Positions 1-64,000 of a DNA stretch of 64,000 nt are shown here, piece by piece. This stretch comes from an uncultured Nitrososphaerales archaeon (lineage in GTDB: Archaea; Thermoproteota; Nitrososphaeria; Nitrososphaerales; Nitrososphaeraceae), in assembly GCA_963709405.1 (NCBI GenBank), contig CAVPXM010000020.1:32001-96000 (forward strand), given 5' to 3'. The notes beneath the pieces are model-generated. The model ran no database searches and had not been told where the DNA came from. It saw nothing but the letters and a program-made list of their open reading frames with translations. The first letter of the stretch is position 1. Each line of letters starts with the position of its first letter. A program made the position numbers and the translations under genes.

Positions 1-12
1 TTCGTAAAACGT

Positions 13-370
13 CTATGCTGTTATTTGTCTTCTCTCAAGTTCCTGTAATCTTCCAGTTATAGCCATAAGTTGGTCTGACAAATGTGCTATTGCATCATCT
101 TTCATTTTATCGTGCTGGCTTAGATGATTGATTTAATTCTTCTAATTCTTCCACCTCTGTCTGTATATCTGCACCTTGCCTTTCTTGTTGATGGACATTT
201 AGAAATATTAAATAAGGTTCTATTTAGCAAAATATCTCTTCTTTTTTCTGAATTCTTTTTACGCCAATAAGTGGAATCGGAATGTCCTATAAAATATTCC
301 GAGTAATCTGTATATCCGAGACCAGATATGATAGCCTTTACAAATCTTCCAAGTGAAACGTGAGTTCTGT
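13..370 (-). pseudogene. Tyrosine recombinase/integrase C-terminal relic
   Basis: Manual translation across frameshifts: ELTFH..GRFVKAIISGLGYTDYSEYFIGHSDSTYWRKK...IEPYLIFLNVHQQERQGADIQTEVEELEELNQS...DKMKDDAIAHLSDQL; H-x-x-R, GH and catalytic Y region plus the coiled-coil tail seen in Nitrososphaeraceae integrases. Confidence 0.75.
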
Positions 371-661
371 CGGCCTGTCATCATCTCGTATTGTCATATG
401 AAGGTGGGTTGATAATGATGACGTGGAATATTATTGCTAGAGTATACGGCAAACCCCACATTTTCTGTATGAAAGAATTTTAGATAACAGAGATGAGTGT
501 GACGTAATTCAAGCTAATGTCAAAATTCAAAAATTTGCCATAGAAAACCAAATAGATTTAACTAAATCTGTTACTCTTAAGTTAGATTCTCTACTACGAC
601 CAGTACCCATCAGACAAAAATAGCGCAGGTTATAAATCTGGTTTTGCTCACTATGTAGTAG

Positions 662-1483
662 GTGCAAAGATTGCTGATGCCTCAAAGAGATATATCAGCC
701 AGAACGATAACGAATTTGCTAAACATAGTGAAAACTTCAATTAAGAATATAAACGATGGTTTTGCTTCAGTAGTGCCACAAACAACGCCGCAGCCTATTC
801 CTACTCCAAGTCCACAACTGGCGCCATCAGGTAACCTCGACCAGTTTGGTATCAAATGTATTTACAAGAGCAAACCAGATGGCAGGGTAGTAACAAATCC
901 AGATATAAGATTCTTTACTCGACATTATAGATCAAGAAAAGCAGATGACCCAACAGTAGAATGTACTCTAGATTCAACGGTACCAATTACAAACCAAGAG
1001 TGTACTGCCATAATCAAGATGAACGGCATGATTCATCCTGATACTATAGACTGGAAAATGAGAGGTGGACATCACTCTTCTGACAATGGAGGAAAGGATG
1101 GAACCTGCTACAGCTTGGAAATAATGTCAGATGGCTCACAAGATAAGTATCTGGAAGTAGAAAGACCGCACCCATCGATGCATAACTGTACAAAATTTTG
1201 TAAGCCTCTGCTCAAACTACCGGATATTAGTAACGCAACGTTTGGTTGGAAAGGTATTGTAATCAATAGTGCAGATAACAAATCAGTACATTTAGAATCA
1301 TGGGTTAATCTGACACCAGACGACCAATCAAAGTGGCAGAAATATATCGACGTAACTGATACGGGCCAACTCACGCAGGGGTTAATACTACAATGTATAG
1401 GCACGAGGGCAACAATCAGGATAGACGGTATAAATGGACATCCCGAATTTGCAAATGTATCTATGAGAGAAATTACTCTCTAA
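662..1483 (+). CDS. Hypothetical protein, Pro/Thr linker plus beta-rich domain (KMRGGHH motif)
   Basis: 273-aa ORF; motifs DQFGIKCIY, KMRGGHH, FGWKG, IRIDG, SMREI; paralogous relic immediately downstream on the other strand. Confidence 0.7.
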   Translation: MQRLLMPQRDISARTITNLLNIVKTSIKNINDGFASVVPQTTPQPIPTPSPQLAPSGNLDQFGIKCIYKSKPDGRVVTNPDIRFFTRHYRSRKADDPTVECTLDSTVPITNQECTAIIKMNGMIHPDTIDWKMRGGHHSSDNGGKDGTCYSLEIMSDGSQDKYLEVERPHPSMHNCTKFCKPLLKLPDISNATFGWKGIVINSADNKSVHLESWVNLTPDDQSKWQKYIDVTDTGQLTQGLILQCIGTRATIRIDGINGHPEFANVSMREITL

Positions 1484-1553
1484 ATTAGACTAGTTGGTAG
1501 TTCATTTTACTTTATTTTCATTTTTTTAAATAGATTTTTATTTGCCAGACGAT

Positions 1554-2340
1554 TTATTCGGTGTCAAGAAGACATATCCTCATGCTACGGTTCATGCAAA
1601 GTACTTCTCATATCCAGCAAAGAGGAGAATTCAATCCAAATAATCGACCGGCTCTATTTTGATTGTACATATAACGACCACTATAAATTTTAGTACTAAC
1701 AATTTATACGGTCTGTAAAACAAATATAACATCTATTAGTTGTAGTGTTGTCTACATTATTCCAGGAAGTGGCTTTCATGCCAAACCATTTTCCGTCTTC
1801 CACGAAGAGTTGAAAGAACGGCTTCAATTTATAATACTCATAATTAGGATGGGATAATTCGCTTAGCCCATCTTGCAGTATGTCCAGAATTTAAAGCCGA
1901 AACGACAAGGGCTATAAAGCATCTAGGTCTGGTTTATCCTTATGGTGACCTCCGCCACGCATCTTGATCGAACATTCACTTTTGGGTCCTAATTTGTTGT
2001 TTGCTTTTAAAATAATTCTGACCTCTTGATTCTTCAGATTTCTTTTGTCTCCAATAAATCCTTTGTCTATCGCCTACCTCCAATCATTAGTCTGTTTCAA
2101 GGTAGATGCAAATATATTCAAACGGCAACTCTTGCCATGTTCTCCAGTGCTTTTATAAATCGTGTCATCAGACCTTAGACTCCAAAATTCGAAATTCTTT
2201 TCTTTTTTCCTGACAAATCCATTCTGGCTTTTGGCAGTAAAGTTATCCAAATTGTTCGGATCATGATTACCAAATACAAAATGAGAACCATTATCATTTA
2301 TAGGATAAAGCATTATTATCCCGTCATGATTATAAGTAAC
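1554..2340 (-). pseudogene. Degraded paralog of the 662-1483 domain family
   Basis: Fragments DGIIMLYP..., SIKMRGGGHHKD, ELSHPNY, KWFGMKATSWNN across stops and frameshifts; ends approximate. Confidence 0.6.
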
Positions 2341-2411
2341 ATTTTTTAGTTATTGATACTTGAGTTGGGTTATATCGAAATTTTTCAATTGTATTTTGTT
2401 TGTCGTTTAGA

Positions 2412-2609
2412 TTATTGAAAAATGATTTCCTTAACCATTCCTTCAAAGTCATAAGTCATACACATGTATACGACTAACTCATGGTAAATATATGCTAAAT
2501 CATTATCGACATTCTGAAATTTGCTTTTGGTTTCTTCGAGACCATCCAATACTCTTTTTTTATCGAATGTTGTAGTCTCACTAATAGATATTGTTTCGAT
2601 TATAATCAT
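2412..2609 (-). CDS. Small hypothetical protein
   Basis: 65-aa ORF with ATG, no recognisable motif. Confidence 0.3.
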   Translation of the reverse strand: MIIIETISISETTTFDKKRVLDGLEETKSKFQNVDNDLAYIYHELVVYMCMTYDFEGMVKEIIFQ

Positions 2610-2956
2610 ACAAGAATTTACTCTTTTTATTCCTTAAATAGCAAATCATTTTACATTTATTCTACAGCAATTAGCAGCTTTTGACTAGCAGCATATTCCA
2701 ATAACTTTTAACTTAAAAACTTATCGATTTGCGAGTTCGTCAGTAACATACCCATGAGCGTCACATGCTAGACATATATGTTTTTCTTTTTGCTTCAACA
2801 AATAATTTTTTCCATTACTTAGGGATCATTTTCTGATCTACAAAACAGAATGAGTTGTTTAAATCCTCAATGTCATATCAAGAAAGGTAAATAAAATAAT
2901 TTCCCAGCTAGATGTTGAAGATAATTCATATTCACGAGAGAAAGGACATGAAGGGT

Positions 2957-4432
2957 TTATTCTATTATCTCCTTTAAGAAGATGGTGGGATCTAGTTGGG
3001 AAAATATCGACAGATCTATTTGAGATCCTGGTTTCATTATTTCTCTAAGATCCTTCCCCGATTCTTTGTTGTACCACCAGGTATCTCCAAATTTATTCCT
3101 CATGTGTGACTCCAATTCAGCTGCTCTTACAGCTGCGAGTAAATAGCTCGGAACATACATTATTGATTCAGGAAGGATGTGATGTAACAGCCAATACTGT
3201 CCAGGCATTTTAAATCCAGTATACTCTTTCATCAAACGTGTGTAAACTTCACAAGCCTCATCTACGGTTAGATTTCTATTCCAATATTCTAATTTCATCA
3301 GTGAATTGGCAGCATAAAATGTAACAAAAAATAATTCTAGAAATTTATTTCTTGCACAAATTTTGTTAATAATAACGTCATTCTCTTGACCAAAAAGTGA
3401 TTGCAAGTAAGTCCTATTCTTAGTTATCCTTTCAAAGAGGATCGAAAATATCTCCGTTATCCCCATCGAAATTCTGTATTTATACCAATGAGGATTATTT
3501 TCATCTATCGAGCTTGCATGCATAGCATGACCTGTTTCATGAAAACATCCTTGTAAATCAAAATATGGACTTTCGCTCTTGTATAGAACTCTAATATCGT
3601 GAGGTATCTGTACAAAGAAGCAGATTGGTGAGGGATATTTATTCTTTCTATCTTCAATATCAAAATGAACACTACTCAAATCAAACTCCATAGCTCTTAG
3701 GATCTTCTTCACTTCGAATAATGGATTTATCGAAAGTCTAGATTCTATGTCAGAATATATTTTGTTTCGGAAAAAATAAAAGTCGTCATAGTATTCTGCT
3801 TCCCTATTTAAAATTGTCTTACTAACTTCATTCAATGCTTCTCTGAATGGATTTCTAGCCTTTTGCCCTAAAAATTTTACAAATTCAACTAAATAGTCAT
3901 ATGATATGTTTTCATTTTTTAAATACCCTAGAAGCGGATCTAGTCTTTGCTTTGCTTGAGTAGAGTCTTCCTTAATAGCAAATTCATATTCTTTATACGT
4001 TTCTTTTATTGAAGAGAACCTGCTTTCAATTAAAGGGCTAATGATATGAGTTTTGTTAATAAATTCATCGAATACTTCTTTTCTACTTACATCATTCTTC
4101 TCCTTACTATTAAATTGTCTCCAAGTATTCCAGTTGACCGGAATGCCATGGAATGTGTGCTTGGAGGATACTATAAGTTTATTCCTTGAGTTATGCAGTT
4201 CTAGTTCAAGGTTTTTGGTCTTGGAATAAGCAATATCTTCTATTGCACCAAGGAGAAGTGGAGTGGGGTAAGACAAATATTCAATAAAGATTTTGGAATT
4301 ATTGAGTCTTAATTCCGCTAGACGTTCCATCAATTTTTCGTTATGATCAAATCCGGCATATTGTTTATACTGCTCGTCATTCTCTGCAATCGAAATACTT
4401 TCATCTATTTTACACCATTGCTCAAGATTCAA
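2957..4432 (-). CDS. Zinc metallopeptidase, M3/M32-like gluzincin
   Basis: HETGH (HExxH), downstream Glu (ITEIFS), HHI...YVPSYLLA C-terminal motif; 491 aa. Confidence 0.8.
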   Translation of the reverse strand: MNLEQWCKIDESISIAENDEQYKQYAGFDHNEKLMERLAELRLNNSKIFIEYLSYPTPLLLGAIEDIAYSKTKNLELELHNSRNKLIVSSKHTFHGIPVNWNTWRQFNSKEKNDVSRKEVFDEFINKTHIISPLIESRFSSIKETYKEYEFAIKEDSTQAKQRLDPLLGYLKNENISYDYLVEFVKFLGQKARNPFREALNEVSKTILNREAEYYDDFYFFRNKIYSDIESRLSINPLFEVKKILRAMEFDLSSVHFDIEDRKNKYPSPICFFVQIPHDIRVLYKSESPYFDLQGCFHETGHAMHASSIDENNPHWYKYRISMGITEIFSILFERITKNRTYLQSLFGQENDVIINKICARNKFLELFFVTFYAANSLMKLEYWNRNLTVDEACEVYTRLMKEYTGFKMPGQYWLLHHILPESIMYVPSYLLAAVRAAELESHMRNKFGDTWWYNKESGKDLREIMKPGSQIDLSIFSQLDPTIFLKEIIE

Positions 4433-5209
4433 TCCACGTGATGTATCTTGTATGACATATTAACTATTGGCAAGGTGAATGGGTTACTGATAGTATCAGT
4501 AAATATTCCAGATTTAAATGGTGATTATATTAAAGTAAGATTTACTACCATGACCAGACATGTACCTAAATATATAAACTCGTGGATATATTCTTAGATC
4601 TAAACCAATCAAGAGATCATGTTAATCTCCTAGCTAAATGGCTCAAAACATTACTAATAGTCTCCTTTTGTGACATACAAAAAAGTTTCAATCCCGGTGT
4701 TCTAAGAGGTATACCGATACACTATCGTAGGAAGAGAAATGTTCAAAAAAGTTGGAAAAAGTATGATATTCATCAACGATCATGATCTATTGGTTTAAAA
4801 TAGTGTTACCCTAAATTCTGCGAGCTAACTGATGAATAAATCTCATAGATATATGCGAATAGTATCTTTGTGATGATGTCCATAATCTCTATTGAAAGGC
4901 TTATGAGAGCAACATTAGAATTCGGTGGCCTTATGCACGTAGATTACAATTTTTATCATCTACTTCCATCTGCATAATTTAGAAAAAAGTCAATTAATTC
5001 AATGGTAAGTTACTTGAAACAAGTGTTCAGGGCAAATAATACGTAAGAAAGGGAGAGAAAACCAGATTTTCATATAAATGAATAAAAAATACTCATACTA
5101 GCTAACCTGTGATATTCAAGATAAAGATTTGTTTTAATACTTTGTTGTACCGCTGAATTTTGTAAAGATAAAATAGATCTGGAACAAAAATTCTTACAAG
5201 AATCAGTTT

Positions 5210-6473
5210 TTGGCAAATACTATCAATTACAGCTCTATGAGTAAGCCATTCATAATTATGTCTATTATCCTTCTATTTATTGGATCATTTATTGGATCAA
5301 TCTGGATGATGTCTCTCTTCGGCACAAATCTCCCATTATGGCTCCATGGCACATTTCAACTTCATAAGATGTTACAAGTAGATGGTTTTCTAACATTGCT
5401 TATCATGGGAATAGGTTACATGATTATTCCAAGATTCAGAAATATACGCGTTGTTTCTGTGAAGCTGGCCTCTATTTCATTCATTTTGATACTTACATCT
5501 TTGATCTTCCAGTTTATACAATCAGTCGGAAATGACAAGAATTTGTTGACATGGATCATGATTTCAAGACTTTCAGGAGTCATTATCTTTCTAATTATAT
5601 TGTTCTGGACATTAAGAATTAGTCCAAAGCTTTTAAGGTTATCTGATTATTTTATTGCTCTTTGTCTAATTACTTTAATAACTGTTAATTTGATCGATCA
5701 ATCGCAATATGGATATTCAAATTCCTTAACTCATATTCAATTATGGCTATTTTTTCCAATACTCATGATTTTTGGAATTGAATATAAGACATTGCCATCC
5801 TTTCTCGGATATATAAGACCGCGGAAAACCTTAGCAATTGCTTCATTAGCTTCGATTTCTATTTGCATGATTTTAGGTGTTGCATCTATAATCTTCATAC
5901 ATACATTGTTACTTACAATAATTTTCAATTTTACATTATTTGTATCTGCTTTGACATTTGCAATTGCGATTTATGCATTTGGAGGATTTGATAATCAGGG
6001 AGATCCTGCTTCTTATTCATGGAGAGAAGAAGGCTCGTTATAACTTTACCGTCATTCATATTAAAATATCATTTTTGTTTCTTCTTATAGGTATTGCTAC
6101 AGCAATACTATTTAGTTTAGTTGGTCAATACTTTATTTTTTATGACCTTGCGATTCACATTATTGCCATAGGGTTCATCGGACTTACTATCGCTTTATAC
6201 TTACCTCTTATGCTTCCCCCAATAACTGGAAAAATAATTCAGTTTACTAATTTCAATAAAATTCCGCTACTTTTGATTATTATATCTTTGGGTATACGAG
6301 CAGCTGGAGATTATATTCTTGCCCAACCTTCATCTCCCTCCGAGTATGCTCTGAGTTCGCATCACATGTTGACATACTTTTTCGGCCTATCTGGATGGTT
6401 AATAGTAGCGGCTATGCTTGCTTTCGTCACAATGATACACAAATCTATGAGAAGCGAATCCTTTGTCAAGTAA
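5210..6473 (+). CDS. NnrS-like polytopic membrane protein (frameshift near 5995)
   Basis: Two overlapping hydrophobic ORFs; His-containing TM motifs LHKMLQVDGF..GIGYMIIPRF and IHIIAIGFIG. Confidence 0.55.
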
Positions 6474-6680
6474 CATACTAATTCATACGAATTGTTTTAA
6501 CCAGGATATCAAGATGTTAATGATTTTTCAACTACTTCTGATTCCCTTCTTAAACATAGATGTTGCAATCCCCACCAACCCGTGACCAAGATTATATAAT
6601 ATTACTACGAATGACTTTCTACGCCTTGTCGCCTTGGCTTATTAGTATTCATACTAACTGGCAATCGCAAATGTTGTAGA

Positions 6681-7421
6681 TCAAAATCCGGCAAATGCCT
6701 CACTAATTTCACTATGAATTATTCCTAAAAATTCTAAAAACCTGCTATCTTTTGATAGAATTGTTTTCATCGTACTTTCTAGCTCATATAATGAAAGTCT
6801 TGCATTTTCATCTGTTATATCAGGATTGCCAGTTAACAAATTTGATTCATTATACATTATAGTTAATTTAATACCTAAAATTTTTGCTTCCCGCCTTAGA
6901 TCGTGTTCTATTTTCCTGAGACCTAATTGCCTATCATCGAGCGATTTGAAATTAGATAGAGCATTTAAGGTTATACTACAACAATCATTTAAATACTGAG
7001 TTATAGTTGCATAGAATCGACCAGTACACTGTCTAACAGTGGTGGACTGAAGATATTGAAAGAGAAGGGTTTTTAGTATTAAGCTGTCTTGATTATCTCT
7101 CAATAGCTGTGGAGAATAATTCATAGTATTAGAAAAGATATAAAATAGCCCATAAGGAGTTAACTTGTAATATATTGAATCATGAAGAAACGATTGTTGT
7201 TGTATTTCTTTAATTAATCTAAATTCTTGGAGTCGTCTCATGACAGGAAATTCAGATTTGTATTGCGATGATAGTCGTTTTATCTTAAAGTGGGATACTA
7301 TCTTGTGTGCTGAAGATTCAGATGTATTCATAATTTTAAATAATAAGGATCTGTCGATTTCTCCAAGATTTGGTTTTTCATATCCAGATATTTCAGATAG
7401 GTATGCGGCATAATCATACAT
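6681..7421 (-). CDS. Hypothetical protein with N-terminal winged-helix-like region
   Basis: 246-aa ORF; RRLQEFRLIKE...YYKLTPYGLFY wing motif. Confidence 0.6.
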   Translation of the reverse strand: MYDYAAYLSEISGYEKPNLGEIDRSLLFKIMNTSESSAHKIVSHFKIKRLSSQYKSEFPVMRRLQEFRLIKEIQQQSFLHDSIYYKLTPYGLFYIFSNTMNYSPQLLRDNQDSLILKTLLFQYLQSTTVRQCTGRFYATITQYLNDCCSITLNALSNFKSLDDRQLGLRKIEHDLRREAKILGIKLTIMYNESNLLTGNPDITDENARLSLYELESTMKTILSKDSRFLEFLGIIHSEISEAFAGF

Positions 7422-8253
7422 TTAATATGGTCTGAATTTTTAAATAAATATAATAGATATTATCTTTACGAAATTCGTTAATATATAATTTTAATGTTAT
7501 ATCGAGTTATTAATGGTGTAGAGATAAGTAGTCTATAATTTCTTCGTTTCTCTGACATCCCGACTACATTAGTAGATTTTCTTGTAGCTCAGAACTTCAA
7601 TGAGAGTCTTTTCATATTTAATTTATAAGGATAAACCTTTGGATTATATGAAATCAAAGACAAATGAAATTCTGAATATGTCAGATCCTAACATGATTAC
7701 TGCTTATTCATGGGCGGCAGGATTATTATTTCAACAGGAATTACCTACTTCTTTGACAGATGTAGAGAAAAGGGCAAGGTTAGTAATCGAAATCAACACA
7801 CAGTTAATCCGAGGAGAAGGCACCTGGCATTCCCTCATTTAAGGCCACGCTAATAAAACATCAATATACAAAGACTCCAAAGTCTGCACTCTTTATGTGA
7901 GAAAAGCGGGGGGAATGATGCTTTTAGATTGAGTTCTTCTGTTGTTAGTAAACAAGGTGTTTTCACAGTTGGGTAGAATAACACCATCATTTCGACAATT
8001 ATATGAGGCTTTTAGCTCCAGAAAAGAGGAGATTTTCGGAATTAAATTCCAAAAATTAGCGGTGGTATTAAATAAGATAGGATAGACATGAGGATTTAAG
8101 CGACACCGACGGACTGGATGGTGGCTATAATTAGATTCTCTAACCTTAGAGTGTAACTAACCCGATTAGCAACAAAATTGATTAAAGTGTATTTAGAAAG
8201 TCCGTTATTTCCACTCCCATTTCAAAAAAAGATAGACGCATAGCGGAGGAGAT

Positions 8254-8898
8254 TTAATGGATTGTATTCACATTTTCGCAATTCGTGGACACAACATCAC
8301 CTTGAGATGGATTATAATCTATGACTGAGTCTACACCATCTCCACAGTCAAAATAATCTGCTCCAGGTCCTCCCTGAAGGATATCATCCCCAGTGTTACC
8401 ATATAAACGATCATTACCAAATCCTCCCACCAAGAGGCCGTCGTCTAGTCCTCCAACAAGGTTATCGTTTCCTCCATCTCCAAATAATTGATTATTTCCA
8501 TCTCCCCCATATACTGTGTCATCGCCAGGACCTGCAAACACCTGATCGTCACCCCCCAGAGCTGAAATTACATCATTACCAAGTAAACCAAAAATGATAT
8601 CATCATCTTCGCTCCCAATTATGTAGTCATCATGGTTGGTTCCACAGATTTTTTGGATTTGTACGCTAGTCTGTATTTGACCAACAGTAATAGTACTAGA
8701 CCCATTTTTAACTGCAGTTAAATTTCCAGTAAAGATAGGAGGTGTAGATACAGCTTTTATAACGTTCCCATATTTTACGACTTCTGCTCTAGGTACAGGG
8801 AAATTGAGGCTATCATTTACAGAGAGTGATGGAAAACATTCAAAAGAATGCTGAGTAACACAGTATCTTTCCCTACACCAGAAGATGTGGTCATACAA
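8254..8898 (-). CDS. Hemolysin-type (RTX) calcium-binding repeat protein
   Basis: Tandem GGxGxDxL nonapeptides; C-terminal DYFDCGDGVD...NCE; true start uncertain. Confidence 0.85.
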   Translation of the reverse strand: MYDHIFWCRERYCVTQHSFECFPSLSVNDSLNFPVPRAEVVKYGNVIKAVSTPPIFTGNLTAVKNGSSTITVGQIQTSVQIQKICGTNHDDYIIGSEDDDIIFGLLGNDVISALGGDDQVFAGPGDDTVYGGDGNNQLFGDGGNDNLVGGLDDGLLVGGFGNDRLYGNTGDDILQGGPGADYFDCGDGVDSVIDYNPSQGDVVSTNCENVNTIH

Positions 8899-9200
8899 TT
8901 CGAACTCATATTAGGTTTGTGATTGCTAGTTTCTAATATGGTGGTTTAGATTTCTAACTATTTTACTCTCCTTATTTCTTATCTGGCAGATATCGCTATT
9001 ATGTAGCTTTACCTCTTCTGCGATTTCAAGTAGGAGAACTTTATGGTAGAGACCTACATACCACGTCTGACAGCATGCCTTTCTAGACGATTATAAGCTA
9101 TTCTGGATACACAAGAATAGGATTTTCTTTAAGATAGATAATTTTTCGTTTCGATATGGACTACGACACAAGAACATGCGTGCTACTGGCATTAGTACTG

Positions 9201-9737
9201 CTAATCTAACTCTGCTGATAATCTTTTAATTAAATATTCTATTGACACTGGTTTTTCGATATAACATCCGAGACTCGCATTAGGATATACTTCTCTTAGA
9301 GCATGAATATTTATTTCTAATGAGGACATAAAACATACTCTAATATTAATATCTAGTCCAAGTATCTTTTCACATAACTCAAAGCCGTTCATGTTTGGCA
9401 TATGAATATCAGTTATAAGAAGATCATAAAATTGTGGTTTGAATTCTTCCAATACTAATAGAGGATCGTTATATGTGTATACTTCAAACCTTTTCTTCTC
9501 GCCATCGCCATAATAACGACCATCTAAACCCGCTTTGAAAGTTAATGTAATGTCGGGATCATCATCTACGAGAAGTATCCTTTTGATAAATGGTGGCTTT
9601 GGAGATACTTTCGCTTCCGTTTCTAAGATGGTATGTAAGTTTGATCCATGATTTTGTAGACAATTAGGATCAGTAATAGAAGGAGAAGACTTGGATAGGT
9701 AATGCTCGCTGATGCAGACGATCACCATCGTTACCAT
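9201..9737 (-). CDS. Stand-alone response regulator receiver protein
   Basis: ILLVDDD, DIHMPNMNG (phospho-Asp), IEKP. Confidence 0.9.
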   Translation of the reverse strand: MVTMVIVCISEHYLSKSSPSITDPNCLQNHGSNLHTILETEAKVSPKPPFIKRILLVDDDPDITLTFKAGLDGRYYGDGEKKRFEVYTYNDPLLVLEEFKPQFYDLLITDIHMPNMNGFELCEKILGLDINIRVCFMSSLEINIHALREVYPNASLGCYIEKPVSIEYLIKRLSAELD

Positions 9738-9984
9738 AAGAATGATAAAATGAACTAATCCACATTGTGCCTATTTGTCCCTATTTTTCTTGCAGATATT
9801 TAGCTACATCGATCAAGGATGTAGCAAATCTAGTATGCTCGCAATCTGACGATGAATCTGGCGAATTACAGTAAAGAAGTTGATCTTTAAAAATTATCTC
9901 TGCTATGACATTTCTTTGAGTATCTCTTATGAAAAGACTTCCCCCGTGACTTCCAGCGTAATTCAGATGACTGAATGGCTTGTA

Positions 9985-11135
9985 AGTGAAGTGTCTAAGT
10001 TTATGTCGTTATTTGCTCATTACATAACGTAGATTTCGAAATAATTATAGCTTGGGACAAATCATATTTTTATTCTACGAATCACCCTTCCAAACTCATA
10101 CTTACCATACTACAGAAGAATAAGTTAAAGTCATTTCTGAGGAATACGAATAACAAAAAGGAATACCGCAGGTTACTGGCTATACTCCAAAAAGTTGAAG
10201 GTAGATCTTATGCAGATATAGCAAATGAACACGGAGTCAGCAGCAGGTCTGTACAAAGGTGGATTGCTGCATACATTAAGAAAGGAATTGATGATGGAGT
10301 AAGGATGAAGAAACCTGGTGGATCGAAGTCCAGCATAACAGACGAAAACAAAGAGATTATCCTTTCAGCATTATTTAACGATCCGCATATCTTTGGTTAT
10401 CTAAGGAATACGTGGAGTCTAAGGTCGCTGGCAAGGTGTCTTACAGATGAGCTTGATATTCCAATCAGTTTCAAACATCTACAAAGAATAACTAAGGATA
10501 TGGGGATTAGATGTAAAAGACCAAAATTGGAACTATTACATGGACCTGATTATGAAGAAGGGAGAAAAAGAGTGGATAACTACAAGCAAGTAGCATCAGC
10601 TCTGAAAAAAAGGAGTGATGTTAGTATTTGAAGATGAAACTACGATAACACAGAAACCATGTATACGCAAGTCCATGAGTTTTGAAGGCCAGCAACAAAG
10701 GATAGAACATAATGGAAGTAGAAACAAGTTCTCCATATACATATCCATGTTATGGCCAGATAAGAAATTGATGTATGATTTCTATAATGAGATGAACTCT
10801 ACGAATACCATAGATCATCTAGAGAAGCTCAGGAAACATGTCATGAATATCAGATGGAAAAGATTAGTCGTCATCTGGGATCATGCTTCATTCCATATCA
10901 GTAAAATGACGAATGACTATATCAATGTACAGAAACATTGGCTTACCATGATCTATCTTCCAAAGAAAGCTCCATATCTGAACCCGAATGAAAGAAAGGT
11001 AAACCAGCTGATAAAGTCATATTAGTGTGCAAATAGGTTTTATGAGCATATAGAAGACCAGAAAACCGCGGTATCAGAATTTCTAGATAATAGATTTGGA
11101 AGATGGAATAATGACATTTAATGTGACACTTGACT
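9985..11135 (+). mobile_element. IS630-family insertion sequence, type A copy 1
   Basis: TIRs AGTGAAGTGTC / GACACTTGACT, flanking TA at 9983-84 and 11136-37; orfA HTH (to 10631) and orfB DDE (FEDE..WDHA..LNPNE, 10615-11025, premature stop); A7 run at the junction. Confidence 0.9.
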
Positions 11136-11204
11136 TAGCTCTTCCTGTACAAAGAATATGACAATTCCATCAATAATATGTAAGTATACTTATCTTAATT
11201 GGTA
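11136..11204 (-). mobile_element. 69-bp left-end fragment of IS630 type B
   Basis: Reverse complement of 20370-20438 with one terminal mismatch; followed by TA. Confidence 0.85.
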
Positions 11205-11238
11205 TAGCATATTTCATCCTCATTTGAATTCATTCTAA

Positions 11239-11303
11239 AATAACCTAGGTAATAGAGAAAATAGAGGTAAGCAGCTGGAAATAATGATAATATGACGGTA
11301 ATA
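11239..11303 (+). promoter_or_regulatory. Degenerate heptamer array upstream of HTH/coiled-coil gene
   Basis: GGTAATA 11248, GAAAATA 11257, GGTAAGC 11266, GATAATA 11286, GGTAATA 11297, then TATA-like TTTAAG near 11315. Confidence 0.45.
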
Positions 11304-11353
11304 GGTCTTAGCACCTTTAAGATTCACTCTTACATATATTAGATATAAGAAAT

Positions 11354-11997
11354 ATGATCGGCTTGACAAGACAAGAAAAAGAAAATCGCGTTTTAGACCT
11401 TTATTATAAGGAAGGAAAGACTTACGCCGAAATAGCCAAAGAGGCACGAATATCTCTGCGTGATATAGGACCTATTCTAAAAAAATCTGGATCAGACCAA
11501 TCTTTATCTAATTCGTCTCAAGCCTACCTCCTATTTTCAGAAGGTAAATCTCCAATCCAAGTGGCTATTAAATTAGGCCTCAAGGAGCCCGAAGTGCATG
11601 AATTCTATAAGCAATACTGGAAACTACAACAACTTTATAGTCTTTATCAGGTTCATGAACATGTTAAAGAGGATATTTGGACCTTCGTAGAACTCTACAG
11701 ATTGATGAGAGCTGCAGGTATGGATCTAAAGCATGTCAAAAAACTTCTCGAAATTGCTAACAATGATTTGCCAAGCGTACAGGCTAAGTATGAAGGATTA
11801 CGAAGAGAAGTAGGTCTCTTAGAATCAAAGAAAGAGAGTCTTGAGAAACAAATATTTGATTTACACTCGACTTTGGTTCAATATCGTACATTAAAGAAGA
11901 ATCAGCTCTACTAGACACCCTGCATCAAGAAAGATTTGAACTGAAAGAGTCTTGAAGGCAATTCGAGAATAGTTACGAACTGCGTATCGACATTAAA
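11354..11997 (+). pseudogene. HTH + coiled-coil family protein, N-terminal half
   Basis: MIGLTRQEKENRVLDLYYKEGKTYAEIAKEARISLRDI; paralogous to 41127-42124 and 48257-49420; homology continues past 11914 in a shifted frame to ...FENSYELRIDIK. Confidence 0.75.
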
Positions 11998-12574
11998 GAC
12001 TAGACAACGGAGTCGCGGGTTCATGAGCAATTAAAGAAATATTATCATGAAATATCATGATATATATGAGAAAATAGTCTATTATTCTAAACAGTCATCT
12101 GATGAATTTCTATTCATGTATTTATTTAAATCATAGCGACACAAGTTCAACCTTTTCCATAACTATGAAGTCTTTCTATCAACGATTAATATCGTAGCAG
12201 TAGTTACATTATACCTAGGTGGTGATTTTAAATATCGTATTTGCAGGGGTTGAAAATCACTTTCATTTTGAGAAGAAAAAGAAGAAAAAACTGATGACTT
12301 CTTTCCTATTAATTCCAGTCAAGCCAACATGGTGGGCATTGATTAACGAGCTTTTCCAGCACATAGAAATTGCATGTCTATGAGATAAATCTGCACACCT
12401 ACAATTTATATCGACTATACAATAAATACAAATACACCAACTAGACATTGTATTTAACTAATAAGGTTATTTTCTTCTTTTTGCAATGCATTGCAACCCG
12501 AATACTTAATATCTTTTGATTCCATCAAACATAAAATGCCTTTATATGGAGGATAAAAGGACTCTTGTAACTAA

Positions 12575-14224
12575 ATGTTTTCTAAAATTGTTGATGTATC
12601 TACGTCTATTTCGGATATAAAAGATGATAGCATCATTGCCATCTCCGGTTTTAATATGGCTACAACACCAGAATATCTAATTCTTGAATTATATAAGCAG
12701 TACAAACAACAAGGACATCCAAAGAATATCTTCATAGTATCAGATGCTCTACCTGCAGTGCCTGGAAGGGCATTAGACCAGATAGGTGAAAGCTTGTACA
12801 AGGAACCGAACCAAGAATTTCTCAAAGGAGCTTTGATGCCTTTCTTGGGATTTTCTCCTTGGCTTCAAAAACTTGTAACAGATAACAGAATAGAGTGTTA
12901 TGGGTGGCCCATAGGCGTTACTGCATATTGGTTTAGAGAGATAAGTTCTGGAAGACCTGGTCTTTTAACAAAAATAGGTGTAGATACTTTTCTTGACCCA
13001 AGACAAGATAGCGCTGCATTAAATGAACTTGCAAAGAGAAAAGCTTCGTGCCACGTCCGTGTTATCGATATTGATGGCGAAGATTATCTTCTGTACCAAG
13101 CTCCTAAACCAAATTATGCTATGATTAGAGCCTCTGTATCTGATGAGATCGGTAATCTATCACTGCAAGATGAGGGCATCAGAGGTACTGTTCTTAGCAT
13201 TGCACAAGCGGCTAAAGCAGGACCAAACCAAGGCAAGGTAATAGCACAAGTAAGATGGATGACAAAGTCTGGTACAATAAATCCAAGGGATGTAGACGTA
13301 CCAGGCCCACTAGTAAATCGTATTGTCGTTTCTCCAAAAGAGTACCACTGGCAGTGTGGCAGTATCGAATACGATCCAAGATTATCTTATAAAATAATCC
13401 CACCGGCTACAGAGAACCTGCTTGTAGGCGGCATACCCAAAATATCGGTTGAAGGGCATAAAAAGGTAATAGCCAGGCGAATTCTATTGGAGTTGATTAG
13501 ATTATTTGAAACTAAGCAGTCTCCTGTTTTAGTTAATTTAGGAATAGGTATTCCCACTTTGATTTCGTTAGTTGCAGCTGAGGAGGATGTAACTGATTTC
13601 ATAATAACGGTACTTGAATCTGGGCCTTGGGGAGGACTTGCTCTTACAGGAAATGACTTTGGATTGGCAGTAAGTCCCTTTGCACTCTCTACTATACCTG
13701 ATGTGTTTTCCAATTTTGAGGGAGGAATAATTGACGCTGCATCACTTGGGTTTCTTCAAGTTGATCAAAAAGGAAATGTCAATCCTTCTATGTTACCTAA
13801 TAGGATCTTCGGGCCAGGGGGCTTTCCAGTTATAGCCGGTGGAGTACCAAGAGTATATTTTGCAGGCTCATTTATTGCAGGAAAAAGCGAAATTAGTGTA
13901 TCAGACAATAAAATTAAAATTTTACGTGAGGGCACAATAGCAAAATTCACTGAAAGCGTTTTCAAGGTAGTATTTAGTGGACATCAAGCAATAAAATATG
14001 GACAAGAGATCATGTATATTACTGAAAGAGCAGTTTTTAGATTAAATGAGGGGGGTCTAGTTTTAGAAGAAATTGCTCCTGGCATTGACATACATGAGGA
14101 CATTATATCCAAGATGAGCTTTACACCTATACTAGGAAATTCGATAAAGGAAATGGATACAAAAATATTCAATGAAGGAAAGATGGAGATTAGAGATGAG
14201 GTTATGCATTTGATCAAGAAGTAG
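12575..14224 (+). CDS. Family I acyl-CoA:acetate/3-ketoacid CoA-transferase (YdiF/Pct type, fused alpha-beta)
   Basis: 549 aa; ISGF, TFLDPR, NLGIGIP, catalytic ESG, GPGGF, YITERAVF. Confidence 0.9.
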   Translation: MFSKIVDVSTSISDIKDDSIIAISGFNMATTPEYLILELYKQYKQQGHPKNIFIVSDALPAVPGRALDQIGESLYKEPNQEFLKGALMPFLGFSPWLQKLVTDNRIECYGWPIGVTAYWFREISSGRPGLLTKIGVDTFLDPRQDSAALNELAKRKASCHVRVIDIDGEDYLLYQAPKPNYAMIRASVSDEIGNLSLQDEGIRGTVLSIAQAAKAGPNQGKVIAQVRWMTKSGTINPRDVDVPGPLVNRIVVSPKEYHWQCGSIEYDPRLSYKIIPPATENLLVGGIPKISVEGHKKVIARRILLELIRLFETKQSPVLVNLGIGIPTLISLVAAEEDVTDFIITVLESGPWGGLALTGNDFGLAVSPFALSTIPDVFSNFEGGIIDAASLGFLQVDQKGNVNPSMLPNRIFGPGGFPVIAGGVPRVYFAGSFIAGKSEISVSDNKIKILREGTIAKFTESVFKVVFSGHQAIKYGQEIMYITERAVFRLNEGGLVLEEIAPGIDIHEDIISKMSFTPILGNSIKEMDTKIFNEGKMEIRDEVMHLIKK

Positions 14225-14462
14225 AAAGAACTGATTCTCTAGCAGGCCTTACTAGCAGGATCCTTTTCCGTTAGGTCAGCATCTTTTTAATTTCTGTAAG
14301 CTTTGCTTAAAATCTGCAGCCATCAACAGACTAGGTATACAATGTCCTCAAGCTAAATTTGTATTGACCAAGACTATTAGGTAATATCATATGCCAGGTC
14401 ATTTCTGTTTACTAGTGTCTGTTTTATTTTTGAAGATTGCCTTTTTAATTGGACTCTTTTAG

Positions 14463-14930
14463 TTATTCTTCTTGCATCGATTGCAATATCTTTGCATTTA
14501 TATCATCAATATCCAAGTTCGCTTTTAGATATCTTGCAAAATCAGAATGAGTAATTATGCCCAAAGGTTTGTATACATCATTATCTTGTATAACAAGAAG
14601 GTGTCTTACACCATTCTGAATCATTATATCAACAGCTTGTTCAACTGAGGCATTTGCATCAATAGCAAGCAGTGGGAAAGACATTACATCTTTTATTTGC
14701 ATATTGCCGCTACTTGCATCATTAACACATACTTTTCTTACTAAATCTCGTTCAGTTACTATACCAGCAGATTTATTGTAATTGTCAGTTACTACTAATG
14801 AACTTATATTCTTGTCTCTCATTTTCTTTGATGCTTTTTGTGCAGAACTTGATATATCAATTGTTTCAAGCGTGTTATTCACGAGTTGCCCAATTGGCAT
14901 TCTTTCTACAGGCATGAATAATAGGATCAA
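14463..14930 (-). CDS. CBS-domain pair protein
   Basis: GIVTERDLVRKV...VRHLLV...GIITHSD. Confidence 0.9.
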   Translation of the reverse strand: MILLFMPVERMPIGQLVNNTLETIDISSSAQKASKKMRDKNISSLVVTDNYNKSAGIVTERDLVRKVCVNDASSGNMQIKDVMSFPLLAIDANASVEQAVDIMIQNGVRHLLVIQDNDVYKPLGIITHSDFARYLKANLDIDDINAKILQSMQEE

Positions 14931-15522
14931 TAGTAGATATCTATAAAGATTAATACAGTGGAGGCAGAATAATGCAGATCCAGAGACATAAATTAGTTAG
15001 CAAATATTGGTCAATTATACAAGTGTAATTAGTATTCTATACTAATCACTAAATGAAGCATTTTCTGTTCTATCTATCTTATATTTACATTTATTTTATC
15101 ATTGCATTAACCTTAACTTCATGTGTCAAGTAGCATGTTTGAGTAGTTGTTAAATAGTAAAGAGAAACGAGATGACGACAATTGATTCAGAGCAGCTTAC
15201 AACGGACCAGATGTACTACAATTATAAATCATGTTAGACATTATTATCGAGATAGGCATACCTGTCGTTGATGTGGGCGGCCTTCACAATAACTAAGCCA
15301 ATGCTTATCCTGCTAATTTACCATTAACACAAGTTTACAAGAGCAGGAGAATTCCAATACTTCTGTCAGTTACATTCTGCTATGACGCGGACAGTTATTG
15401 TTGCTTAGAAGGAATATCTCTTGTCGTAAAACAACTACTATTGTGATGGTAGGCCAGATAATAACAATATTGATTATTTTCTATTGTTGCATTAAGAACA
15501 ATCAAAGTAGCGTATTCTTTGA

Positions 15523-15870
15523 TTGCTCCTTGAAGAAAAAGTATACTCCACTTTATCTAATGGAGCAACCCTGGTGAAACTTGCTGTAACTTGTGTAGTC
15601 CATTCGATAAAAAGCAACCCAGAACAATACGTTTCGCTAATGTATGGTAAATATTCACCGACGAATTACAACCTGCCATCCCACTCAGTTCATACTGATG
15701 ATTATAGTACTCAGGATTTGAAAATCCTACTAACAAATGATGCGGCGAAACTTTATAGCATACTTGCTAAGGATCTGGGGGATGAAATTCTTAGCAATTA
15801 CAATATCGGTACCTCACAAACCTCAATACAATCAATATCCCCATCAGAGCTAGACCTAACTTCAAAATAA
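15523..15870 (+). pseudogene. HTH + coiled-coil family protein, C-terminal half
   Basis: LEEKVYSTLSNGATLVKLAVTCVVHSIKSNPEQY aligns with VEHKVYSTLSNAASLLKLAISSVIHSIRNNPDQY of 41127-41585. Confidence 0.75.
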
Positions 15871-15899
15871 TACACTGTCTGATAAAGGAAGGCATGAAA

Positions 15900-16220
15900 A
15901 TGCCTATCTGACAAATATACTTCTCCAAACACAGAATTCAGACTACCAGAATATGCATCAAAATCACATAGAGCCAGTATTTTTTTTGAATTAGATGGCT
16001 TGTACTTGTATGAGAGCCATTGTAAAATATCATTTGATTTCCATTGATTTCTTTGCTTATCTAATAGTTGATTAGATCTTTTATCTTTTAGATCTTTTAT
16101 TTGCGAAGCTGTAACGATAGAAGCATTAAAGCCTTCAGATAGAATCTTTACTAATAGAGAGATGATTTCTTTAGCTGGCTGAAATAAAACAGGTTGAAGG
16201 ATGATATTTTGCGTAATCAT
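15900..16220 (-). pseudogene. Archaemetzincin (M54) N-terminal fragment
   Basis: DKQRNQWKSNDIL...KILALCDFDAYSGSLNSVFGE; truncated before the HExxH motif. Confidence 0.7.
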
Positions 16221-16395
16221 CTGATCAAGGATTCTTTATTTCAATAATTCCATAAAATTTGGATATGTATAATCAACCATCCGTGTATAACCCATATAAC
16301 AAATCCTTCTTAATATCCACCAATTACAGATGAACATATATCAAATTTCTCTTAACTTTTCATCTTGTTGCCTGTGTATGTGATTCTATTATTGC

Positions 16396-17058
16396 TTAGC
16401 CCTTTTGTTTCTTAGATTTATGACCATTTTTTAATACAAATATTATAGCTATTACAGCTATGCTAGGTAATAATATAGCCAGAACCTTACTTGCCACAAG
16501 GCCCACATTATTTTCGGTATCTCCAGGTGAAGAAGGAAACGGATTCAAAATGCTTGGAAGTGGCTGATTTGGAATAAAGACGTTAAATGACGCTAAAGTG
16601 GAAGAATTTTTTTCATTTATTCTAACTATGACTTGATGAGTGCCATCATCTGGAAATATGTATTTTATAGAGAAGTCTCCATCTGGAACTCTTATATTTT
16701 CAAATTTAAATAATCTTTCACCATTTGTTACGGCCACTCTTGCAGTAAAATCTTTTAAATGATCACTTGTAGTTAAATTTTGCACACTAAATTTTAATTC
16801 AGTGAAAGTATCAATTATTGGTTTTTCCGGCTGATATGTAAATTGAATCTTAATGCGATCATTATTATTTATCCATTCTTGAGTTCTATTTCCATACAGA
16901 TGTGCATAAGAAAGTTGTGGGGTTATTGTGGATACGTCTATTATGGACGTAGTTGAAAATATTGTAATTGAAGTAGCAATAATAATAATAATAATAATAA
17001 TAACAATAATAATAATACTATATGCTTGCGTGGAAGAAGATAAAGAATCAATTAACAT
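16396..17058 (-). CDS. Exported protein with C-terminal membrane anchor
   Basis: Poly-Ile N-terminal hydrophobic stretch, SYAH cleavage-like site, beta-rich FPDDGTHQV domain, C-terminal TM plus basic tail. Confidence 0.7.
   Translation of the reverse strand: MLIDSLSSSTQAYSIIIIVIIIIIIIIATSITIFSTTSIIDVSTITPQLSYAHLYGNRTQEWINNNDRIKIQFTYQPEKPIIDTFTELKFSVQNLTTSDHLKDFTARVAVTNGERLFKFENIRVPDGDFSIKYIFPDDGTHQVIVRINEKNSSTLASFNVFIPNQPLPSILNPFPSSPGDTENNVGLVASKVLAILLPSIAVIAIIFVLKNGHKSKKQKG
16978..17017. repeat. (AAT)n trinucleotide microsatellite encoding poly-Ile
   Basis: About 13 AAT units with one AAC. Confidence 0.8.
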
Positions 17059-17235
17059 TTACCAATAGCTACAAGTGTGCTCATATAAATAAAATTGTGT
17101 GGTTATCCCACGAAATTGAGTTAACGCAATCAGCAATCAGTAAAAAAGTTGTATTGATAATCCGATACCCGTCTTGTCAAACATAATTTTAACTGCAAGC
17201 CAATATGTTGTTATCAAAGTTGGATGGATTCCACA

Positions 17236-18646
17236 CTAGTTAGCATCTTTGGGGCTAGGCATGAAATTCTCATTGATGTACCTCTTTAGTCTTTGTGCAT
17301 CAGCGCTGCTTATCAATATATCATCGCTAAAAACGTTCTTCTTTCCCTTTGATGCTCTTACACTGATGGCATATTCATGTCCTGTCTTAGGAGTAATTTC
17401 CATTCTCAAGTCTGGGCCTTTGGCCAGCATGCCTTTTACAGCCTGAGCAACGAGTACATCCTTATTATTATCTCCGACGTTTACAACTTTACGTGGTTTA
17501 TCAAATTCTAAATTATATCTGTTGATTCTGTCTTCTATCATAATCTTCAATTTGTCAACCTTATGTTCGTTTTCCATTCTGACAATATAATTCTGCAGAC
17601 CTTCGATTTCAAAAATTGAGGAGAGGTGGAAGCAGTTTGAGGTGAAGATTCTTGTAGCTTTTCTTCCTCTTCTTGTTTGGTTTCTAATCTCTTACTATCC
17701 CATACCATCCCTTCTTTAGCCACAGTCATTCTGAATTTTCCTTCTTTTCCTATGATTTGAAGATGTGAATCTATTACCTTTTGAAGCTCATCTACAGTCA
17801 TAGCTTTTACAGGACCTCTAAACCATTGATTTGTAGCCTCTTCAAAGTCTATAAGGCCTCTGTAATGAACAATATAACATTCTTTTGCATTCCATCTTCT
17901 AACTAATTCAAATGCTTCACTAACAGAGATCATTCCAGTTTGAGGATGAGGATTGTAGCTTTGTGTACCCAAAATGGCAAGATCTGGATTCCATAATAAA
18001 TCTTCATTTACATTCGGCAACGACAGAAAATCCCATCCAATTATTACTTTATCGATTAGTTAGTTTCACTATATATATAACAGATCCAGCTGGCGAGTTG
18101 TCGCCATGGTCAGCTAAAAGAGGGATTACAGAAAAAGGACCTATCTGGAATGTTTGGTCTGGCTGTACTATGCTAAACACTAATTCTTTATTATTTATTT
18201 TAGAAGACAGTTGTGGATACTTACTGAGGATCTGGTCGTGGCATTGTGAGGTACAGTATATATTCAAATTTTTTGACTTTGATGTTTTGTCTGCCAAGAG
18301 AGGTAGCTCTTATAATATGATCGTCATGTGAATGCGTTACTAATAGAGCATCTGGAAGAATCGACGATGAGGCAAATCCAAGATCAAAAATGCCTTTTTC
18401 AATACTTTTGACTATTCCTTGGCCTATATCAACAAGTATATGAAAAATTTGATTAGTTTCACTTGCCGTGGCAAATAAAGAACAAGAAGTGTTTGTACTT
18501 GTTCCATGCTGTTTTACTTCTGCCGCTCTTTCTGACTTTTCTACATTTCCTAAGGTTGCAATATCTGGAAGTACTCCATTAATCCTTAGCAATAGCTGAT
18601 CTTGTGATAGTCTCTTAGCAGCTGCAGACGATTGCGTATTTAACAT
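17236..18646 (-). CDS. Metallo-beta-lactamase-fold hydrolase (PhnP-like), three frameshifts
   Basis: Four consecutive ORFs; DIGQG, THSHDDH, ADHG, YIVHY motifs in order. Confidence 0.75.
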
Positions 18647-19158
18647 ATTGGTATTACGAGAAGGGATTAGTTAAACTTAATGATTAAGTATATCTAATAA
18701 TTTTTGAATTTAAAGCAGATACTTATAATTCTTAGAAAGATATCTTTCGCATTTTATATCATAGCGTCACTAGAAGATTCTTATAAAAAGTTCTGCATGC
18801 AAATCAGAATAATGACATCACTTCTATCTCTGCTCATCATTTTTCCATTCCATTGATATATTCTGAGCGAGCATATTTGTCTCCTCAACTGTTGATAGTG
18901 GTACGCTTTCAATTTCTGGAATTTCCATTCTTCGACCTTTTTCTATCACATCGTAGAGTAAACTTAATTCATACTGAATAATTTCTTTTCTCGTTAGCTG
19001 GATACTTTGCTACTCATTATACAATTTAATTAATTCCTATAACATCTTATCTGGTCCTCTATAAATCTATAAATCTATAAATAAATCTAATAGGCTATAG
19101 GTTAGATCTCTGTAGCAGATATTACTTTAGTTGTACTAATAATTAGTTAATTGATTAA

Positions 19159-19345
19159 TTAATTATGTCCAGGCACAATAAATATTGGTAGAATTGCGGT
19201 TGCAACTACTTACGCAATTATCATAAACGGAAACCCTATTCTAAACCATCTCCCAAAAGTTAGATGATGTCTAAATTTCTCGCCTAAACCTGCGGTTATT
19301 ATACCTGCACTTGATCCAATAAGAGTACAATTATCATCCAAGTCT
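19159..19345 (-). pseudogene. ArsB/NhaD-family anion permease C-terminal fragment
   Basis: DLDDNCTLIGSSAGIITAGLGEKFRHHLTFGRWFRIGFPFMII resembles the conserved LGGNxTLIGSSA...ISF..W.K.G.P motif. Confidence 0.65.
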
Positions 19346-19552
19346 GGAGTTTAATTGAATGATGGAGATTCTCCTCCGCGCACGCCCTCAATTTATCTGA
19401 ACTCAATGAACTAGCCTGCATTATTATTAACTTTGATAAAGACTTTAGATATAATAATAGTTATGCAATGAACCGCTTCGAGAACCCTGCCTAGGGTTTA
19501 TCTATAATAGTTAGATCAACATAATAATTAAACAAGTCTATGAATAAGCGAC

Positions 19553-20143
19553 TTGACAAGCTTATTATATTGTTTAGGAATACCTGATCTTGTCTTATCG
19601 ATGCAAGCAGTTTATATTGTAGATGATGCAAAAATTGCAAGTGTCTTAATTGATCCAATGCGAAGAGCTATCTTGAATTTGCTCAGGCAGAAGCCCATGA
19701 CTCAGGCTCAACTAGCTAACGAGCTGGGCTTGTCCGGTGCCTCACTTAATCATCACATGAAGATATTAAGGTCAAAGAAATTAGTTTCAATAGCCAGAAG
19801 GGAGATCGAAAGGCATAGAATTATGCAGATATTCTTCTCAAGTGTGGCATATCTATTTGTATATGACCTGAATTTATTACCTAAAAATATTTCTCGTTAT
19901 TTCTATCCTGTGAGTCTTGAAAGAGCAATGGTCCTCATTGCTCTATTGATGTTAAAGGAGAGGTCATTTAAAATTGATCAGAACCCAGAAATCACCAACG
20001 CTTTAGCAGAAAGGCTATCTGGGTTAATCGTAAAGACAGCAAGAAGATATGAACACAAGAGTGTTGACTCTTCATATGAAAGAATAGTTTTTGAAATATA
20101 CACTAAGGCAGTAAGCGAACTATTGCTTACAAATATTCATTAA
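19553..20143 (+). CDS. ArsR-family winged-helix transcription regulator
   Basis: DPMRRAILNLL...MTQAQLANELGLSGASLNHHMKIL; start may be ATG 19601. Confidence 0.85.
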   Translation: MTSLLYCLGIPDLVLSMQAVYIVDDAKIASVLIDPMRRAILNLLRQKPMTQAQLANELGLSGASLNHHMKILRSKKLVSIARREIERHRIMQIFFSSVAYLFVYDLNLLPKNISRYFYPVSLERAMVLIALLMLKERSFKIDQNPEITNALAERLSGLIVKTARRYEHKSVDSSYERIVFEIYTKAVSELLLTNIH

Positions 20144-20369
20144 TTGGACTAGTATAAATTCCTAAGTGTACCGACCATATCTATCCCTCCAAGGAGAGGG
20201 GCAGAGGAGGAGTGAATAATTAAGATGAAGGCATATTATTAAATTTCACTTTACTGTGCATGCAATGCAAGAACCGATTGTCATGCCTTGTATAGACGGT
20301 ACATTTTATTATTTTTTCATCGTCACATTCTTTCTGTCTCTCTATCTTTCTTATTGCTCCTATTACCTA

Positions 20370-21165
20370 CACCAATTAAGATAAGTATACTTACATATTA
20401 TTGATGGAATTGTCATATTCTTTGTACAGGAAGAGCTATAGCTTTGTTCATTGATCTGCTTTCCTGAATGAGTCTTGACTCTTAGTAGAGGAGAATTAGA
20501 AACTCGGTACAGAAAGGAATCACGAGCGGGACTAAAGGAGAGGCTGTTGCTTATTCTCAAAGTCGAAGGTGAAGGAATGATTCCAGCCCATGTTGCAAAG
20601 GAGCTGCACAGAAGCAGAACGTGGACTTCTGATTGGCTTGCAAGATATCATAAAGAAGGAGTTGATGGACTTGAGAATAGGCCTAGGAGTGGTAGGCCCT
20701 CCAAGCTACCTAAAGAAGTTGCTCTTAAGGTAAGAAGGAAATTAAAGGAAAGAAAACAAGGCTGGACAACACAGCAGATAAATGAAATGATAGTAAAAGA
20801 AGGAAATGTACACTACCTCAAATCTATATCTACACATTGCTGCATAAGTGGGGATTCAAACAGAAAGTACAAAGGAAAGTACATGTTAATACTGCATCAT
20901 ACGAAGAGAAAAAGCACAGAAGATATTAGACTGTTTACCTAAGGCTTTTACGGCAGTATCATTAGATGAATCATTCTTTTTCTTTGACAGCCTTGTTAGA
21001 AAAGTATGGAGCTATAAAGATTCCAGAGCTGTGGTTACAATAACAGGCTCACACAGAAATTTCTGCATGTTTGGAGCTACTAGTCTTGAAGGAAACCAGT
21101 TATTCAGACAGTTTGAAAAGTTTAATGAGGATACATTTTATGGCTTCCTAAAACAGATGCATGAA
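20370..21165 (+). mobile_element. IS630-family element type B, 3'-truncated
   Basis: TA then CACCAATTAAG end; HTH ORF 20475-20942 (RSGRPSKL); DDE fragment SLDESFF...FGATSLEGNQLFRQFEKFN then loss of similarity. Confidence 0.8.
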
Positions 21166-21481
21166 ATGAAGCGATTGCACACTCTACAAGAGTGTACCCT
21201 AGTATAAAGCGACTGGATATGGATTAATAAATCTGAGAATAATACGATAGTTGAAAAATGGTAGATTCCAGTGCACCTCAAGTTGTATATTGGTCAGTAC
21301 AAGGTCTAGACTTGATTGACAATACACTAAACTGAGTTCGAGGAGAAAGAAAAAAATGACATCAACATCAAAATAGATGACGTCGCTTACATAGTTGTGC
21401 TGTTATAAGGGATAAGCAATTAATGGGTATCTTATGCCAAATACTTTAATATTATAATTTCCATTTATTATTTGTGGTAAC

Positions 21482-21928
21482 ATGGACACGAAAGTCTCAT
21501 TAAATTATAATTTGACACATCATAAACCACAAAACGAATTACTATTTTCTGAAATATCACCTATCTGGTCTGAACGTCTGAATCATGCAAGAGACAATAT
21601 TTCTCCCTTTTCACTAGCACGTATAAGATGGTACTATGAACTTAAGAATTCATCAACATGTGTAGTGGGTGAAGCATATGGATTTTCATCAACATACGTG
21701 TCCAAGTGTAAAAAATGCAATAGATTAGGCTGGAAGTTTATGTTTTATTTCCTAATACAATCAAATTCAAGTATTGAAAGGACGAAAATAAAATTTGTAG
21801 ATCATTGGAATAAAGAACATTATGAAGTCAAAATTAGAAAAAAATTGAATACAAATACAAATTCACGAATTCAAAAGCCATTTTCTGTTTCTCAATCGCA
21901 TGGATTAGCAGTAACTGTAAAAAAATGA
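21482..21928 (+). CDS. Hypothetical protein with CVVGEAYG/CxxC motif
   Basis: 148-aa ORF overlapping the downstream start. Confidence 0.6.
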   Translation: MDTKVSLNYNLTHHKPQNELLFSEISPIWSERLNHARDNISPFSLARIRWYYELKNSSTCVVGEAYGFSSTYVSKCKKCNRLGWKFMFYFLIQSNSSIERTKIKFVDHWNKEHYEVKIRKKLNTNTNSRIQKPFSVSQSHGLAVTVKK

Positions 21929-22970
21929 TAATTTTCTGTAAAGTACCTTTTTTACTGTTATCAATCTTTGCAATTATCACGGTTAATTTTTTATTATATT
22001 CCTCGGTTAACCCTATTTTGCTTTTCCATGATATGCGATATCACAATCTAGCATATGCCGCGGGTGCTAAGCATTATACTATAACAATTCCTAAAGGATC
22101 TGCAAATCCCGAAGTTGATATAACAAAGCTAGGTCCCAGACAATGGTATTTGCCTAGAGAACTGAGTATAAATCTAAACGATACAGTGACTTGGATTAAT
22201 AATGATACAGAAGCTCATACTGTTACAAGCGGTATTGGAGGAGGTATGGAAAGCTTGATAAACACTAAAAAGTTGGGAATCCAAACTGGTATTTTTAATA
22301 GCGGTCTATTTAAACCAGGACAATCCTGGATACACACATTTAGCAGGCCTGGGACATACAATTACTTTTGCACCATACATCCATGGATGGAAGGCATAAT
22401 ACAAGTAAAAGCACAACCACAGAACATACCTAATTATCCAGTTACTGACTCGGGTAAACGAATAGACAAGCTACCTCTGTATACTTTTACTCCTGATGGA
22501 ATGCTAGAGGTGGGTTTAAGTTGGGATCCCCAAGTATTGCTAACAGGTAAGGAAACAACTTCTTTGTGAGTTTCTTTGATCGTGCAAACAATAAGCCTAA
22601 TCTCTTAGCATTTGATTTCGTTTTAATCCAAAATGGGAAACAACTGGAACGAATTCCGACTGGTGCTCAAATGGGGATGAAAGTACAACAGTACGTATTT
22701 GCAAATTCAGGTCCTACAAATATTAGAATTGAAAATATAGGGGGTATAAAAACATCATATGCGGCGTTCAATACGACAGTATATGATAACCCTGCTATTT
22801 CCTCATCTTCAGCTAGCCAACTCGCATCGCAATACGCGAAAGCCCTTCGTGAGTCTGGTTCGTTCCAGATAAGTCCACTAACACTTGTTTATATTGCATA
22901 TATTATTATATTTGGTATTCCAGCGGCTGTGGGTGTGACATATTTTCTCTATAGAAAGGGAATAATTTAA
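21925..22970 (+). CDS. Membrane-anchored cupredoxin (plastocyanin/azurin family), frameshift near 22560
   Basis: Type-1 Cu ligands HTVTSG...YFCTIHPWM; signal peptide; second beta domain and C-terminal TM in next ORF. Confidence 0.85.
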
Positions 22971-23654
22971 TGCGGGATATTGATAAATGAATGGTCTCAA
23001 CTTTATTTAGTCTGTAATTTCAATTGATTGTATACCAAGATAAAATCTTGCTATATCAAGAGCAGTCGCTGTTAGCTTGACTAAACTTAACCAGCATCAG
23101 TTATTAGGAATGCGATACATTGTATTCCGTACTACCTAAGTGTAGATACGATATCAATAATTTTAGCCAATTATGGACATGCTGTTTGTTACAATTGTGT
23201 TTTCGCCATGAAAAATGATCGTCAAAATATTCTGTCCTATCTTTTATTTGTTCTTCAAATCTTTCCATCAAAATCTTCAACTCACTCTCATATACCTGAT
23301 GCCCTAATCGATCTTAACCGCTTACAATGTTATTGCATCAATATGTAGATTGGTTATTTCAATATTCCATTGGGTTTACATCACAGTGTTTTGTAGAGTT
23401 TAGACATCATGGGGTTAATCGTATAGGTTGTCAAATGTGCTCTTCTTTACTCTTAGCCTGTTACTAACTCTAGATAGTAAAGAAACCTAATTTACCGTCG
23501 TTGGCTATATGAATACGGATTACCAATTCCAGGCTACTGATGATGATGACAGTGTAACGCAGTACAAACAAAAAAACAGATCCTAGTATAGGCAGCGCTA
23601 AGTAACTTTGTTTTTGATAAATAACAACAACGAACTGCTTTTGTCATTTTATTA

Positions 23655-24564
23655 TTACCCTCTCATGATAAAAGCGGTGTATGTTACTAGCGATCTCAGT
23701 TCTAGACAATCTTCCAAGGCAAAGTGCCCTGTATCAAGCCTATGCATCTCAGCGTTGGGTAGATCTTTTAGGTAAGATTCTCCACCTTCACGAGTGAAGA
23801 ATATGTCATTCTGTCCCCAGAAAATCAATGACTTTGGCTGATAGCGCTGTAAGAACTCTTGCCATTTTGGGTACAGTTCTACGTTAGTGCGGTAGTCATA
23901 GAACAAATCCATCTGTACCCGACGCGCGTCTGGCCTTTCCATGAATCTGAAGTCCATGTTCCAGTTGTCAGGACTGATGGCTTCAGGATTCTTGTGACCG
24001 TATAGATAGACTTGCCTGATCGTGTCTAGTTGTAGAAATCCGTATAAGGGCTCCTCCGTTTCAGGAGTACCGATCCTTCCAAAGTGCGTTACGTAGTCCA
24101 TCCCATGCGCCTGTAAAGCCAATTTCATAGGCGTTTGTGTTTTGTATTATTAGCCACTCGAGCCATTCAGGATGTCGAGTTATGATTCGGAAGCCTACAG
24201 GCCCACCATAGTCTTGCATGTAAAGCCCAAAGTGTTTAAAGCCTATGGCCTTCAAGAAATCCTCCATTATTTCAGAGAGTCGATCGAATGTGTAGTTGGA
24301 TTCATCCGGATTTGGTAAGTCGGAGTTTCCAAAACCAGGATAGTCAGGTGCGATTACATGGAAATGGTCGGCTAGGGCTAAAATAAGGTTGCGGTACTGG
24401 TGAGAAGAGGCAGGAAAGCCATGGAGCAATACAAGCTTCGGATTTGATTGGTCGCCAGCTTCTCTATAGAAGATAGAGAGCCCATCAACTACTACATTCT
24501 TATACAATGTCATCCTTGAGTTGTGTGATATTAGTTTTTCTTGACTTGAAATTAGTTTGTTCAT
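23655..24564 (-). CDS. Alpha/beta hydrolase (epoxide hydrolase/dehalogenase-like), frameshift near 24065
   Basis: HGFP, GFGNSD, nucleophile QDYG, WGQND, catalytic GHFALE. Confidence 0.85.
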
Positions 24565-24617
24565 ATCAAAGCAAAAAATACTCTTTTTTTATTTAAGAAT
24601 TGAGGTTTACCGACACA

Positions 24618-25357
24618 TTACTGTAAGCCAGCTGCTGTAATAGCGGGGGAACGTTTGATTATAAGGTCATGATACTCTGAAAAACGATCTTCAAGGTTTT
24701 CTGGTATCGACTTGTACAGACATAGTAAAGTGATAGGTTCTTCAAATTCTCTTATTGCGATATCGAATACGCTTTCAATCTCTACAGCATCCCCATATCT
24801 ACCCTGTTCTATTAATTTGGCCGGCAGAGTGGCAATCATATTCAACCCTTTTTTTGATTTCTCATATGCTAACTCTTCAATTCTACGCAAGTCTTTTGAC
24901 AATGGGTTCAATCGAAAAGCTACCATTATGAAAACTTTGATCAGCAGGAATTATCATTATATCCTGAGAGTTAAATAAAGAATTTATGTTTGGGAACTTG
25001 TCGAGTGACTGTAAGAATTTCTGCTCTTCCTTTCTATAAATAATCAATACATTGATCTCATTGCGATCAATTCCGCGCTTTATAAAGGCAGTAACAATCT
25101 CCTTAAATTGGATTTCATTGTTAAAGGTAAGAACTATGTGGTCGTGGTCCTTCATTTTCCAGAACTAAATCTTCCACCGATTCCATTTTATTGTAAAATG
25201 CCTCTTGCTAATCAAGAAATTCATTAATAACGCGTCTTAATCGCTCGGATTTGTTAGTCATACCCATACCTTTAGCTCTTGGTGTTTGCAAGAATTGATC
25301 AAGTCTCTTAATCAATAGCTTTGGAAGATGGACATAATACCAGTCCTTACGACCCAT
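24618..25357 (-). pseudogene. RHH + MEDS-domain regulator, disrupted
   Basis: MGRKDWYYVHLPKLLIKRLDQFL...RRVINEFLD* (RHH-like), then DHIVLTF...FIKRGIDRNE...LLCLY...YHDLII (MEDS-like); one stop and two frameshifts. Confidence 0.65.
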
Positions 25358-25771
25358 AGTGTTATAATTAAGAATTAGATCAGCTATTTTTAGTATTATA
25401 GTAAGATGGACTCACAATTTCCACAATTTCTTTTTCATGGTTTTGATCCGACTCCTGCTACGTGGTTACGTTGAATGCGCTTTTGACCTAGGTGTGTTTG
25501 TTTCTATTGATGGTTTTTGCTTTCATATTCTGGATGAGCGATAATCGCTCCATACTCATTAACCTGGTATAGTTCAAAAAATGCGATATCTGTCAAATCT
25601 ATCTTGGGGTATAGCCCTGACTTTGCTGATTCTAATATCTTGCTTCTGAGCCATTCCAAGTTGTTTCCATTTTGTATTTCAAAGATTACATTCTAGTACA
25701 GTCGATCAGTATTGCATTTTCGTAATCGTCCAAGATAAAAACTTGCTACGACTAGAACAATTTGAAGACAA

Positions 25772-26906
25772 ATGAGCAACACAACAATAAAAAAGTACAA
25801 AAAAACATGTGGGAAACATTGAGCGTCATCGCTATTTTATTATCGGCGATTGCTCTTGTTTCATCATCCACACTACCAAGTGGAAGTAGTATAGACGTCA
25901 CTTGCGGCATCAACCAACAGTCATATTAATGATCAGACACGTGCATTACCACCTCAAACGTTAGTCCAAAATCTAACAAAGGCAAATGTGCCTGTAACAT
26001 TGCCTTTAACAAGAGGATATGTTAATGGTTTCGAAGTATTCTATATATCAACAGAAGCTTCAGATAAAGGGCTAGCTGATCACTTGACTAACTTTACTCA
26101 TTCAAGAGTATCGTATACACCAGCATTAGGAAATGCACCACCACAATCACTAGGAAATATCTATGTGTTTGCAAATGGCATTAAAGGCCCTGGTCCATTA
26201 GGCTTTCAAGCTAACGTAGCAGATTCTCAGCCAGGTGACCCAGGATATAGTCCCTTATGGAGAATTAATAATGTAGAGTGGAAACAAGGGGTTAGTCCAA
26301 GGGAGATAAAATCAGAAGCTGATATACTATCTGCACATAAGAATGGTGAATTAACTGTAACTCCGTCAAATACGGTAGTTAATTGTCCTTTCGTGCAGTG
26401 GCATGGCGGTTCATTGAAAGAAAGAGACTGACAAAACTTTAACTGATATGTCGGCTTATGGGGGAGGACAAGTTCTAAACATCGATACTAAGAAAATGCA
26501 GATCACGTTTGTAGGTCATAGAGGGTTTGCTCCTAATGGTTCAACAATCTATTACATAGCAACTGACGCATCTGTCAAGAAAGTAGCTGATGCATTAGGT
26601 GTGACATTTGTAAACAAGACCGGTGCAGCATTGTTATCTGGAGGATCATCTGATCTCTATGTGTTTACAAACGGAATCAAAGGAACTGGGCCTATGGGTT
26701 ATCAAGCAAGCATTGCAGCTGCAAATGTTGGTGATTCAACCTACAGTCCATTATGGAGAATACAGGCTACGACATGGAAGGATCCGTCACATGCAGAATT
26801 TCTGACTTCGTTGGCTCAGATTACATCTGCAGCCCAAGCTGGAAAGATAAGTACTAACATTGCTGGAGTAGTTATTAACTGTCCATTCGTTGATGTGCAT
26901 GTTTAG
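25772..26906 (+). CDS. Exported tandem DUF7482-like domain protein, copy 1 (frameshifted)
   Basis: Two repeats of Y(I)xT(E/D)AS...YVFxNG..GPxG(F/Y)Q...YSPLW...NCPF; signal-like N-terminus broken by indels. Confidence 0.75.
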
Positions 26907-26954
26907 AAGTAAACACAGAAAAGAAACTAGTCAGACGAGAGAAAGGAGTTTCAT

Positions 26955-26980
26955 TTCTTCTTTTTTTATTTCACTTTTGA
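26955..26980 (+). terminator. Putative archaeal oligo-T terminator
   Basis: T-rich tract about 50 bp after the stop codon. Confidence 0.35.
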
Positions 26981-27068
26981 TCCTATTATGAAAATTGACT
27001 ACCATATCATTCGATTTTCTGCAAAGTTTAAATGATTTTTTGCTGGTTAGAAGGCTCACCCTACACAT

Positions 27069-27605
27069 ATGGTCAGAGAAAATAAGAAGATTGCATTGAG
27101 GACTATAAGATTATCTAAGAAATTGGATGAGTTGCTTCAAAAAGATGCCAATTCAAAGAGGATTACTGTTGGCACACTGATATCCACGATTCTAACTAAA
27201 TATTCACAATGGGATAGATATACTGAAAAATTTGACATGATTACTCTAAGAAAGGAGAGCATAAAGGCAATTCTCGAGGCGACTGAAGATGAGGCTCTGA
27301 TTAGAAAGGCTCGTGAATTAGGAGCTAAGGTTCCCAGGGAATTTCTTATGTTCTGGTTCAAAAAAACGGATCTCGAATCATACCTTCAATATCTAGAATT
27401 ACTATGTAATTATGGAGGCTTTGCGCGCTATGAATTTGAAGCTGAAGGACCTGTATATATTATTACTCTTCTTCATAACATGGGCGAGAAATGGTCTATA
27501 TTCCTTAAGTATGTCATGGAAGAAGGTATATTGACTACTATTGGTAGCTTGCCCAAATTTGAGGTTAATAAAGGTTCACTAGTTATTAGGATTGGGATAT
27601 CTTGA
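27069..27605 (+). CDS. RHH-type DNA-binding protein
   Basis: RTIRLSKKLDELLQKDANSKRITVGTLISTILTKY N-terminus; HNMGEKWS motif. Confidence 0.7.
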   Translation: MVRENKKIALRTIRLSKKLDELLQKDANSKRITVGTLISTILTKYSQWDRYTEKFDMITLRKESIKAILEATEDEALIRKARELGAKVPREFLMFWFKKTDLESYLQYLELLCNYGGFARYEFEAEGPVYIITLLHNMGEKWSIFLKYVMEEGILTTIGSLPKFEVNKGSLVIRIGIS

Positions 27606-28298
27606 AGCCTCTCAAAATAAACCACACAGTAAGAGAAATTTTTTTCTAGCCAAATGTAGGTAGGACAATCATCATCATCTTCCTGAGATATTTCGCGATG
27701 GCATTGATAACAGTAGAATTCAGCATTGCATTTCCGTGTGGGACTGCAAATTTTGTAACGGTAGTGGGATCAATTCCATGTTCTGTGTTCTAGTCAATCT
27801 AGACATAAGATACTCTTCAAATAGTCGTTTGATAACTGACATTATTAGTTTCATCTTTATTTCGTTGATCGTACAGCAAATTGGGTTACCCACATTTCAT
27901 CTGCTCTCAGTATTTACCATCTGTTTCCCATATTGGTACGTGCTCATATCTTGCTGAGATCACATTGAATGCATGCAAACCATCTCTTACGAAAATATGA
28001 TTATCTTCACTATCAAATCTGTTATCAGCTGTAACTACAGATAATGGTAGAATTTGCGGTCATAGCATCAGTGTATCTGAGTTCTATCCACTATCCAATA
28101 ACGAATATTGCGAAAAATGTGATAAACGAGTCCATATATTCGGCCTTACAATAAGTCTAATAATAATTAGAAAGGCAATCATTAGCCAGATGGGAAGATC
28201 GTGAGTAGGAGAAAAGGTATACAACTGTTCACATCAAATGGTACTGCAGACGGTCCTATTACGGCCCTCATCCACACATGAGTGATCATATGTTTTTG

Positions 28299-28497
28299 CT
28301 ATTCTTTTTTCTTGACTTGCCAAAATAAACCATTAACCCTAAACAGATAAAACCAATGAATTCTGGGATTATAAACAACTTAAACCTATCATAAGGCGAG
28401 GCAGAATAATCCACTAAACTGGCAATAGGACCGCCAATTAACCCACCAAATAATCCCGCCATTATTGCAATAGTTATTATTCGCTCTTTTTTTCCAT
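28299..28497 (-). CDS. Small two-TM membrane protein (frameshift in A7 run after ATG)
   Basis: Adding one A gives MEKKERIITIAIMAGLFGGLIGGPIASLVD...FIGFICLGLMVYFGKSRKKE*. Confidence 0.4.
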
Positions 28498-28773
28498 AAG
28501 TTCTTAAGAATCCTTTTACGCAAGTATACTTTTGCCTTTATGATTGTACTGAGTTATACTTTTCTGTTCTTCGAATAATAATTAAGTTAGTAACAATTAG
28601 TGAGGCTAACGTGAATAGCTTGCTCCTCAATTCCAAGGGATTTGAAACGGATCAAAGTCGAGTATGCCTGATTCTTGCTATATCACAAAGGGATTGGACA
28701 ATATTATAGGTAGGTACATAGCCGTATACACAGGACTGTAAGTACCAAAACTCACCTACATCCAAAAATTTCT

Positions 28774-29214
28774 TCAGTCAGCAGGAATTCTTATGGGGGT
28801 AATAAACGAATAGCTATTAGTGAGGCTGTCTCTACATTCCAAAGTGCCATCGTTGAGGATGATGCAATTTTCAGGCACTACTCTCATACTTGTGGGATTG
28901 CCCTTCATAAATTGCATAGCCTGTGATTGATTCATAACACCCATGTTCTTCATTCCCATTACTGAAATTTGCATTCGTGCCATATTCAATTGTTCCAATG
29001 CTGCACTCGCATTACCTGCTGACATTGCCTTATCTGCAGCCTTTAAATGCATTCTCGCAGATTCCATCATAACTGATGACATACTCGTGTTTGCGTTCTT
29101 CGGGCCATTCAGCTGAGCGATCGCAGGTGTCATTATTGCAGGCATAATGCTAGCCCCAAGAAACAATATTAGTGCGGAAAAACATATAGTAATTAGAGAC
29201 TGTTTTGTTCCCAT
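28774..29214 (-). CDS. Secreted methionine-rich protein
   Basis: Signal peptide ending AIA-Q; 17 Met in 146 aa; C-terminal Cys pair. Confidence 0.75.
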   Translation of the reverse strand: MGTKQSLITICFSALILFLGASIMPAIMTPAIAQLNGPKNANTSMSSVMMESARMHLKAADKAMSAGNASAALEQLNMARMQISVMGMKNMGVMNQSQAMQFMKGNPTSMRVVPENCIILNDGTLECRDSLTNSYSFITPIRIPAD

Positions 29215-29442
29215 GTCCAGTTGCCGTATTTATCTTATATAAGATTTCTAAGACTGGACTACGTGTTAGATCTCAACTCCAGGCTCGATTATAATTAAAT
29301 GTCCTTCAATGAGAATAAAATAATCCCGACTTTTTCGATCTTATGAGTCCTATCTACTATGTCAGGAATTCGAAATTGACTCTCATTCTCCTTGCTAAGA
29401 ATAGTGGTTACATGCTAAATGCAATCGACTATTTGACTAATC

Positions 29443-30218
29443 TTAGCTTTCATATGTTAAATTGTACGTGCTACGTTCTATAACAATTACGCCAACCAAA
29501 TAGAGTAAGATCATTGGTCCTGCAACAAACCACATTGTAATACCACTTCCATCTGGTGTCACAAATGCACCAAAGATAACAAGAATGATGATAACATATC
29601 GAAGATTCTTTCTCCAAAACTTTGGTTGGATAAATCCAGAAATCGTTAGTCCCCACATTAATAGAGGGAGCTGATAGGAAATTCCGAATGCAATAAGAAA
29701 CTGAAGTAGCAAAAGGGTACGAATTGAGATATATCTAGAAAGGTAGCGATGTCCATGAACTCTCCGTATTTGTATAAGAATTCGAGCACCAATGGTATTA
29801 CAACAAGATATGAAAACGAGCATCCTAAGCCGAAGAGTAATACAGAAAATAAAGTAATCCTTTTCATAAAGATCTTTTCACCCCGATAAAGGCCTGGTCC
29901 TATAAATGAAATGGTTTCTTTGGTGATCATGGGTATAGTCAGAATTAGTGCCAAAAGCGATGCAACATAAATCTGTGCAAAAAAGGCCTGACCTGGTGAT
30001 GTTTGGATAAGGGTAACGTTATTTGGAATAAGATCTTGTCGCAATAACGACATGGTTTGGATCGCAATATTGTCATATAGATCTGGATACAGGATTACGA
30101 TTTTGTATGGTCCATAATCAAGCATTTTGATACTAAATGTCGTAATAATTATAACCAATATAACTAAAATGATTGCAATTCTGATCACTCTCTTTCTAAG
30201 GTCTTGCAAGTATTGCAA
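29443..30218 (-). CDS. tatC: Twin-arginine translocase subunit TatC (frameshift near 29705)
   Basis: LQDLRKRVI, SPGQAF, FIGPGLY, YQLPL, FVTPDGS motifs. Confidence 0.9.
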
Positions 30219-30289
30219 GTATGGTCGATTGTTATACAGGTGATACCACCAAAAAATTAATCCGACATAATGTTATTATCACTGTTGTT

Positions 30290-31962
30290 CTACGTAGCTA
30301 AAATATAATATCCGGTTGCTCCATTTGGAAAAGGATCACTGATCTGTGCTGTCTGAACTCTACCGGTTTTATCGGTGGCTCTAACTGATATATTGTAATT
30401 CGATTTGTTTCCTTTCAAATGCAATTTAGTGGCCCACAATACCCAGGTGTATTGTGAAAGTGGTTCTTTTAGCACAGTCGGCATCCATGACTTGCCACCA
30501 TCTATGCTTACCTCCACTTTCAATATGCCTCTATCTCCTGCAAAAGCCATACCACCAAAAGATACTCCTTCTGATCCTGGCAGAGTAGCATCAGATGATG
30601 ATTGAAGACCACTGAATCTTTTTCTAACTGCAGCATTTCCAGGGATCACTATAAATGAATGAGTATTATATTTTGCATTATTGGCCCAGCCTTTCCTCTG
30701 CCAATAACCCTGATATACCTTATCAACAAGTTCTATCTCAGTTATCCATTTGGGATTCATCATTCCATACAGTCCGGGGATAATGGCTCTAACAGGAAAG
30801 CCGTGTTCTGCCGTTAAAGATGCACCGTTCATTTCATATGCTAATATACTGCCGTTCAGCAACCCTCGATCAATTGGGATACCAACATCATATCCATCTG
30901 CACATCTGAATACAACATATTTGACTTCGGGCTTGACGCCTGCCATCTGAAGTATATCTTTCAAATGAACGCCTTTCCAGGCAGCTGTACTAATAAGATC
31001 TCCTCCTATCTTATTACTTACACATTCAAGAGTAGCGAATTGCTCTATTGGGGCAATCGATCTGATTTCTTGATAATTAAGTGTTAGAGGTTTATTTACC
31101 AGTCCTTTGACATTCAGACTCCAAGTCTGTGCATTCACTTCTGGTACCAGAGCATTCTTGTCTATCCTGTAAAACATGTCAGTTGGAGTTACTTCTGAAT
31201 CCAAGAGTGAAGCTAATTTTGGATCTTCAAATCCCTGTGGTTTGGTGGTGTTCTTCAGTTTTTGCTGGAATTGAGATAGTAGTAACGAAGTTGTGCTCTG
31301 AACTGCTCGTTGAGGGGAAAGAAGGCTTTCTAGTCCTAGATAAATTACAGGTATTGCAACTGCTGCGGCGATACCTGCACGAAGCATTTGTCTCTTGCTC
31401 TGATCTATCTGCTCTCCAGAATCAGGTTTACTAGCCTTAATTCTTTCCTTAGGAACCTCAATGACGGATTCAGGTGTTCGATTGTAAAGCACTGCATACA
31501 GTGTAAAGCCGAACGCAAGCTGTGGTATTATTAAATAGATAGCCAATGACGAGATCGATATTGATTGAGCCTGACCCTCTGTCAGGCCCAAGAGAGCAAT
31601 CGTTATTGCTAGGAATATAACAAAAGAAATTGCCGTACATAACAGGGAATTCTGTAGGTATCTTTCTGGAGTACGATTAGATCGTCTAGCAAAAAATATA
31701 GCTAAAAGTCCATAAACTATTAGATTGGCTATAATAGCGCCAATAAAAGCAGAGTATTTAGCAAGTGGCCCCAATGTTCCTACCGCCTGGGATTCGACTG
31801 ATCCAGGAGTAAGCGAAAATAGGGTCTGGGAAGCAATTTCTGGAACAAAAGGACCGCTTAATGCTAATCTTAGAATTAATGCTACAGCTATAGCAACAGC
31901 TCCAGTACAGAGTCCTACTATAAATAATAACTTGATGGAAAGATACTCTATTATGCAGTCAC
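30290..31962 (-). CDS. Sulfite oxidase/MsrP-family molybdopterin oxidoreductase with 5 N-terminal TM helices
   Basis: FYRID, Mo-ligand LECVSN, HGFPVR..PGLYG..KWI, GYWQRKGW, C-terminal Ig-like dimer domain; frame open upstream of 31774 to about 31966; GTG at 31962 needs one extra base. Confidence 0.85.
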
Positions 31963-32169
31963 TGACCTACCTTAGTCAGCTAAGATTTAAGTTTTTTCCA
32001 AGTTCTAGTCTATTTGTTATGTGGTTAGAAAAAGGAATGTAATTATAAATTATAATAGGCCTATTATGAAATCTGATCATCCAAAAGCTTTGTATAAAGT
32101 AGCCAGTTTAGCACAATTCAAAAAACGTTTAGAATAAAATTAGTAAAAGATACAACATTTCTGTTTTGA

Positions 32170-32769
32170 ATGATAACTATAGGTATTTTCCTTAGAAAGA
32201 GAAAAATTATCCAACATAATCTTGTAAATTTGATGACACTTGTAAAACCATCTGTTGCTTTTGCATTAACTATAATTTTGGCCATTCTTATACTGATTGT
32301 TTCCCTTTCTCTAGGTTCAACTATGTATATGAAATCTAAGATTAGTCTATTACAATTATCGTATGCTAAAATAACAAGAGTCGTGGTAAGAGTAGGAATG
32401 CAACACGATGTTGCTTACATAAGACCTATCGAAAATAAAACATCTTCACCATCTTTTCCACCAGTTAATCCAGTACAAGGAATATTGATAGTAACTGAAA
32501 AAGTGGTTAATGAAGGGGGTGGCAATAAGAAGCCATCAGATTTTACAATAACTGTACACGGCAATAACCCTTCTCCCAGTACCTTTCAAGGTAATTCATC
32601 AGGTACAGTTGTAAAATTGCAAATGGGGATGTACAGTGTTACTGAAACGAAATTATCAGGCTACAATTCGACAATATCTGGAGATTGTTCTGGTGGCATA
32701 ATGTCGGTCGAAACTAAAAACTGTACTATTACAAATACTTATTCCAGGTCTGGTATTGGTACTAAATAA
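32170..32769 (+). CDS. Surface protein with prealbumin-like/Ig fold
   Basis: N-terminal TM; KVVNEGGGNKKPSDFTITV...YSVTE...DCSG...CTITN. Confidence 0.65.
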   Translation: MITIGIFLRKRKIIQHNLVNLMTLVKPSVAFALTIILAILILIVSLSLGSTMYMKSKISLLQLSYAKITRVVVRVGMQHDVAYIRPIENKTSSPSFPPVNPVQGILIVTEKVVNEGGGNKKPSDFTITVHGNNPSPSTFQGNSSGTVVKLQMGMYSVTETKLSGYNSTISGDCSGGIMSVETKNCTITNTYSRSGIGTK

Positions 32770-32989
32770 AAGTGTTATCCATAAGCTTTATGAATACAGC
32801 AATGGTATTGGGCGTAGGCGACCTCTTACGAGTGTTTCCAAGAATTTGTAACTGATTATACAATTGCCAACTAACACATCTAGCAAGGCATAAGTACCAC
32901 TACTCATTACTATACGTTCCTAGTAAAAAAAGTTGGAGTAAGATCTGATATGTTGATCTGGAGGTATAGTGTCGGAATGATATTTATGA

Positions 32990-33657
32990 CTATGTCTTTA
33001 ATTGTGCGCTTCCAAACAGTACCTGAGAAATCCTTGCACCATATCAAGGCCATGTTGTATTTTGTTAGGTCAGTTCCATGAGGTATATTATAATTTTGAT
33101 TTCCGTTATTTGCTTTCAACCTTCCAAGATCTATGAAATTTGAGGCAGTCTTTATGAGTAGCAAGATAAAGATGGACATTAGGTCCATTAGTTGACTTAA
33201 AGTTTTCTAACCTGAGGATTGTGCTCCCATCTCCTAACGGAATTACTCTTGCTAATCCTTCTGCATTATGAAATCCATCACCTGCTCCAATGAAGGAGCC
33301 AGCCAATATGCTGCGTGCTGTAGTTGCATTGCTTTGTTGTTGTTGTCTTTGTTTTATGGTCTCTGGGGTGATAGAGCTTTCATTAATAGTATTATTTATC
33401 TGACTAGCTCCAATCATAACCATATTTTTATCCCTTTGACTCATTTGCTTAGCAGCATTACTTCTATCTAGATCACTCATCGAAACAAATTTTTGATAGT
33501 CCTGTAATGCAGTATTTTTGTTTACACCAGCAGCAGTTGTTGGTAAGGGTTCATTTACAGTATTACTTGTAAATAATGGAGAAATAGCGTAGATACCAAA
33601 TGGGATTACTATTGCGGCTACTACTATACTAATAACTATTAGTATCTTTTTGTTCAT
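32990..33657 (-). CDS. DM13-domain membrane-anchored protein (frameshifts)
   Basis: GSFIG..HNAEG..LRLENFKSTNGPNVHLYL / LKANNGNQNYNIP..IWCKDFS/VLFGSA. Confidence 0.85.
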
Positions 33658-33774
33658 AACTGGTAAATGATTATATTATATAAAAGAATCTTTTAATAGT
33701 TATGGTATAGATAGATATGCTCATAATCTGATGCCAATACATACGCCGGCATAGCTAATGTAAATCCCGTCTTT

Positions 33775-34068
33775 TTACATATATCGATTTATAATAAAAT
33801 TTGCATAAAATCTAGGCCAATACGCACCAGGAGCAACGGATGCATTTTCTTTGTCTGCTAATACTAACAAATAGACAAGTTCACTCTTTGTGAACTTGGC
33901 GTTCAGCATTTGCCGCATCTTGTCTAGGAGGTAATCTGCATACCAAATAGGCCAATCTGGGTCCTCGCCCTCCGTAGCAGCAAAAGCCTTATGATGAGCT
34001 TCTGCAGTCTCATTTAATAGATTCGCTAGTTCATCAATTAGTTTCTTATTATTATTTGAATTATTCAC
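33775..34068 (-). CDS. Conserved-looking hypothetical protein (AHH..DPDWPIWYA)
   Basis: 97-aa ORF with aromatic/His motif. Confidence 0.65.
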   Translation of the reverse strand: MNNSNNNKKLIDELANLLNETAEAHHKAFAATEGEDPDWPIWYADYLLDKMRQMLNAKFTKSELVYLLVLADKENASVAPGAYWPRFYANFIINRYM

Positions 34069-34393
34069 GTGTATGTCTGTGTGATGACCTTGTTAAGGTT
34101 AAAAGAGTTGTGTATTTTGATCAAACCTAGAGATGAATTTAGTATTTGTATATTTAGAGAGTTGTCTATTTAATACTGCAATCAATCAACATCTTTGAGA
34201 GATTAATCAATTTGCCAGCGATAATTTGTTAGTCATCACATATCAAATATACAATATGCAAACACAAGATTCGGAAAAAAGTATTAATATAAAATTTAAC
34301 TAACAAGAATTAATTTGGCATCATTTAACACTATTTATATAATGATACAGTCTTGGACAATAAGTCTAGTCTCGGAGGTTGTTACTTATCTGT

Positions 34394-34574
34394 GATGGCA
34401 GATATGCTGTTCGATATGATCATAGGAATGATTTTAGGAATGGTAGCTAGCCCTCTTATGATGAAAGGAATCAAAGCGATAAGACAGAGAAGGAAAATAT
34501 CCAAAATGTTGCACGAGATTTCTGAACTGAAGAAAAATGGTGAATTTGATTACAAAAAGTATCAAGTGGTGTGA
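34394..34574 (+). CDS. Small single-TM protein
   Basis: MADMLFDMIIGMILGMVASPL followed by a basic tail. Confidence 0.45.
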
Positions 34575-35005
34575 CAATATTGCTTCACATATGTTGAATA
34601 TGATAAGATAAGATAAGATAAAGCAAATATACAACAGTTCGATACGTAATACAAGGATCGTAGAGAAACAATAATAATTAGATATGTTATAGCTGCAGTG
34701 AATAATAATATTTATTTGCAATGGAATTTTTCATGGCGTTTGGTATAGGCATGTTAATTTCAGGTCAGCTACTGTATTATACTATCAAAAAGATTATCTT
34801 AAATGCATATTTAATAAGTTTATAATCAGGTAAAAGCATTTCTCGTTTTCAATAACAGCATTCTAAATAATTTTTAATTATTCACCGTGACTGAAATCAT
34901 TACGGCAATGATCATACCATTTTAAGTTATAAGTAAAATGATTAAAGACAAACTTGAACGATTGGAGGAACACAATTAATACAAGGAAATGGTGCCTCAC
35001 TTAAC

Positions 35006-37351
35006 TTGAAGACAGAAAGAAACTTTTTGTTATTGAAATCTTCTATAGTAGCGACAGCAGTTGTCATTTCCATATTTTCTGCCTCCCTAATTTTGCAGCA
35101 GCAAAGTGTAATAGCACAAATGGTTCCATCACCAGGAACAAATAATGCATCTTCATCTGCACCAAATATGACAAAGACGACGTCTACAACTGAAGCGCCA
35201 GGCTCGGTATTCAAATTATCTAGAGCAAGCATTCCAATCGACATCCCATTAAAGGAGGGATTTGTAAATGGCAACCCAGTATTCTATATTAATACAGACA
35301 TCTCTGATCAAAAACTTGCAGGTCAACTAACAAATGCAACCGGCTTTAAAGTGAATTACGCTCCACTAATTGCACACGCATCTAGTGATGGAGTTGCTCA
35401 ATTCTATGTATTTAAGAATGGAATTAAAGGTACAGGAACACTTGGTTTTCAGCCAACAGTTGGAAATGCACAGCCAGGCGATGTGAACTATAGTCCATTA
35501 TGGAAATTAAATATAGTAAGTCAAGTGTCGTAGTGTCTGTCGTCATTCCAAGTTCCAAATCTACTCTCTAGATAACCTGATACTGCAGCTTTCTGTTCTT
35601 CTATCTGCGTATAAAATCTGTTTGCACACACATCTGATTTTATCTGCTGGTTTACTCTCCTTTCATTTGGATTTAGGTATGGTGCTTTCTTTGGTAGGTG
35701 AATAATGGTCAGCCAGTCTTCTTCTTTCTGTGCATTGATATAATTCCGTACCATTAGGCTTACATGGTATGAAGCGTTATCCCATATGAGTATGAGTCTT
35801 TTCCACCAATCACTTTTCATAATGTTTCTCTTGAGATTCTCCAGATGGTCAATAGTACCTCGTAGAATTCATTCTATCATAGAAATCATACGTCATTAAT
35901 TTCTCTTCAGGCCATAGCATGGATATATATGCGGAGAACTTCCTTCTACTTCCATTATGTTCTATTTTCAGCTGCTCGCCTTCAAAACTCATGGACTTGT
36001 GAATACAAGGTTTCTGTGTTATGGTAGTTTCATCTTCAAATGCCATTATAACTCTCTTTTTTTCAGAGCTGATGCTACTTGCTTGTAGTTATCCACTCTC
36101 TTTTTCCCTTGTTCATAATCCTCTCCATGTAATAGTTCCAATTTTGGTCTTTTGCATCTAATCCCCATATCCTTAGTTATTCTTTGTAGATGTTTGAAAC
36201 TGATTGGAATATCAAGCTCATCTGTAAGACACCTTGCCAGCGACCTTAGACTCCATGTATTCCTTAGATAACCAAAGATATGTGGATCGTTAAACAATGC
36301 TGATAGAATAATCTCTTTGTTTTCGTCTGTTATGCTGGACTTCGATCCACCAGGTTTCTTCATCCTTACTCCATCATCAATCCCTTTCTTAATGTATGCA
36401 GCAATCCACCCTTGTACAGACCTCTGCCTGACTCCGTGTTCATTTGCTATATCTTCATAAGATCTACCTTCAACTTTTTGGAGTATAGCCAGTAACCTGC
36501 GGTATTCTTTTTTGTTATTCGTATTCTTCATAAATGACTTTAACTTGTTCTTCTGTAGTATGGTAAGTATGAGTTTGGAACGATGATTCACAGAATGAAA
36601 ATATGGTTTGTCCCAAGCTATAATTATTTCGAAATCTACGTTATGTAATGAATGAATAACGACATAAACTTAGACACTCCACTTAGAATGGAAGAATGGT
36701 GTCACGCCAACACAGCTAAAGTCTGAAAAAGAAGTTATAGATGCAAAGACTAAAGGAGATTTGATAGTAACACCTACAAACATTGTAGCTGATTGTCCAT
36801 TTGTGAAGTGGAATGGTGGTCAAATGAAGATAAGAGAAGACAAGAACATTAACGACGATTCAAAGTATATGGGTGGTCAGGTGCTGAAAATTGATACCGA
36901 AAAAATGGTTGTAACAATGGTTGCTCACAGAGGATTTGGTCCAGATGGTAAAACTATCTATTACATAGTAGCAGATGCAACTCCACAGATGCCAGCAGCT
37001 ATGATGGGAGTTACATTGGCTTCGTTAGATGAGAAATTGCTATCAACACCAGCAGTAGTAGATCTATTCCAGTTTACAAATGGAATCAATGGCTCTGGTC
37101 CGATGGGATTTCAAGCTGGTATAGGGGCCGCAAATCCAACAGACTCTAATTACAGTCCTATGTGGAAGATTTCTTTTAATCAATGGAAGGATCCATCAAA
37201 GGCTAGAATTTTAGAAACAGTAAGTGATATTACAGCATTGCGACAATCTGGAATGATCACGGTTACACCTGCAATGGGAGGCAAACATGTGGTTAACTGT
37301 CCTTTCTTTGATGCAGCGACTGTCTTTGAACACCAGAGCAAATTGGCATAA
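35006..37351 (+). pseudogene. Exported tandem DUF7482-like protein, copy 2, interrupted by IS630
   Basis: Removing the IS and one TA restores YSPLWKLNIV-EWKNGVTPTQLKSE in frame. Confidence 0.85.
35519..36683 (-). mobile_element. IS630-family insertion sequence, type A copy 2 (1165 bp)
   Basis: TA duplicated at 35517-18 and 36684-85; TIRs; orfA 36591-36046, orfB in the -1 frame after AAAAAAAG, extra frameshift near 35855. Confidence 0.92.
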
Positions 37352-37516
37352 CACTGATACACACAAATAGTGTCTATTCTCATTTACTCTTTTTTTCTGT
37401 CTATCTGCTATCGTCTATCATTAATACCATTGTCTATTTTAACTGTTAAAGCTGAACTTTAACCGTTGTAGGTATGTCTTATTAGCAAGGGTCTCATTTT
37501 GACTTATATTAATAGC

Positions 37517-38204
37517 ATGATCCATCAACCTACAACACTTCAAATTGCCACATTTGGTTCAGATGGTCAAGAAGGAATAGCTTTAGGAATACGTAGCTTT
37601 CCCATTCACAGTTTGGCATTAATTTGTTTTGGCTCTGATAAGCATAACGCAGAGGAATTCTCAAGAAAGATCAAAAGTATTCTTGGAATTACTACTTCTA
37701 TCAATGTCGTAGAAAAAGAAAATGTCATCAGAGATACCATGGAAAGAGTCAATGAGATACTGAACCTTAATGGAAAGGAATTCCAACAAGTATTAATGAA
37801 TATAAGTGCTGGCGATAAGCTGATCGGTTGTGCTACTATTATCTGCCGCATTTATAAATGGGATAATGGCATTCGGAATGGACTCTACTCATTCTTTACC
37901 ATTATTAATGCCCGTTCTCAAATTAAGTTATAGTGAGATCATATCTGCAGCAAAAATAAAGATTCTAAGAGCTATAGATGGAGTTGGAGGCACTATCGAT
38001 AGTTTAGACCAGCTCGAACAGGTATCTGGTTACGGAAAGCCTTTGCTAAGTTATCACGTACAGGGAGCAAAGGATTCGAAAGGCCTTGCAGATCTAGGAT
38101 TAGTTGAAGTGGAAAAAGGTGACAGGGGTAAGATCTCTGCAAAACTTACTACTCTTGGTAAGCTATTGGTTACTAGTAATGCTATTAGTGGAGTTCACCA
38201 ATAA
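37517..38204 (+). CDS. CARF-like (DUF6293/HFX_2341 type) + winged-helix regulator (frameshift near 37836)
   Basis: TLQIATFG Rossmann-like start, NISAGDK motif, C-terminal LSYHV..LADLGLVEV..LTTLGK. Confidence 0.7.
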
Positions 38205-38270
38205 TTTAATGAATAAATTAACATGTGATAGTAATTTGTTGATGTCGGAATAGGAGAAGTAACATAAAAC

Positions 38271-38867
38271 ATGTTATCCATAGATAAACTTCTCGACCAT
38301 AATATAAAAAAAGCCTTAGAAAAAGGCGTAATTGTTGGCATCATTACTACGCTAATTTATCTCATTGTAGTTGTCGTAACAACACCTAGCCTTCAACCGA
38401 TTGCCGCAATTAACGCGGCACTTAAGATAAATTCCATTCTAATCTTCGGATTAGCAGCAGGAGTTGGAGCTCAGGTCTTCCTATCAAGTTACAGTAAGGG
38501 ACTAGGTTGTAAGATAGATAAAAAGAAAAATGGAATCTTCGAGGCGGGCTCTGGAAGTAGTACAGCAATTAGTTCATTCTTTTCATTCTTTTCGTTAGTA
38601 CCTTTAGGATGTTGTGGAAGCTGGCTTTTGATATTATCGTTTCTACCTTCAATATTTGGAAGCACATTATCTGTCATTTTAATACAATATTCTTCACTTC
38701 TTTCCTACATAGGTCTAGCTATAGTATTTGGATTTGTAGCTATCTCGGCAATAAGGCTTGGTCGAGAATCAAATGAGAGAAGAAGAATACAGAGGATCAA
38801 AAATGCGAATACATCTGACGTTCAGGAAACTGAAGGGTCATACTCTCATAAGGAGGATCATATTTGA
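38271..38867 (+). CDS. Membrane protein with vicinal cysteines (GCCG)
   Basis: About 4 TM segments; LGCCGSW. Confidence 0.7.
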   Translation: MLSIDKLLDHNIKKALEKGVIVGIITTLIYLIVVVVTTPSLQPIAAINAALKINSILIFGLAAGVGAQVFLSSYSKGLGCKIDKKKNGIFEAGSGSSTAISSFFSFFSLVPLGCCGSWLLILSFLPSIFGSTLSVILIQYSSLLSYIGLAIVFGFVAISAIRLGRESNERRRIQRIKNANTSDVQETEGSYSHKEDHI

Positions 38868-39157
38868 CCGCAGCTATTTTTAGCAAGAAAGCTATAGTAG
38901 GTATCATAACTGCTGCAGTCTTAGTCAGCATAATAACAATCATCATTATTATTAATTATGTTTCACCAGCAAGATATAATATCCATATAACACCTGCAGA
39001 TGCCAATACTTCTCCTGTTGCTAAAGTTGTTAGCGGTGGAAATACGTTGAAGGAAAATCATATAGTCCCGCTTGACCAAATCATAAGTGGTGGTCCGCCT
39101 CCAGATGGTATTCCGTCTATAGATAATCCCAAGTTTATATCAGTACAGGTTGTATAA
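38864..39157 (+). pseudogene. DUF3179-family protein, N-terminal fragment
   Basis: IISGGPPPDGIPSIDNPKF signature, then an abrupt stop. Confidence 0.75.
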
Positions 39158-39223
39158 TGGATTCGAATGGTTCTATAATCAAAGAAACCAATTATAATAG
39201 CAGCCAAAGCTTAGCCTTCCGAT

Positions 39224-40129
39224 CTAAACAATCTTTGCACTCCATTCAATGATAGAATTCCCTATTCCTTTGGGATTATCTTCTTGAAGGTAATGAATGC
39301 CTGGACCTATATCTCGGACGACCAGATGCGGAATTTTTTCTTGTAGCCATTTAACGCGAGATTCTGGTATTACTGCTCCTGGGCTACCTTTTACTAGTAG
39401 CATAGGAAACTTGAACTCAGAGAGTGCATTTTCCAACTTTTGAATTACTGTGTATGCCTCACTTTCCACCTTAGGATCTAACGGTAGCATTTCTGGGAAC
39501 CGTCTGATTGGCTTACGTGATTCTATTGTTGGAAAAGGTTCACGGTAATACTTCATGATCTCCTCTGACAGATTTTGTTTATTGAAAACTGCAGATGGAA
39601 GAACCTGTTCAACAAATACATTCTGGACTTGAATCAATTCATAGCAGGACTCTCTAATCCTGAATGCTTGAAGCAACTTCGCAAAATCAGGGGGAAAGTC
39701 ATCGATAGAAATAGTGAAAGGAAAGGTCTCCATGAATGCTATTCCTTTAATGTGTTCCTGATTATTGAATGCATACCAAAATCCTAATACTCCGCCCCAA
39801 TCATGTCCTACTATGATTAGATTTTTATTATTAGCAAGTTGCATTCCATCAATGAATTCTTTGACATACTTGAAGTGATCTTGGAAATTGTAATCTATAT
39901 CTGGCTTGTCTGATTTTCCAAATCCTATAAGATCTAATGCTATACAACGATTATTACCTGCTGCAGCTACAATGGGTATGATATTTCTCCATAAATACGA
40001 GGAGGTTGGATTACCGTGCAAAAACAATACTGTGTTGTCGGCACCCTTTCCTTCTTCCACATAGTGAATCTTTGATCCACCTATGTCTAGATATTTACTT
40101 TGAAACGGAAAATCAGCCTTAACATTCAT
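39224..40129 (-). CDS. Haloalkane dehalogenase family protein
   Basis: HGNPTSSYLWRN, HDWG nucleophile, FME, GIHYLQED; 301 aa intact. Confidence 0.9.
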   Translation of the reverse strand: MNVKADFPFQSKYLDIGGSKIHYVEEGKGADNTVLFLHGNPTSSYLWRNIIPIVAAAGNNRCIALDLIGFGKSDKPDIDYNFQDHFKYVKEFIDGMQLANNKNLIIVGHDWGGVLGFWYAFNNQEHIKGIAFMETFPFTISIDDFPPDFAKLLQAFRIRESCYELIQVQNVFVEQVLPSAVFNKQNLSEEIMKYYREPFPTIESRKPIRRFPEMLPLDPKVESEAYTVIQKLENALSEFKFPMLLVKGSPGAVIPESRVKWLQEKIPHLVVRDIGPGIHYLQEDNPKGIGNSIIEWSAKIV

Positions 40130-40482
40130 AGTGCTGTTTTCTTATCTTCATATCTAATAAATCTACTTCTGTTCTGTCTACTAGTGAACTCTATAATAAT
40201 GTGCACAGATAAGCAGGTAGCAGTGTGCAAACAATGCTGTCCCCTATGCGTTGAATTTGTACGTTTATGAAACCTTGACCTTATATTCGTGAACAGTACC
40301 TATCAAATTACACAGCAGCAAAATATCATTTATACTGAATAATGCATGTAGAATTAGTACATTTATCCTAAGCATTTTTTATGAGTACATTTCCTGATTA
40401 TATAATAATTTCTAGAATCAAATTCGAGTGTTTAGTGAATTTGTACTTGGCGGTATTATCGAAGCTATTATTTCTCTGTGTG

Positions 40483-40923
40483 ATGGATAACCTAGATAGG
40501 ATGTATAAAGAAATGACAAATCCTTCAGAAAAGCTAATTGATCTTCATAAAAAAATCAAATCTGCAGAAGGATATATGCCTGTTACTCCAGAATATAATC
40601 ACAGTACTTCTGCTGCAATGAAAAATAGGTTGGATTACTTTTTGGAAGAATATTATTTTAAACCTTCTGCTATAGTATCTTATTCTCCTGGAGGTTTTGG
40701 TGGTATTAATGCTGCCCAGCAAATGAGGTTAATATTTGCTGAGCTGGGAGCACCATCTATACCTTCATCGTTTCCCATATCAAGAGTACATGAGGTTTTC
40801 GATGAAAATGGAAAATTAATTCATGAAAGATACGAAATGAGAGTCAAACGATTCCTAGATGAATTTGAGTGGTATATGGAAGCATTAAAAAACCAAAGAG
40901 AAACGAAATGTACCCCATACTAA
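40483..40923 (+). pseudogene. NADPH-dependent FMN reductase, N-terminus missing
   Basis: VTPEYNHS..KN.LD..KPSAIVSYS.G.FGG; no N-terminal GSxR strand. Confidence 0.75.
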
Positions 40924-41126
40924 GTGATTGGATTATAAAAAATAATACATAAGCTAGTAGCGTTAACCATCATTGTAGGAAAGAACTTTGCGTTTTGGAA
41001 TATTAAACCACGGTCTGGAACACGGATCTATAGACTTGTCGAAGTGGCAAGAGACATTGATAAGTAAAACTTCAAAGCCAATCTAAATTCATCAAATATA
41101 GTTATATGAAGTAAAGATGTTAGGCC

Positions 41127-42124
41127 CTAATCTGATGGCAATATTAAGGGCAAGGATGATTGTGTGGTTCTGATATCATATCTGCTAAGAATTTCATCTA
41201 TCAAATTCTTTGCCAAGTTGCTATACATTTTCGCAGCATCGTTCACTAGTATGGTTTCACAATGCTGCGTAAAGTAATCGTCGGTATAAAATGGGTGAGA
41301 TGGTATGTTGTAACTCACTGACGAAAAATTATCCTGGATTAGCGAGATGTACTGGTCTGGATTGTTTCTTATCGAATGAATCACAGAAGAGATGGCAAGT
41401 TTCAGTAGTGATGCTGCATTAGACAAGGTTGAATATACTTTGTGTTCAACTACCATTCTAATCTTTACATATTCCTCACTGTTATTTTCGAAATGACTTA
41501 CAAGAGCTTCTGCTTGCAATCTCTTCTTTTGTAGATCGGTTAAGCTTACCCTCTTCTTCCTGGCATAATCGACAATAACTGTCAAATGATTTACCTAATG
41601 CCGTTACCTGATTGTCATAGTCCCGGATAATTCTAATTAGACTCTCCTTCTTTGCTTCAAGAGATTTTCAGTTCTGACTTAAGGTTGTAATATCTACCTT
41701 CAAGGCTAGACAAATCACCATCGGCTAATTTGAGAATCCTTGTTACATGATCCACATTCAAACCAGCTGCTTTACTCAACTTATATAATGTCACAAATGA
41801 TCCTAGATCTCCTTTTGTTTCTAGATATATTGAATTAAGATCATAGAGCTGTTTCAGAGTCCAACTTTCTTTGTACAATTGGGTTACGTCATGCTCCCTC
41901 ATATCCAAGGCAATTGCTACATCAGTAGGGGATTTGCCTTCAGAAAACATTCTATATGCTTGAGAAGATTTAGACAAGGATTGTACTCCACTTGCTTTAT
42001 CCAGTATACCTTTAATGTCACGAAGTGAAACCCTAGCTTCTTTAGCTATTTCACGGTAATTACTCCCACTATTGTATAAATCCACAATGAGCTGTTCCTT
42101 TTCCTTTCTGTTTAGACCAATCAC
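41127..42124 (-). pseudogene. HTH + coiled-coil family protein (frameshifted)
   Basis: Two ORFs 41657-42124 and 41127-41585; RKEKEQLIVDLYNSG..YREIAKEARVSLRDI. Confidence 0.8.
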
Positions 42125-42155
42125 GTTATCTCTATTACTTATTTATGATATACTG

Positions 42156-42246
42156 ATCCTTAAAAGATCTTGTTATCCTACGTTTTCATATTATTACCAG
42201 CGTTACAATTTAGATACCTCTATTATCTCTTGTTTTCCTTGTTACC
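42156..42246 (-). promoter_or_regulatory. TATA-like box plus 10-bp-phased heptamer array
   Basis: + strand: TGTTATC 42171, CGTTTTC 42181, TATTACC 42192, CGTTACA 42201, AGATACC 42212, TATTATC 42221, TGTTTTC 42231, TGTTACC 42240; GATCCTTAAAAGATC at 42156-42170. Confidence 0.6.
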
Positions 42247-42759
42247 ATAAACATTTCATTATGAACTCGAATATCGCATATTGCAAATATCTTTTATTGT
42301 CTGATAGGGATCATATCATTGTCATCAAATGTCATAGATATATACATCATTATATTTCGCTGAAGGTTTTCCTTTGGTTGTAATATAGATCTATGATAAG
42401 ATCCTCTGTTTCCTGTCGTTCTAACGGCTCAATACTCATATATCATTAATTCTATCAATTTGAGGCTTAAAGCAATGTAATCATCATTTTGTTTTCATTT
42501 GATACCCATATGTTCCCAAGAACACTCATCTGTTGTCATCTGTTTACTACTGCTACCATTACAAATCTTAATGGCCTTCCTAAAAAGTCATAGTAGCTGC
42601 AGATATAATTTTGGTACAACCATTTTTATTTTGATTCCGAAATCTGAATCTAATGTTCTAAGAAGGATCTTAGTAAGCTCCACACTATTTTAAATAATCA
42701 ACATTACTGCGAGATATACTAGTAGCTCCAATGATTCGATAATACTCCTGTACTACCGG

Positions 42760-43055
42760 GTGCAATTGATAAGCAGTATAGTGAGTCACAGGCGTGAGCT
42801 AACTGACACGCGTAAGGTGTTCAGAGACACAAAGTGCAAACGAAAATCGCCAAGGCAATCAAACATGATAGATACCGTCATACGATAGAACGTTCCAGAA
42901 GGAATTCCATGCAGCTAAATCTTATGATTCGAAACGTTAGAGTATTTCCGTAAGGAATTACGGTCTGAACACTAAGGTCGAACGATTAAACGATGCAATA
43001 CGAGAACGCGAACAGGTCAGGCATGGAACGCAGCGAAAAGAAACTGTAAAACCGA
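42760..43055 (+). mobile_element. IS6-like (DDE) transposase relic
   Basis: QLISSIVSHRRELTDTRKVFRDTK...SYDRTFQKEF...GLNTKVERLNDAIREREQVRHG. Confidence 0.6.
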
Positions 43056-43058
43056 TTG

Positions 43059-43584
43059 TTAATGCCATGTGCCATATGGCGCGTCATATCCATTAAGGAA
43101 TCCTTTATGGTATTCAGGAAAGTTGAGATTTGATGTAATTCGGGGCATTTTGTATAGATGAGCATCCTTTCCGTCGAACCATCCAAAGATATACTGTACG
43201 GCGAAGTAGTCTGTCAGTACATGGCCCCGTGTCACCATAACCACATTTCACATTTCACTGATTCTATTAAGTAATTGGTGAAGCAGTGATGCTAGAATGA
43301 TCGACAGTATTGGGTCTTGGAGGAGCAATAATAGTACCATTTTCTGCATTAGCAGGATGTCTTGCACTCGGAAATGGTGGGGGTGGGGATGATGTTGATG
43401 GTGATGGTGGCGACAACGATGATGGAGACTGGCCGGTAGACGGATTGAATGGTGTATTTTGTTTATACTGTGCTAAGGCAATATTAATACAATTAACTAT
43501 TGATGCGATACAAATAGCAACTAGTACAGAAACTAAAAAGTTGCCGATCATTTTCTGATTACATAGTTCATATACAAAATTCAC
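43059..43584 (-). pseudogene. Secreted Pro/Ser-rich hypothetical protein (split)
   Basis: Signal peptide ALA-Q, Pro/Ser linker, downstream fragment with EYHKGFLNGY. Confidence 0.45.
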
Positions 43585-44980
43585 CTAATATATCTTGCTT
43601 AAAGCTAAGCAAATAAGAGTGACTAATTGTGGTTGTTGTAGTGATTGTGATTTCCTGCATGATCTGAGACAGTGTGACTTGTAAGTTTATAATCATGCAA
43701 ACTGACATTCTGATACCTCGGAATTCAGCAAAAGCAATCGTATCAACTGCTGAATCAAAATAACCCAATGCAATGCCGTCGCAGCGGCATGGCCTGCTTT
43801 TTGATTACTACTGATGTTATGTGCATCTAAAGGTGTTAATATTTTTAATGTATAAATGTTCGAGTAGTGCCTAATTTTTAGTTTCATAGACTCCACTTTG
43901 ATATAACTGCTTGGCAAATTCCGTCTTATTTTTGCATCCATATTTCCGATAGCTGTAATTACTGCATGCATCATGATATACAGCATACATGAATTTTATC
44001 ACCATCCTGGGACGTCAGGCTACACCTAGGACGCAGCGTTTTTGATAATATTTATAATCTGGCATGTCACATATCATATTATGACGCTATTTCTGGGATG
44101 ATTGTGAAATGTTGCCATAGTCTTTTGAAAAATTCGGTAAAGACTATCTAACTGACTTAGCTTCCAGTACCTCTAAATTAAACTGAGTTGCTTCTGGTTC
44201 TCTAATATTTAAAATAATAGCAACCTCTGGGTTTTCTTACTATTTGTTGTATTTGTCGAAAAGTCTTCTTTTGATTATATTACAGATCTATGAATATGAA
44301 TATGAATGTCTTAAATGGTTTCATACTTAGCACAAATTGCGAGCAGAAAGTCTCACTAGAGGCAGAATGGTATCTGGTATCTGTCAAATATTAGTATAAA
44401 CTTATTTACCAAGTCCTGAGGTTAGTCTTGATCTAATGGTAATATTAGTGGCATTGATGATTGTGCTGACCTGATATCATATCTGCCTACAGGAATATTA
44501 AGGGGCGCACATGCTCGTGTTCCCTGTTACCAACTAATTTAGCTATACATATACAAGACAAACCAGTCTGAGCTCAATAAACGCTAAAACTATCAGCAGT
44601 TGTGGTGGACTTAACAATCTGTCGACAGACAAATTAATGATGCCTATGGATAACGTTAATATCCACATATCGGATGATATCGGATTTTTCGACACATCGT
44701 GGATAATTATATCGGAAATGTGGGCTTCTAATAGGATATGTACCATATCAGATTAAAAACCTTTTCCAAAATCAGACATCATGTGTACAGACTTACATAA
44801 ATATTCCAGCCAACAACACAGCGCATATTACAAAGCGTACTGATAACGAAAGTGGACTCCAATGACTGAAAGTTATTTTCTCATAAAACCCAGAAAAAAG
44901 CTTTAGATAGATAAAATATTATATCAACTTAAATTCAACTAATAGGAAAAATATTGTGATGGTGGCGGCGTACTTCAATT

Positions 44981-47331
44981 ATGCTTGTTAATGCTCGACT
45001 TAATCGAATAAATCTACTTATCGGGCTTGCCATCGCAATCATAATTTCAGACTCTATAATCTATTTTTCAGAAGCTGGTAGCAAGGAGTTTTATTCAAAT
45101 TGGATCATTATCATTAATGCCTCAATTGCTGCTGGACTTGCAACATTAGTGTTATATAGACACAAACAGCATGATGGAATATTTGACAAGTCACACGCAG
45201 CTCTTGCCGTAGGTTTATGTCTGTGGCTAACTGCCGACATTATCTGGGCAGTATATCAGATCGTACTGGAAATTGTTCCCCCGGTACCATCGGTCGCCGA
45301 TTTTGTATGGTTTTCTGCATATGGCTTCTTCGCTTTCTATTTATATTCAACGTACTTTGAGTTTCACAAAAAATTCAGGTTTAGTAGAAGACTAGTTGCT
45401 TTTAGCATCATTGGTGCCGGAGTATTTCTATCATACATAATTGTTGTGACTACAAGCATTGCCGATTTTTCCTCAAGCAGAGGAATTGCCATGTTTATCG
45501 TAGTGATTGCATATCCTGTTCTGGATTCCATACTTATTGTACCGGCAATTGTAATCTTGTTAAGTTTTAGAAATGAGCCAGTGTGGTTCACTCCGTGGCT
45601 ATTTGAATCAGCCGGCATATTTCTAATGGCTATTTCAGACAGCTGGTTTGCACTAATTGTTGTCACTTCGTTATTGAACCAGTTCTGGTTATCTGCATTA
45701 TTCTTTGCCTCGCATTATATCATTATTTCAGCCGGTTTACTCTGGTATATCACCTTCTTGATAAGAGAAAAAAAGAGTACTAATAAAATGTCGACTAAAG
45801 ATTACGTCATTGCTGATGGCGGGGAAATTACACCATCTGATAATAAGCTCAATTTTAATAATAACAAAAATGCCAAGAAGACAAACCGATCGGATAATGA
45901 AAAAAAGAGAAACATATTGGGCCTTAAATCCAAGTTCGGCTCTGTAATCATTATTATCATTATTTCTTGGGCGATCTATGTTTTTATCAGTTTAATTGCG
46001 TATCACGACCAATCCACAACCAAGTTACCAGGTTGGATATCTTCATTTTTAACATTTCTACCTTCTGTTTTTAGTGGGAATTCTGAAACAATAATTCATC
46101 CGAGCCTTCAACATCTAGCTAATGCAGAATCCGATGTAAATACAACTATGCTGGGCGCACTTCTTCCAATTAGCGGTGCTTCCGCTTCGTTAGGCGAATC
46201 AGAACAAGCTGCCGCTTAAAATTGCCATTAATGATATCAACAAATACTTTTCTGAAAACCACTCAAAGACAAGGTATGGACTTGTAATTGAAGACACAGG
46301 AAGTGATCCTCAAATAGGCCTCGAAAAAGTTAAGCGTTTGTCAGATAGGGGAATAAAGATAATAATTGGTCCTTCCACTAGTGCAAACGTAAATCAGATT
46401 CGAGATTATGCGACATCTCATGGTATATTGCTTGTTAGTCCATCAAGTACTGCGCCATCCCTGTCTCTTGCTGGAGATAATGTGTTTAGATTTGTTCCAG
46501 ATGACACACATCAGGCACAGGCAGTATCGTCATTAATGTGGAAAGATGGGATAAGAGTCATTGTACCATTCTGGAGAACTGATATTTATGGAAATGATCT
46601 AGTAAGTGCAGTCAAAAATAGTTTTGAAAAGATGGGAGGAAGATTTGTAGATGGTGTCGGGTATACTCCACATACAGGTGACCTGTCTGCTAGTCTTAAC
46701 AGGATAAACTTCATAATATGGGATCAAGAATTGAAGACTCTTGAGGCAAAGCTGAAGAAGGCCATATCAAATTATGGCGTAAACAAAGTAGGGATTTATT
46801 TTGTAGCCTATGACGAAGTTGCGCCTATCTTCATTCAAGCGCAAGGTCATGACATCTTGTCTGAATGTAAAATGGTTTGGTAGCGATGGATCGGCACTTA
46901 ACAACAAGATCGTAAAAAATACAGACGCTGCCATCTTTGCTACTAAAACTGGATTTGCAAATCCCATTTTCGGCGTTGAAAACGCTAGTAACGCCAGGTT
47001 TAAACGCGTCGAAGCTCTAATTGAAAAGGAAATCGAGAGGATACCAAGGTCGTATGCAAGTACTGCCTATGATGCTCTTTGGGTTGCGGCATTGGCTGAA
47101 AACCAGACAAAGCAAACAAACAACATTGAAGTGCTCAAAAACGCATTTACTAGGATTGCAAATTCATATAAGGGAATTACTGGCAATGTTAGCCTTGATC
47201 AGAACGGAGATAGAAAATATGGCGACTATGAATATTGGGCTGTAACAAAAGACAAACATAATCCAGCATTATTCGAATGGGAGCCGATAGGCAGATTCGT
47301 ATACGAAAAAAATCTAAATGGTAAGAAGTAG
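44981..47331 (+). CDS. Multi-TM membrane protein fused to a branched-chain amino acid type periplasmic-binding (Venus flytrap) domain; two frameshifts
   Basis: About 9 hydrophobic segments, then LGALLPISG..SLGE, IIGPSTS, SPSSTAPSLS, FRFVPDD, AYDALW, GITGNVSLDQNGDR. Confidence 0.8.
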
Positions 47332-47736
47332 GAGATATATTTAGGCTCCAGATAAAATGATTTGATTTTAGTAGGACTAGATTCGAATCATAGCTACGTT
47401 TTTAATTTGTACAATATTATTTGAAAGCTCGACTCCAAATGTATTGATTGTATGGAATTTTGTGTCTTTTTAATTAATTACTCTTCAAATTCACATCCAG
47501 AAAATTTCCGAATCTCCAAATTATAATCCACGCACAGTGGAGTTCTTTATGGATTTACCTAGACGCGTGGATGACTTGCAACAGAAAGTTGAAAATTTAT
47601 CTGCTTCTCTTGGAATATTCAAACTTAAAAATGAACCAATCCCTACCAGAATCGAAGAAGATGGACAAGCAGAGAATGAACCAAAATGTATGAAAGAAGA
47701 GATGTTTGCTTCAAACGGCTTTACCGGGAAAAGCGA

Positions 47737-47950
47737 TGTCATATCATAATAACATCAGGAATATATCAAGGATTTCTACTGGAGCTAGAAGACTCGACGC
47801 GATACTTTATGGTGGAATAGAGACACATGCAATAACAGAGTTCTATGGAGCAAGCGGTACGGGTAAAACACAAATTTGTCATGCGTTAGCAGTAATGGCC
47901 ACAGGAGAAGGACTGCATGGTAATGTAATTTTTGTCGATACTCATGGCGC
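47737..47950 (+). pseudogene. RadA/Rad51-like ATPase fragment
   Basis: ISTGARRLDAILYGGIETHAITEFYGASGTGKTQICH..VIFVDTHG, then ends. Confidence 0.8.
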
Positions 47951-47954
47951 ACTT

Positions 47955-48190
47955 TTGCGGGAGGCATGTGCGGAAAAATATCTATGGCACATTTCAATCC
48001 TGCAGTTTCAGTAGGTTTTCTAATTACCAAACATATAACAAAAATCCAGTTACTCTATTACTTTTCAGCAGAAATATTCGGTGCTTTACTTGCGAGTCTT
48101 TTTGTAAAATTTATGATAGGAAATCAAGCCAACTTGGGGGCAAATGCTCCAAATTATGCCTATCCAATCCCAACAATAATTGGAGTTGAG
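47955..48190 (+). pseudogene. Aquaporin/MIP internal fragment
   Basis: GKISMAHFNPAVSVGF...AEIFGALLASL...IGVE; only the first NPA is present. Confidence 0.85.
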
Positions 48191-48256
48191 ATGACTCATT
48201 CAAGTTCACTTTTCCTCGTTTTGCTAGTCCTTTAGAAAAGTATTTGCTATATCAGC

Positions 48257-49420
48257 TTATCGGAGCGGATCTTCCTTCTCGTTTCTATATGCTTGTATGG
48301 GATGCACAGCCTTTGAATCTAGAAATGACTTTTTAATGAACTGCGACGATATTGAACCTGAAATAAATGCTTCTATTATTCGATTAATACACACTTGCTC
48401 CAACTCTTTTATCATTCTATTAAAGAATTGTTCTGCTACGTTTACTATAATCTTCGAGTAAGCAATGTCATCAATAGAATTTTCTTGTTGATAGCATAAC
48501 TGTTCATTTGTAGACAGTCCATGATTATACTGGTCAATCATACCAAATTCCGCTAGTTGTGTCTCTGTTGTTGTTATAGCAACCGCTGATAAATTATAAT
48601 AAAGAATTTTGAATTTTACAGGATCTCTTCGACATGACTCTATAACCGATTGAAGGGCTACTAGCAATACATGTCTATGATTCATTAATCTTTGTTCAAT
48701 TATTTGTTTGACAAATTCTTTAATCCTTTGAAGACTTTCATTGTTATCATGAAAATGTCTAACAACAGATTCTAGTTTTTCTTTTTGCAATCGCAACTTA
48801 GATAGCTCAAGGCGCTCTTCCTTGCAGGATGAACGATACTGATTTAATATCTTGGATTCCTCTGATATGTCGTTGCTTAATTGTTGAAAGGTTCTAGCCG
48901 TTTCCAAATTCTTGGTGTTTAAAGATGTCTCTTCAAGTTTGAGATCTTGGCATTTTCGTTCAATTGATTGAATATCATTATTGGCTATTTTAAGCAAGTT
49001 AACTACTTGTAATACATCCATTTTTGCAGCCTTTGCTGCTTTACACAAATTTACAAAATATGATATATCATCCTTAAATTCTAAATACAGCTTGGTAATA
49101 TCATCAAGTTCGCGTAACCTCAAATATTCCATATAGTATTGAGCTACCTGAGCTTGTCCGAGGTTTAACTTGATGGCCACTTTAAGTGTCGTATTACCTT
49201 TAGAAAAAAGTTCATAGGCTTGTACGAACAAGGATTTATGTTCCTGTCGCTCTTTTTCTTCCTTTGTCTTGTTTACAATCTCCCCAATATCACGAAGAGA
49301 TATTTTCATCTCTTTAGCTATCTGCCTATAATTTTTGTTCTGATTAAAGTGTAGGTCTAAAACACGTTCTTCTCTTTCTTTCTTGCTCAATATGCGATTT
49401 GAATCAAATTCTTTTGTCAT
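48257..49420 (-). CDS. HTH + coiled-coil family protein (intact, 387 aa)
   Basis: KKEREERVLDLHFNQNKNYRQIAKEMKISLRDI, second HTH-like AYELFSKG..VAIKLNL, long heptad-rich region. Confidence 0.8.
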   Translation of the reverse strand: MTKEFDSNRILSKKEREERVLDLHFNQNKNYRQIAKEMKISLRDIGEIVNKTKEEKERQEHKSLFVQAYELFSKGNTTLKVAIKLNLGQAQVAQYYMEYLRLRELDDITKLYLEFKDDISYFVNLCKAAKAAKMDVLQVVNLLKIANNDIQSIERKCQDLKLEETSLNTKNLETARTFQQLSNDISEESKILNQYRSSCKEERLELSKLRLQKEKLESVVRHFHDNNESLQRIKEFVKQIIEQRLMNHRHVLLVALQSVIESCRRDPVKFKILYYNLSAVAITTTETQLAEFGMIDQYNHGLSTNEQLCYQQENSIDDIAYSKIIVNVAEQFFNRMIKELEQVCINRIIEAFISGSISSQFIKKSFLDSKAVHPIQAYRNEKEDPLR

Positions 49421-49463
49421 GTCAAACCATATTATAAAAGCTGCATTTAAAATAAAAATAACC

Positions 49464-49573
49464 TGCTACCAGCATGTACATCATGCTACCAACATTTTTT
49501 CATGTGTAGCCTAGTTGTCTCCTCTTGTTGTCATGCTATTGTCATATGTTACCTTCTACCTTCATGTGTTATC
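49464..49573 (-). promoter_or_regulatory. Degenerate heptamer array upstream of HTH/coiled-coil gene
   Basis: + strand: TGCTACC 49464 and 49484, TGTTGTC 49526, TATTGTC 49537, TGTTACC 49547, TGTTATC 49567. Confidence 0.5.
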
Positions 49574-49925
49574 ATGCAATTTTTACTGAACTCAAAATGG
49601 CTCTTTTGAGAAGAGTGGATTGTGCTAAAGAATTTTTGCAATTAATTACATGTTAATGAAAAACGCAATAGCAACAACAAGAAATGATTCTACACCAACC
49701 AATCAACCATAATGATGCTTAGCAACTTTTCCAGATATTTTCAATCACGATATACCTACTATTATTACGTCCTTACTTGCATGGCTCTTAAGTAAAAAGG
49801 CAAAAAAGGAAAATGATATCATTTATAACAACTATATGTGAAAAGGCAATATTTACTCACTGAATATCTTTAATATAAGTGCCTAAATCCAGAGAAGCCA
49901 GTTCATAGAGGTTAACTAGTTAGTT

Positions 49926-51090
49926 GAGGCTTGGGCATATTCCAGATCCATATTTTATGTCTATAATGAATTAGGATAAAGCTATCCTTTGAGTGTCTGA
50001 ATTTGTGATGAAACATAATCAAACATTCCCAAAGGATAGCATATGGTAGTAAATGTGAATCTATTCTTTTTAGTATTCTGTACTTGATAGGTTCGATACC
50101 GTGGTCAGAATCGCAAAAGGGAAGAAGGGGCAGACCATATGTTTATTCTCCCACTGTAATTCTGAGATGTTTCATAGTTAGGCTATGGTTTAGACTGGAT
50201 TCTAACAATGCATTACATGAATTCCTAGAATTGGATTATCCTTACAATAAGATAATGAAAAGATGTGGTCTTACCCAAATACCAGACAGGCGAACATTTG
50301 ACAGACGACTTAAGACCATATCCACAGACATCAAAAAAAGGATTACTATCATGACCTGCATGTTTGTATGCGAAAAGATGATAAATCCATACATTGTTGC
50401 AATAGATAGTACTTTACTGAAAGCCAAAGGACATGTTTGGCACAAATCATCTATGAACAAAGGTATAGTACCATGTTCTGGCATAGATACTGACGCAAGA
50501 TGGGGATTCAGCCATACTAAAGGATGGATATTTGGTTACAAACTACATATGATATCAAGTACTGGTTCCGTCATAGTCCCATTAGCAGCAGATTTTACAA
50601 CTGCTAATGTACAAGATAATCAAATGTACAATCCGATGATATCATCATCATCTCTGTCTCCAGAAACATGTTTCATGATAGGCGATTCTGGGTATGACGA
50701 CCATAAACTATATGGCTTGAGTACTAAAAGAGGATTTGAACTGGTATGTCCAGTACAAAGATATGAACATACCCCTACTGACAGACTTGAGCTGATACAA
50801 TTCTATGAATCTGAGTTAGGACAGGCTATTTACTCTTGGAGAAGTAAATCGATAGAACCACTAATAGAACATATTAAATCTGTTTTTAGAATAGACCCAT
50901 TACCAGTAAGAGGCTACCATAAGGCTGCTGGAATAGCACTTCTGTCAGTACTACTATATCAGATCCTTGTCTACTACAATTATAAAACCAGACGTAGTCA
51001 ACGACCAAAATCAATCAAACACATGTTATGTAGTTAATATGTTACCAAATAATATATGAAAAATATAGAATTCAATTATGTCCAAGCCTC
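49926..51090 (+). mobile_element. IS5-like (DDE_Tnp_1) insertion sequence
   Basis: TIRs GAGGCTTGGGCATA / TATGTCCAAGCCTC; 8-bp target duplication AGTTAGTT (49918-25, 51091-98); transposase 50084-51037 with IDST, GYKLH, DSGYD, R..IE. Confidence 0.92.
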
Positions 51091-51260
51091 AGTTAGTTAT
51101 GTTTTAGGCGTGGTTAGCCAAATAGTCTGCGCTCTTTTTCTAGCTAACTTATTTTACTATATCGTTTTCCGTTATCACAATTATAATCTTTGCAGTTTCA
51201 AAAATTTGGAACTCTTGACAAATTAAGTGTGCGATAATGTATTACATTATCGTCTGAGTG

Positions 51261-53009
51261 TCAACTAATTCTTGGAAAAAATATAGGAATAAGAGATTTC
51301 TCAACCGAAGGATCCTTGATGTAAATGAACTTTGAAACTTCCTTAGAATCAATAATCTGTTGTAACAAAGATAGACAGTCTGGCGTGGTCGCAAAAACAA
51401 GTTTCCAGAAATCATCAACCTTCACATTTCTGTTGATTGGGAATCTGCATCTTATTCCTTTCCATGATATTTGCCTGTTTCTTGGCGCCTTACCTCTTTT
51501 GGGTGTTGGCGGAGTCTTAACACATCCATCAATTTCACATACTTTTACTCTTTGTCTCTTGACGATAATAATACCTTCATCGTCTCTCAGCTCATTAGGT
51601 TTGCCATCCTGATCTTTGAAAGTAGGCAGAAATACTTCGCTATACCATTTCGCAATATATGGCCTAAGACTGCTTGCTGCCCTTTCCATAAGCTCAAGAG
51701 TCTCTTTCAAGTCATCAAGAATCATTATAGGGTAAGACTGACAAGTTTCTTTATCCAGTATCTTAGGCCTACAATCCATATGTATCTTTGTAATGATTGC
51801 AAGGTATTTCATTAGCCTTCCCTGTACTGTCATACTCCATACTTGGTTTTCAGAAACTGGAATTGATTCTGATATAGCTTCGGTAATAGGAATTGGAATC
51901 ATGATACCAGAGTCCTTTGGCTTTAAATTTACGCTATGTTGCCTGAGTTTTGCAATTATGACTTTTATTATGTGTCTGCACTTTTCCTTGTCTTCTCTTC
52001 CGACTACTAGTGCATCATATTCTTCTGGAAGACAGCCGTACTTATATCCAATTAATTTGTTTGCTGCCTTTATCTTTTCTTTACTTGTATCAGGTGTTAT
52101 ATTGATAAACCTTCTATTCTTTTCATCAAAACGCAATCCTCTAGTATCATCTATTACTCGTGTAGTGAATAACACAGGCATACCTCTTAACCTGTTAACT
52201 CTTGTTCGCAATTGACCGGAAACAGACTTCTCAGCAAAGGTATATTTTTGATCGCGTGGGGTGTCCTGTGATATCAGACTCATTAGTACGCTAAGTAACG
52301 AGTCTTGAGGAGTGTCTAGACATAAAATTATCTGATTGTCTAGCTCTATTAACTTCTCAGCATTGTTCTTAACGTCCTTGATCCGCGCTTCAATTACCTT
52401 AATCTCTTTCCTATCCTGCCTGGATAGCTTGTCTTTTTCCTGAATTTCTTCTATTTGTAATTCTAGTTCGCTTATTAGTGGAGCTATTGCACGAGTCTCC
52501 TCTTCGTCAGTTTCTTCGTTATATTCCGATGTCACTAGAGTACCTGGACGATGAACTAGGGCCTTGTCAGACATACCAGCCAGCTCTATAATGTATTTAC
52601 TGGGAAAATATCCAGCTACAGTAACTAGTAGGTACGTCTTACCTGCTCCTGAGTCCCTCGAATTAATAGCGTGAGGGATGGGGCATTTAGTAAATGCACT
52701 ACAATAACCATAAAATAGCTGCTTAATAGATACTTCATCATATTCTGCTTCTTTTTTCATCGTAGAAATAACAAGAGCAATATCCTCTGTTGTTAGTTTT
52801 TCATTAGCAAGCTGCTCATCAGAATTGGGCTTTGCCAATCGGATCTCTGTTTCTTTGTTTCCTGAAGATTCTGACTCTTCTTGTATTGAATCATTCCCTT
52901 CCTCATGGGATTGACAGCTATCCGAGCTGAGACCTCGAAGCAGATCGTCTGGATCTTTCTGCCCATTCTCCGGTCCCATATCTTTGTTTGGGTTACTATC
53001 ACCTATCAT
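51261..53009 (-). CDS. P-loop NTPase, putative mobile-element helicase/primase-associated ATPase
   Basis: Walker A SGAGKT, coiled-coil insert, CLD Walker B-like, EKNRRF arginine-finger-like. Confidence 0.65.
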   Translation of the reverse strand: MIGDSNPNKDMGPENGQKDPDDLLRGLSSDSCQSHEEGNDSIQEESESSGNKETEIRLAKPNSDEQLANEKLTTEDIALVISTMKKEAEYDEVSIKQLFYGYCSAFTKCPIPHAINSRDSGAGKTYLLVTVAGYFPSKYIIELAGMSDKALVHRPGTLVTSEYNEETDEEETRAIAPLISELELQIEEIQEKDKLSRQDRKEIKVIEARIKDVKNNAEKLIELDNQIILCLDTPQDSLLSVLMSLISQDTPRDQKYTFAEKSVSGQLRTRVNRLRGMPVLFTTRVIDDTRGLRFDEKNRRFINITPDTSKEKIKAANKLIGYKYGCLPEEYDALVVGREDKEKCRHIIKVIIAKLRQHSVNLKPKDSGIMIPIPITEAISESIPVSENQVWSMTVQGRLMKYLAIITKIHMDCRPKILDKETCQSYPIMILDDLKETLELMERAASSLRPYIAKWYSEVFLPTFKDQDGKPNELRDDEGIIIVKRQRVKVCEIDGCVKTPPTPKRGKAPRNRQISWKGIRCRFPINRNVKVDDFWKLVFATTPDCLSLLQQIIDSKEVSKFIYIKDPSVEKSLIPIFFPRIS

Positions 53010-53012
53010 GGC

Positions 53013-53444
53013 TTAAATAAACTCCCATCTTAATGGCTCATTCTCGATATATTGATAGAAAGCCATTTTACGTCGGGCTCTGAAAATTCTAAACACGGCC
53101 TGAGTTACGATTCTATTAACTGATTCTATGGGCAGGGCGGCAAGCTCAGCCCTTAGTCTTGGAGAAAAATCTTCCAGATGCAGATGAAATCTTGGCTTAT
53201 ATTTGGCATTCTTACCTTCGAAGTTACCAATACTTCTTAGACCAGCATATTTGTCAGCTTGATAAAAATACCTATTAAGCTGCCCTATAGCTATTTTTTG
53301 TCGCCTTTACTTCAACGGTCTTCTGGCACTCGCACATCTGCAAATATAGTTCATCTTCGATGAAGCTAGAGAGCCAGTGAATTTCTTTCGCATTAAATTT
53401 CCAATCAGCCAAAAAGGCCGGTGGGACAAATACCTTCTCTTCAT
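53013..53444 (-). pseudogene. Disrupted hypothetical ORF between Toprim and ATPase genes
   Basis: Long frame EKVFVPPAFLADW...PLRWEFI* with internal TAA TAG; abuts both neighbours. Confidence 0.4.
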
Positions 53445-54389
53445 TCATTTCCTTAGAGGCACGAACCGAACGCTTTCGTTTACAAGTCGCTGTATATCTC
53501 GGGAGCTGAACTCATTAAGTGAATCCTTATGTATTTGTTTATCAAAATATTGATCCACTGAGCCAAGCACCAGCCTTCTTAATCTCTCGGGGTCTTTCTG
53601 CAAAGCATCAGTTTCGATTTGATATAGTCCGCCATTTTCTTTAGCAAATGCATTCGCATTTGGATCACGTCTTAATTTCTCTAAAACTTGCGGATCAGGA
53701 TTCTTCAGGTGGTCTAGACCAAAGTCCACAATCTGCGACTTTCTCAGTGCAGTTCTCTCAAAATGAATGCCATAACCTCGAAGTTTCTGTCCGAGATTGT
53801 AGGACATTCTGAGACCTGTCGGATCATAATCACCAAAATAAAGAACGTGGACGATCTTACCTTGTCGTTTCTTAGAAAGTAATCGCTGAATATTGTTGTA
53901 TTCGTACGTGATACTCGACCACCCGCGATTAGGAACAATACGGACTTGTCTATCTTTCAAGATTTCCTGGAATGTTCCAACAACTGCATCTTTTTCTATA
54001 AATACTTCGACATAATGACGCTGATCATACCATCTTGGTATAGTATGATGGTATGATCTGTGTAAGTGTCGCAGTTTACCCAGGAAATAGTTTATAAATT
54101 CAATTGGTTCCCAATATCTATCGTCAATTTCAATTATGTGCCTGCTGTTATCGACAAAGGAGTCCATTGGAATTAGTTTCTTCTTTCTGGCGGTAGAAAG
54201 TGCCTTCACGAGACCCTTATATGCAGGTGTTGTAAGTGGTATGACCTGATCGGACCCGGCCCTATAAAATATCCCTCTTATCGTAGGCTTGAAACCGGTG
54301 TATTCGTTGTCTAGCAGATGCCTAACGTATGGTATTACAAAGTCAACCCAGTCGATCACTTTTGTTGCAGCATTGCTGGCGGTGATCAT
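53445..54389 (-). CDS. Topoisomerase VI-A/Spo11-like Toprim protein (Mini-A type)
   Basis: TIRGIFYR (WHD tyrosine), VEVFIEKDA (Toprim Glu), YFGDYDPTG (DxD), ETDAL. Confidence 0.75.
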   Translation of the reverse strand: MITASNAATKVIDWVDFVIPYVRHLLDNEYTGFKPTIRGIFYRAGSDQVIPLTTPAYKGLVKALSTARKKKLIPMDSFVDNSRHIIEIDDRYWEPIEFINYFLGKLRHLHRSYHHTIPRWYDQRHYVEVFIEKDAVVGTFQEILKDRQVRIVPNRGWSSITYEYNNIQRLLSKKRQGKIVHVLYFGDYDPTGLRMSYNLGQKLRGYGIHFERTALRKSQIVDFGLDHLKNPDPQVLEKLRRDPNANAFAKENGGLYQIETDALQKDPERLRRLVLGSVDQYFDKQIHKDSLNEFSSRDIQRLVNESVRFVPLRK

Positions 54390-55230
54390 GACCCAAGTGC
54401 CCCCTGTGCTAGAATTTTATTACCATTAATTTCTGAAGTCTCGTGATTTTTTGACTTTTGCAGTCTGCCTGTGAAGAATAGATAATATATAAATATTTAT
54501 CTTATAAGCTCTACTCAGAGATGATAGTTATCTATCTTTAATCTTGGTTAAGAATCCTCTGTTCTATAATTAATTTTTTGAACTGAAAAATGATTTTGGC
54601 ACGTGAATCATAGTAATTCTAAAAGACATTGTTACATTATAGTGCCGAGATCCTTTTAACTGTCTGAACCTGTAATAATTACAATATTCATAATTAATTC
54701 GTTTCAATCAATAGTCTTTTCAAGCTCATTCTAGGTCCATTTTGTTGACATAAGTATTCAAAATGAGAGCGTTTACTGAGCATAAACACTCTGACAATCT
54801 AATAGAATTTAAAAGGTACATGGCAAACGAAGGTAAAAAAATCTGAAATGGCTCCGGAATATATAACTGACATAGAATTACCCATCGGAATACATTTTGA
54901 AGTGCTATTGTATCATCTTTAAAACATAACCAGATAAACAGAATGATACATCTAATATAAAACAATATTCAGCGATTATGACTAAGCTGACATAGGATCT
55001 TTTTGTCTGCTCAAGCATATCTTGTTGTAGTTTATTCTATCATTTGTATAATTTCATCATGTAATGATCCAAATTCATTGCTCATCACACAACTTTCCCA
55101 TCATCTGTCCGGTTAATATTGCTAGTGATTTAATCATGATTTTCATTTTTTATCGCCATTGTAAACTTGAATCACATACTGTTGAGACCATAGTCAAGGT
55201 GTACCAGGCTATAGTGTGGATAAGAATCCC

Positions 55231-55944
55231 TCACTTTCTTATCCTATACTTGTTCATAATTCGTAGTACTTCTTCATCACTCACCTGGCTGAAATCTTCG
55301 TAGAATGCTCCGACTGCTCCAAAGGGCTCAGGTGTTTCCAAGAATACTACTTGATTTACTCCTTCTTCCCCTTCTAGTTTTTGAATGGCATCTTTGGGAG
55401 CAACTGGGATTGCTACAATTAAAGTTTCTGGTTTTTGTTCTCTTATCCACTGTATCGCGGCGAAAACAGACGCACCTGTAGCAATACCATCGTCAACCAA
55501 AATTATAGTCTTGCCTCTTAGATTGTATTCTTGTGAATGTCTGAACAATAAGAGACGACGTTGAATTTCTTTCATTTGAATTGCTATATTTTTCTTAATG
55601 TAATCATTAGAAATTTGCAAGATCCGTATTAAATCAGAATTTGCAAAGAAACTACCGTCGTGCATTACTGCGCCTATTGCGAGCTCTGGATTATCTGGAG
55701 CGCCAATCTTTCTTGAGACAATTATGTCTAAATCTAATCCAAGAATTGAAGCTAAGACATCACCAGTTACTACACCTCCCCTAGGTATAGCTAGGATTTG
55801 GGTATTAGATCTGTTATCGCTATCCTCATTCTTATTCTTGTCTAAGAGCGATCTTAATCGTTCTGCTAGTCGTCGACCGGCATCCTCTCTATTCTCGAAT
55901 ATGGTATAGTTGGTATCATCATCGCGTCCAAATCGATTATACAT
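55231..55944 (-). CDS. Type I phosphoribosyltransferase
   Basis: FENREDAGRRLA, AIPRGG, RKIGAP.NPELAIGA, ILVDDGIATG; likely start ATG 55944. Confidence 0.88.
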   Translation of the reverse strand: MYNRFGRDDDTNYTIFENREDAGRRLAERLRSLLDKNKNEDSDNRSNTQILAIPRGGVVTGDVLASILGLDLDIIVSRKIGAPDNPELAIGAVMHDGSFFANSDLIRILQISNDYIKKNIAIQMKEIQRRLLLFRHSQEYNLRGKTIILVDDGIATGASVFAAIQWIREQKPETLIVAIPVAPKDAIQKLEGEEGVNQVVFLETPEPFGAVGAFYEDFSQVSDEEVLRIMNKYRIRK

Positions 55945-55999
55945 GTCACTGGTTATTAGGATCCATTTAGCTAAATATGAGTTATAACTAGGACCGTGT

Positions 56000-56610
56000 C
56001 CTTCACCTAAAATTCCCATCACTCTTGCGGCGTGTTCATTATAGACTTTTCCAACTTTTTTAATTTCAAGTGAATGATTTCCTGATCCCGAGCTACCAAG
56101 TTGCGGACTTCCTCTTCTTTTTGCAATATTCGAGACTTTGGAAGGATCTGCCCCTTCAACACAACCATTTTCTTCACATACTTCTAAATCCTTATCTAGC
56201 CATCCATACCCATTCTTGATAGCGCATTGCATACCATTAGATAAGACGTGACTTAGTTCCGATTCAATAAGCGGTATTCGTCCTCGGCTTACAACTCCGC
56301 TAGGAATAGCTTCGAATAATGTATCTATTAGAACAGGGATCTTTTCCCTTCTCGCTGTGGCTTCATATCTACCGCAGTTACACCACCTATAGGAAAACCA
56401 TATCCTTTATGACCATCAAACAGTACAGCAACAGGTCCAACTATGTCTTGTAATGCTTTAACATTGACCGCTTGATCTATAGCACGATCAGATGCCATAA
56501 AGGAAGCCAGTGTATCGTGGGCATAGATACTGACAGGAATCTCCATGCCTTTCGCAGGATCCTGTTGAACGATGAATTCAAAATCACTTACTTTCCTAAC
56601 TTGATAATTG
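56000..56610 (-). pseudogene. rtcB: RtcB RNA ligase relic (internal and C-terminal deletions)
   Basis: DQAVNV..DGHKGYGFPIGGV, IPSGV, CEENG..GADPSKVS..RRG.PQLGS.GSGNH.LEI; GYDINC motif absent. Confidence 0.85.
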
Positions 56611-56784
56611 CTATATTTCGTGAAGAATTCTGCGGATTCTATGATATTTGAGCTGACGCCTTTTATTGATCTTCCTACTTTCTCCTAGAACTCATGTTTT
56701 AGAAGAATTTTGAATATCAAGTTATGTTTGGAGTGAATATCAGCCTCAACGTAAGTGCAGGCACAAGACACCTAATTACCGCCA

Positions 56785-57285
56785 TTATTTACCTAGCCTT
56801 TCAACCTCTACAAACCTAGACATTGCCTTTAGCGTGGGATCAGCTTTATTTTCCTCGTACATTCTCCTAGCCAAATCCGAAGAAGTAATGATTCCCAGCA
56901 GAGTGTTGTCACGGACAATAGGTAATCTTCGTATCTTGTACTTGGTCATAATTAGCGCGGCATCATAGACGCTGGCTTCCGGTCCCACAGTAATAAGAGG
57001 TTTAGACATTATTTCATACGCCGTGGTCGTTTTTGGGTCCTTAGATTCAGCAACAACTCTTCGTACTATATCTCGTTCTGTAATTATACCTGCCGGCATA
57101 GTCGTTGTTTTACTTCCATCGCTCGTAGTAGCATATTCCGTTACTATTACTGATCCTCTGCCTTTCTCTTTCATCTGGTTAGCCAAATCAACTACATTGT
57201 CTAATGCATTGACTGTCTCAAGCGGTAACGTAGTCATTAAGATCTCTACTGAGAGAGTCTTATCATCAACATTAGGGGTTGACAT
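56785..57285 (-). CDS. CBS-domain pair protein
   Basis: GIITERDIVRRV..MSKPLITV..IRRLPIV..GIITSSD. Confidence 0.9.
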   Translation of the reverse strand: MSTPNVDDKTLSVEILMTTLPLETVNALDNVVDLANQMKEKGRGSVIVTEYATTSDGSKTTTMPAGIITERDIVRRVVAESKDPKTTTAYEIMSKPLITVGPEASVYDAALIMTKYKIRRLPIVRDNTLLGIITSSDLARRMYEENKADPTLKAMSRFVEVERLGK

Positions 57286-57701
57286 GTATATTCAAGACCA
57301 ATCAATCGATATATATTATGATATGGATTGCAGTGCAATGCAAATTGTGGCTTAAGAACGGAAATGTCGCCGTCAATTCCTTCACGTCCTAGAATAAACT
57401 TTATACAGTTAGTTTTTCCAGAAAATCAGATATAGAAATAAAAGGACTAAGCCAGAGTACAATTATAGTGAGATACTGGTACCTCAGTCTTGAAACAGCA
57501 TTAGATAATCTGAAAAATGGAGGTGGGCAGAGTTCTTCTATAGGAGATTGTGCTGCAAGTGAGCTATGCCGTATTTTCGACGATAGAAATTGGAGCAATC
57601 ATGACAGAAAACTATTGATATTATTTTCTTATTTTATTTATTAGTGAAACATGATTTTTTAATGCAAATGTACTTTGAACTTACTTCAAACAATCTGTGC
57701 A

Positions 57702-58250
57702 TCATTTGAGACTATGGGAATCAGAATTATTATTATTATTATCGGCTGCTTTTGCGGTTATCTTTGCATTATTATAAAAATCAGTATTGTTTAACAGAGC
57801 AGATTCTATAAGTATGAGTATTATGCCAAATGGCTCCACTTCATAATTCATTGATTCAGATAATCCTTTTAGTGGAAACTTGGTGCCGCAATGGGCTGCA
57901 CTAAAAGGAAATCCAGAGTACACTTCCAAATGGAACTTATATTTATTATTCTGCATCCTCTTTGTCTCCTCATTATTGGAAATACCTGCTGCGTTACTCT
58001 TATTGCTCCAAACAAATTGGTTTCAAATTGTGCTTTTATTTCCAACAGAAATATCTCCGACAGATCCAATAAGGCCATAACCAGCATTATTTACAAGTAT
58101 GTCAATCCTTCCTTTTTCGGATTTTATTTTTTCTATTGTGATTTTTACTGATAAATCATCGTTAACATCTGGCTTAATGGCTTGTTGTGGCAACACACGT
58201 TCTTTATTTGCTACCGCCATGATGCTTGTAAATTTTCTACGTTTCCTGAA
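57702..58250 (-). pseudogene. Short-chain dehydrogenase/reductase relic
   Basis: GRIDILVNNAGYG, QFETNLFGAIRVTQ, IINISS, FSAAHCGTKF in different frames. Confidence 0.8.
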
Positions 58251-58309
58251 AAAGTAAAAAAGATAGCATTTACATAAATAGTACTATTCATTAATCCAGA
58301 ATTGGATCG

Positions 58310-59272
58310 ATGCAAAGAAAAGAAAATATTTCGTTATTATTTAAGCATGGTGCTTTGTTGCTCATACCTGTCACACTTGTATTTTTTAGTTATTCTCATC
58401 CTAATATCGGTTTTTTCGTTTATGGCCAAAGTACTAATAACAATAGTGCTATAAATACAAATAATAGCATCACAAATTCAACTAAACCTCTTGAACCTAG
58501 TGCAAATCCGACTGTCGGATCAATAATCAAGTTTAATAATCTACCTTCAAATTCGCTAGGTAAGAGTGCTATTGTAGAGTCTAACAATACTCTAAACGGT
58601 TATAACAATAACACACTGCTTAGGCCAAATGCTACTATTACGAATAGTAGTGAGAGTGCTAACTATTTTCCATCCTCTTCCACCGAAAATATGACTGGTG
58701 CTCAACAAGGGGATGGTCAAGAGATCGATACAGGGAATGAGGGAGAGCAAGCCTTGACTGTTTCAGAAGCTCAAGCAATTAAAGCAAATCTTGTCATACC
58801 TGATAGTTCTCCATTTAAGAGCGATCAATGCACTCCTGTTGGTAGTATTGAAAAATTCGTACCTAATCCATTTATGAAAGACTTGGCCACAACACGCTTT
58901 ATTGTAGGAAATTGTATCACGGTAACTGGGAAGGTAACATGGACTCATTATATTAATACAGATGGTGACGCTAACTTTAACATAAAACTTGATAAGAAAT
59001 ATAGTTCACTTTTAACACCTATAAATAAAAATAGTCCGAAATTAAAGGGTGCACTACACATAGAAGTAGTTTGCCAAGGAAAGAATACATCTACCGATCC
59101 GGTTAAGAAAAATCAATGCAAAACTCCTAAATATGATGGCCCTAACTTCATAAAAGTATTGCCAAAAGTAGGAGAGAATGTCCAGGTTACTGGAATATAT
59201 GTAATAGACGTACGTGAAGGAGGACATGCGGAGCTGCATCCTGTATATCAAATCAAGAAAGCCCTGGGATAA
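58310..59272 (+). CDS. Secreted protein with Asn/Ser/Thr linker and OB-fold-like C-terminal domain
   Basis: Signal peptide; CITVTGKV..DGD..LHIEVVC..VTG.YV.D..HAELHPV. Confidence 0.65.
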   Translation: MQRKENISLLFKHGALLLIPVTLVFFSYSHPNIGFFVYGQSTNNNSAINTNNSITNSTKPLEPSANPTVGSIIKFNNLPSNSLGKSAIVESNNTLNGYNNNTLLRPNATITNSSESANYFPSSSTENMTGAQQGDGQEIDTGNEGEQALTVSEAQAIKANLVIPDSSPFKSDQCTPVGSIEKFVPNPFMKDLATTRFIVGNCITVTGKVTWTHYINTDGDANFNIKLDKKYSSLLTPINKNSPKLKGALHIEVVCQGKNTSTDPVKKNQCKTPKYDGPNFIKVLPKVGENVQVTGIYVIDVREGGHAELHPVYQIKKALG

Positions 59273-59676
59273 GCGAGTCAAAAACCGATCTAATTTTCCT
59301 ATTCTTATACCATAGTTTAAATATTCGTCTTATTTTTAGAGCTGATCGGACATTTAGAAATCTCAGCTGCCATTTGTTGGCGTTGAACCAGCAGACGTTA
59401 GATGTCTGATGATGGCAGTAATGCAAAGATTAGAGGATGTTCAGGTACACTTTGCCTTTAGTACAGGTACAGATACCATTACTGACTTTCAGTGAAGTGT
59501 TGATGCAACGACAGCAGATTAGGAGTAATCAAAGATATCTATTGACAAGATCCAATTCTGGTCAACTCATATAATTTGTGTTGGACTAATAATGGCCATC
59601 GAAAATGGGGTTAATTCATTTCAGAAATTCCAGCTACAATATTTTGGCACAAATCAGTCAAATATACTGATAGTCT

Positions 59677-60587
59677 TCAAACGATTGCAGGTTTGCTCCC
59701 TTTAGTTTTCTGTTTTATCGTAAAAATAATGACAAGAGGCACAATAATTACTTCCAAGCCAAGTGCAATAGTATTTGATAACACATTAAGAAAAATATTT
59801 CGCAATATTTGATCTCTGAATAATATGATCCATATACTAAACAGTATCAGACTTGTCGCAAACATAGGATATTTTATTAGATTAAATTTGCTAATTTTGC
59901 GCGGATGAATTCCGTTATGTCTATTTAATTCTCCAGCTACAAATAAGCCAACTACAGAAGCATATGCAACCAATATCGTAACGTAATAGATAGTAGGATT
60001 CGCTGTCCAACTTAGAAGGTGCATACCGTTACCAGGAGCAAAGTTCGAAACCAATATTATTACGATTGAAGTGTATAGAAAAGCTAGGTCAAGGATTTGG
60101 CTGTTTTGCGCAAAACCATATACCCCTCCCACATGGAACGGGATCACATCCGTATTCACTGAGATCAGGATCTGCCTTATCGACTTACCCTCTAGAATCT
60201 TCTTGATAAAAGTAAATCTTCTCTTGTGGATCTAATTGTTCATCTTTTCCATTAGCATCTAGTAATCCTCGCTTAAGAAGCCTTGTTAGAGGATAGAACC
60301 ACTCAACACCCCTGTCTTTTACTGTAGTAAAGGAGTCTTACAACATATGAAGAAATATTCCTAACGAAAAAAAGGACTAATAATATAGGCTAATCCCATT
60401 ATAAACACATTATGCAATCCAGCCCTGTGGATTTGTTCGTCAGCATATCTCTTCTTGGGCAGAACCAATATTCTCTATCCAAGTCTGGAAAAACTGCACC
60501 AAGAGCAATCAAAAGTTCGATCTCTGGCTTATCAAAGAATAGTAGTCCTACTGTAAATGCAAATGCAAAATGAGTCGGTAAATCCAT
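59677..60587 (-). pseudogene. Membrane metal-dependent hydrolase (YdjM/DUF457-like), disrupted
   Basis: MDLPTHFAF..GAVFPDLD; downstream hydrophobic ORF; multiple frameshifts. Confidence 0.65.
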
Positions 60588-60906
60588 ATTTCACTTCTCC
60601 GGGAGGTCAAGATGATTTTTTATGATACGTATTATGGTACATGCATTAATAACTGCAACTCTAAAATTGGTCATAATTCTTCATGAGTGTGCACACTTAT
60701 TAAGCAGTACTCAAAAAATACTGTAATTATTCAGATTTCCTTATTATTTGTGCATGCAGTGTAACCTACGACTCAGTTCAGATAATATGTATATCTAGGC
60801 ATGCGGCTCTGAAAAGTGGTATAAAATTTAGTTATTATTCTCTAGATAGCACATTGTTATTGTAGTTAGAAATAAATCGACTACCAGTATGGTCTAGGAG
60901 GAATCA

Positions 60907-61785
60907 TCATTTGGAATGTATCCTTTTAGCAACTAAAGAATAAAACAATCTATCAGGGATGAGCGGCAGCAACCTAACTGCAAATTTCTCTTTTGTAGAT
61001 CCGATAATATATCTTTGACTTGGATTTGGTAAAGAAATGGCCTTATGAATAACATTTGCAACTGCAATTGGGTTTAATCCTGTGTAATAATTGCTTTTTG
61101 GGAAATACTTGTTATATGCTAAGATAAATCTTGTTTTATTATTCTTATTTAGTATATCATCTATCTTTGGTCTCAAAGTATCATAAATACTAGTATTGAT
61201 AACTCCAGGGTTGATAGTTATGACTTTGATACTTGTATTCCAAAGCTCCATTCTAAGAGCGTCAGACATTGCTTCTAATGCATGTTTTGAAGCTGCATAA
61301 GCTCCAATCAAAGGAAACGATATCAATCCAGCAAGTGAGCTTATATTTATAATTCTACCCCCTATTTCACTTCTTTGCATCATCATAATTGATAATACTC
61401 TTTTCGTAATGTCTACATGGCCGAAGAAATTGGTTTCAAATTGGTTTCTTAAGTTATCCATAGTTATATCTTCTATTGCTGCAGGTTCAAGGTAGCCTGC
61501 ATTATTTACAAGGCCATAGATTGCATTATCTCCGGCATTTGAAGTGATTTTACTAATGACATCATTAAATATTTCTGGTTTGGTAATGTCAAACTCTATG
61601 GGTATATAGAGTTCTTTTCCACTTCTTTTGGATTGTATTTCATTCAAAATTCTTGCAGATTCAACGGCAAGCTTATCATATCTTCGCGCTAGTCCAAAAA
61701 CTTGGTACCCTGATTCAAGCAACTTGATGACAGTCTCTTTACCAATACCACTAGAAGCTCCAGTCACTATAACTGATTTTCCCAA
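60907..61785 (-). CDS. Short-chain dehydrogenase/reductase
   Basis: TGASSGIG, NNAG, YAASK. Confidence 0.92.
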   Translation of the reverse strand: MGKSVIVTGASSGIGKETVIKLLESGYQVFGLARRYDKLAVESARILNEIQSKRSGKELYIPIEFDITKPEIFNDVISKITSNAGDNAIYGLVNNAGYLEPAAIEDITMDNLRNQFETNFFGHVDITKRVLSIMMMQRSEIGGRIINISSLAGLISFPLIGAYAASKHALEAMSDALRMELWNTSIKVITINPGVINTSIYDTLRPKIDDILNKNNKTRFILAYNKYFPKSNYYTGLNPIAVANVIHKAISLPNPSQRYIIGSTKEKFAVRLLPLIPDRLFYSLVAKRIHSK

Positions 61786-61969
61786 TTTAATTAAGTAACT
61801 TATATATGTGTTAGTACATATATAATACTAACTTATATGCCGGACTAAATGCTATAATGCTTAATAATTGAAGACTACTATTACCGCAACAGGTAAAGGA
61901 AAACTCGTTAGGATCAACAGTGAATTCAGTCATGGTATTATTTTAGAACGAAAAATAGAAGATATTATA

Positions 61970-62472
61970 AGTGAAGTGTCTAAGTTTATGTCGTTATTTG
62001 CTCATTACATAACGTAGATTTCGAAATAATTATAGCTTGGGACAAGCCGTATTTTCATTCTGTGAATCATCTTCCAAACTCATACTTACCATACTACAGA
62101 AGAACAAGTTAAAGTCATTTATGAGGAATACGAATAACAAAAAGGAATACCGCAGATTACTGGCTATACTCCAAAAAGTTGAAGGTAGAAAAGACTCATA
62201 CTCATATGGGATAACGCTTCATACCATGTAAGCCTAATGGTACGGAATTATATCAATGCACAGAAACAAAAAGACTGGCTGACCATTATTCACCTACCAA
62301 AGAAAGCACCATACCTAAATCCAAATGAAAGGAAAGTAAACCAGCAGATAAAATCAGATGTGTGTGCAAACAGATTTTATACGCAGATAGAAGAACAGAA
62401 AGCTGCAGTATCAGGTTATCTAGAGAGTAGATTTGGAACTTGGAATGACGACAGACACTACGACACTTGACT
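61970..62472 (+). mobile_element. Internally deleted IS630 type A (503 bp, MITE-like)
   Basis: Both TIRs and flanking TA (61968-69, 62473-74); near-identical to the ends of copy 2; deletion junction near 62188. Confidence 0.9.
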
Positions 62473-63543
62473 TAGTTGGTCTGGTCACGACTTTAGTCGG
62501 TTGAGAACCCTTTTAGAAAATGAAATCCACCAAATTCCAATAGAAACAAGTTTTGATGATGGCGAGCATCTACTGTGTATTGAGAGTGGGACAGTTAGTA
62601 CATCGACATATCTCCAAATAATCCACTTATGAAAGCTGGTGGATGAATAGGCTGGCAAATCACATGTGAACTTAAGTTCCCAACCAGGTTGTAATGTTAC
62701 CGTTTTTGGAATAAGTCTTAACAGTAATTTGCAAGTTTTCAGAGTTTGGTACTCGGATCCAACTAGATCTAAAGTAGTCATATTCGCAAGAATAAGCAAT
62801 GATAGGAATTTCATGACAGCAAGGAGAATTGTATGTATCACACTAACAATATTAATACACTTACCTGTATGCGTATATATGTACACACATACTACGAACG
62901 ACAAAGCATGAATGTATGACAAACAGTGAATCGACCAGTTAAGTAGAAGAACTTTTCCCACTCACATCTGTTAACTAAATTGTTCATCTATTTCTACAAG
63001 TACTATTTTCGTAGCAGTACAATTGCACAGTATATCTAAATGATTTTTCTGTTTCAGTAAAACAGAGAATTATACCCTCTCCCATAAGGGGCTCAAGCAG
63101 ATATGAGGCCGTTAAAGCTAATGATATAATACTGGCAGATGTCAATGATCTCACAAAACAGTAATTTATTATCAGCAAGTGTTGAAATGTCATCCTGGGA
63201 TAGGAAGAGTTACGAGATTGTTGCAGTATATAATAATTTATCAATATAAGGCATTTACCAACTATTGTAACATATAAAAAAATTTTGGTAGACAGCATCG
63301 TTTCATCAATAGCGTATGTCGCATGAACATCAATTAATCAGTTAATGCCATCTCCTGAGTTAAAGGTTAAACGCTAGTCCATAGAAGCAGATGTATCAAG
63401 CAGCCGCATTGTTATGTTGCAAGTTAATAATATAATCTGTAGGATTATCTAAGATTATATTATCATTACACAGATTACCAACCATCATGTTTACAAGTAG
63501 ATGTAATTTTTTTTGTATTTATCGCTGCGAAACATTCAAAATT

Positions 63544-64000
63544 ATGTCATTGCTATATTTAGCAGTGACATTAGTTTGCTTATTGTCGATTAGTTCGAAT
63601 ACGTCTTACTCCACAACATCTGTATCAGCTATTTTTGGTGCATCCTCTTCAATAACTACTAACAATAATTTCTTGACATATCATGACAATACCTTAGGAA
63701 TAAAAATAGATTATCCTACTGGGTGGATACACGAATTACATGCCGGTGGTCTTGTTACCTTTCTCCCAAGTCTAGAAGGTAATACAAATACATATCCTGC
63801 AGGTCTTGGCATAACAGTTGAACATTTAAAATCAAAAAACATGGCACTTTCTGAAATAACAAAAATACAGATCAAAAACTTGACACAGAACCATCCCGAT
63901 TTTAGGCCTCTAGAATCAACCGACTTTAGGTTAGCAGGCATTATGGCCTATAAGATAGTATTTACTGCAACAGACAGTATGAAGCATGAACGAAAGGCGA
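63544..64000 (+). CDS. PsbP-like exported protein (runs off window end)
   Basis: Signal peptide; FLTYHDNTLGIKIDYPTGW...LAGIMAYKIVFT. Confidence 0.75.
   Translation, partial: MSLLYLAVTLVCLLSISSNTSYSTTSVSAIFGASSSITTNNNFLTYHDNTLGIKIDYPTGWIHELHAGGLVTFLPSLEGNTNTYPAGLGITVEHLKSKNMALSEITKIQIKNLTQNHPDFRPLESTDFRLAGIMAYKIVFTATDSMKHERKA

What the first reader, a model, noticed from the sequence alone, without database searches (positions are those of the whole stretch)
48257..54389. Cryptic integrated-element module: Mini-A (Topo VI-A-like) + unknown ORF + P-loop ATPase + HTH/coiled-coil gene
Seen: co-oriented minus-strand genes, the first three tightly packed; the Toprim gene looks more GC-rich than the flanks (by eye). 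The 314-aa protein has a WHD tyrosine (IFYR) and Toprim EKD/DxD but no topo VI-B partner in the window. The ATPase has Walker A SGAGKT and an RRF motif. Known: short Topo VI-A homologs (Mini-A) occur in archaeal mobile elements, and the same fold is the Wadjet nuclease JetD. Inference: either a replication/resolution module of an undescribed thaumarchaeal element or a Toprim nuclease + ATPase + coiled-coil defence-like system. The left edge truncates an aquaporin gene at about 48190, consistent with an insertion boundary.
Basis: partly seen in the sequence, partly recalled or inferred. Interest (0 to 1): 0.72.

Follow-up and report, generated by a model that had tools for sequence, protein, structure and literature searches.

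The report
Decayed mobile-element replication module remnant
This stretch is a broken leftover of a mobile element's DNA-copying genes in an archaeon: a small topoisomerase-like DNA cutter beside a helicase-like motor, a pairing that recurs in related archaea and may hint at how the cutter works.

Summary
The genes exist, but they are not one four-gene module. Only window 51558-54478 is a unit. It is a 2.9-kb, integrase-less fragment of an integrated mobile element, and a fuller copy with a tyrosine integrase lies on contig C38.

The fragment holds four things:
- the last 30 codons of a 123-aa ORF;
- an intact 314-aa Mini-A (Topo VI-A-like) with all catalytic motifs;
- a conserved 144-aa ORF, frameshifted by one base at 53283;
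- an ATPase whose model matches MCM AAA+ domains (Z 18.4).

Relatives of the ATPase are fused to Prim-Pol or family-B polymerase. The window copy has lost its C-terminal ~140 residues.

It separates the fragment from the HTH/coiled-coil gene, which belongs to a 23-locus family not linked to Mini-A. The aquaporin piece is cut at both ends and is not the element's edge.

Mini-A and this ATPase family are neighbours in 5 of 55 other Mini-A loci in the same archaeal family. Integrase, PolB, MCM or Prim-Pol genes surround Mini-A in related genomes. This supports a replication module and not a defence system.

Verdict: a new, decayed member of known kinds (Mini-A; thaumarchaeal cryptic integrated elements). 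Interest is moderate to low.

The parts
54389..54478 (-). 3' stub (last 30 codons) of the 123-aa ORF that precedes Mini-A in the fuller copy on contig C38. Homology to C38 ends at 54475-54478.
   Evidence: tblastn of the C38 123-aa ORF: residues 94-123, 97% identity, E 9e-15. Nucleotide alignment ends at 54475. Metagenome contigs of run X1 bridge this junction with 0 differences.
53445..54389 (-). Intact Mini-A gene (314 aa): N-terminal winged-helix/5Y-CAP domain with R38..F41-Y42, Toprim domain with E132 and D187xD189xxG192, and a C-terminal T2BI-like box Q-I-E259-T-D261-A-L.
   Evidence: phrog_6247 E 1.3e-39. 74 homologues. Invariant catalytic residues in 44 sequences. AF2 pLDDT 92. Topo VI-A 1d3y_B Z 10.6, rmsd 3.5 over 144 residues, and WH matches for residues 10-85.
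53013..53448 (-). Gene of a conserved 144-aa family (function unknown), broken by a 1-base insertion at 53283. The rest of the frame is open.
   Evidence: C38 copy is 144 aa. The single indel lies at 53283. Frames shown. 30 homologues. A soil-metagenome contig identical over 53130-53341 lacks the extra base.
51540..53009 (-). MCM-like AAA+ ATPase, homologous part (codons 1-490): acidic disordered N-terminus, Walker A S120-GAGKT125, invariant L-D232-T-P-Q-D236 in the Walker B position, N-R299-R-F (likely arginine finger), and a helical hairpin insert.
   Evidence: 170 homologues. Alignment. AF2 pLDDT 84.6. Foldseek top hits are MCM chains, E 2e-7. PfMCM-AAA 4r7z_A Z 18.4, rmsd 3.5 over 264 residues. 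Relatives fused to Prim-Pol, PriCT_1 or PolB.
51261..51539 (-). Unrelated 92-codon tail. It replaces the ~140-residue C-terminal domain of full-length relatives, so the gene is 3'-truncated.
   Evidence: Alignment with the 627-639-aa relatives P0076, P0079 and P0080 diverges after codon ~490. Nucleotide homology to C38 starts at 51558.
49926..51090 (+). Insertion sequence (IS5/IS4-like DDE transposase, 50084-51037) flanked by AGTTAGTT on both sides. Not part of the module.
   Evidence: PF01609 E 2.7e-21. NCBIfam IS1182/IS5. 16 or more copies at 96-99% identity in the genome. Ends and flanks.
48257..49420 (-). HTH + coiled-coil gene (387 aa), a member of a multi-copy Nitrososphaerota family. 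An incidental neighbour, not part of the module.
   Evidence: Sigma70_r4-like HTH E 3e-4. 32 matches / 23 loci in the genome, many with stops. Atlas clusters are Nitrososphaerota HTH_23/Sigma70_r4 proteins.
47706..48235 (+). Gene debris: RadA fragment (47706-48014) overlapping an aquaporin fragment (47966-48235) that is truncated at both ends.
   Evidence: Rad51 PF08423 positions 4-73 of 244 and MIP PF00230 positions 61-147 of 222. RadA NF003301 positions 73-149 of 316. Three full-length aquaporin paralogues elsewhere in the genome.

Best explanation
Window 51558-54478 is a dead, integrase-less fragment of the replication operon of a thaumarchaeal 'cryptic integrated element'. The operon order is 123-aa ORF, Mini-A, 144-aa ORF, MCM-like AAA+ helicase.

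Shown: gene identities, folds, truncations, the second copy with an integrase, and recurrence of the Mini-A/ATPase pair in other genomes.

Inferred for the intact element:
- The AAA+ protein is the replicative or initiator helicase. In relatives it carries an N-terminal Prim-Pol domain and a C-terminal domain that I read as DNA-binding.
- The Mini-A dimer cuts DNA through Tyr42 and the Mg-binding Toprim site. It either nicks the origin to start replication, or relieves and resolves topological links of the small circular replicon.
- The 144-aa protein is an accessory factor, translationally coupled to both.

History in this genome:
- The locus lost its integrase and regulatory end, and the helicase lost its C-terminus.
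- An IS landed beside it.
- About 1.3 kb (Mini-A plus the 5' half of the small ORF) was recently homogenised with the C38 copy.
For: Mini-A identity:
- phrog_6247 E 1.3e-39.
- R38, Y42, E132, K133, D187, P190 and G192 are invariant, and D189, E259, D261 and A262 are at least 90% conserved, in 44 sequences.
- Model pLDDT 92. Topo VI-A chains score Z 10.0-10.6 and Spo11 8.4.
- hhalign puts the RGIFY motif on the host Top6A RGMYY motif.

ATPase:
- MCM AAA+ domains are the 9 best VIA matches, Z 16.3-18.4. Foldseek gives E 2e-7.
- Prim-Pol fusions occur in P0118 and P0127 (2 of 11 scanned), in the same-genus 916-aa L185 ORF and in P0361. PriCT_1 occurs in P0102.
- P0273 carries a C-terminal PolB fusion (1 of 18 scanned). 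It parallels a canonical MCM-PolB fusion that follows a 144-aa-family gene next to Mini-A in L021.
- A paralogue on C42 lies beside an IS-split PolB.

Element context:
- The C38 copy has a tyrosine integrase (PF00589, E 1.5e-12) 1.3 kb upstream of Mini-A.
- In 8 Nitrososphaerales-type Mini-A loci, integrase-family hits occur in 5, PolB in 3 and Prim-Pol in 1.

Linkage:
- An ATPase-family match lies within 3 kb on the same contig at 5 of 55 Mini-A loci in 150 other family genomes. This comes from my cross-reading.
- L181 keeps the order Mini-A, small ORF, ATPase.

Decay and mosaic:
- The ATPase copies differ by dS 0.84 with omega 0.12. The Mini-A copies differ by dS 0.02.

Phage relatives:
- Of the 27 neighbour ORFs that had a PHROG category, 22 are DNA/nucleotide metabolism (150 ORFs scanned).

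Literature (passages read):
- Mini-A is MGE-borne and no B subunit is known (PMC7671362).
- A replication-initiator role has been proposed for it (bioRxiv 10.1101/2021.07.29.453957).
- Thaumarchaeal cryptic integrated elements carry MCM, PolB or primpol replication modules (PMC6563490).
Against: - No origin, att site or tRNA target was found. Aragorn found no tRNA in C38:40001-70000, and no direct repeat of 14 bp or more was found. No terminal repeats mark the fragment's edges.
- No copy in this genome is intact. The C38 ATPase stops at codon 509 next to an rve-type IS, and the third Mini-A copy (C37) has an in-frame TAG.
- The Mini-A/ATPase pairing is a minority pattern: 5 of 55 loci. By tblastn it appears in only 1 of 80 genome loci and 1 weak case in 79 metagenome loci.
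- The ATPase fails the Pfam MCM model. It has Asp-Thr where AAA+ proteins have Asp-Glu in Walker B.
- Its structural neighbours also include non-replicative AAA+ proteins: RavA Z 16.0, BchI 14.7 and the defence protein BrxL 12.2.
- By fold alone, Mini-A is tied with the Wadjet-type nuclease 8b7f_B (Z 10.1).
- No biochemical activity is known for any Mini-A.
- Both structures are predictions.
Confidence: 0.72

Rival explanations
1. A defence-type system: a Toprim nuclease (JetD/OLD-like) works with an AAA+ motor (BrxL- or Wadjet-like) and a coiled-coil protein to sense and cut invading DNA.
For: - Mini-A's Toprim domain matches the C. glutamicum Wadjet-type nuclease 8b7f_B at Z 10.1, tied with Topo VI-A.
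- PADLOC gives weak JetD hits, E 0.004 and 0.016.
- BrxL, an MCM-like AAA+ defence protein, matches the ATPase model at Z 12.2.
- Defence islands often sit among mobile-element debris (general knowledge).
Against: - The JetD hits cover only 24-49 residues around DxD.
- No PADLOC hit at E 0.1 or better for the ATPase or the small ORF; the HTH gene had only a Cas2a hit at E 0.087.
- No SMC/kleisin-like partners are present. The coiled-coil gene is an unrelated multi-copy HTH family behind an IS.
- Mini-A keeps the tyrosine motif and the T2BI box that define the Mini-A subfamily.
- The ATPase family is fused to Prim-Pol, PriCT_1 or PolB.
- The neighbours are integrases and replication genes.
Confidence: 0.07
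2. Mini-A here is no longer an element gene but a domesticated host gene. It is kept intact in two near-identical copies while its neighbours decay, and it works alone or with host proteins such as the host Topo VI-B.
For: - Both copies are full-length and 99% identical, while the adjacent ORFs are frameshifted or truncated.
- The host has a Topo VI B-A pair on C55.
Against: - The 8 differences between the copies are 4 synonymous and 4 non-synonymous, with dS 0.02. Intactness may therefore only reflect a very recent copy or conversion event.
- The third copy has a stop codon.
- Mini-A was found in 0 of 6 other genomes of the same genus and in 44 of 150 of the family, often with stops. That patchiness is typical of mobile genes.
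- According to PMC7671362, Mini-A lacks the N-terminal 5Y-CAP part that binds Topo VI-B.
- The upstream operon and promoter region are missing in the window.
Confidence: 0.08
3. Mini-A and the ATPase are both mobile-element genes, but they act independently. Their adjacency reflects only the modular packing of replication and recombination genes.
For: - 50 of 55 Mini-A loci in related genomes have no ATPase-family neighbour.
- Where they are adjacent, the order varies. The ATPase is upstream of Mini-A in L019 and L183, and on the opposite strand in L184.
- In other loci a canonical MCM, Prim-Pol or PolB takes the ATPase's place.
- Phage Mini-A relatives sit beside many different DNA-metabolism genes.
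Against: - Five adjacencies among diverged pairs (ATPase identity 23-50%) are far more than my rough chance estimate of well under one.
- Overlapping or abutting reading frames in the window, C38, L181 and L182 suggest co-translation.
Confidence: 0.3

Closest known systems
Mini-A subfamily of type IIB topoisomerase A subunits (Takahashi et al., NAR Genom Bioinform 2019/20, PMC7671362; passages read)
   Same: About 300 aa. RxxF-Y catalytic tyrosine motif, Toprim E + DxDxxG, a C-terminal T2BI-type box, no adjacent GHKL B subunit, and carried by a mobile element. Matches the phage family phrog_6247 at E 1.3e-39.
   Different: The T2BI box reads Q-I-E-T-D-A-L rather than xWELDAL. The context is an integrase-bearing element without visible virion genes, not a recognisable provirus. 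IMG/VR viral contigs hold only relatives of 34% identity or less.
Cryptic integrated elements (CIE) of Thaumarchaeota (Krupovic et al., Environ Microbiol 2019, PMC6563490; passages read)
   Same: Small integrase-defined elements with varied replication modules (MCM, PolB, primpol-helicase, Cch-like AAA+). The C38 copy fits this: integrase plus small regulators plus a replication operon.
   Different: In the passages found for 'Toprim', 'topoisomerase', 'Topo VI' and 'Top6A', that paper mentions only type IA topoisomerases. The window copy has no integrase or att sites and is a fragment.
MGE primase-helicase replication proteins with the order PrimPol, PriCT/Zn, P-loop ATPase (MCM-like and others), WH (PrimQH family; Kazlauskas et al., J Mol Biol 2018, PMC5862659; passages read). 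Cch helicase of SCCmec (5dgk).
   Same: The AAA+ core has an MCM-like fold (Z 18.4; Cch Z 11.4). Relatives carry N-terminal Prim-Pol or PriCT_1 and a C-terminal extra domain.
   Different: No Pfam, NCBIfam or PHROG model recognises the core. It has Asp-Thr in the Walker B position and a long helical hairpin insert. The window copy has neither a Prim-Pol nor the C-terminal domain.
Wadjet JetD / MksG nuclease (PDB 8b7f)
   Same: Toprim domain of the Topo VI-A type; structural Z 10.1.
   Different: No JetA/B/C partners. PADLOC hits are only marginal. The protein keeps the Mini-A tyrosine motif and T2BI box.

Membership tests
Mini-A (type IIB topoisomerase A-like, MGE-borne) | Length about 300 aa, shorter than Topo VI-A, lacking the N-terminal part of 5Y-CAP | tested here: met
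   314 aa. The host Top6A ORF is 368 aa. The model shows a WH domain (residues ~10-85) followed by Toprim.
Mini-A (type IIB topoisomerase A-like, MGE-borne) | Catalytic tyrosine in an RxxF/Y-Y motif | tested here: met
   R38-G-I-F41-Y42. R38 and Y42 are invariant in 44 sequences. The motif aligns to host Top6A R-G-M-Y-Y.
Mini-A (type IIB topoisomerase A-like, MGE-borne) | Toprim metal site: E followed by DxDxxG | tested here: met
   E132, D187, P190 and G192 are invariant; D189 is at least 90% conserved.
Mini-A (type IIB topoisomerase A-like, MGE-borne) | C-terminal T2BI box of the xWELDAL type | tested here: met
   Y-Q-I-E259-T-D261-A262-L263. E, D and A are at least 90% conserved in 44 sequences, and the family consensus is F-Q-I-E-L-D-A-L. 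W is replaced by I, so this is a variant form.
Mini-A (type IIB topoisomerase A-like, MGE-borne) | No GHKL B subunit beside it; mobile-element context | tested here: met
   The only Topo-VIb_trans match in the genome is on C55. Integrase and IS context.
Canonical Topo VI-A / Spo11 (Pfam TP6A_N PF04406) | Match to the TP6A_N model over its cut-off | tested here: not met
   No PF04406 hit for the protein at E 0.1 or better. The genome-wide PF04406 search matches only C55.
Wadjet (JetABCD) | JetD (DUF2220-type) match plus SMC-like JetC, JetA and JetB partners | tested here: not met
   JetD hits have E 0.004 and 0.016 over 24-49 residues. No PADLOC hit for the ATPase or the small ORF; the HTH gene had only a Cas2a hit at E 0.087.
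MCM helicases (Pfam MCM PF00493) | Sequence match to the MCM P-loop domain model | tested here: not met
   No hit in the Pfam scan. The genome-wide PF00493 search does not match the window locus. hhalign to the host MCM aligns only the Walker A region, E 0.004.
MCM helicases (Pfam MCM PF00493) | AAA+ fold of the MCM clade (core with beta-hairpin inserts and lid) | tested here: met
   4r7z_A Z 18.4, rmsd 3.5 over 264 residues. The nine top chains are all MCMs, Z 16.3-18.4. Foldseek E 2e-7, probability 1.00.
MCM helicases (Pfam MCM PF00493) | Walker A GKS/T, Walker B D-E, SRF-type arginine finger | tested here: inconclusive
   Walker A G-A-G-K124-T is present. The Walker B position has an invariant D232-T rather than D-E. 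N-R299-R-F precedes a predicted strand, as S-R-F-D does in MCM, but I assigned this by pattern and not by a residue-level superposition.
MCM helicases (Pfam MCM PF00493) | N-terminal OB-fold/Zn DNA-binding domain | not tested
   Window residues 1-65 are acidic and of low complexity and were left out of the model. Relatives carry Prim-Pol there instead.
Thaumarchaeal cryptic integrated element (CIE) | Integrase gene and flanking att repeats | tested here: not met
   The window has no integrase within 50 kb, only a 39-residue fragment at 240-356. The related C38 copy does have an integrase, but no direct repeat of 14 bp or more and no tRNA was found there.

The most novel reading that the evidence does not exclude
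The MCM-like AAA+ protein, with the conserved 144-aa protein as an adaptor, is the long-sought ATPase partner of Mini-A. It would be a non-GHKL 'Mini-B'. Together they would form an ATP-driven machine that loads at the element's origin and makes a tyrosine-linked DNA break to start replication or to decatenate the replicon. That would give the orphan Mini-A subfamily a mechanism and show a type IIB cleavage core working with an AAA+ motor.
Probability: 0.12. Interest if true: 0.72.

Novelty: new member of a known kind. Interest (0 to 1): 0.36.

Why it matters
Mini-A proteins are widespread. No activity or partner is known for them.

This locus is dead. Even so, it and its relatives show that in soil ammonia-oxidiser lineages Mini-A lies in an operon with a small conserved protein and an unnamed MCM-like AAA+ family. 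That family has 1583 cluster representatives at E 0.001 or better, and some members are fused to Prim-Pol or PolB. This gives concrete candidates for co-expression and biochemical tests of Mini-A's function.

It also adds Mini-A to the replication-gene repertoire of thaumarchaeal cryptic integrated elements. For annotating this genome, it flags a region of gene debris, not a functional system.

Tried and rejected
- **Binding test.** Complex prediction (Mini-A alignment A3 with 144-aa alignment A5) was never queued. The queue was full, so no binding test exists.
- **Solved-structure sequence searches.** For single proteins and for the A4 profile there was nothing meaningful. The A1 profile gave Topo VI-A 1d3y at E 0.3 only.
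- **Foldseek.** Mini-A against PDB had no hit at E 0.001 or better; the best was 1d3y_B at 0.016. Against BFVD there was one unnamed hit at 3.5e-4.
- **First metagenome scan** with the single protein found nothing.
- **ESM Atlas.** The 144-aa ORF scored 0.80 or less, which gives no lead.
- **PHROGs.** The small ORFs of related loci gave nothing, and no link to phrog_9513.
- **Element borders.** The C38 region has no tRNA and no direct repeat of 14 bp or more. The fragment's edges have no terminal repeats.
- **Promoter/terminator scan.** The sigma-70-type scan found 21 sites against 15.2 ± 4.2 in shuffles, and it does not apply to archaea.
- **Sequencing runs.** No RNA holder was listed; the best DNA holder held 0.23 of the words. 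Window 51200-51541 had no cover in the four runs laid.
- **Cluster look-up** gave no contig names. Shared contig lengths (Mini-A P0002 and 144-aa P0201 both on 4722 bp; P0003 and P0202 on 4697 bp; ATPase P0079 and P0200 on 2743 bp) are only a hint of co-location.
- **Earlier scan notes** held nothing on this place or sequence.
- **Rejected idea:** that the aquaporin cut marks the element's edge.
- **Rejected idea:** that the HTH/coiled-coil protein is an SMC-like partner.

Full report
**1. What is at the coordinates**

The minus strand carries these ORFs:
- 53445-54389 (314 aa);
- 53275-53448 (57 aa);
- 51261-53009 (582 aa);
- 48257-49420 (387 aa).

It is a DDE transposase (PF01609 E 2.7e-21; IS1182/IS5 models). 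BLASTN against the window's own genome (4.83 Mb, 100 contigs) finds 16 or more copies of this ~1.17-kb element at 96-99% identity. Its ends are at 49926 and 51090, and AGTTAGTT flanks both sides.

To the left lie a RadA fragment (47706-48014) and an aquaporin fragment (47966-48235, MIP profile positions 61-147 of 222). To the right, 55231-56232 is a chimeric ORF that joins an RtcB fragment to a phosphoribosyltransferase domain. The surroundings are therefore gene debris.

**2. The real unit and its second copy**

Window 51558-54475 matches contig C38:53224-56140 without rearrangement and with a single 1-base indel. Reading against the gene direction from its downstream end, C38 carries:
- an rve-type IS transposase;
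- a 509-aa ATPase;
- a 144-aa ORF;
- a 314-aa Mini-A;
- a 123-aa ORF;
- a 115-aa ORF and a 247-aa ORF;
- a 399-aa tyrosine integrase (PF00589 E 1.5e-12);
- then a host-like metallophosphoesterase.

In the window only the last 30 codons of the 123-aa ORF remain (54389-54478). No integrase lies nearby.

The window's 57-aa ORF is the start of the 144-aa gene. An extra base at 53283 shifts the frame, and the rest of the frame stays open to 53013. A soil-metagenome contig that is otherwise identical over 53130-53341 lacks that base. The frameshift is therefore either very recent or an assembly error. Contigs of another run bridge the 54475 junction with no differences, so the truncated arrangement is not an assembly chimera.

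Identity along the shared segment is mosaic:
- 69-89% in 100-bp bins over 51558-53199;
- 97-100% over 53200-54475.

The two ATPase copies differ by dS 0.84 and dN 0.10 (omega 0.12). They diverged under purifying selection as parts of two related elements. The two Mini-A copies differ at only 8 sites, 4 synonymous and 4 not (dS 0.02). This points to a recent recombination or conversion tract of about 1.3 kb.

A third, 43%-identical Mini-A copy on C37 has an in-frame TAG.

**3. Mini-A**

The 314-aa protein matches no Pfam family over its cut-off. It does match phrog_6247 'DNA topoisomerase' at E 1.3e-39 over residues 27-294. It has 74 homologues at E 0.001 or better.

In an alignment of 44 of them:
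- R38, Y42, E132, K133, D187, P190 and G192 are invariant;
- D189, E259, D261 and A262 are at least 90% conserved.

These are the features that Takahashi et al. give for Mini-A: RxxF/Y-Y, E plus DxDxxG, and the C-terminal T2BI box (PMC7671362, passages read).

The AlphaFold model (pLDDT 92, pTM 0.85) has an N-terminal winged-helix domain and a Toprim domain. VIA-align gives these scores:

| Match | Z |
|---|---|
| Topo VI-A 1d3y_B (rmsd 3.5, 144 aligned) | 10.6 |
| Topo VI-A 2zbk_A | 10.0 |
| Topo VI-A 2q2e_A | 10.0 |
| Wadjet-type nuclease 8b7f_B | 10.1 |
| Spo11 (8uru_A) | 8.4 |

Fold alone therefore does not separate Topo VI-A from JetD. The tyrosine motif and the T2BI box do.

The host has its own Topo VI B-A pair on C55. 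A profile comparison puts the window's RGIFY motif on the host subunit's RGMYY.

**4. The ATPase**

No Pfam, NCBIfam, PHROG or PADLOC model matches it meaningfully. It nevertheless has 170 homologues at E 0.001 or better. A profile search finds 1583 cluster representatives at E 0.001 or better, and 297 at 1e-30 or better. The named ones are from Nitrososphaeraceae and Candidatus Nitrosopolaris.

Full-length close relatives are 627-639 aa. The window protein aligns with them to about codon 490 and then has an unrelated 92-codon tail, so about 140 C-terminal residues are lost. The C38 copy, and an identical-ending database protein (P0077), stop at codon 509.

The model of residues 66-490 (pLDDT 84.6) matches MCM AAA+ domains:
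- Foldseek E 2e-7, with 282 chains at E 0.001 or better;
- PfMCM-AAA Z 18.4 (rmsd 3.5 over 264 residues), and the nine best chains are all MCMs;
- then RavA 16.0, BchI 14.7, ComM 12.6, BrxL 12.2 and Cch 11.4.

Motifs:
- Walker A is S-G-A-G-K124-T.
- The Walker B position holds an invariant L-D232-T-P-Q-D236, which is unusual because there is no Asp-Glu pair.
This last assignment is my inference.

Domain fusions in relatives indicate the role:
- N-terminal Prim-Pol in P0118 and P0127, and PriCT_1 in P0102 (of 11 scanned);
- N-terminal Prim-Pol in a same-genus 916-aa ORF;
- N-terminal Prim-Pol in P0361, and a C-terminal family-B DNA polymerase in P0273 (of 18 scanned).

This is the architecture described for MGE primase-helicase replication proteins (PMC5862659, passages read).

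**5. The 144-aa ORF**

It has 30 homologues (E 0.01 or better) with strongly conserved blocks. It has no family or Atlas lead.

In L021 a 51%-identical homologue lies between Mini-A and a 1389-aa canonical MCM-PolB fusion, ending 4 nt before that gene starts. In L181 a 176-aa ORF occupies the same position, with marginal similarity (E 6e-4 in a single comparison).

**6. Do the genes co-occur elsewhere?**

| Data set | Result |
|---|---|
| tblastn on the 80 best genome loci holding a Mini-A relative | ATPase beside it in 1, 144-aa ORF in 1, integrase in 4, HTH/coiled-coil gene in 2 |
| tblastn on 79 metagenome loci (mostly short) | ATPase in 1 (weak), integrase in 1 |
| 150 other genomes of the same family | Mini-A in 44 (0 of 6 in the same genus); ATPase family in 40 |

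Cross-reading the two family tables, 5 of 55 Mini-A loci have an ATPase-family match on the same contig within 3 kb: G110:C3, G049:C74, G075:C370, G080:C422 and G077:C10. ATPase identities there are 23-50%. The order is the same as in the window in two, reversed in two and divergent in one.

I ran Pfam scans on 8 of the 9 closest loci; L025, a partial match, was left out. Next to Mini-A they show integrase-family hits in 5, PolB in 3 and Prim-Pol in 1. L184 adds an integrase, a DEAD-type helicase and an MCM.

In IMG/VR viral contigs (relatives of 34% identity or less) I scanned 150 ORFs within two genes of Mini-A, from the first 38 of 46 non-redundant loci. Of the 27 that carried a PHROG functional category, 22 were DNA/RNA/nucleotide metabolism.

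The linkage is therefore real but facultative, and the general context is replication and recombination.

**7. The HTH/coiled-coil gene and the aquaporin edge**

The 387-aa protein has a weak sigma-70-region-4-type HTH (E 3e-4). It belongs to a Nitrososphaerota-specific family with 32 matches (23 loci) in this genome, many of them with stops. Only the window's copy lies within 5 kb of a Mini-A or ATPase gene, and the IS separates it from them. Homologues lie near Mini-A in L020 and L022. Given the family's abundance, that is weak evidence.

The genome has three full-length aquaporin paralogues and three fragments. The window's piece is truncated at both ends and lies 3.3 kb from the end of the duplicated segment. 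It does not mark the element's boundary.

**8. Explanation and rivals**

The best reading (about 0.72) is a decayed fragment of the replication operon of a thaumarchaeal cryptic integrated element. That class is defined by integrases plus varied replication modules (PMC6563490, passages read).

How Mini-A acts is inferred, not shown. It may make a tyrosine-linked cut at an origin, as proposed for Asgard skuldviruses (bioRxiv 10.1101/2021.07.29.453957, passages read), or it may resolve topology. A 2024 review still calls its role unexplored (PMC11894792, passages read).

Rivals:
- A defence reading (about 0.07) is disfavoured by the lack of PADLOC support and by the Prim-Pol and PolB fusions.
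- A domesticated host gene (about 0.08) is disfavoured by the patchy distribution and the 4:4 substitution pattern.
- Whether Mini-A and the ATPase act together or merely side by side stays open.

**9. Novelty**

Mini-A, thaumarchaeal integrated elements and Prim-Pol/MCM-like helicase fusions are all in print. The Asgard-virus preprint states that thaumarchaeal Mini-A homologues appear in its tree.

In my two Mini-A searches and the passages I read, I found no description of a recurrent Mini-A / small ORF / MCM-like AAA+ operon, nor of this ATPase family. The supplementary tables of PMC7671362 and PMC6563490 were not opened and may list such loci.

The locus itself is non-functional debris. 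It is a new member of known kinds, with a modest lead for testing Mini-A's partner.

Noticed in passing
L194, L197, L199, L203, L206, L209, L219, L244 (viral contigs), 1-2 genes downstream of Mini-A: In phage contigs an uncharacterised 185-236-aa protein (phrog_9513 / phrog_6141) recurs just downstream of Mini-A in 8 loci. phrog_23774 lies just upstream in 3. This may be a phage-side partner of Mini-A. It has no sequence link to the 144-aa ORF.
   Followed up: partly
L021:2441-6607: A single 1389-aa ORF fuses a canonical MCM (OB, P-loop and lid domains) to a family-B DNA polymerase, next to Mini-A and a 144-aa-family gene. P0273 (1402 aa) fuses the MCM-like ATPase family to PolB in the same way.
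   Followed up: partly
window 49918-49925 and 51091-51098: The IS is flanked by AGTTAGTT on both sides, and BLAST alignments to other copies run into these bases. This suggests a strong target preference, or that the repeat belongs to the element.
   Followed up: partly
window 55231-56232 (-): Chimeric ORF: an RtcB fragment (profile positions 106-176 of 426) joined to a complete-looking phosphoribosyltransferase domain.
   Followed up: no
window 47706-48235 (+); genome contigs C61, C2, C51, C42, C6: A RadA fragment overlaps an aquaporin fragment. The genome has three full-length aquaporin paralogues (83-88% nt identity to the fragment) plus further fragments. A full-length aquaporin also lies 3 kb from Mini-A in L022.
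   Followed up: partly
own genome, e.g. C38:46998-47888: A 296-aa ORF family with weak PriX / LigD Prim-Pol similarity has 21 loci in the genome. There are also 24 integrase-like loci and 23 HTH/coiled-coil loci, so the genome carries a heavy load of mobile-element debris.
   Followed up: no
window 52131-52340 (ATPase residues ~224-293) and model residues 108-153: The MCM-like ATPase family has an invariant Asp-Thr-Pro-Gln-Asp where AAA+ proteins have the Walker B Asp-Glu. It also has a long antiparallel helical hairpin inserted between Walker A and Walker B.
   Followed up: no
genome contig C42:26694-31649 (L180): A 35%-identical paralogue of the ATPase (split into two ORFs) is followed by a family-B DNA polymerase interrupted by an IS. 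This is another decayed element with the same helicase family.
   Followed up: partly
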